In this document: positions 1-32,000 of the stretch, in pieces
How the letters are laid out: each line of letters starts with the position of its first letter
How positions within the stretch are numbered: position 1 is the stretch's first letter
From: Staphylothermus hellenicus DSM 12710
GTDB lineage: Archaea > Thermoproteota > Thermoprotei_A > Sulfolobales > Desulfurococcaceae
Assembly: GCF_000092465.1 (NCBI RefSeq)
Contig: NC_014205.1
Span: 450,001-482,000, forward strand
DNA length: 32,000 nt
Reading direction: 5' to 3'
Notes under the pieces: generated by a model
What the model was told of the DNA's origin: nothing
What the model saw: only the letters and a program-made list of their open reading frames with translations
Database searches by the model: none
Program-made: the position numbers and the translations under genes

Positions 1-32
1 TACAGCCTTCCAATACATAAAAGAAGGCTGTA
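1..32. other. Perfect inverted repeat / hairpin at window edge (stem 1-10 tacagccttc with 23-32 gaaggctgta, 12-nt loop)
   Basis: Read directly from the sequence. Function unknown; possibly the 3' end of an upstream transcript. Confidence 0.5.
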
Positions 33-116
33 AAACATAAAGGTTATAAATTCATAGACAAATATATAAATGTTAGGCCCTTTGTTTGAATGTTGTGAAT
101 GAAAAATATACTCGCC

Positions 117-124
117 TTATAATA
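117..124 (+). promoter_or_regulatory. TATA-like box TTATAATA centred about 25 nt upstream of the ORF 145 ATG (leaderless-type archaeal promoter)
   Basis: AT-rich octamer at the distance expected for an archaeal TATA box when transcription starts at or near the start codon. Confidence 0.4.
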
Positions 125-144
125 GTTGGCCTGGAGGCGGGTGT

Positions 145-2262
145 ATGGATGATCTGAGCAGGTCTCAGAATTTATCTTCTCAGAACTGTAATCTGTTCAT
201 GGACACTGCAGTTATAAGTGATAATAAGCCTGTTTCTGAGAAATCCGAGATTGCATGTGTCATATCAAAAGCATTTAATATTGCAGCTAAAGATCATATA
301 AAATTAGAATTAACCTCAATAATTGTGGGTATTATTTTATTAGTGTTCTCTATATTTCTATTAATTCTTGGAGGAGTTGGAGTAATCGATTTAGCTGCAG
401 GATTAATTGGTATTGTAGTGTTGGCATGTATAGGAGCTTTTATTATATTATACGGTTTATTTATCCATAAACCTGATGAAATATCGATGCTTTCAAAAGT
501 ATATGTTGTCAGTCATCTTATTCCATATAAACCAGGATCGGCGTTACTTTTCGATGGAACTGGTATAATACCAGAGCAGGTTATGGAATATAAAGATATA
601 CCTCTTGCCAAAATCAAAGAGTTGTCTAGTAAATTACCTAGCTCACCAATATCATATAAAAACGAAACTGCATTGGTTGATATCTTGGATCAAATAAAAC
701 AGCTTACAGGGAAAATTAAAAAATACCAATTTAAGGCACCTGTCGTGCCGAATAGCAACTTATATGTAAATGCAGTTCTTGACAGTCTTCCCTACTGTGT
801 AAAGGGTGCCCCCTTAAGAAATCCTTTAGGAACAAAAATTTCTATACAAGATGCAGTTCAATATAGACAGGAAATTGAACGACTAGAAGAAGGTAAAGAA
901 GCCATAGATACAATGAATGAGGTAAAGAATACTATAACACATAAATCAAAACCTTTCATAGACAATCTTATAAAATGTTTAAATGATATAGATTCCTATA
1001 TATCAAATATCGCAGAATTACTGAGAGAACGATTTATTAATGGGTTCAATATTCATGCGGATCCAAAAGCGGATGCTGAGTATGGTTATGAATACGTCAA
1101 TTCTAAATACCATATCAAAGTAGGATCATCAGAAAATAAAAACATTTCTAACCCCATCAACACTTTTCAGCGTGTGATTGATTATTTTGACGAGAGTATT
1201 AGAAGAGAAATTGGAAGAATAAGAAAGGATGGAGAAAGAAGAATTAAAGAGAGAAAAGAGAGAGCTGAGAGTGAAGAAAGGTTGATACGGCAAAACTACG
1301 ATTTGCAGATCGAGAGTAAAAAGTCGGAAAAATCAACCTATGAGAAGCAAGCAGAAAATGCATATAGAGAATATAGGTCCTCATATAATCAATATAAATC
1401 ATATTTGGAGGAGGCAAGGAGAGCGAGGAGTGGAGAGTATCCTGACTATGAGAAAGCTCAGCATTATGAGGAGATGGCTCAATACTATAAAATGCAAGCA
1501 GATGAATATTATTCTCAATATGAAGATGCGGAATCAAGGGCAGAAGCTTTAGAAAATATAATAAACAAACTTGAGAGCCGGAAAAAAAGGGAAATCAAGC
1601 AAATAAGAGATAAGGCAAGTCGGGATATAGCCAGTATTAAAGAGGAGATAAAAAATGAAATATTAGATCTAAGAAAATTTATTAACGAGATTATTGAAAA
1701 GAGAAATACCCAGATAGAAATGTTCGAAAAAATATATAATACTCTACTATCCTCAGAAAAGGAATTACAATCAGCACCATTTAATAATAGAAAGAATACA
1801 ATAATGGAATTACAAAGTTCAATATTTTCAGTTTTAGATGATAGAATAAAAGAGAGGTCTAAGGTTCTTCAACAAATTGGATCTTTCAAAATTAATATAG
1901 ATATGCAAAAACCAACCAGTATATACATTCCCTTCTGGATTATAATTGTAAAGAGGAAAAAAGGTCCTGAAACTATTATATTCCCCCCGTTAAAAATAAT
2001 CCATCCATCTGAAACATCAAAATCAAGGTGGAAGTTTGTTGAATTTACTGCACCTTTATCAAATGCTTTAGAGAAGTTTACGGATTATCTAAAAACTGAT
2101 TGGATTATAAATGAAGCTAAAACTGCCTCTATCTTAGGAAAAATAGATCATCAAGTAGCCTCAGAGATTGATCGCTTGGTCTCGAGGGGATTTTTCGGAC
2201 AAGGTTATGCAGATAGAATTAAGAAATATTATGGTCTAATCCCAGTAGGAGGTGAGAAATAA
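145..2262 (+). CDS. Membrane-anchored coiled-coil protein, function unknown
   Basis: 705-aa ORF. Two hydrophobic helices near the N-terminus (LELTSIIVGIILLVFSIFLLILGG...ACIGAFIILYGLFI). Long E/K/R/Y-rich region typical of coiled coils (ERRIKERKERAESEERLIRQNY...EIKNEILDLRKFINEIIEKRNTQIEMFEK). No catalytic motif recognised. The stop overlaps the next start (ATAATG). Confidence 0.75.
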   Translation: MDDLSRSQNLSSQNCNLFMDTAVISDNKPVSEKSEIACVISKAFNIAAKDHIKLELTSIIVGIILLVFSIFLLILGGVGVIDLAAGLIGIVVLACIGAFIILYGLFIHKPDEISMLSKVYVVSHLIPYKPGSALLFDGTGIIPEQVMEYKDIPLAKIKELSSKLPSSPISYKNETALVDILDQIKQLTGKIKKYQFKAPVVPNSNLYVNAVLDSLPYCVKGAPLRNPLGTKISIQDAVQYRQEIERLEEGKEAIDTMNEVKNTITHKSKPFIDNLIKCLNDIDSYISNIAELLRERFINGFNIHADPKADAEYGYEYVNSKYHIKVGSSENKNISNPINTFQRVIDYFDESIRREIGRIRKDGERRIKERKERAESEERLIRQNYDLQIESKKSEKSTYEKQAENAYREYRSSYNQYKSYLEEARRARSGEYPDYEKAQHYEEMAQYYKMQADEYYSQYEDAESRAEALENIINKLESRKKREIKQIRDKASRDIASIKEEIKNEILDLRKFINEIIEKRNTQIEMFEKIYNTLLSSEKELQSAPFNNRKNTIMELQSSIFSVLDDRIKERSKVLQQIGSFKINIDMQKPTSIYIPFWIIIVKRKKGPETIIFPPLKIIHPSETSKSRWKFVEFTAPLSNALEKFTDYLKTDWIINEAKTASILGKIDHQVASEIDRLVSRGFFGQGYADRIKKYYGLIPVGGEK

Positions 2263-2993
2263 TGGTTAAAAAACCTGTATTATCCCGAGAGGCAGTTTAT
2301 GATACAGAAGATAGATTTGAAATGGAAGCAGGATATTATCCGGGTGATATCCTTCCAAGAACAGAGCGTGCAATAAATCGCCCCATTATAATTAAGGATG
2401 GCTGTGTAATACATGGAGTGATCTTTGGAGGACGTGTCCAACTTGGTAATAATGTTAGAGCTCTGGGGATATATGGTGATCAAGAAGTAGTAATAGGTGA
2501 ATCTTGTGAAATAGTTGGATATATTCAAAGCAGCGGTAAAATTAGAGTTGGCAGTAATACGAAGGTGCTATGTGATATAATTGGAAAAGAAATTGATATA
2601 TGGGACAAGGTAAGAATTTATGGTAACGTTATTGCAGATGGTAATATTAATGTTGGTAATGATGTAGAAATTGGTGGATATGTGGTATCTTTAAATGGCT
2701 CTATTGGTATAGGGGATAATTCAAAAGTATTTGATATAATCGCTTATGGTAATATTGAATTAGGGCATGGCGTGGTTATAGCTGATCCCGTAATATGGAG
2801 TCAAAAAGGAAAAATCACTTTATATTCAAAGATAAAAGTTGGCAAGAATTATGAAGTAGTTCATGACAGAGATAGAAACATTGTGGAATCTAATAAAATT
2901 AATCTACATTATATTTTATCTAGGACTTTTACTAAAAGCTTGTATAATGATCTCATTAAATCTTTAGGCGGTGTAAAGACGCGATCTAAATAA
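2262..2993 (+). CDS. Beta-helix repeat protein (bactofilin/DUF583-like or hexapeptide-repeat-like)
   Basis: 243 aa with repeated short-strand/turn motifs (VRIYGNVIADGNINVGNDVEIGGYVVSLNGSIGIGDNSKVFDIIAYGNIELGHGVVIA). These are typical of polymer-forming beta-helical proteins. The start is coupled to the ORF1 stop. Confidence 0.7.
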   Translation: MVKKPVLSREAVYDTEDRFEMEAGYYPGDILPRTERAINRPIIIKDGCVIHGVIFGGRVQLGNNVRALGIYGDQEVVIGESCEIVGYIQSSGKIRVGSNTKVLCDIIGKEIDIWDKVRIYGNVIADGNINVGNDVEIGGYVVSLNGSIGIGDNSKVFDIIAYGNIELGHGVVIADPVIWSQKGKITLYSKIKVGKNYEVVHDRDRNIVESNKINLHYILSRTFTKSLYNDLIKSLGGVKTRSK

Positions 2994-3013
2994 ATATTTA
3001 GGCGGTGTAAAGA
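2963..3013 (+). repeat. 17-bp direct repeat tttaggcggtgtaaaga at 2963-2979 and 2997-3013 (34-bp offset), spanning the stop of ORF 2262-2993 and the start of ORF 3013-3495
   Basis: Exact match read from the sequence. Both copies encode L-G-G-V-K in their respective reading frames. Confidence 0.9.
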
Positions 3014-3495
3014 TGCCTAGATGCCCAAAATGTGGAAAAATATATGTGGGGGATACTTGTCCTTATTGTGATAAACCTAAAGAGATCAAAGATGATAGAC
3101 CTTCTCTTGATGAATTAGGTTGGAACGATTTGGATGAAATCTATTTCGATCCAGAAAAAATTGAAAAGCCAAAGATCGAGGTTCATGGTGCATATGTACA
3201 AGGGAATATTTATGGTACATATATACAAGGAGATGTAAAGATCACTCATGGAGATAAAACCCAAAGAGATCTCTGCTATGAATCGGTTCTACTTTCAGCT
3301 AAGCATAAAGATTACTCTGAGGTTCTGAAGAATCTTTCAGCTCTTAGAGATTATGCTGGAGAAGATGAAAGAAAAGAGATAGACAGCTTAATAGGAGAAA
3401 TTAACTTCAGAATGAAGAGGGAAATAGAGTTTGATGACGAACTTGTTGAAAGGATAAAGGTTTTGGTATACAAGGTTAAGATGAGCGGGAAGTAG
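3013..3495 (+). CDS. Zinc-ribbon protein, function unknown
   Basis: 160 aa. N-terminal CPKC-x8-CPYC zinc ribbon, a short beta-helix-like stretch (GAYVQGNIYGTYIQGDVKITHGD), and a helical C-terminus. Confidence 0.7.
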   Translation: MPRCPKCGKIYVGDTCPYCDKPKEIKDDRPSLDELGWNDLDEIYFDPEKIEKPKIEVHGAYVQGNIYGTYIQGDVKITHGDKTQRDLCYESVLLSAKHKDYSEVLKNLSALRDYAGEDERKEIDSLIGEINFRMKREIEFDDELVERIKVLVYKVKMSGK

Positions 3496-3566
3496 CAGTG
3501 CTCAAGGCCTTTTAGGGATCTGGTAGCTCTTATGACAGGGGTTGATTAATCAATAACGGCTGCGGC

Positions 3567-4224
3567 TCACCCTCTCTTCTTCCTCCTGCCTATTGCTTCA
3601 TCAATCATCGATATTATCTTAGCCTTCTCTCTTTCATAAGCCATCTTCTTAGCCCTCTTTCTTCTAAGAAGTCTTCTAAGACATGTAGAGACACCTATAT
3701 AAGATAAGGCAAGAAGGGTTGCAATACCCCCGTAGATCAGGTAATTGTTGATATAAGGGGCGAAATCGTCTTCGTTTATTACTCCACCCTGATCAATGTC
3801 GATAGCATGAGATTTCGCCCTCAGCCAATATTCGAGCTTTAGAATAATCCCTGCTGTTGAATGCTGCTTGAGCCTGAGAGAGAAGACTTTCAGCATCCTC
3901 AGTGTGATAACCCAAATATTTCATAATAGTCCTAATAGCTGATACGAGAAGACTTTTAGCCTTACCAGTGTCATAACCTTTTGATTTCTCCTGAGAAATT
4001 ACAGATTTTGCTTCTTGGATGGCTGATTGTGCTAGAAGGCGAATATTTCCGAAGAAGTGAACCTTATTATATGATCCTGCTACAATGTATGAGGCATCTG
4101 CTGAGACTGAGACATCATAAACATCATAACAGGTCCAGTCATGACATATCTCATGGCTCCAGACCAATTCATATTCCTGCCCCTGAGCGATAGGGGTTAA
4201 GAGGAGAATGAAGAATGCAAGCAA
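3567..4224 (-). pseudogene. Secreted/C-terminally anchored protein interrupted by a frameshift (ORFs 3793-4224 and 3567-3896)
   Basis: The 143-aa ORF has a signal-like N-terminus (MLAFFILLLTPIAQG). The overlapping 109-aa ORF in another frame carries a TM helix (YLIYGGIATLLALSYIGV) and a basic tail. The sense continues across frames near 3833-3840: ...AAFNSRDYSKA then LEYWLRAKSHAIDIDQGG... Confidence 0.5.
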
Positions 4225-4245
4225 AAGTATTATAGTCCTCGTCTT

Positions 4246-6078
4246 TCACACCTTTATCCTTGCCATATTTATGATCTCCTTCAGCTTTTCCTTTATTTCT
4301 CTTTTCAGACTATCAATTTCAATGCTTTTAGTGCTTCTGTAGGCATCATACATTCTGATAACCTCGTCTATCTCAGCCTTCACATCAGAGCTTACATCGT
4401 CCCTCATGTGCTTTAGCTGTGTAATGCATTTTTCTAAATCCTCAGTTTCTAGATATATCTCGATAATCATGGAGTGAGAATTTATTCTCAGCACCCTGTC
4501 CCTTGTCACCTTAATCTCCATTCCGAGCACCTCGGCAAGATCCATCAGCAACTCCCTGATGCTCTGGTAACGGTTCTCCTTGTTCTTCTCTAGGCATTTC
4601 ATGATTATTGGCTCTAAGAACTTTGCATCTGGGTTAAGCTTTGAGGGTGGGATGGGGTCTTCATTCAATATCTTATGTTTAACAGCTTCTTCGCTCTTAG
4701 CCTCGAAAGGAGGTTTCCCTGTAACGAGCTCATAGAATATTTGTCCGAGCTGGAATATATCTGTCTTCTCATCAACTGGCTCATCTTTAATCTGCTCCGG
4801 TGCAGCATAGAGCGGTGTGTAGCCTTTTGCCTTTCCACTGGTAAGCCTGCTCCTCCTTAGGACCTTTGCCATTCCCCAGTCAGTAATTTTAGGCTTGTCA
4901 TCTTTGATGAGAATATTGCCTGGCTTTAGATCAAGGTGGCATACGTTCTTTGAATGTGCATATCTTAATCCCTTAGCTATCTCGAAAATGAGGCGAGCAG
5001 CCTTCATTGGTGGTATAGGTTTCTCTATTCTGTCAAGTGAGTAGTCAGCTAGCTCCATCTCTATATATCCTCTTGGAACTACGTTGTAATCATAGATCCT
5101 CGCTATGTTTGGATGATCCATGGTTTTCCATATCGAGACCTCATCCACGAAGTTCTTACCCATCTTCTCGTCCCAGTACTTTGGTATCTTGACGGCAACA
5201 AGCCTCCCATCCTCCCTTCTCCTAGCCTTATAAACCCAGTAGTATCCTCCCTCTCCAATATATTTAGGCTCGGTATAATACTTAAGGAGATCCTTTGGAA
5301 AAGTGAGAATTATGTCTTCTCTCTTAACCTCAACTCCTCTTTCTATCTCTCCTACACCCATTAGTTTGACCTCCCTAACACTCTTCCTCCCGATCATTAC
5401 ATCGGTGCATCTCCTTATGTTTTCAACGCAAATATAGATGTGCGCATCCACCTCATCCTTTAACTCACTAATCTTGTTTTCCGCAATGTAGTCGCTCAGC
5501 TTCTCGAAGTAGTCACGGGCTCTCCTGTATGCTTCTTTGGCATTATAGTATTCTCGTTTATTGAAAAATTCTTCTCCATTTCTCATCATGTCCTCTCCTA
5601 TTTCGATGCGGGCCCTAACTATGCCAATCATAGCCTTCTTCTTCAGCTCATTATATTGCTTTTTTCCGAAGGAGATTTTGAAGGAGATGGAGTTTAAGTA
5701 TTCAAGGGTCTGGGAAAACCTCTTTTCCTTCGCTTTCCCCCTCTCCTTTGATGCAGCCTCTATCATCTTCCCAGCCTTTTCCAGCATGCAAGCTTCAATG
5801 CTTCTATCCATCTCTTTAATAGCTCCCAATATCTTCTCCCAATCCTCCCTGAAGTTGAAGCTTTTCGCTATTGATACAGCTTTCAAGTAGAGCTCCTTCG
5901 CATGTTTAAACTTATTCATAGCATCGTCAAACTTTTCGGAGTTGAAGAGTTTTTTAGCATCCCTCACAATCCTGTTTGCCTCATCAACAAGAGCGATCAT
6001 CTCCCTATTAGCCTTTGCTTTTTCAGCTTTTTCTATGTCCTCTTTGATACCATTTATTGTGCTCCTAAGCCTCTCCAC
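4246..6078 (-). CDS. Hanks-type Ser/Thr protein kinase with a long N-terminal helical region
   Basis: Motifs: LVAVKIP (VAIK-type lysine), HLDLKPGNILI (catalytic loop, HLD instead of HRD), ITDWGMAK (DFG equivalent), LYAAPEQ (APE). About 260 aa of helical/coiled N-terminal sequence. Confidence 0.9.
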   Translation of the reverse strand: MERLRSTINGIKEDIEKAEKAKANREMIALVDEANRIVRDAKKLFNSEKFDDAMNKFKHAKELYLKAVSIAKSFNFREDWEKILGAIKEMDRSIEACMLEKAGKMIEAASKERGKAKEKRFSQTLEYLNSISFKISFGKKQYNELKKKAMIGIVRARIEIGEDMMRNGEEFFNKREYYNAKEAYRRARDYFEKLSDYIAENKISELKDEVDAHIYICVENIRRCTDVMIGRKSVREVKLMGVGEIERGVEVKREDIILTFPKDLLKYYTEPKYIGEGGYYWVYKARRREDGRLVAVKIPKYWDEKMGKNFVDEVSIWKTMDHPNIARIYDYNVVPRGYIEMELADYSLDRIEKPIPPMKAARLIFEIAKGLRYAHSKNVCHLDLKPGNILIKDDKPKITDWGMAKVLRRSRLTSGKAKGYTPLYAAPEQIKDEPVDEKTDIFQLGQIFYELVTGKPPFEAKSEEAVKHKILNEDPIPPSKLNPDAKFLEPIIMKCLEKNKENRYQSIRELLMDLAEVLGMEIKVTRDRVLRINSHSMIIEIYLETEDLEKCITQLKHMRDDVSSDVKAEIDEVIRMYDAYRSTKSIEIDSLKREIKEKLKEIINMARIKV

Positions 6079-6428
6079 AATCTCTCTCTCCCCCTCCTCC
6101 TACCCGCAAGCTCAAGCGCGCTCTCATACTCCTCCAGAGCTATCCTCCATTTCTCTATGGCATCTGAGAACCTCCCGCTTTCAAATGCTTTTCCTCCCTC
6201 ATTGTCGAGCTTCCTCGCCCTACTGAGAAGGTAATCTGTTGTAGGCTTTGCAGCTAGTTGCGCCTTCCTAGCAAGCTCTAGAGCTCTATCTAACTCATCA
6301 TTCTCAAGAGCCTCCCTTACCCCAAGCAGATATTGGAAAGCCTCTCCAAAATTTGCCCCGGGATTCCTCCTCCTTATCTCTTCAATAGCCTTCTTAACCT
6401 CCTTCTTAACCTTTATGTAGTTTTCCAA
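6054..6428 (-). CDS. Helical-repeat ORF, probably the frameshift-separated N-terminus of the kinase
   Basis: 124-aa ORF with a TTG start and TPR-like helical sequence. It overlaps the kinase ORF by 25 nt. The two frames could be joined inside a polypurine run (coding-strand AGGAGGAGGGGGAGAGAGAGA, 6081-6100). Confidence 0.5.
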   Translation of the reverse strand: MENYIKVKKEVKKAIEEIRRRNPGANFGEAFQYLLGVREALENDELDRALELARKAQLAAKPTTDYLLSRARKLDNEGGKAFESGRFSDAIEKWRIALEEYESALELAGRRRGRERLWRGLGAQ

Positions 6429-6539
6429 GGTCCAAATAAACTCCCTTCCAAGGAGAATTTACAGCTTAGCTTCAACACTATAATATTTCATTAAAACATA
6501 TATAAATAAATAGCATTACTTCTTTTCTCTTTTCACCAC

Positions 6540-6760
6540 AGAATAGTGGTTCGGCCTATATAGGCTTTGATTAACCTACATAAGGCTTTCACACCGTTCT
6601 GGCTAGCTGTAGTTTTTGTTGCTCTTATTACGGCTAGCCTTTCCCTCTCTGGTTTCATGGGGGCTTTCGGGAGGAATGGGGTGCTCCCCGCATCTTCGGA
6701 TGCTTCTAAACCCGCGCCCATTCGGGCTTAGCTTTCCCCTACATATTGGGCGCAGACCCA
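6540..6760. ncRNA. GC-rich hairpin-dense island, candidate structured RNA of unknown family (strand unresolved)
   Basis: Perfect stems at 6601-6607/6633-6639, 6678-6681/6686-6689, 6690-6694/6699-6703 (UUCG loop on the + strand) and 6714-6720/6747-6753. TATA-like boxes are available for either strand (6507-6521 for +; reverse complement of about 6775-6790 for -). The 62-aa ORF here is judged spurious. Confidence 0.35.
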
Positions 6761-6852
6761 TATCTCATCAACTATACTAGATAAACACGCATATGAACAT
6801 TTCCTACGAAGCAAAATATATAAACGTTACGAAAGCAACGCTATATGTTTCA

Positions 6853-6951
6853 GCCCCGGCTAGGGAGCCCTGCACTTGGAGAACCTATGGACTCCCCCAC
6901 CGAAGACAGGTTAGTCTAGGGCTCATCTCCCTCGCTACCCTTATCGGGGTC
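6853..6951 (+). ncRNA. Second GC-rich island, candidate small structured RNA
   Basis: AAATATATAAAC box at 6824-6836, about 25 nt upstream. Terminal pairing GCCCCG (6853-6858) with CGGGGT (6945-6950). Internal GGGAG...CTCCC pairing. No tRNA T-loop. Confidence 0.3.
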
Positions 6952-7390
6952 GTTTACAATACTGCCACAAATACTTATCAATTACTTAATAGCTTCGATA
7001 GGCCTAAGCAAAGTTCTGTATATTCTGTATATTTGTGCTATAGGATCGATTTAGAAGAACTATGATGTTGATTCTGAAATATTAAAATATAGCTTGGAAT
7101 CTTTTAATCAAACCATACAATATATGGTGTATCATCTTTAATTAATAAGTCTAGCATCTTGAAGGTATATGGGGGTGTAATGTAAAATAGTGAAACTATC
7201 TAAAATCATACTTACCTGTAACATCTTCTAGACATCTACTAAAAACATAGAATATAACTTATATGCTATTATGTTTATTAAGCATATTATTGCTATCCAG
7301 TATAATATAACACGCCTCCTCCACGACACTAGAGATCAAAAATATAGTTTTGCTTTCTCAGCATTTACATGCTGGCGCTCCTGAAGAGAA

Positions 7391-7400
7391 TTTATATAAG
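7391..7400 (+). promoter_or_regulatory. TATA-like box TTTATATAAG upstream of the 7421-7641 GC-rich segment
   Basis: Strong TATA-like decamer about 25 nt before the abrupt rise in GC content. Confidence 0.35.
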
Positions 7401-7420
7401 TGGTTGCTTAATATTGTATT

Positions 7421-7641
7421 CTACTATGACCAGGCCTTCGCGCCCGATGTGAGGTAAGCTAGGCCTGAAGGGGTAGAAAACTTTAAGTATTCTAGATTAT
7501 GTCTTTCTACGTAGGGTGCTCTAGGGGTTGATGGGAGCTTTGCTCCGAGACCCATAGAGGCCTCCATGTAAATGGGAGGCCCGTGATGTTGGCCCCTGAC
7601 AGCCACCCATGACACCACAACCCTTCTTTTTAGGATTGTGG
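7421..7641 (+). ncRNA. GC-rich structured segment: independent sRNA or long structured leader of ORF 7701
   Basis: Perfect stems at 7431-7437/7461-7467, 7534-7538/7542-7546 and 7559-7565/7575-7581. Hairpin 7615-7641 carries a T5 run (7627-7631) in its loop. Wobble pairs favour the + strand. Confidence 0.35.
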
Positions 7642-7700
7642 GAGAGTGGGAGTCCCTACCACAAGCACAAACATATAGAATGACACAGTAGAGACAAACG

Positions 7701-8846
7701 GTGATGACTGTGCCGTACTGGAGGGTTAATAGGGCTATTGCACGGGACTTATTCGGTGTGGAGAGCAGTGATGTTGATAGGCTTATTGCTGCAAAGGTGC
7801 GTAGTGTTAGGAGGAGAATGCCTGGGAAGTCTAGCCTGCCCGGGGAGATATGTGGTTCGGGGATACTTGCCTACCATCTAGAACTTTATTATTGTTTAGA
7901 GAAGTTTAAGAATGAAGTATCGGTGCTAAGATATGTTTCGGAGGATAGACGGAGGGCCAAGGTTTTCTTGCTCCACACCATCCTTGGCTTACTCTGGCCA
8001 AGGCTCCTAGCACTAGAGACTACACATTTACCCATAGACAAGTATGGAAAGAATATTGTAGAGGCTGTTAAGACAGAGATGCGGGGTATATTAGCCAATT
8101 TTAACCCAATAGATATCCCAATAAGTCTTCATAGCTGCCTACAACTAAAGGAGGCATTCAAGGAGATACTGATCCAGCTCCCGGCTATGCTTAATGATAT
8201 ATACAGGCACCCTACCGTAAGAAGGCAACTAGCAAGAGATGTCAAGTGGAGGATGAGGTATGAGGAGTGCATGAAGAATCTACTTACATCCTCTTTAGAA
8301 GGGGAAAAATCAGCTGGAATAGGGAATGTCCTTCCCCTCATATTCAGCAAGCAATATAGGGTGACTATTGGTAAAGATGAGATAGTGTTTCAAGACATAA
8401 ACAATCCTAATCGAAAAACTGTTATTAAGGGGGACAAATGCTTCCGCATCCTGCTTAGATCAATTCTCAGAGGCCGTCGAATGAATTCTAAAGACAGGTT
8501 TGAATGGTTAATGGATAGGGTGTCTAGGTTCTCCGCTACGCACTCACGCCTCCTAGATCTATTCCTACTAGCACCATTCACAATCAAGGATATATATTAT
8601 TTCCTTCTAGATACCGATGAGAACGATCTATTCTCCACTTTATTCTCTCTAGGAACCAATGTTCTAAAATCCTGTAAGGATCAGGAAGACGATGAGACCC
8701 TCCGCAGGAAGATAATAGACATGGTTGATTCGAGCTGGCGGTCCGATCTGAAGGAATATAATATCCCCCTGCTGGAGGGATGTGCCGAAACGTATGCGGA
8801 TACTTTCATAGCTGGGTACAAGCTTGTGAAAAGTATTACCAGATAA
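7701..8846 (+). CDS. Hypothetical protein (orphan, mostly helical), next to the CRISPR remnant
   Basis: 381-aa ORF with no motif recognised. Noticeably GC-richer at its 5' end than neighbouring genes (34/60 G+C in 7801-7860 by hand count). Confidence 0.6.
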   Translation: MMTVPYWRVNRAIARDLFGVESSDVDRLIAAKVRSVRRRMPGKSSLPGEICGSGILAYHLELYYCLEKFKNEVSVLRYVSEDRRRAKVFLLHTILGLLWPRLLALETTHLPIDKYGKNIVEAVKTEMRGILANFNPIDIPISLHSCLQLKEAFKEILIQLPAMLNDIYRHPTVRRQLARDVKWRMRYEECMKNLLTSSLEGEKSAGIGNVLPLIFSKQYRVTIGKDEIVFQDINNPNRKTVIKGDKCFRILLRSILRGRRMNSKDRFEWLMDRVSRFSATHSRLLDLFLLAPFTIKDIYYFLLDTDENDLFSTLFSLGTNVLKSCKDQEDDETLRRKIIDMVDSSWRSDLKEYNIPLLEGCAETYADTFIAGYKLVKSITR

Positions 8847-8938
8847 AGATCCTGTAAAACAATTATTATATGGAATCACCGTGTCCGGGGCGCACATAGG
8901 CGTTTCCAAGCAGAGTAGACAAGGAAACAACCTGCCAA

Positions 8939-9084
8939 GTAACAATATAGAAAGGATTGAAAGTTTTATTGTTTTTATGGTATTATATTTATGAGTCATT
9001 CTATTAATGGTCTTGCCATTATTAGTCCAGTACTTCTCCAAGCTGGGTAGCTGTATAGAGTAATAGTATAGATAGAATTGAAAA
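8939..9084 (+). CRISPR. CRISPR array remnant: two degenerate repeats (8939-8963 GTAACAATATAGAAAGGATTGAAAG; 9060-9084 GTAATAGTATAGATAGAATTGAAAA)
   Basis: Both align with the repeats at 10849-11070. The 96-nt gap between them is too long for one spacer, so a unit has probably been lost or eroded. Confidence 0.5.
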
Positions 9085-9124
9085 TGTTTTGTTTTTTATA
9101 TTTGTTTTGAATGGAGTGGTTGTT

Positions 9125-9262
9125 TTATTGTTGGGTTTGTTGAATGTTTATGCATTCTTCTGTATCTATTGCTTTGGTACTGGATTCTAGTGCTTTTCTT
9201 TTCCTTTCAATTTTTCTAGATTGTTTCCATATAGCTATTGCTGATGCATCTAGTAGAAACAT
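9125..9262 (-). pseudogene. vapC: Truncated PIN-domain toxin (vapC remnant, 45 codons)
   Basis: The ATG overlaps the vapB stop (TAATG). It begins MFLLDASAIAIW, as PIN domains do, then runs into an inverted CRISPR-repeat-like sequence and low-complexity sequence and stops. Too short for the ORF track. Confidence 0.55.
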
Positions 9263-9489
9263 TATCTCTTCAACCTATCCTCTCTTATAGCTTCAACAAT
9301 TTCCTTTTCAGATATTGCGGAGAATAGATCACCCAGATCTCTAGAAGCTTTTCTAGCTTCTTCTAGCTCCCTTCTCTTCACCTCTTCCTCTAAAGCTCTA
9401 CGAATAACCTCGCTAATTTTAATCCCATACCTGTCAAGCTTTTCCTTGAGCCTGCGCGGTATTCTTGCACTGACCGTTACACTTGTCAT
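9262..9489 (-). CDS. vapB: Ribbon-helix-helix (CopG/VapB-type) antitoxin
   Basis: 75 aa. N-terminal beta-strand plus two helices (VTVSARIPRRLKEKLDRYGIKISEVIRRALEEEVKRRE) is the typical RHH signature. Followed by the PIN-like remnant. Confidence 0.75.
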   Translation of the reverse strand: MTSVTVSARIPRRLKEKLDRYGIKISEVIRRALEEEVKRRELEEARKASRDLGDLFSAISEKEIVEAIREDRLKR

Positions 9490-9727
9490 ATAATATACCT
9501 CTCATAATACAATAAATGATTACCACAAATAAATATTTATCCCGTAAATAATTGGTTAACTATGCAGAACTATTGTGAAATCAGGATTAACACTGCTTCG
9601 TATTGAGATCCCAGCCCTATTCAGCTCTAATAACGTTATTGTTTCTTGTAGCGATAATGTTTTCTGATGTTATTAATGTATTATTTCAATATATGGGTGT
9701 GGGAATATATGGATTTATAGGAGGGGG

Positions 9728-10672
9728 ATGTGGTGTTTGATACCTAGGCTTTTCTATTTTGATACGAGGTTTTATTCTAAGGAGTATGTTAGGGTTTCTG
9801 GGTTGGATCTGTTTATGGGTTTGGATAGGGGTAGGGAGCTTGTTAGGTATAAGCTTGTATTTAAGGGTTTAGTGGTTCAAGAGGAGGGTTCTCATACACT
9901 ACACTTAATTGTTCCCGGTGAGAAAATTGTTTTTGTGGAGAGCTATGTGGAGTATTGTCATTGGCATAATGGTCCTTTGAATAGGAAGGATAATCCTTTG
10001 GAGCGGGAATACTGTGTTAGAGAAGCAGTTTCAGAACTAGGATACTGCACTAAGCATAGGAACAGTGTTAGAGCAATATATTCTAAATGCTTCTCAACCT
10101 CAGGGCTTGAAAGCTTGAGGAACTGCTGGATACTAGATGAGAAATACAAGGATAAAATAAAATATACAGTATACCTACTAGCCTACAATAAAGACAAGTT
10201 CAAAGTAGGAACAACAAGATCTTGGAGACTACTAGATAGAATAGCTGAGCAACCACACGTAGCAGCAACAACACTATATGAATCAAACAGCGCAGTAGAA
10301 ACGAGAAACATAGAGATCAAAGCCGGAAAACTAGAAGGACTAACAGAAAAACCACATAGAAAACTAAAAGAAACAATAAAAACACCAATACCACCAACAC
10401 TACTAAAACTAGAAAAAACACTCACAAAAACACAGCGAATCCTAGGAATAAAACAAACAAAACAACCAACAATATTCCGAATAGAACCAAGCACAGAAAT
10501 AACAGAATACCACAAAGCAAAAGAAACAAACCTAAAACAAATAATAGGAAAACAACTAATAATACAAGACTACTACGCAGGACACCTACTCCTAGAAGAA
10601 ACAAACACAAACACAAAATACCTACTAAAAACAAACCAAATACTACACACACCAAGCATAAAAACAACCTAA
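9728..10672 (+). CDS. Hypothetical protein with a Cys/His cluster and a T5orf172/GIY-YIG-like segment; extreme intragenic composition gradient
   Basis: 314-aa ORF. Contains CHWH...C...C-x2-H (YCHWHNG...EYCVREAVSELGYCTKH) and YTVYLLAYNKDKFKVGTTRSWRLLDRIAEQ. The 3' half is stop-codon-poor on both strands, so ORF length alone is weak evidence there. The start is uncertain (9728 ATG or 9815 ATG). Confidence 0.5.
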   Translation: MWCLIPRLFYFDTRFYSKEYVRVSGLDLFMGLDRGRELVRYKLVFKGLVVQEEGSHTLHLIVPGEKIVFVESYVEYCHWHNGPLNRKDNPLEREYCVREAVSELGYCTKHRNSVRAIYSKCFSTSGLESLRNCWILDEKYKDKIKYTVYLLAYNKDKFKVGTTRSWRLLDRIAEQPHVAATTLYESNSAVETRNIEIKAGKLEGLTEKPHRKLKETIKTPIPPTLLKLEKTLTKTQRILGIKQTKQPTIFRIEPSTEITEYHKAKETNLKQIIGKQLIIQDYYAGHLLLEETNTNTKYLLKTNQILHTPSIKTT

Positions 10673-10848
10673 ACCCACCATAAAAACCAATCGAACACCT
10701 ATCATTATACAAACCCGTCAAGGGGTCAGCGATACTATTTAACATATAGTAAACCAGTCGAACACGATCAAACAAGGGATCAAATAGAGAAAATAATATA
10801 TAGTTCTTCGAACAAAAACAATAAATGTAACAATTTATTCGAACCAAC

Positions 10849-11070
10849 GTAACAACCTAGAAAGAATTGAAGGAAATTGAAGAAAAACGTTAGGGTTTTC
10901 GAAGATGGATCGATAGTAACAACACAGAAAAAAATTGAAGGATAAAGTTGCTTATAACATCTGACCATTCAACTGTTTGAGTAGCAATACAGAAAGAATT
11001 GAAAGATTATTTTGCTAAGTTTTTGCGAATATTCAGGATCAGCTATGTACAACATTGAAAGAATTGAATG
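10849..11070 (+). CRISPR. Degenerate CRISPR array: 4 repeats (24-26 nt), 3 spacers (42, 39, 41 nt)
   Basis: Repeats at 10849-10873, 10916-10941, 10981-11005 and 11047-11070, with a 65-67-nt period. Consensus is about GTAACAAYNYAGAAAGAATTGAAAG, with the crenarchaeal-type 3' end ATTGAAAG. All copies differ from one another. Confidence 0.75.
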
Positions 11071-11190
11071 TAATAACCATTATCAACATGGGTTGTGGTA
11101 GCAAAAAGTTTTCATACTATCACCTATATTAATAGTATTGCAGAATAAAACCACAAGGGTAAACAGCTTACAATAGCTTATAATAGCTGA

Positions 11191-11460
11191 TTAGTACTCT
11201 GTCATTATGATTGCATACATTATAATCAATAATACTATGATGACGGATAGTATCAGCCCTGTCGCTAAGCTCACTAATAGTATGGATAAAGCTTTTCTTC
11301 TAAGTCTCCATAATATATAGGCTGCAGCATAGATTGATGGCAGGATTATATACCAGTACCTAAGAGAGATAATGAGTAAGTCTCTAAACAGAAATATTAA
11401 GGTGGGAGGCAACAGTATTGTTAATAATAATGCTATAACAACGTAATGAATGGTTTTCAA
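11191..11460 (-). CDS. Small putative membrane protein (about 3 TM helices)
   Basis: 89-aa ORF. TTG start preceded by AGGGGG 5 nt upstream. Positive-inside residues (RLRRKA). It lies in a region that may be eroded CRISPR array, so it may be spurious. Confidence 0.4.
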   Translation of the reverse strand: MKTIHYVVIALLLTILLPPTLIFLFRDLLIISLRYWYIILPSIYAAAYILWRLRRKALSILLVSLATGLILSVIIVLLIIMYAIIMTEY

Positions 11461-11577
11461 TCAAACCCCCTGTAAAGAATAATGAATAATGTTTTAAAAA
11501 ATATTGTTTATTTTCTAGGGTTATCCCTGTATAAGCTCGCTTAGATACGTTGTATCTTCAGTATGTATACTGCGCTA

Positions 11578-11731
11578 GGTGATGGCATAAAAGAATTGAG
11601 AGCATGGAAGATAGTAGAATAGATCTATATTTATTTCCCTGGTCGCATCAATGATAGAATTGAATAATAGATTCTTTAATATTAGAGTAATCATTATCTT
11701 CAATATAGGATATTTTGGGAAGAATTGGAAA
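11578..11731 (+). repeat. Three weak CRISPR-repeat-like motifs with CRISPR periodicity (ends AGAATTGAGAG 11602, AGAATTGAATA 11666, AGAATTGGAAA 11731)
   Basis: The AGAATTGR core recurs at 64-65-nt spacing, roughly in register with 66-nt units counted from 11070. Confidence 0.35.
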
Positions 11732-11843
11732 TATAGTATTTTTGTATATAGAATTTTATTATACTTCATTGAATGCTGGTTAAAAAGTATTTGTTTATTT
11801 AATTATGGAAAAATATTTTGTTTTACTAATAATGGATCATTTG

Positions 11844-14681
11844 TTATAGTTTTTCTCTTAGTCTTAGCATGGCTAGTGCTAGGAGACGCGATAGTTTATC
11901 GAAGTTTGATACTAGTGTTTCGTTGATTTTACCTGTACTGTATTTTTCTATAATTGTTTTTGGATCTAGGGAGATTGTCAGTATTCCTTTATCTGTTAGT
12001 TGTTTGATGAATTTTTCTATTTTTGGTAATCTATTATAGATGTATATGTATGCTATTAGGTATTCAATTATCCTCCTATAATATTCATTTTTCTTCTCAG
12101 CATTTTTCTCTCTCTGATACTTATAGTAGTATTCTACAATGCTTCTAGAAATTTGGAGTAGTCTATATGATTGTTGTTTATTATTAGTTATCCACTGCTT
12201 TATTTCTTCGTCAAGGCTTTTGTTCATTAATATATTGTATAGGCTCCACGGAATAGATCCTATACCTTCAACATTAATAGATAATGGTTCTACGAATACT
12301 CTATTCCTCCCCTCATCTTTTGCTTTCTCGAGTGATTGGACAACTTCTTTATATGATAAATATGATGGATAATTACTTTCTCTAAGGATCATGCCGGCGG
12401 AAATGGTTAGTGCATCTACACCGTTTATTTTGCCGAAGAACTTCATGAACCAATCATGATAATATTGTAGATAATATAGTCCTTCAACGAATCTAGCAAT
12501 AACTAGTGAGTCATCTCCACCACTATAGATAACTGCGATTCTATTCCTCAATAATGGATTCGTGTTATCCAGCAACTTAGCTCTTTTATACAGTATGAGG
12601 TGGCCAATCAGATTAGTATATAGACTAACTAATTCATTGAAAGTAGCATATCTACCTAGGGAGCCGATGAGGTGGAGCCCTGTATAACCCATATGGTCCC
12701 CGTCAATTTTTAGCCATGATAGTAGTGTATAATTATCATCTACTCTGGCTAGGTCGTCGAGCTCGTTTTGGCGAAGAGATACATTTGTAAATATTACTGA
12801 GAACCCTACATGTGTGTTTTTAATTTTCTCTAAAATACTTATGAGATCAACTAAGTCTTTTCCACGTGGTATGAAGTTTCCGGGATCATTGTTTTTATAT
12901 ATAATTATTGATACTTTTTCCTCCCCACCATATTTCTTAATAAGGTTGGCAAGTACTACTTCTATGAATGATTTTAGAAAAGCCCAATGACCAGTTTCTC
13001 CCCCTGAGAGATCAGATATTATGATATATGTTGTATCAAGTCCTTTAAGCGGTACTATTCCATATTTAGCATTTATCGCAGATATTTTATTTATGAAAGA
13101 CTTAATGTTTCCTTTTCTGAGTTCTTCGAATAATTTATCAGTAATATCCTTGCTTCTAATCTCTATTATGTATACAAGATTTTCAGCGGCATAGCCTGCT
13201 ATATGAGATAATAAGCATGATGGACAAATTCTCTCAATATCTTCCTCAAGCCCGATCTCCTGTGTAATTTCTTTGTTAATAGGTACTAGGTTATCCTTGA
13301 AAAGCGTTGCTTTACATAATGGGCATTCATCTGGTTCTCTATCATCATTATCGTCTATAATGGTGTTCTTAGCGAGAATGCTTTGATCAACCAGTTTGAA
13401 TTTTTGCCTCTTAGACCTAGAAACTTTTCCTCCAAGATCCAATAATGCTTTAGAGAAGCCCTTCTCTACGAACTCGTTAGACCATGGAGACTGATATGAT
13501 GGCGTAAAGGGTTCTGATAATCCATATGTAACATATATGTCTCCGTGGAATAGCTCGTATATGGCTTCCTCTATTTTTTCAATAGCATTATTGAAGGTTT
13601 TCTCATCAATAGTTTCGGGCAGTATGAATACTGCGGAATCGCCCCGTTCAAGGATCATGTGGGAAATGTTTAGTTTAAGTTCTTTCAGTAATTTAATAGA
13701 TGAAGCTTTCATTACGAGTTGTAATAGTAGTGAACGTCCTCTAAGCTGTCTTAAAGCACCCTTACGTCTAGCATAAGATGATATGAATTTCTGTATACCA
13801 CTTAGATCCAGCAATCCTATTCTAATCCTACATTCAGAGCCTTCATAGCAACCGGATAATATGTATGATGATGCTAAGGCCATGGTTAAGATAGAGTGTG
13901 ATGAAAGATTTGTTGAAGGAATATCAACACCATAGAGAGCATTGGGTACAAATATAAATGAGTACCTAATATAGTTCACCAGGGTCTCTAAGAGTTCTTC
14001 AACACCCATTACGCCAGCAAACGCGGTCTTTCCTAGTTCACGCAGTATTTCAACCAGATCCTTATAGATCTCCGCATAATACTCCCTAACACCGTGATCA
14101 TTTTTCTTCTCTTCATGAAAACAGTTTACCGCCCTAAGAATATTTTCTAAATCCTTTTCTATATCCTCCATATCTTTTTCAGAACTCCTCCCTCTTAGCA
14201 CCGACATAATTGAAACAGGTTTATAACATATAGTCGATTCTCGAGGTAATTTCTCTATATTATGATCACTACTTCTACCGTGTCTATAATAGTTTATAAT
14301 CCATAATGGAGAAACCAAATAGTTTGTAATGCTTTTCTGTTTAGAATATATTTCATCACCCATATTCCGTTCAGAGGCAGAACTGCGATCAGCTTTTTCA
14401 AGTATATATAGTAGGTCCTTAATGGTTTCCGGAGGTTTAAACCCCCTTAAAGCATGGTGATGATACCTTACTAGAAGCCTAATAGTTTCAGGATTAAGAC
14501 CAATGTATTCAAAGAGATCCCTATACTCATTTATAAGTCTCGCACCAAGATCATCATGAGTCCTATAATTCTCAGCTACTCCAATCCCAGCTCTCTGAGG
14601 AATTTTGCCAATATCATGCAGTAATGCAGCAAATAATAATTCGTAATACCCTAAAGATCTTTTTGATCCACCCATATACAA
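11844..14681 (-). CDS. cas10: Cas10 (Csm1/Cmr2-type large subunit) with an HD nuclease domain and an intact GGDD cyclase motif
   Basis: 945 aa. N-terminal LLHDIGK plus YHHH (HD domain), LLDLSGIQKFI (Palm1), CPLC...CPSC zinc finger, KIDGDHMG and VIYSGGDDSLV (Palm2 GGDD). Confidence 0.9.
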   Translation of the reverse strand: MYMGGSKRSLGYYELLFAALLHDIGKIPQRAGIGVAENYRTHDDLGARLINEYRDLFEYIGLNPETIRLLVRYHHHALRGFKPPETIKDLLYILEKADRSSASERNMGDEIYSKQKSITNYLVSPLWIINYYRHGRSSDHNIEKLPRESTICYKPVSIMSVLRGRSSEKDMEDIEKDLENILRAVNCFHEEKKNDHGVREYYAEIYKDLVEILRELGKTAFAGVMGVEELLETLVNYIRYSFIFVPNALYGVDIPSTNLSSHSILTMALASSYILSGCYEGSECRIRIGLLDLSGIQKFISSYARRKGALRQLRGRSLLLQLVMKASSIKLLKELKLNISHMILERGDSAVFILPETIDEKTFNNAIEKIEEAIYELFHGDIYVTYGLSEPFTPSYQSPWSNEFVEKGFSKALLDLGGKVSRSKRQKFKLVDQSILAKNTIIDDNDDREPDECPLCKATLFKDNLVPINKEITQEIGLEEDIERICPSCLLSHIAGYAAENLVYIIEIRSKDITDKLFEELRKGNIKSFINKISAINAKYGIVPLKGLDTTYIIISDLSGGETGHWAFLKSFIEVVLANLIKKYGGEEKVSIIIYKNNDPGNFIPRGKDLVDLISILEKIKNTHVGFSVIFTNVSLRQNELDDLARVDDNYTLLSWLKIDGDHMGYTGLHLIGSLGRYATFNELVSLYTNLIGHLILYKRAKLLDNTNPLLRNRIAVIYSGGDDSLVIARFVEGLYYLQYYHDWFMKFFGKINGVDALTISAGMILRESNYPSYLSYKEVVQSLEKAKDEGRNRVFVEPLSINVEGIGSIPWSLYNILMNKSLDEEIKQWITNNKQQSYRLLQISRSIVEYYYKYQREKNAEKKNEYYRRIIEYLIAYIYIYNRLPKIEKFIKQLTDKGILTISLDPKTIIEKYSTGKINETLVSNFDKLSRLLALAMLRLREKL

Positions 14682-14691
14682 GCACCTTTAC

Positions 14692-15888
14692 CTACTTTAT
14701 TTCCAATCTAACCCATCCAACAGGAACTAGTTTATTATTCAGGGTATATTCGGATCCAACAATCTTCATTGTTAACGTATCCCAAATATTGATTCTACCC
14801 CTAGTCTTAGCAGCGATAATACTAGACATGATTTGAACTAGTTTCTTTTGTTGTTCAGGGCTAAGGCTTAAATATACTGTTTTACTATACATTCCAGTTC
14901 CATACCCGATCCTGAAATAGAAAATATTATTATTTTGCAAAACCTCGTTTCTCCACTTATAAAGGTTATCAATGAACGATAAGTCGATCTTTCCTTTGAT
15001 GCCCCTTATACGTCCGATCTCGAAATCGATGAGTTTTAGCGAGAACTCCCTTAGTATCTCCAGCAGTTTTAACACTCCATTTTCTTCTATCAATATATTA
15101 TATAATTTATAGAGTTCATCATAAGATCTAACATTATAGTTGCCCAATATATGATCTTTAAGTACGGGTTTGTATATTGAGAGTTCATATTCGAAAGTAC
15201 TTCCTTCACTTAAACCAATAATATCTTCAGATGCTATTTCTTCTATATTAGTCAGTTTTAAAGCCATGACCTTATCGATAACAGGATTAACTTTATTTTT
15301 AACTGGATCACTTATACCTATGAATCTCAATAAGTCGAGAGGAGTACTTTTTGCATTTATCCGTTTCTTTATAGCGTTCTGAATGGCTGCATCAATATTT
15401 TTTAATCTTTCAGAAAAGCTTAGATTATTGAGAGTGTTTTCAATGATTTTAGGATCTATTAGATTATGCATTATCATATAGTTCAAGATCGCTGTCCTTA
15501 ATAACCCTTTTAACTCGCTTCCAGGTATTGAAGGCACATTATTTATTGATAAATGGTTTTTAATCTCTATACCGAGTTGTTTAGGCTCTGTTCTAAGCTG
15601 GTAGGTTGTCAGTGCAACATCTTCTATGTTTACCTTATATTTTGGAATAAGCATTGATATATTTCTTTGTTTGAGAGCATTCATCAGGTCTCTATATCCG
15701 TTTCTACCTGTAATTATCCTAGTTAGCTTACCGATATCTATTAAATAAGCTATTTTTCTATTTTCAGCTATACTGGTTAGTATGTCTATGTTTCTGAATA
15801 ATGTATTTCCATCCCAAACATGCGTTTCAGTCATCACTTCTAGATTGATCCTGTGCTTTTCGACAATGTTCTTCTCCATATTAATCAC
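14692..15888 (-). CDS. csm5: Csm5-like RAMP (Cas7 family)
   Basis: 398 aa. Contains SIPGSELKGLLRTAIL and FRIGYGTGMYSK glycine-rich motifs, and the Csm5-like N-terminus LEVMTETHVWDGN...AYLIDIGKL. Its operon position is immediately upstream of (5' to) cas10. Confidence 0.75.
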   Translation of the reverse strand: MINMEKNIVEKHRINLEVMTETHVWDGNTLFRNIDILTSIAENRKIAYLIDIGKLTRIITGRNGYRDLMNALKQRNISMLIPKYKVNIEDVALTTYQLRTEPKQLGIEIKNHLSINNVPSIPGSELKGLLRTAILNYMIMHNLIDPKIIENTLNNLSFSERLKNIDAAIQNAIKKRINAKSTPLDLLRFIGISDPVKNKVNPVIDKVMALKLTNIEEIASEDIIGLSEGSTFEYELSIYKPVLKDHILGNYNVRSYDELYKLYNILIEENGVLKLLEILREFSLKLIDFEIGRIRGIKGKIDLSFIDNLYKWRNEVLQNNNIFYFRIGYGTGMYSKTVYLSLSPEQQKKLVQIMSSIIAAKTRGRINIWDTLTMKIVGSEYTLNNKLVPVGWVRLEIK

Positions 15889-16948
15889 CGGTGCATGATA
15901 ACTTTATTCTAAAAGTTATTGGATCAAATGATCTAACTACTCGATCACCATATCTTTGATCAACTATGATTAAGCCTTTAACATATTTCTCGGAAGGAAT
16001 AATGCTTCCTTCAGATAATGTAAAAACGGGTTTTCTAGGGTAACCGGCAAAGCCGCTTCTATAACCATGTATTTTTATGTTATAATATGCTTCCTCATTA
16101 AGAATCTTCTCTAAATACTGGGTTCCCGGAAAATATAGGCCTTGTATTATTCTGTAGCTTCCATCATTGTTGTCAAGTATTTCGAGGTCAGCATGTTCAT
16201 ATGTGAATTTGCCGAATCCATGTGTTCTCTCACCGCCAATCCCTAGATCGCTTAGAAGACGTAGAGATGCTTCAATGTCTTTCCTCGAAATATTATTATC
16301 AAGTATTTCGATGCCTAGCAATAATGGAACATTATATATAACTACTGATAAATGATATGGTGTGGCAGAACTAGTTATTCGATCAATAATATTTTTAGGC
16401 CTCCTATCGATTTTAAGGATGTTTCTGGGTTCCTCTTTATTTGAGGTAAGAGCATATCCTAATTCTTTAAGTCTACTGAAATAGAATGATTCTGTACCAC
16501 ATTGAAGCTTTAACTCTATGTTTCCGGCTTCATCACGTGATTCTCTTGCTTCTAGGATGCATTTTGATATATCATGTTTTAGGAGATTAGTTGATGCTAG
16601 AATAGTATTTTTTAATATGTTGTTTGTATCATTGAAGACTTTTAAGGGATTATGGGATTCTGTATTATTTATTAGCTGGATAATTTTATTATACAGTATA
16701 GTGTTTAATCCATTTATCCAAAACATTGGTTCACTATTTATTATTGGGGTTAACGTATTTACTCTGAACAAGTTACTGAAATCTTCTCTGGAATCCAGTA
16801 TTCCTAGTTGTATCATAGAATATATTAGGGCTGACCATATTGTGGTAGATGGTACAAGTTTATTTACAGATTCTACTCCTACGCCCCGCTCTCCTATGTG
16901 AACTGGTGTTTCAAAATAGATCTTATACCATTCTATCAAGTTGATCAC
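15881..16948 (-). CDS. csm4: Csm4-like RAMP (Cas5 family)
   Basis: 355 aa. Contains FETPVHIGERG...VPSTTIWSALIYSM and the C-terminal LGIGGERTHGFGKF. Overlaps the csm5 start by 8 nt. Confidence 0.8.
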   Translation of the reverse strand: MINLIEWYKIYFETPVHIGERGVGVESVNKLVPSTTIWSALIYSMIQLGILDSREDFSNLFRVNTLTPIINSEPMFWINGLNTILYNKIIQLINNTESHNPLKVFNDTNNILKNTILASTNLLKHDISKCILEARESRDEAGNIELKLQCGTESFYFSRLKELGYALTSNKEEPRNILKIDRRPKNIIDRITSSATPYHLSVVIYNVPLLLGIEILDNNISRKDIEASLRLLSDLGIGGERTHGFGKFTYEHADLEILDNNDGSYRIIQGLYFPGTQYLEKILNEEAYYNIKIHGYRSGFAGYPRKPVFTLSEGSIIPSEKYVKGLIIVDQRYGDRVVRSFDPITFRIKLSCTGD

Positions 16949-16966
16949 TCGTTTCCCTTAAGAACT

Positions 16967-17920
16967 TTACTGTGAGCACTTGATCTCTTTAAATATTTCG
17001 CCGGCTATCTCATTAGTTTTTGACAGAAGTGTTTCTACGTCTGTTTTTCCAAGTTTTATTCTTTCAAGTAGATCCACCATGTGTTGTTTGTTGCCGGTTT
17101 CATAATACTCTGGCTTTTTAAGCTTAATACTTATGACCTTAAATTCAACCTTACCATAACCTCTAGTTCCAAAACCACCCAGGTATGTGTCTTCTAAGAG
17201 CTTCATTCCTGTGAATAGTAATTTAATATATTCTCTTATCTTATCATTACTACAGTCAACATCGTATAGCAATATTCTAAATGCACCTTTAAACTCAACA
17301 TCAGGCTTTATGCGTAGAATAGTTCGTGGATTAGCAGCACTGGTGATTCTATCTATGGAGTTTTCGGTTTTTTCTTCTATAAAAGCTTCTTTGCTTAGAG
17401 CACCTTTGTCTAGTAGCTTAGATATATATTCTGTCGAAGGATATATATCCTCGACAATAAGCCTTGTAGGTGCATACTTTTCTAGAATTTCATTATATAG
17501 ATCCCGGTTTTTCTTAGCTATTTTCGATAAATCCACTGAGGGCGAGCCGAATAAGTTGTCGAGTGCATGTTCTAGATCAGTACACCAGTTCTTAGCTATA
17601 TCTCTAACATGTATATAGATCTTGTTATCGCTAGAATATAATGGTGCACCCTCATATATTTCTAATAGACTTCTAATGCGGCCTTTTAAACTAGAACCAG
17701 GAATATATGGTACTTCTATTTCCCCAACCTCATATACTTGGTTGTCCTTTGTGATATTACCGTAGTTCTTAACAATAAACATTGGCTGAATATCATGTCC
17801 TCCAATGGTAGTTTTTGCAAGTGGTGACTGTATTAGTAATCCTGTTTTATTAATGAGTTTAAATCTTATCTCAACTACTCCAATAAGTTTTCTTCTAATA
17901 TATTGTTCTTGGCTCATCAC
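16967..17920 (-). CDS. csm3: Csm3-like backbone RAMP (Cas7), unusually long
   Basis: 317 aa. Contains IGGHDIQP (candidate catalytic Asp region), PYIPGSSLKGRIRSLLE, NLFGSP, ENSIDRITSAANPR and GGFGTRGYGKV. Confidence 0.85.
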   Translation of the reverse strand: MMSQEQYIRRKLIGVVEIRFKLINKTGLLIQSPLAKTTIGGHDIQPMFIVKNYGNITKDNQVYEVGEIEVPYIPGSSLKGRIRSLLEIYEGAPLYSSDNKIYIHVRDIAKNWCTDLEHALDNLFGSPSVDLSKIAKKNRDLYNEILEKYAPTRLIVEDIYPSTEYISKLLDKGALSKEAFIEEKTENSIDRITSAANPRTILRIKPDVEFKGAFRILLYDVDCSNDKIREYIKLLFTGMKLLEDTYLGGFGTRGYGKVEFKVISIKLKKPEYYETGNKQHMVDLLERIKLGKTDVETLLSKTNEIAGEIFKEIKCSQ

Positions 17921-17938
17921 AGTAATAACCTCCCATAT

Positions 17939-18370
17939 CTACTCGAATTTATTATAATAAAAAGCAAGCATAGAATCTATGATCATCTTGATTGTCCTAA
18001 CGTGAACTCTTAGAGATTCATCATCAAGATTTCTGATCTGCTTTAAAAAGGTTTCAAGAATTCCTACCAGTGAATTTGATAAGTCCCTGTTTAATTGTTT
18101 TCTTTCAGCTTGATATCTTATCAATATTGCGGATTCTACAAGATCAGCAATATATTTATCTCGATCTTCAGGATTGGATAAGAGCTTATCTAGTATTGAT
18201 GTTAATATTGAGTGTATTTTTCTATATGCAGTTTTAGATGTGTATTTGATATAGTTTCTACCGTATTTTGCAATATTTTGTAGTACTAAGTCATAGTTTT
18301 TATTTTTCACAATATCAAGATATGTATTAACAAGAATATCTTTTTGATATCTATATGACAATAATATCAA
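17939..18370 (-). CDS. csm2: Small subunit (Cas11/Csm2-like), all-helical
   Basis: 143 aa, helical. Contains a YTSKTAYRKIHSIL segment resembling the TSQLRK motif of Csm2. First gene of the operon. The start (TTG) is uncertain by a few codons. Confidence 0.6.
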   Translation of the reverse strand: MILLSYRYQKDILVNTYLDIVKNKNYDLVLQNIAKYGRNYIKYTSKTAYRKIHSILTSILDKLLSNPEDRDKYIADLVESAILIRYQAERKQLNRDLSNSLVGILETFLKQIRNLDDESLRVHVRTIKMIIDSMLAFYYNKFE

Positions 18371-18576
18371 ACCTCATATAGTTATAGAAACATCTGTATC
18401 TATTACATATATTTAGAAAAGAAATAAGATATAAGCTTTTTCTTATTAGATTTTTTATTAGAAAAATGTATTGACAATCCTATGAACACACAAAGTTACC
18501 TATGGATTAATTAGACAAAAAAATGTTACTTGATTATAAGTTTTAATTTATATTTCCCATTTATTGTTAATATTTT

Positions 18577-19239
18577 TTGGAGGGGAATTTATTGGTTAAT
18601 TTATATTTAGTTATTGTGAGATCTGATCAAAAAGTTAATACTTCAGTAATTAATAGTATTTTGGATCTTGTTAATGAGCTTTTTATTTCTTGGTTTAATG
18701 GTTCTTATCATAATGGGTTGTTTTTTGGAGTTATTAGTGATTTTTATGGTTTAAAGGATGTAGCCTTGGCTTTTTATTCATTAATTGCTTCTTTTATAAA
18801 AAATATTAGGATATATGTTTTTGATTATAATGATCTTTTATTATATATATTTAATGGTGTTAAAGGTAGATCCGTTAGTTTTTCTACGATTCTCTCTAAA
18901 TCCGCATATGTAGGTTATATTATTGCTTGTAATAAGGGGTTTCCAAGGGCTTCGAAAATTAGATTGAATGAACAGATTATGGATAACGTTTGTAGAAGCT
19001 ATGGTATAAAAGAATATGTGTCTACGAGTTCTATAAGGGAGAAATGCATTATGGATAAGCTTAGTGGTAGTATTAAGTATGGAAAATACGTAGTAAATAT
19101 ATTATTTAAATGCGACAGTGTAAACGATCTATTGCAGCTTTTGAGACAAATTATATTAATGGGTATTTTTAGTGATAAGTTGTTTATCCAAGAATGTGTA
19201 ATTAAACCCTTATGGAGAATTCATGAGAATAAACAATAA
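18577..19239 (+). CDS. Hypothetical protein divergent from the type III operon (candidate accessory; alternating beta/alpha N-terminal pattern)
   Basis: 220-aa ORF. TTG start, with GGAGGGG just inside, so the true start may be TTG at 18592. No diagnostic Cas6, CARF or HEPN motif seen. Confidence 0.55.
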   Translation: MEGNLLVNLYLVIVRSDQKVNTSVINSILDLVNELFISWFNGSYHNGLFFGVISDFYGLKDVALAFYSLIASFIKNIRIYVFDYNDLLLYIFNGVKGRSVSFSTILSKSAYVGYIIACNKGFPRASKIRLNEQIMDNVCRSYGIKEYVSTSSIREKCIMDKLSGSIKYGKYVVNILFKCDSVNDLLQLLRQIILMGIFSDKLFIQECVIKPLWRIHENKQ

Positions 19240-19503
19240 CCGGCATTTTCCCCTAGTATTGTTGTTTGTTTTTATTTACTTTTTATGCTTAGCTTTCTTG
19301 TTGAGCGTATTAGATTTTTCAGGTTTGCTTAGTATTTCTTAGTACTTGCTTGGATTGTTTATAATACATATGATGAATTTAAAGAAAATAAAAACAAATA
19401 TAATAATATAAGGAAAAATTCTTATTTGGATTCTAAGATTTTACAAGAATTTTTTGATTTATTTTTTTCTAAAACAAATATAGGGTATTATTAGTGGTGC
19501 TTT

Positions 19504-20046
19504 ATGAGTACTGATGATGAGTTGCTTAGGATACTGGAGAAGATTGCTTCGAGAATTGTGGAGAAGGAGAAAAAGAAGGAGGAGTATCGTAGCCGTGTTG
19601 AGTTCAGTGTTTTGAGCACGGATTCTCCGCATGGTATTTATGTTTATGATAAGGAGAAGGATAAGTGGGTTTTAGTAAAGAAGGAGAATGGGCCGTTCAA
19701 GCCTGATAAGGATGGGTTTCATATAGTATATTTTGATAATGTGAAGTGTCCTGCATGTAAAATATATGATTTGAGCTGGTACCCGTATGTTAGACTTGTT
19801 GGTTCAACACTTGAGAATACTTATTTCTACATAGTATATTGTGATTGGTTTGCTCAAGAATGCGATTCAGAAGCTGCGAGAAACAGTTTCAAACACTACG
19901 ATATACGTGCTTCGCCAACGACTCTGCTACTATATGTTGAGAATGGTGAGGTAAAGGATCAAAAGAAAGTGGAGGGTGCAAAAACGCTTGACAAGCTAGC
20001 ATCGATAATAGATGAATTTATTAGGAGAAACAAGAAAAAACAATAA
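19504..20046 (+). CDS. Thioredoxin-fold protein with a CPAC active-site motif
   Basis: 180 aa. FDNVKCPACKIYD (CxxC) and a downstream SPTTLL (cis-Pro-like) are consistent with a thioredoxin-like fold. Helical N-terminal extension. Confidence 0.65.
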   Translation: MSTDDELLRILEKIASRIVEKEKKKEEYRSRVEFSVLSTDSPHGIYVYDKEKDKWVLVKKENGPFKPDKDGFHIVYFDNVKCPACKIYDLSWYPYVRLVGSTLENTYFYIVYCDWFAQECDSEAARNSFKHYDIRASPTTLLLYVENGEVKDQKKVEGAKTLDKLASIIDEFIRRNKKKQ

Positions 20047-20049
20047 GAT

Positions 20050-20556
20050 CTATGTTTTATGTGGCCCCTCAAATCTCCAGATCTCCTCGTATAGATGCGG
20101 TATTATTTCTAAAAGTATTTTTAATCCAAGCTTCACAGCACCAGTAGAGCCTGGTAATGCAACAGCTATTCTACCATCATATAAAATAAATAGTTCAGCC
20201 CTACTAATTATTCCGCGAAAACCGATCTCTTCAAAAGATAAACGCCGAAACAACTCGCCGAAACCAGGTAGTTTTCGCCAAGCAATACTTTCCACAGTAT
20301 CAACAGTTATATCGCGAGGACCAGGACCTGTTCCACCAATAAACAATAATACATCGCCTCGACGCTCACGGATCACCTTAACGATCTCTCTAGGATTATT
20401 TGGAACAACAACTTTATCCACAACAACATATCCATTATTCTTCAATGTTTCAACAGCAACCTCACCACTCACATCCTTCTTCAACCCCTGAAAAACATTA
20501 TCACTAACAACTATAACTAAGAAACTAATACTCAAAACACCATCTCCCCACATCAC
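20050..20556 (-). CDS. moaB: Molybdenum cofactor biosynthesis protein B (MoaB/MogA family)
   Basis: 168 aa. Contains VVSDN...DVSG and FIGGTGPGPRDITVDTV, which are characteristic of MoaB/Mog. Confidence 0.8.
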   Translation of the reverse strand: MMWGDGVLSISFLVIVVSDNVFQGLKKDVSGEVAVETLKNNGYVVVDKVVVPNNPREIVKVIRERRGDVLLFIGGTGPGPRDITVDTVESIAWRKLPGFGELFRRLSFEEIGFRGIISRAELFILYDGRIAVALPGSTGAVKLGLKILLEIIPHLYEEIWRFEGPHKT

Positions 20557-20766
20557 AGCTAACTTTTCACTTTTTACTAAGAGAAATATACATGTTCCTC
20601 ATAAAATACATAATCCCTCTACTAGGCTATAAAGTGACTAATACTTATGTTGAACTGTTTCATTGATAATTAAGAAGGAAACAATGTAATAACCTAGCCT
20701 AGATAATAATGAGAAATATTGATTTATATTCAGTGATTATTTCGCTTAGTCAAAACGCTTATAGGA

Positions 20767-21867
20767 TTATATAATTGTTTTTTCATCTTCTTTTCTGAAT
20801 ATATGTATTTTATCTATGTCAATATATGCTGTTAGGGTTTCTCCATGGAATTTATGGCTTCCACTAAGCTTGACCACTATTATGTTGCTTCCCGTATTTA
20901 AATGGATAATAGTATCTGAGCCTAGTGGCTCTATGAAATCTATTTTACCCTGTATCTTAGCGAGTCTTCTCGTCTTGCTCGGTATGAATTCTTCTGGATA
21001 TACGTGTTCCGGCCTGATCCCGACAATCACTGTTTTACCAATATATTCTTTTAACACCTCAGCTATGTCTCCAGGTATTTCTATCTTGAAGTCTCCAGCG
21101 TCAAGCACTGCTTTATTGTTCTCAACCATAACTGTTGCATCAAAGAAGTTCATTTGCGGCGTACCAATGAATCCGGCTACGAACTTGTTCGCAGGCTTAT
21201 TATATACTTCATCAGGTGTTCCAACCTGCATGATCATGCCGCTATTCATAACTGCTATTCTATCCCCCATAGTCATTGCTTCTACTTGGTCATGTGTAAC
21301 ATATATTGTGGTAACCTTGATTTTTCTCTGAAGCTTCTTCAACTCACTCCTCATCTTAACCCTCAATAATGCATCGAGATTGCTTAGAGGCTCATCCATT
21401 AATAACACATCTGGTTCAACAACAATAGCTCTAGCCACAGCCACCCTCTGCCTCTGCCCACCAGATAATTGGTGGGGATACCTATCAAGCAACTCCTCAA
21501 TTCGCAGAAGCTCCGCTGCCCACCTAACCTTCTTTCTAATCTCCTCCTTAGGTACACCTTTAATCTTCAACGGGAAAGCTATGTTATCGAAAACCTTCAT
21601 GTGAGGCCATACAGCGTAGCTTTGGAAAACCATTGAGACATTTCTTTCACGAGGCGGCAAATAGGTTACGTCTTTATTTCCAAAAATAACCCTCCCCTTA
21701 TTCGGCCTCTCAAGACCAGCAATTATTCTTAGAGTAGTTGTTTTACCGCATCCCGACGGGCCTAGTAGGACAATGAATTCTCCATTGTTCACATCTAAAT
21801 CTATTCCTCTCAACGCTATTGTTTTACCAAATCTTTTCACAACACTTCTTAAATGCACATCAACCAT
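20767..21867 (-). CDS. Sugar ABC transporter ATP-binding protein (MalK/UgpC-like)
   Basis: Walker A GPSGCGKTT, signature LSGGQRQRVA, Walker B LLMDEPLS, and a C-terminal regulatory domain. The start is taken at ATG 21867, which has GGAGGGGTG 6 nt upstream, rather than the track start at 21903. Confidence 0.9.
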   Translation of the reverse strand: MVDVHLRSVVKRFGKTIALRGIDLDVNNGEFIVLLGPSGCGKTTTLRIIAGLERPNKGRVIFGNKDVTYLPPRERNVSMVFQSYAVWPHMKVFDNIAFPLKIKGVPKEEIRKKVRWAAELLRIEELLDRYPHQLSGGQRQRVAVARAIVVEPDVLLMDEPLSNLDALLRVKMRSELKKLQRKIKVTTIYVTHDQVEAMTMGDRIAVMNSGMIMQVGTPDEVYNKPANKFVAGFIGTPQMNFFDATVMVENNKAVLDAGDFKIEIPGDIAEVLKEYIGKTVIVGIRPEHVYPEEFIPSKTRRLAKIQGKIDFIEPLGSDTIIHLNTGSNIIVVKLSGSHKFHGETLTAYIDIDKIHIFRKEDEKTII

Positions 21868-21881
21868 ACAAACCACCCCTC

Positions 21882-22733
21882 CTACTTGAGAGTTATACCC
21901 CACATTTGAATCAAGTATTTACCAGCTACAAATACGAAGACAATTGCTGGGATAACCATTATGAATGCAGCCGAGAATTTAATGAAATCTGTTGATGCAA
22001 GTGCTGATTGTAGAATGAATGCAGGAAGTGTTCTGTTTTTAAAAGTTAATACTGCCGCAATAAATACTTCGTTCCACGACATAATAAATGTAAATATTGC
22101 AGCAGCTGTTAACCCCGGTAGTGCTAGTGGCATTGTTATTCTTAGAAATGCTTGAATCCTGCTTAAACCAAAGATTAAACCAGCTTCTTCAAGCTCAACA
22201 GGTACTCCGGCAAATATGCTTGAAGTAATTAATACAACAAAGGGTGTAGCCATAGCTGTATGTGCAAGTGCTACTCCTAGGAGTGTATCGTTTAGTCCTA
22301 GCTGTAAATAAAGGGTTACTAGGGGTACAGCGATGACTATTATGGGGAACATTCTGAGCCCGACAAGGAATAGTTTAAGAGAATCTTTTCCGCGAAACTT
22401 ATATCTTGCAAAAGCATATCCTGCTGGAAGGCCTATTATGAAGCTGAAAAGGATCGTTAATGATGCTACAATGACACTGTTAATTATTGCTTGTCCAGCT
22501 CCGAGGTCAAGCAAGCTCTTTACATGCTCGAAAGTATATCTTGTAGGAAGAATAATGTATCTATTATAGTATTGTAGAGGATCAGATAAAGCATAAATAA
22601 TCGTCATAATAAATGGTAGTACAACCCATGAAACAACAATTATTACTGCAGCAGCAAACAATATCTTGAACAAATAGTATCTCACAACAGATTTCTTCTC
22701 CAAAATAACTTGTTCCTCAACCATAATGTTCAA
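21882..22733 (-). CDS. Sugar ABC transporter permease (MalG-like)
   Basis: 283 aa, multi-TM. EAA loop LEEAGLIFGLSRIQAFLRITMPLALPG. The start overlaps the upstream stop. Confidence 0.85.
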   Translation of the reverse strand: MNIMVEEQVILEKKSVVRYYLFKILFAAAVIIVVSWVVLPFIMTIIYALSDPLQYYNRYIILPTRYTFEHVKSLLDLGAGQAIINSVIVASLTILFSFIIGLPAGYAFARYKFRGKDSLKLFLVGLRMFPIIVIAVPLVTLYLQLGLNDTLLGVALAHTAMATPFVVLITSSIFAGVPVELEEAGLIFGLSRIQAFLRITMPLALPGLTAAAIFTFIMSWNEVFIAAVLTFKNRTLPAFILQSALASTDFIKFSAAFIMVIPAIVFVFVAGKYLIQMWGITLK

Positions 22734-23584
22734 GCCTCCAAATACCTAGCTTTGAATAGTTTTGTATAAATATACCCTATTACTACAGAAATCAATGCTA
22801 TGATTAATGCATATAGAGAAGCAACACCTGAATGGTGGAGCTCTGTTTGTTCATAATATGCTTCCCCAGCCAAGACAGGTATATCTCTGCCTGCAAGAGT
22901 CCATACTACCCCGAATATTTGGAAAGCAAATAATGTCCTAATAATTAGTGCTGCTTGAAGACTAGGCAGCAACATGGGGAAAACAATGTATCTAAACCTC
23001 TGCCACGGTGTGGCGCCGAAGACGTCTGCTGCTTCATAGTATTCTCTACTGATCATTTGTAATCCTGCAAACAATATTACGAAGACAATGGCTGTAGCTC
23101 TCCAAACCTCCGTAATAACTATTGCTAAGAACTCCATATTTCTATTTGCCGCTCCGAAAAACCTGACAGGCTCGCTTATTATTCCCGCGGAAATCAAGAG
23201 TTTATTGAAGAAGCCGTTAGGGCTAAGCATAACATACCATATTAGACCAGCTGCAACATCACTAATCGTTAATGGTAGTATAATTGAGTAAACAGCTAAG
23301 TTATGGCCTTTAAATGGTACATTCATTAATAAAGCTATGGCAAACGCTACACCAACTTGTATCGGAATAATAAATGCTGCAAGAAGTAATGTATACTTTA
23401 GTGCATCCCAGAACTTGGATAATGGACTATAAAATAAATAATTAACATTAGCCATCGTGAACTCTCCATTCTCGAAGAAGGCTAAGCCAACAGCTTGTAC
23501 AAGGGGATAACCAATAAAGAAAACCATGTAAAGCAATGCAGGCATCAATAATAAGTAGGGAATATATTTCTCAATCTTCACCAT
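22730..23584 (-). CDS. Sugar ABC transporter permease (MalF-like)
   Basis: Multi-TM. EAA loop YYEAADVFGATPWQRFRYIVFPMLLPS. The probable start is ATG 23584 (MVKIEKYIPYLLLMPALL); the track ORF extends to 23674. Confidence 0.8.
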   Translation of the reverse strand: MVKIEKYIPYLLLMPALLYMVFFIGYPLVQAVGLAFFENGEFTMANVNYLFYSPLSKFWDALKYTLLLAAFIIPIQVGVAFAIALLMNVPFKGHNLAVYSIILPLTISDVAAGLIWYVMLSPNGFFNKLLISAGIISEPVRFFGAANRNMEFLAIVITEVWRATAIVFVILFAGLQMISREYYEAADVFGATPWQRFRYIVFPMLLPSLQAALIIRTLFAFQIFGVVWTLAGRDIPVLAGEAYYEQTELHHSGVASLYALIIALISVVIGYIYTKLFKARYLEA

Positions 23585-23747
23585 AAATGGGATCTCTTCA
23601 TTACCCAACCCATGAAAACCTCCTAAACCCCTATAAATCCTATGTGAACTATATGGGTAATATACATATCTCAATATGGTGTATGGAAAAAAGGTGTATA
23701 TATTTTGTAGAGTTTTGCTATCAAAAACATTTTATCCTATTAATCTA

Positions 23748-25088
23748 TTAACCAACTGGTTGATCTGGTGGTGGTAATGGCAAGCCCTGGCTCTGGAACA
23801 GATCTATTAGTTGTGGGTAGAGGTTGTCAAGTGTTGATTTGATATCCTCGTTGTTCAACACTATTTTCTCGAAGGCTGTTAGATATATTTGTTTGAAGTC
23901 TCCACCCTTAGCTCCCAGGCTAGGTATAAGTGCTACTAATGCATCAGATGTTGATTGCTGAGCCATAACACCTTTAGCTAATACCTGTAATGGACCTGCT
24001 GGAACCTGCTCGGAGGCTTCCTTGACTGTTGGGAAGAATCCAACCTCTTCTAATACCTTGACCTGTGTTTCTGGCCTTGTTAGGTAATCTATTAGCTTCC
24101 ATGCTTCATCCTCGTGTGGAGCACCTTTTGGTATTGCTAGTCCAGCTACTACTAGGATGAATCCTCTTCCCTTAGGCCCACGTGGTACTGGGACAACGTC
24201 GAACTGGTCAGGCTTCTGCTCAATAGCGTCCTTGATACGGGCTGTGTGGTCCCATGCAATCCATACATCTTCTTTTAGAAGTGGGTCAGCCATTGCATCA
24301 TAAGTTGTACTCTCTGGAACAACGTATTTCCATAATTCCTTGAGATACTGCCACATAGCAACTGCGTCATCGCTGTTGAAGTTCTTTACTTGTGCTCCTG
24401 TAAATGATGGGTAGAGGTAGCCGTGTAGGAATCTAACGAATAACCCGTTAGGTCCTGCTGGGAATCCTAGTTTTGGCCCGCCAGTCTTCTCATAAAGGTT
24501 CTTTGCCCACTCTAATAATGCATCATATGTCCACTTCTCTGTACCTGTCATAACGTCATCCTTGGTTAATCCTGATGGTAGATAATCCCATGCTTTCTTG
24601 TTAACTACCATAACATATGTAGCAGTCATCCATGGAATATATGCTTTAATGCCATGGATATGACTATATTGCTCGAGAACATCTGGGAATGTTCTCCCAC
24701 TTAATGCTGGGAACTTGCTTAAATCTTCTAACCATCCCTGACTAGCGAAATAATCGATTCCACCATGAAGTTCTCCGATAAGATCAATTGTTACCTTACC
24801 GCTTTGCTCCTCACTTTGAAGCCTTGTATTTAGCTCATCATAGCTCAAACCAACAAATTCCACACTTATCCCAGTCTCATTAGTGAATGGAGGTAATAGT
24901 TCTCCTTTAACAAACGCTTGCTCTTCTGGTGGGACCAGCTGGGTTGAAGCCCATGTAACAGTTACTTGTTGCTGTTGCTGTGTAGATACGTACCACCAGT
25001 AGGCTCCACCAATGATAGCAGCTATAACGATAATAGATATGATGATCGCGAGGGTTTTAGAGATAGCTTCATAGCCCATACTATACAC
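23748..25088 (-). CDS. Extracellular solute-binding protein of the ABC transporter (family 1-like)
   Basis: 446 aa. N-terminal hydrophobic anchor (LAIIISIIVIAAIIGGAYWWY) and a W/Y/P-rich mature domain. First gene of the transporter operon. Confidence 0.8.
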   Translation of the reverse strand: MYSMGYEAISKTLAIIISIIVIAAIIGGAYWWYVSTQQQQQVTVTWASTQLVPPEEQAFVKGELLPPFTNETGISVEFVGLSYDELNTRLQSEEQSGKVTIDLIGELHGGIDYFASQGWLEDLSKFPALSGRTFPDVLEQYSHIHGIKAYIPWMTATYVMVVNKKAWDYLPSGLTKDDVMTGTEKWTYDALLEWAKNLYEKTGGPKLGFPAGPNGLFVRFLHGYLYPSFTGAQVKNFNSDDAVAMWQYLKELWKYVVPESTTYDAMADPLLKEDVWIAWDHTARIKDAIEQKPDQFDVVPVPRGPKGRGFILVVAGLAIPKGAPHEDEAWKLIDYLTRPETQVKVLEEVGFFPTVKEASEQVPAGPLQVLAKGVMAQQSTSDALVALIPSLGAKGGDFKQIYLTAFEKIVLNNEDIKSTLDNLYPQLIDLFQSQGLPLPPPDQPVG

Positions 25089-25267
25089 CTACAGCTTTAC
25101 AATCTTAGACTATAACTATAAAATAATATAGATTATCAAGTAAAAAGTATTACTCTGTTATCACTATAAGTATTGCTATAAAATGAATATATTTATTCGT
25201 ATGATTTATTTTTCCGAATATATAATGTAAAATCTAACATATAGTTAGTGTTCCTAATTATGTGGTC

Positions 25268-26413
25268 TTATAATTGGGAATTATTTCTCCTTAGCCATGA
25301 TAATAGTTGATCATGGGCTTTAGTCTTAGCTATTGATTTTGCTTTACTTGGTCCGGGATTTTTCATGTAGAACGCGTTTATTTCATATATTGTGCCATAA
25401 GCTTTTCTCTCAACAGCTATTTTACCTAGTCTTACAAGATCAACTAGTAGCCCTGCTAGTGCTGGGCTATCATTTATTCTAGCTACAACGTATAGTTCGT
25501 CTTTGAAATTGTTGAAGCTGAGATACTCTATTATCATAGCTACAAATTTCCTATCCCCTAGAGGCTCTAAGTATCCTGTAGGCCTAATATAGTTTGGAAC
25601 ATTATAGCCTAGTATATCCTCTACAATACTGCTCTTAGTTTTCTTCTTCATATTGTTTCTATCGGGCTGGTCAAGTGCTAGGAAATCAGTGTTCCCACCA
25701 ATATTGAACTGTGCTATATCCAGCACTCTTCTATTACGTTCACGTAGATGTTCTAGGAGATCAGCTGTTAGGGGGGTGGCTCCAGTTGCTCCATCATCTC
25801 CGAATACAACAGCATTACTTCTTCTAAATAATTCTATGAATCCCGGATCATTTGCTATTGGGGAAGGTATTGCATTTATAAATACTGCTGGTTTCACCCT
25901 TCTAGAATACTCGGCGACAGCGTATGCATATGCTTGGCTAGCACTTATTTTTCCCTCATCTATATTCTTCTCGATTTCCTCATCACTGCCAATAGCTTCA
26001 ACGGGTTCCGTGGTTATAACATTAATGAATACGTCTGCATCGAGAATTCTCCATTCATTAACTAAGTCATCAATAGCTTCTCTAAGACTTCTCCCCTTCT
26101 CTAATCCTTCAGCTTTAAAAGGCAGACCCTTTAAACTATCTAGGTGAATACCTCGTTTAACAACTATGTTTTTAAGAGTTTCAGGAACTTCTTGTTTCGG
26201 GAAAATATTTAATGCTATATCATATATTGTTTTACCTACTTTTTCATTATCTACATCATATGATCCAACAATTTCTATGTCTTTATATGGAATAGGTATT
26301 TTTCTCCCCAGTGGAACACCATAATCTGGTATAAGGTTTTGTTTTAATTTTTCAATACCAACTGCAAAATGGGTTCCAACAAGGCCTTGTCCAATAATTA
26401 CTACGCGGATCAT
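25268..26413 (-). CDS. ino1: myo-Inositol-1-phosphate synthase (archaeal MIPS)
   Basis: 381 aa. N-terminal Rossmann motif VVIIGQGLVGTH. The segments SASQAYAYAVA and FGDDGATGATPL match archaeal MIPS as I recall it (SASMLYAYAAL and AGNDGKTGETL in A. fulgidus). This is from memory, not a computed alignment. Confidence 0.75.
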   Translation of the reverse strand: MIRVVIIGQGLVGTHFAVGIEKLKQNLIPDYGVPLGRKIPIPYKDIEIVGSYDVDNEKVGKTIYDIALNIFPKQEVPETLKNIVVKRGIHLDSLKGLPFKAEGLEKGRSLREAIDDLVNEWRILDADVFINVITTEPVEAIGSDEEIEKNIDEGKISASQAYAYAVAEYSRRVKPAVFINAIPSPIANDPGFIELFRRSNAVVFGDDGATGATPLTADLLEHLRERNRRVLDIAQFNIGGNTDFLALDQPDRNNMKKKTKSSIVEDILGYNVPNYIRPTGYLEPLGDRKFVAMIIEYLSFNNFKDELYVVARINDSPALAGLLVDLVRLGKIAVERKAYGTIYEINAFYMKNPGPSKAKSIAKTKAHDQLLSWLRRNNSQL

Positions 26414-26436
26414 CTCAATACAACACCTACATGAAT

Positions 26437-26838
26437 CTAGCTAGTATTGTTGAGAGGTGTGGAGGGGCTGTGATTTGTTTCATCCATGGATTGATCAGGT
26501 GAACTAGTTTTTTCTCTAATAGAATGGCTTGGATCTAGTTTTGACAATGATTCCTTAATAATATTTATTCCTTGCTTGAAAGCTTCATATCCTTTCTCAG
26601 TGATCTTATAGTATTTATCGCCGTTGCCTATTTTCTTAATTAATCCTTCACGCTCCATTCTATAAATAACTGTATATGTGGTTATTGCTGGGACTTTAAT
26701 ACCGTATTCTTCTCTTAGATACTTTCTTGCATCATATCCTCTTATTTCTCCATGATCCATAATTATTTTTAATATATAGATCCATAGGTTTTCAACCGTT
26801 ATTTTCCGCTTTAATCTCTTGACTGCTTTAATTGTCAT
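26437..26838 (-). CDS. PadR-family winged-helix transcriptional regulator
   Basis: 133 aa. IRGYDARKYLREEYGIKVPAITTYTVIYRMEREGLIKK is typical of the PadR wHTH. Low-complexity S/P/N-rich tail. Confidence 0.7.
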   Translation of the reverse strand: MTIKAVKRLKRKITVENLWIYILKIIMDHGEIRGYDARKYLREEYGIKVPAITTYTVIYRMEREGLIKKIGNGDKYYKITEKGYEAFKQGINIIKESLSKLDPSHSIREKTSSPDQSMDETNHSPSTPLNNTS

Positions 26839-26908
26839 TGCTTAGAAGCCCCTCCTAACAATCAATATATAGAATATTTGTGGTTAAAAATATTTGTCTA
26901 GACAAATA

Positions 26909-28183
26909 TTAGGGGATGAGACGTGTTCTATCTCTCACAAAAAGTATTGCTTCACGAATATTTTCTAAACCAAGCATTTTCATCATTAAACGCTCAATAC
27001 CTAATCCAAAACCGCCATGTGGAGGCATACCGTATTTGAAAGCTTCCAGGTAAAATGCGAAGTCTTCAGGATTTAATCCTTTATCTTTCAAAGCAGATAC
27101 TAGTTTATCATATCTATGCTCTCTCTGACCACCACTAGCTATTTCCAAGCCTTTATAGTCTAGATCAAATTTTCTAGTATGATAACCATCTTCTTCACGC
27201 ATATAGTAGAATCCGGTTGATTGCCATGGGAATCCTATTATGAAGTATATCTTGTATCCTTTCTCCTCCATGATCTCTCCGAGTTTTTTCTCAGCTGCGT
27301 CACTAAGATCTTCTCCTTCTGAAACCTCTAATCCCTCAGAGCGAAGTAGATCTATTGCTTCCTCGAATCTCAGCCTCTTAAACGGTTTCTCAAGCTTCTC
27401 GATCTCGGTTCCCAGGATTTCTTGTTCTTCAACATAGTTTTTCCTTATATAGTCATTAATGTATACTATGAGGTCTTCAAGAGTATTTAATACGTCTTCA
27501 ACACCATTTATGAATCCTTGCTCGGCATCAATGCCCCATGACTCGTTTAGATGCCTTGTAGTGTTGAATTTTTCTGCTCTGAAATAAGGTGTTATCTCAA
27601 ATACTCTTGGGAACCCAGCTATAAGCATTTGTTTATATAATTGTGGGCTCTGGCTAAGATATGCTTTGTTGTCGAAATACTGGATGGGGAAGAGTGTTGC
27701 TCCACCTTCTGCACCAGCAGCTACTATTTTAGGTGTATGTATTTCTATGAATCCATTATTGTTAAAGTATTGTCTAGCTGCTTCAATAATGCCTGCTCTA
27801 ATACGGAAAACTGCTTTTTCAACAGGGTTTCGTACTAGTAGGTATCTATACTTGATCCTTGTATCTAGGAGAGCAGGCACTTTCCCAACTGTATCTACTG
27901 GTAAAGGCTCTAATGGTTCACTATATATCTCTAGTTTTCTAACAATATATTCTACTCCACGCTTACTCTTCTGTACAGGAGATTTTTCTCCTTCAAAACA
28001 TAGTGCTGTCCCTATACTGAGCTTCTTAGCTTTCTCAAATAGTTCAGGCTCCCGGTTCTTCTTCAATACTAATACATAGGGTTTCACACTAGTATTCCCA
28101 CTAACCTCAATAATTACAACTTTCCCAACAATTTTTAAACGAATAATCCACCCACAAATCCGCAAACCAATATCACCATCCAT
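26909..28183 (-). CDS. aspS: Aspartyl-tRNA synthetase, archaeal type (class IIb)
   Basis: Contains FRAEKFNTTRHLNESWGIDAEQGF and the C-terminal GGFGLGIERLMMKMLGLENIREAILFVRDRTRLIP. The start is taken at ATG 28183 (MDGDIGLRICGWI...), which has an AT-rich box about 26 nt upstream. The track ORF starts at a TTG at 28240. Confidence 0.85.
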   Translation of the reverse strand: MDGDIGLRICGWIIRLKIVGKVVIIEVSGNTSVKPYVLVLKKNREPELFEKAKKLSIGTALCFEGEKSPVQKSKRGVEYIVRKLEIYSEPLEPLPVDTVGKVPALLDTRIKYRYLLVRNPVEKAVFRIRAGIIEAARQYFNNNGFIEIHTPKIVAAGAEGGATLFPIQYFDNKAYLSQSPQLYKQMLIAGFPRVFEITPYFRAEKFNTTRHLNESWGIDAEQGFINGVEDVLNTLEDLIVYINDYIRKNYVEEQEILGTEIEKLEKPFKRLRFEEAIDLLRSEGLEVSEGEDLSDAAEKKLGEIMEEKGYKIYFIIGFPWQSTGFYYMREEDGYHTRKFDLDYKGLEIASGGQREHRYDKLVSALKDKGLNPEDFAFYLEAFKYGMPPHGGFGLGIERLMMKMLGLENIREAILFVRDRTRLIP

Positions 28184-28420
28184 TATGGGCTCTACATAGT
28201 TGAATGAATATTTCAATAATAAAACATTATCTACAACCAAAACAAGGTTGTTAATAAAACTCTAATAGTATAGTCTGCGTAAAACTATATTAGATACTCT
28301 ACTATGATCTATATAAAAGAGTTATATTTTATGAACAATTATTCAGTCTTAAAATAATATATAGGGAATCTCAATATTGTTATGGGTTAAAAAATATAAG
28401 GAATAAAACAATAAATATAT

Positions 28421-28605
28421 ACTGGCCAACCGCCTACGCCTCCAGGTCCCGGGCCCCCGGGCAAAGATGAAGCTTGACATTAAGTAATGATGTCAAGAAG
28501 ATAGCCCGGGGATACTCCACCTGGAGGCGCCCCCTCGAGGAGGGGGTGGAGTCGGTGGTGGAGTTGCCTGGGCCGCCGGCTCCGTAGGCGGGCTAAAACA
28601 TTTTC
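28421..28605 (+). ncRNA. GC-rich three-way-junction RNA candidate of unknown family
   Basis: About 63% G+C by hand count, in an AT-rich context. The closing stem 28430-28438/28583-28591 encloses three hairpins. Hairpin A has stems 28439-28447/28519-28527, 28455-28461/28505-28511 and 28473-28480/28490-28497. Hairpin B is 28530-28536/28540-28546. Hairpin C is 28549-28558/28573-28582. G-U wobbles exist only on the + strand. An AAAAATATAAGG box sits about 25 nt upstream. The 3' tail is GCTAAAACATTTT. Confidence 0.45.
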
Positions 28606-28636
28606 TATAAAGCTGTTATCTCTAAGAGCTATACAG

Positions 28637-28644
28637 TTTAAATA
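28637..28644 (+). promoter_or_regulatory. TATA box TTTAAATA for L35Ae (leaderless)
   Basis: Centred about 27 nt upstream of ATG 28668. Confidence 0.45.
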
Positions 28645-28667
28645 CTGGGGCATGGGAGGGCTTCCCA

Positions 28668-28940
28668 ATGATCCGTGTCCCAGGTTTAATAATGAGTTTT
28701 CGTAGAGGGCCCAGGCATCAATATAATAGGCAGGTTCTCATCAAAATCCTAGATGAAAATATTCCTAGAAAAAGCCTTGTCGGTGCTAAGGTAGAGTATG
28801 TTGATAAATATGGCAACAAATACACTGGTAGAATAACTAGGGGTCACGGGAAAGGATGGAATAATGTATATAGAGCAATTTTTTATCACGGATTACCAGG
28901 TCAAGCAATCAATTCTAGAGCATTTGTGATCAAGAAATAA
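28668..28940 (+). CDS. rpl35ae: Ribosomal protein L35Ae (eL33)
   Basis: 90 aa. The SFRRGPRHQYNRQVLIKI...GAKVEY...GRITRGHGKGWNNVYRAIF pattern matches the archaeal/eukaryotic L35Ae family. Confidence 0.8.
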   Translation: MIRVPGLIMSFRRGPRHQYNRQVLIKILDENIPRKSLVGAKVEYVDKYGNKYTGRITRGHGKGWNNVYRAIFYHGLPGQAINSRAFVIKK

Positions 28941-29044
28941 CTTCTCATTAAACAATATTAACAGCTGTAGAAACCCCTCTTTAAAAACCCTGCATTTATT
29001 TATTGGAGACCCACCAATAATGTATTCACTGGTGCAATGCTGTT

Positions 29045-29872
29045 TTGCCGAGGAAGAAGAAGACTAGACACGGGAAACATAAGACATTACTGGATTATTT
29101 CTCTAAATTTGAAGAGCCAAATAAACAAGTAGCTAATGGTATAGGATCGAATCCTACTGGTTCCAATAATAAATCTGCTGGGAAAAATATGGGGGAGTCC
29201 TTGGAAAAACGGGTTTCTGAGAAGACTTTAGGGGTGGAACCGGGGGGTTCCTCCCCAGAACAAATAGATCAATCAACAAAAAATCAACAAGTTGAAAAGA
29301 ATAATAAGAATGAACTATTAGAATTGCTCAGCATCCTGGAAACAGGTAAGAAGAAAACAAATAAACAAGTAGAAAATATGGAAGACTTTAAGCCATCATC
29401 TGTTTCCTTTCTAGACAAGAATATAAATATTGCTTTTGAAGGAAGCATAATAGATGTTGATCTGGGACAGCTCAGGCTACCAACCGGTAAGATATTGGAG
29501 GAGATATTTGAGAAGGGTCTTGGAAAAGATGATGTCACATGTTATAATAATGGTAAATGCAGTGATGGAGTAAGCATTGGGGAAACATATACTGATAAAT
29601 ACGGTTTTCTCAGACAGCGAGGATACATTAACACTACTAGGCTACCCGTATATATGGATTGGATTGTTGAGGAAGGAATAGTAAAACCCATACTTGAAAG
29701 AGCCTACGGGTTAAAAACCAATCGTGGAGCAGTAGCATTAATACCTGAAGATTACCTATGCGAGCTCCAACTACGATACGGCATAAAATTATTGAACTTT
29801 GATAAGTGTAAAGGACATAAATCTATTGTTGAATGGGGAATAAAGACTACTAGACGTAAGCGTAGGAAGTAG
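29045..29872 (+). CDS. Basic hypothetical protein with an N-terminal PIP-box-like motif
   Basis: 275-aa ORF with a TTG start. N-terminus is MPRKKKTRHGKHKTLLDYFSKF. Low-complexity middle, a Cys-containing C-terminal domain, and an RRKRRK tail. Confidence 0.55.
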   Translation: MPRKKKTRHGKHKTLLDYFSKFEEPNKQVANGIGSNPTGSNNKSAGKNMGESLEKRVSEKTLGVEPGGSSPEQIDQSTKNQQVEKNNKNELLELLSILETGKKKTNKQVENMEDFKPSSVSFLDKNINIAFEGSIIDVDLGQLRLPTGKILEEIFEKGLGKDDVTCYNNGKCSDGVSIGETYTDKYGFLRQRGYINTTRLPVYMDWIVEEGIVKPILERAYGLKTNRGAVALIPEDYLCELQLRYGIKLLNFDKCKGHKSIVEWGIKTTRRKRRK

Positions 29873-29936
29873 TAAGAAAGTAGTAAGAAGAGAAGAAAGA
29901 AAATAATAAAAAGTAATAATAAAAAATATTTGATCC

Positions 29937-30293
29937 TTATTGTTCTGGAGGCTTGTAATATGTTTTTGGCATTGCCATATCGCTCATTAGTCTAGGTGTT
30001 CTTCTCCTTCTTCTACGCCTTGTTTTCCTAGGTATCCACTTCATATCTGGTGTTCCAAGGCTTCCATCTGGAAACTCTATGATTGCTCCAAGTGCTAGTA
30101 GGTGGTTAACTGCTTTCCTAAGTCTGTCCTCACCAGCTATGCCGCTAAACTCTTTGATTAGTTCGTCGAAGAACATTGGTCGGCCTTTCTCCTTGATGGT
30201 TTCTAGCACCATTTCCGGTAATTCTTCGTCTCTGGGGGCTAATGCTACTATTACTTCTTGGTCTTCGTAAACAATTTTTTTAATGCGAGGCAT
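29937..30293 (-). CDS. Small winged-helix-like protein with an arginine-rich tail
   Basis: 118 aa. MFFDELIKEFSGIAGEDRLRKAVNHLLALGAIIEFPDG resembles a wHTH. Followed by RKTRRRRRRRTPR. Confidence 0.6.
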   Translation of the reverse strand: MPRIKKIVYEDQEVIVALAPRDEELPEMVLETIKEKGRPMFFDELIKEFSGIAGEDRLRKAVNHLLALGAIIEFPDGSLGTPDMKWIPRKTRRRRRRRTPRLMSDMAMPKTYYKPPEQ

Positions 30294-30331
30294 ATTCTAC
30301 CACCTGGAAATATTTTCTCTATGTTTTATAG

Positions 30332-30403
30332 TGGGAACGATTATATATAAATCCTTTGTTGGAACAATCCCACTAAAATGTATTGGAACGATCATATATT
30401 TTC
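30332..30403. promoter_or_regulatory. Repeated GGAAC motif overlapping TATA-like boxes in the divergent intergenic region
   Basis: GGAACGATTATATAT (30334-30348) and GGAACGATCATATAT (30385-30399), plus a GGAACAATCCCAC copy at 30361-30373. GTGGGA (30331-30336) and TCCCAC (30368-30373) form an inverted pair. Confidence 0.4.
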
Positions 30404-30557
30404 ACGTATTTATAAAGAACAAATAATATGTATCGCCGAATTTATTAAACCTGGTAGTCATCAATTTGTAGTAGCGTAGAATAATTGTTTCTAAGGAGGT
30501 GGCTTCACTATTCCAAAAACAGATCTCCTGGCTCGTAAGGGTTCAAAAATATTATTG

Positions 30558-32000
30558 ATGGGTAATGAAGCAATAGCTCGGGGAGCATTAGAGGCTGGAA
30601 TATGTTTTGCATCAGCATATCCGGGAACACCATCAACAGAGATAGTTGAGAGCTTAGCTAGTGTTGCTAAGAAGGCTGGAATATATGTTGAGTGGAGCAC
30701 TAATGAGAAAGTCGCTTTTGAAGCCGCATATGCTGCAGCCATCAGCCATGTTAGAAGCTTAGTGGCGATGAAGCATGTTGGTGTAAATGTTGCAGCAGAT
30801 ATATTGATGAGCAGCGGATACGCTGGAACAAACGCTGGATTCGTAGTTGTATCAGCAGATGATCCGGGACAGCATAGTAGCCAGAATGAACAAGATAATA
30901 GATGGTATGGAATGATATCACATATACCAGTAGTTGAGCCAAGCAGTCCTAGAGAAGCATATAAACTGGTAAAGGAAGCATATAGGTTAAGCGAGAAATA
31001 TAAGCACCCAGTAATCTTTAGATCAACGACGAGGATTAGCCATACCCGTCAACCCGTACTCTTAGAAGAAGATATCCCAGCAGAGAAAAAATGCAGAGGA
31101 AAATTTGAGAGAACCATTGAGAGATGGGTGCTTGTTCCAGCGCATGGTAGGAAACAGAAGCGTAGAATGATGAGTGTATGGAAACAGGTTAGGGAGGAAG
31201 AGGGGCATCCACCATTTATAACAGTATTTAATCCTGGAAGGAGAAAAGTTGTTGTAGCGGATGGAATAGCTTATACACATGTAGCGGAAGCATTGGAGCT
31301 CATGGGTAAAACAGATGAATACACAGTTGTAAAGGTAAATCTACCGGTTCCTCTACCATATAAACCCCTGGTTGAAGCACTACAGGATGCTAAACAGGTA
31401 TTGATAGTTGAGGAGCTTGATCCAGTTGTTGAGATGCAGGTTAAACAAATAATGTATGAGAACGGTTTAGCAGTTGATCTACATGGCAAAGACTTTGTTC
31501 CCGAAAATGGAGAACTAGACCTAGACACAGTTTATAGAAGCATAGCAATGTTTGAGGGAAGAGAACCAGCTGCTCCATGGGAACCCATGAAACCACTAGA
31601 TCTAACCCCTAAAATACCTCCTAGACCACCAGTTATGTGTCCTGGTTGTCCACATAGAAACACATTCTATATTGTAAAAGTAGCAGCTAATAAGGCTCGT
31701 TTAAAGAATCCAATATTTACAGGCGATATTGGATGCTATACTCTGGGTTATCAAAAACCATTCTATACACAAATGACCAGCTTCGAGATGGGTGGAAGCA
31801 TAGGTGTAGCTCATGGGCTCAGCAAAGTTGTTGACGAACCAGTAGTGGCTGTTATTGGTGATTCAACATTTTATCATGCAGGAATACCTGGATCAATAAA
31901 TATTGCCTATAACAAGGGTAAAGCAGTGGTCTTGGTCCTAGACAACTATTATACAGCAATGACTGGCCACCAACCCCATCCTGGAACAGGAAAAACTGCT
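30558..32000 (+). CDS. iorA: Indolepyruvate:ferredoxin oxidoreductase alpha subunit, 5' part (runs off the window)
   Basis: My own translation, since the ORF is not in the track (no stop in the window): LLMGNEAIARGALEAGICFASAYPGTPSTEI, DDPGQHSSQNEQD, MCPGCPHRNTFY, GDIGCYTLG, YYTAMTGHQPHPGTG. In-frame starts are TTG 30555 or ATG 30558. A stop at 30492-30494 closes the frame upstream. Confidence 0.85.
   Translation, partial: MGNEAIARGALEAGICFASAYPGTPSTEIVESLASVAKKAGIYVEWSTNEKVAFEAAYAAAISHVRSLVAMKHVGVNVAADILMSSGYAGTNAGFVVVSADDPGQHSSQNEQDNRWYGMISHIPVVEPSSPREAYKLVKEAYRLSEKYKHPVIFRSTTRISHTRQPVLLEEDIPAEKKCRGKFERTIERWVLVPAHGRKQKRRMMSVWKQVREEEGHPPFITVFNPGRRKVVVADGIAYTHVAEALELMGKTDEYTVVKVNLPVPLPYKPLVEALQDAKQVLIVEELDPVVEMQVKQIMYENGLAVDLHGKDFVPENGELDLDTVYRSIAMFEGREPAAPWEPMKPLDLTPKIPPRPPVMCPGCPHRNTFYIVKVAANKARLKNPIFTGDIGCYTLGYQKPFYTQMTSFEMGGSIGVAHGLSKVVDEPVVAVIGDSTFYHAGIPGSINIAYNKGKAVVLVLDNYYTAMTGHQPHPGTGKTA

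What the first reader, a model, noticed from the sequence alone, without database searches (positions are those of the whole stretch)
9690..10700. Monotonic G+T to A+C (keto to amino) composition gradient inside a single ORF, with a synonymous-codon switch
By hand count, + strand G+T is about 72% over 9721-9900 (80% in 9781-9840). It is 45% in 10021-10080, 38% in 10201-10260, 30% in 10261-10320, 23% in 10321-10380, about 18% over 10381-10500, and 12% in 10621-10680. This all falls within ORF 9728-10672. Synonymous choices flip with it. Leu goes from TTG/CTT/TTA to almost exclusively CTA, Lys from AAG to AAA, Gly from GGT to GGA, and Val from GTT/GTG to GTA. The cause is therefore mutational or compositional rather than amino-acid selection. 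Deamination (C to U, A to hypoxanthine) of a strand exposed as ssDNA makes that strand G+T-rich. The pattern implies that the + strand was exposed on the left and the - strand on the right. Possible causes are convergent transcription, a local replication or termination asymmetry, or an element that replicated by strand displacement from both ends. The short block 9085-9150 shows the same + strand G+T richness. Milder 5'-end G/T enrichment is visible by eye in aspS and moaB. The skew also makes both strands stop-codon-poor, which creates long spurious antisense ORFs.
Basis: seen in the sequence. Interest (0 to 1): 0.7.

Follow-up and report, generated by a model that had tools for sequence, protein, structure and literature searches.

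The report
Strand-skewed DNA flanking Staphylothermus CRISPR arrays
The extreme G+T-to-A+C gradient is real, but it belongs to the gene's position rather than to the gene: the gene lies between two CRISPR arrays (intact in S. marinus, decayed here), and in this hyperthermophile genus the DNA next to these arrays is strongly strand-biased, apparently by mutation.

Summary
In ORF 9728-10672 (Staphylothermus hellenicus Shell_0503, DUF2797) the third-codon-position G+T fraction falls from 0.90 to 0.00. Among 564 control genes the largest such drop is 0.39.

The cause is not protein composition. About 28 orthologues from other genomes lack the gradient, non-coding flanks share it, and dN/dS is 0.19.

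The gradient is shared only with S. marinus. There the gene sits between two same-orientation CRISPR arrays, and its stop codon lies 6 nt from a 170-nt leader. In the window that leader (10702-10848) survives with a decayed 4-repeat array (10849-11071). A lone repeat (8939-8963) remains from the upstream array.

All three S. marinus arrays show the same outward polarity: the strand running 5'->3' away from the array is G+T-rich. This holds whichever gene lies there (cas1 5' end 0.98; cas4, cas6 and DUF2797 3' ends 0.06, 0.08, 0.02). Forty-eight arrays in other taxa show nothing comparable.

Best explanation, inferred: outward transcription from the arrays and leaders, with deamination of the non-template strand at 85-92 degrees C. 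Outward repair or adaptation-linked DNA synthesis is a serious rival. I found no published description.

The parts
8939..8963 (+). Solitary degenerate CRISPR repeat (GTAACAATATAGAAAGGATTGAAAG). It is a relic of the array that lies upstream of the orthologous gene in S. marinus.
   Evidence: Two mismatches to the S. marinus repeat, with 0 matches expected by chance. Rfam CRISPR-DR27 at 35.3 bits, at the gathering score. Both changes (C8T, A17G) are in the keto direction on the + strand.
8964..9261 (+). Largely non-coding G+T-rich block on the + strand (K=0.67; 9085-9150 K=0.86). This is the former downstream (trailer-side) flank of the lost array. It overlaps a 45-aa remnant of a vapC-like ORF on the - strand (9125-9262).
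   Evidence: The polarity matches the trailer flanks of S. marinus arrays 1 and 3.
9262..9489 (-). vapB antitoxin gene without skew. It is absent from the S. marinus locus and interrupts the G+T-rich zone. Context only, not part of the phenomenon.
   Evidence: NCBIfam TA_anti_VapB_Sulfo E=5e-10, below that model's cutoff. Third-position G+T about 0.55. Homology with S. marinus starts only at 9636.
9636..9736 (+). Non-coding upstream and promoter region of the gene, conserved with S. marinus. G+T-rich (K=0.72; only 4 C in 101 nt).
9737..10672 (+). DUF2797-family gene (Shell_0503; alternative ATG at 9728). It is intact and under purifying selection. Third-position G+T falls from 0.90 to 0.00.
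   Evidence: 23 full-length homologues. The window protein keeps all 48 columns that are invariant across the 15-sequence alignment. Identified as S. hellenicus DUF2797. dN/dS is 0.19 against the S. marinus-type orthologue P0001, which is 99.8% identical in DNA to F1. Codon-position profile.
9616..9938 (+). G+T-rich (keto) zone on the + strand.
   Evidence: 120-nt windows above 0.66. A>G and C>T differences dominate against the 77% relative: 50 toward keto, 8 toward amino.
10154..10871 (+). A+C-rich (amino) zone on the + strand. It is strongest next to the leader and contains eight A>=5 runs (T>=5 on the - strand) and no T>=5 run.
   Evidence: G>A and T>C differences dominate: 40 toward amino, 1 toward keto.
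10702..10848 (+). CRISPR leader, homologous to all three S. marinus leaders. It carries an almost invariant 20-mer, TCATTATACAAACCCGTCAA (one G/A difference in S. marinus leader 3), and repeated TCGAAC/TCGAAT motifs.
   Evidence: 83.5% identity over 170 nt to S. marinus leader 1. Alignments.
10849..11071 (+). Decayed CRISPR array of 4 repeats at 65-67 nt spacing, each 2-5 mismatches from the consensus, with 3 spacers.
   Evidence: Rfam CRISPR-DR27 at 38.8 bits for 10981-11005.
10183..10847 (-). Two long antisense ORFs (10183-10515 and 10422-10847). They are probably artefacts of the stop-poor G+T-rich - strand.
   Evidence: Their translations are L/F/V/G/C low-complexity sequence.
11839..12077 (+). 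Mild G+T-rich stretch on the + strand at the 3' end of cas10/csm1 (- strand), downstream of the decayed array.
   Evidence: cas10 third-position G+T falls from 0.62 to 0.34 on its coding strand.

Best explanation
The gradient is a mutational footprint of the gene's position between two CRISPR arrays.

Shown. In Staphylothermus, DNA within about 0.3-0.7 kb of a CRISPR array or leader is driven toward G+T on the strand that runs 5'->3' away from the array. This happens at synonymous sites, in non-coding DNA and, more weakly, at amino-acid-changing sites. The DUF2797 gene lies downstream of one array, so its 5' half is G+T-rich, reinforced by its own promoter-proximal zone. It lies directly upstream of the leader of the next array, so its 3' half is A+C-rich. 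The two zones meet mid-gene and look like one gradient.

Inferred mechanism. The arrays and their leaders fire RNA polymerase outward. On one side this is read-through past the trailer. On the other it is divergent, antisense transcription from the leader. At 85-92 degrees C the displaced non-template strand suffers C->U and A->hypoxanthine deamination, which become C>T and A>G on that strand. The many oligo-T tracts this creates on the outward strand would terminate those transcripts progressively, which would explain the decay with distance.

The skew is old and was maintained. Both species share it, and it persists in S. hellenicus although its array has decayed and no Cas1 homologue was found for it.
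For: Mutational, not protein-driven:
- Third-position G+T falls 0.90 to 0.00, while about 28 orthologues from other genomes (30-77% aa identity) stay near 0.3-0.8 with no comparable trend.
- Non-coding segments share the skew.
- Substitutions against the 77% relative are 50:8 toward keto in the 5' third and 40:1 toward amino in the 3' third.
- dN/dS is 0.19.

Position-linked:
- In S. marinus F1 the gene lies between array 1 (L056:8817-9754) and leader 2/array 2 (10969-11752).
- Five of six array flanks are strongly skewed with the same outward polarity, in four different genes of both orientations. Third-position G+T on each gene's coding strand is 0.98 at the cas1 5' end, 0.06 at the cas4 3' end, 0.08 at the cas6 3' end, and 0.89 and 0.02 at the two ends of DUF2797.
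- In 27 cas1 homologues elsewhere the 5' end averages 0.53 +/- 0.075.
- Orthologues without flanking arrays show no gradient.

Favouring transcription:
- Ordinary genes of this genome also have G+T-rich 5' ends on the coding strand (first minus last quarter +0.13, 84% of genes, p=8e-4; moaB 0.76, aspS 0.68, thioredoxin-like gene 0.86).
- The A+C zone has eight T>=5 tracts on the - strand and none on the + strand.
- The skew is still saturated in S. hellenicus although the array is decayed and no Cas1 homologue was found. This argues against a process that needs active spacer integration.

Context: S. marinus was already listed as one of two archaeal chromosomes that strongly violate Chargaff's second rule (PMC2780954). 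S. hellenicus grows optimally at 85 degrees C (PMC3236042).
Against: - No transcript data were available, so the leftward promoter in the leader is hypothetical. Only weak TATA-like matches were seen by eye.
- The association rests on three arrays in one S. marinus locus plus relics in S. hellenicus. Nine further S. marinus arrays and two further S. hellenicus arrays (PMC2678158, PMC3236042) could not be fetched.
- The trailer flank of array 3 (cas6 3' end) is saturated about 950 nt from the leader promoter. That needs either very heavy read-through or promoters inside the array.
- The trailer flank of array 2 is unskewed (K=0.50).
- Spacers inside the arrays are unskewed (K 0.46-0.49).
- The contrast between operon-first and internal genes is only marginal (p=0.055).
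- Apparent A<->T transversions in the skew direction (11-27 per third) are not simple deamination products.
- Adenine deaminates much more slowly than cytosine in ssDNA (my own knowledge), yet A>G is as common as C>T. Saturation may hide the rate difference.
Confidence: 0.45

Rival explanations
1. Outward DNA synthesis or processing that starts in the arrays. Nicks or breaks arise from spacer integration, repeat recombination or fork collapse. Strand-displacement or repair synthesis, or recombination-dependent replication, then runs outward. The outward-growing nascent strand becomes G+T-rich, either through G.T misincorporation or through deamination while it is single-stranded.
For: The polarity is identical to that of the transcription model, and the symmetry of leader-side and trailer-side flanks is natural for this model. 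In the hyperthermophile Pyrococcus furiosus, protospacer hotspots flank active CRISPR arrays and switch strand at the first repeat. The authors attribute this to integration nicks (PMC5737086). That shows strand-specific DNA processing spreading out from arrays.
Against: Classical 5'->3' resection followed by deamination of the surviving 3' tail gives the opposite polarity (my derivation). Polymerase misincorporation is unlikely to give a bias above 50:1. S. hellenicus keeps saturated skew although no Cas1 homologue was found and its arrays have decayed. The 3' third differs from S. marinus at only 0.026 per site, against 0.22-0.26 per site in neighbouring non-coding DNA, so the pressure or constraint seems to have outlived the array. 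This model does not explain the G+T-rich 5' ends of ordinary genes.
Confidence: 0.22
2. The skewed flanks are selected for a function. They could be an extended leader or insulator: strand-asymmetric DNA that terminates outward transcripts at oligo-T tracts, lets sense transcripts through, excludes or recruits strand-specific binding proteins, or controls R-loops and unwinding next to the arrays.
For: The 3' third is ten times more conserved between the two species than adjacent non-coding DNA (0.026 against 0.22-0.26 differences per site), and its dS is 0.057 against about 0.3 in the rest of the gene. T>=5 tracts on the outward strand reach about 10 per kb, against 2.3-2.7 per kb for the window. 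The three S. marinus leader-upstream flanks share composition but not sequence.
Against: Low divergence is also what an extreme mutation-bias equilibrium predicts, because rare G/T states revert quickly. The skew persists next to a dead array in S. hellenicus. A termination or insulation role does not need 500 nt with 100% synonymous saturation or G enrichment. Forty-eight arrays in other taxa, including crenarchaeal ones with related repeats, lack it.
Confidence: 0.12
3. The gradient is intrinsic to the gene or its mRNA: a translational ramp or codon-usage gradient, a protein-composition gradient, or selected long-range pairing between a G+U-rich 5' half and an A+C-rich 3' half.
For: The composition would allow the 5' and 3' halves to pair. 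A weak 5'->3' decline in third-position G+T exists in most Desulfurococcales loci (+0.02 to +0.07).
Against: Non-coding flanks share the skew. Orthologues lack it. The mRNA minimum free energy is -180.3 kcal/mol against -166.8 +/- 7.6 for block-shuffled controls (z=-1.8). The fold has 67 long-range pairs against 80 +/- 20 in controls, so there is no specific complementarity. The same skew appears at cas1, cas4 and cas6 ends according to array position, not gene polarity.
Confidence: 0.04
4. The gradient reflects a chromosomal replication terminus or origin, or a relic of a linear element replicated by strand displacement from both ends.
For: Left-keto, right-amino is the polarity of converging forks, or of strand displacement from both ends.
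Against: The skew spans less than 1.3 kb and returns to 0.5 on both sides. It recurs three times within 8 kb in S. marinus with alternating sign. The zones lie inside conserved chromosomal genes.
Confidence: 0.03

Closest known systems
Transcription-associated mutational strand asymmetry (non-transcribed-strand C>T and A>G; promoter-proximal T>A and G>C skews of eukaryotic genes; GC-skew and R-loop promoters, e.g. PMC3787257)
   Same: The coding (non-template) strand is enriched in G and T near transcription starts. The skew decays over about 0.5-1 kb and affects synonymous and non-coding sites.
   Different: The magnitude here is near total (98-100% of third positions, against a few percent in the known cases). 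It reshapes the amino-acid composition. The strongest cases sit at CRISPR array flanks and include zones antisense to genes. The organism is an archaeon growing at 85-92 degrees C.
[quoted passage not shown]
   Same: An intragenic skew that reverses from 5' to 3', extends into flanks and fourfold-degenerate sites, and alters amino-acid usage.
   Different: The fungal sign is opposite (C-biased 5', G-biased 3'). The fungal pattern is genome-wide and weak and involves GC skew only. Here both GC and AT skews shift, the effect is extreme, and it is tied to neighbouring CRISPR arrays rather than to gene ends as such.
Strand-switching protospacer hotspots around CRISPR arrays (P. furiosus, PMC5737086; the E. 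coli case as cited in that paper)
   Same: Strand-specific DNA transactions spread outward from a CRISPR array and change strand at the array.
   Different: Those are experimental spacer-sampling patterns with no reported compositional footprint. Here there is an evolutionary base-composition footprint and no adaptation data.
Replication-associated leading/lagging strand keto skew at origins and termini
   Same: The strand that spends time single-stranded, or is copied asymmetrically, becomes G+T-rich, and the sign switches at a defined point.
   Different: Replication skew is a chromosome-scale step of a few percent. This skew is local (about 0.5 kb), near-saturating, and repeated at each array.

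Membership tests
DUF2797 (PF10977) protein family | Significant match to the Pfam model | tested here: inconclusive
   The window protein scores E=3.8e-4 and 20.8 bits, below the 25-bit cutoff. Ten of 15 aligned homologues match, best E=2.4e-7. NCBI names the exact sequence 'DUF2797 domain-containing protein'.
DUF2797 (PF10977) protein family | Full-length homology and conserved motifs shared with family members | tested here: met
   23 homologues cover 96-100% of the query. There are 48 invariant columns, including C77-x-W79-H80, C96, C107, H110 and K159-V-G-x-T-R164...E174-Q-x-H177.
CRISPR array with leader (crenarchaeal, repeat ending ATTGAAAG) | Regularly spaced direct repeats of about 25 nt with unique spacers | tested here: met
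   Four repeats at 10849, 10916, 10981 and 11046 with 65-67 nt spacing, but degenerate at 2-5 mismatches each. Two repeats reach the Rfam CRISPR-DR27 gathering score.
CRISPR array with leader (crenarchaeal, repeat ending ATTGAAAG) | Conserved leader upstream of the first repeat | tested here: met
   10702-10848 aligns to all three S. marinus leaders.
CRISPR array with leader (crenarchaeal, repeat ending ATTGAAAG) | Functional: identical repeats, adaptation genes present, transcribed | tested here: not met
   The repeats have decayed. No Cas1 homologue from S. hellenicus appeared among the hits. No type I-A cas remnants are in the window. Transcription could not be tested. The array is a relic.
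Transcription-associated mutational strand asymmetry | Non-template strand enriched in G+T at synonymous and non-coding sites | tested here: met
   True for sense genes and for non-coding DNA.
Transcription-associated mutational strand asymmetry | Direction and strength follow mapped transcription | not testable with these tools
   No RNA-seq or TSS data were available. Outward transcription from the leaders is inferred.
Transcription-associated mutational strand asymmetry | Spectrum dominated by C>T and A>G on the exposed strand | tested here: inconclusive
   Transitions in the skew direction dominate (50:8 and 40:1). However, 11-27 A<->T differences per third also follow the skew. Multiple hits cannot be excluded.
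Replication origin or terminus skew switch | A step change that persists over a replichore | tested here: not met
   The skew returns to about 0.5 within 1 kb on both sides, and the sign alternates three times in 8 kb of S. marinus.
Enzymatic cytosine-only hypermutation (RIP-like or APOBEC-like) | Only C>T / G>A changes | tested here: not met
   A>G / T>C changes are as frequent as C>T / G>A changes. GC content is roughly preserved (0.32-0.41 across the region).

The most novel reading that the evidence does not exclude
CRISPR arrays in Staphylothermus may be sites from which strand-asymmetric DNA synthesis or processing repeatedly starts and runs outward. The source could be integration-nick-primed strand displacement or recombination-dependent replication. 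The near-saturated keto/amino flanks would then be a permanent evolutionary record of that DNA transaction, a previously unrecognised mutagenic cost of carrying a CRISPR array at very high temperature.
Probability: 0.2. Interest if true: 0.85.

Novelty: new variant of a known kind. Interest (0 to 1): 0.7.

Why it matters
If the CRISPR link holds, this is the most extreme natural strand-specific mutational footprint I know of in a cellular genome. Every synonymous site over hundreds of bases is driven to two of the four bases, and conserved proteins (Cas1, Cas4, Cas6 and a DUF2797 protein) are forced to drift in composition while staying functional.

It would give a sequence-only readout of which strand is exposed, and how far, around CRISPR arrays in a hyperthermophile. 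It makes several claims testable: bidirectional leader promoters, read-through past trailers, and adaptation-linked DNA ends. It bears on how organisms living near 90 degrees C cope with deamination.

There is also a practical point. Such zones create long spurious ORFs on the opposite strand, and two read-based assemblies of this region end inside the leader.

Tried and rejected
- Protein-composition or codon-ramp explanation: rejected using orthologues, non-coding flanks and codon-position profiles.
- Selected long-range 5'-3' RNA pairing: rejected. The fold is no better than block-shuffled controls. The first attempt timed out.
- Replication terminus or linear element: rejected on scale and on recurrence.
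- A general property of CRISPR arrays: not supported. Forty-eight arrays in 80 metagenomic cas1 loci have 500-nt flank G+T of 0.36-0.69 with no consistent polarity.
- A 'second gradient' at 19504-20556: resolved as two convergent genes (a thioredoxin-like gene and moaB), each with a G+T-rich 5' end. The + strand ORF 20012-20491 is not the annotated gene.
- Extreme low-G+T windows in other loci: most are runs of N; one is a Thr/Ser-rich low-complexity protein.
- CRISPR relics next to the mildly skewed 77% orthologue (L003): none found.
- Source of the A+C-only spacer, and further Staphylothermus arrays in viral contigs: nothing found. One 19-mer leader match in a viral contig is unrelated GC-rich DNA.
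The S. hellenicus and S. marinus genomes did not appear in the genome-contig scan.
- Solved-structure search for the DUF2797 family: no significant hit.
- Polarised analysis of S. hellenicus-specific leader changes: no clear direction except in the first 25 nt or so next to the gene, where 6 of 6 changes go toward A/C.
Full report
**Observation.** Plus-strand G+T (K) falls from 0.80 (9781-9840) to 0.12 (10621-10680). Spearman rho is -0.97 over 60-nt windows. The signal sits mainly at third codon positions: by sextile of ORF 9728-10672, third-position K is 0.90, 0.70, 0.38, 0.17, 0.02, 0.00. First and second positions follow more weakly. The synonymous switches are as described, and Glu GAG to GAA, Arg AGG to AGA/CGA and Ile ATT to ATA switch as well. 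The first-minus-last-quarter third-position difference is 0.85. The other 19 window genes give 0.13 +/- 0.13, and the maximum among 564 genes in more than 50 related loci is 0.39. The 200-nt extremes lie outside the 0.1 and 99.9 percentiles of 800 kb of related genomes. Most other 'extreme' windows there are runs of N. Two independent read-set assemblies match the sequence, one with no mismatch and one with mismatches only in its first 16 bases.

**What the ORF is.** The window comes from Staphylothermus hellenicus DSM 12710. The ORF is Shell_0503, named 'DUF2797 domain-containing protein'. It has 23 full-length homologues in Desulfurococcales and other Thermoprotei. It retains all 48 invariant alignment columns. 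Its dN/dS against the S. marinus-type orthologue is 0.19. It is therefore a real, constrained gene, probably starting at TTG 9737.

**Mutational, not protein-driven.**
- About 28 orthologues from other genomes (30-77% aa identity) show no comparable gradient. The 77% relative has only a mild 3' A+C excess, and the 63% relative a mild 5' G+T excess.
- Non-coding DNA shares the skew: 9636-9736 K=0.72, 10673-10701 K=0.14, 8964-9261 K=0.67.
- Against the 77% relative, transitions toward G/T outnumber those toward A/C by 50:8 in the 5' third. In the 3' third the ratio is 1:40.
- The protein has been pulled along. K/N/T/Q/H/P make up 51% of the C-terminal third, against 26-38% in orthologues, and half of its codons consist only of A and C.

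**The key context.** Directly after the stop codon lies a CRISPR leader (10702-10848), followed by a decayed array of four repeats (10849-11071). A solitary repeat sits at 8939-8963, just before the G+T-rich block that includes 9085-9150.

In S. marinus F1 the orthologue (Smar_0313, L056:10001-10963) has the same gradient, 0.89 to 0.02. The two species are 89% identical across window 9636-10871. There the gene lies between two intact arrays of the same orientation:
- array 1 at 8817-9754, with leader 1 at 8647-8816;
- leader 2 at 10969-11137, with array 2 at 11138-11752.

A third array lies on the other strand (4703-5633), and its leader abuts the cas4 stop codon.

All three arrays have the same outward polarity: the plus strand is A+C-rich on the left and G+T-rich on the right. 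This holds whatever gene lies there and however it is oriented. Third-position G+T on each gene's own coding strand is:
- cas1 5' end (divergent from leader 1): 0.98, decaying to 0.53;
- cas4 3' end (upstream of leader 3): 0.06;
- cas6 3' end (15 nt from the array 3 trailer, convergent): 0.08, within a 0.71 to 0.08 gradient like that of DUF2797;
- DUF2797: 0.89 at the 5' end and 0.02 at the 3' end.

Only the trailer flank of array 2 is neutral. Twenty-seven cas1 homologues elsewhere average 0.53 +/- 0.075 at the 5' end. The 'gradient inside one ORF' is therefore two array-flank zones meeting in a gene that happens to lie between arrays. In S. hellenicus the upstream array has been lost apart from one repeat. 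A vapB cassette, absent from S. marinus and unskewed, now interrupts the former flank.

**Specificity.** Forty-eight arrays found in 80 metagenomic loci carrying Cas1 homologues have 500-nt flank K of 0.36-0.69 with no consistent polarity. Orthologues of the gene that are not next to arrays are unskewed. On present evidence the extreme effect is confined to Staphylothermus. S. marinus had already been listed as one of two archaeal chromosomes that strongly violate Chargaff's second rule (PMC2780954). The genome papers and the CRISPR papers I read do not mention flank skew.

**Mechanism.** The G+T-rich strand is always the one running 5'->3' away from the array. Three kinds of outward-moving process give that polarity:
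- (a) transcription, with deamination of the displaced non-template strand;
- (b) repair or strand-displacement DNA synthesis, or recombination-dependent replication, starting in the array;
- (c) selection for strand-asymmetric flanks.

Classical 5'->3' resection with deamination of the 3' tail gives the wrong polarity (my derivation).

I favour (a), for three reasons. First, ordinary genes in the same genome also have G+T-rich 5' ends on the coding strand (moaB 0.76, aspS 0.68, thioredoxin-like gene 0.86). The apparent second gradient at 19504-20556 is two convergent genes of this kind. Second, the A+C zone carries eight T>=5 tracts on the minus strand and none on the plus strand. Archaeal RNA polymerase terminates at such tracts (my knowledge), so leftward transcripts would be shed progressively, which would give the decay with distance. 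Third, the skew remains saturated in S. hellenicus, where the array has decayed, no Cas1 homologue was found and no type I-A cas remnants remain. The 3' third differs from S. marinus at only 0.026 per site, against 0.22-0.26 per site in adjacent non-coding DNA. That is what an ongoing extreme bias, or constraint, predicts. It is not what relaxation after loss of spacer integration predicts.

Weaknesses of (a):
- No transcript data, and no demonstrated leftward promoter. The leader's 20-mer TCATTATACAAACCCGTCAA, identical in three copies and one base different in S. marinus leader 3, is only a candidate.
- The cas6 flank is saturated about 950 nt from the leader promoter.
- The spacers are unskewed.
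- The contrast between operon-first and internal genes is marginal (p=0.055).
- A<->T differences also follow the skew.

Model (b) has real support from P. furiosus, where protospacer hotspots flank arrays and switch strand at the first repeat (PMC5737086). Selected RNA pairing between the two halves of the mRNA is not supported (z=-1.8, and no excess of long-range pairs).

**Comparison and novelty.** The phenomenon works like transcription-associated strand asymmetry and like the opposite 5'/3' skews of fungal genes (PMC3315797). It differs in sign pattern, in near-total saturation, in its tie to CRISPR flanks, and in occurring in a hyperthermophilic archaeon. I rate it a new variant of a known kind.

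The main limit on confidence is sample size: three arrays in one locus plus relics. A scan of the two complete genomes, which I could not fetch, would settle whether the CRISPR link is general.

Noticed in passing
window 10690-10845; L056 leaders 8647-8816, 10969-11137, 5634-5798: The CRISPR leader carries 4-5 copies of a TCGAAC/TCGAAT motif and an almost invariant 20-mer at its array-distal end, TCATTATACAAACCCGTCAA (one G/A difference in S. marinus leader 3). These are conserved across all three S. marinus leaders and the S. hellenicus relic. They may be binding sites or promoter elements.
   Followed up: partly
L056:9167-9206 (S. marinus array 1, spacer 6); also array 3, spacer 5: One spacer is almost pure A+C (AGACACACAAAAAAACACAACAACAACCCACAACACAACA, K=0.03), and another has K=0.18. 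Hyper-skewed DNA therefore exists in whatever these spacers were sampled from. No source was found in the held loci or in viral contigs.
   Followed up: partly
L056:3797-4687 (S. marinus cas6): cas6 shows the same within-ORF keto-to-amino gradient as the target gene: third-position G+T of 0.71, 0.66, 0.47, 0.36, 0.22, 0.08. Its stop codon is 15 nt from the last repeat of a convergent array.
   Followed up: yes
window 9125-9262 (- strand): A 45-aa ORF overlaps the vapB stop codon (ATGA overlap) and starts like a PIN/VapC toxin (MFLLDASAIA...). It then runs into A+C-rich sequence and a stop codon, so it looks like a truncated or decayed vapC that leaves vapB as an orphan antitoxin.
   Followed up: partly
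window 10729 (end of contigs L001 and L002): Two independent read-based assemblies of S. hellenicus both end at window position 10729, inside the leader. This suggests that the leader from there onward is repeated elsewhere in the genome. The genome paper reports 3 CRISPR arrays.
   Followed up: no
window 4246-6078 (- strand): A 610-aa protein combines a weak N-terminal HEPN match (just below the Pfam cutoff) with a Ser/Thr protein-kinase domain. It lies a few kb from the CRISPR-Cas region and may be defence-related.
   Followed up: no
window 6429-7700: A 1.27-kb stretch has no ORF of 100 aa or more, but has local GC peaks of 0.54-0.55 in a 37% GC genome. There are no tRNA hits and no Rfam hits at gathering score.
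   Followed up: partly
L024:10001-10915: The DUF2797 orthologue in an uncultured Desulfurococcaceae MAG is uniformly G+T-rich at third positions (0.71-0.80 along its whole length). The neighbouring aspS-like gene there also has a G+T-rich 5' region. Milder strand skews therefore occur in relatives.
   Followed up: no
L056:9074-9168 and 9468-9562: A 95-nt repeat-spacer-repeat unit is duplicated exactly within S. marinus array 1. This is an internal duplication of one spacer.
   Followed up: no
L140:5069-5087 (IMG/VR contig, GC 55%): A 24-nt identity to the S. hellenicus leader (CATTATACAAACCCGTCAAGGGGT) occurs in an otherwise unrelated viral contig. About one 19-mer match was expected by chance (my estimate), and the five extra matching bases are probably coincidence.
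   Followed up: partly
window 18577-19239, 19504-20046, 20050-20553, 7701-8846: The ordinary genes with the strongest G+T-rich 5' ends (third-position G+T 0.74-0.86) cluster within about 10 kb of the CRISPR-Cas region. In the 8 kb sampled beyond the window only one gene reaches 0.75. Whether this reflects expression level or lost arrays is unknown.
   Followed up: partly
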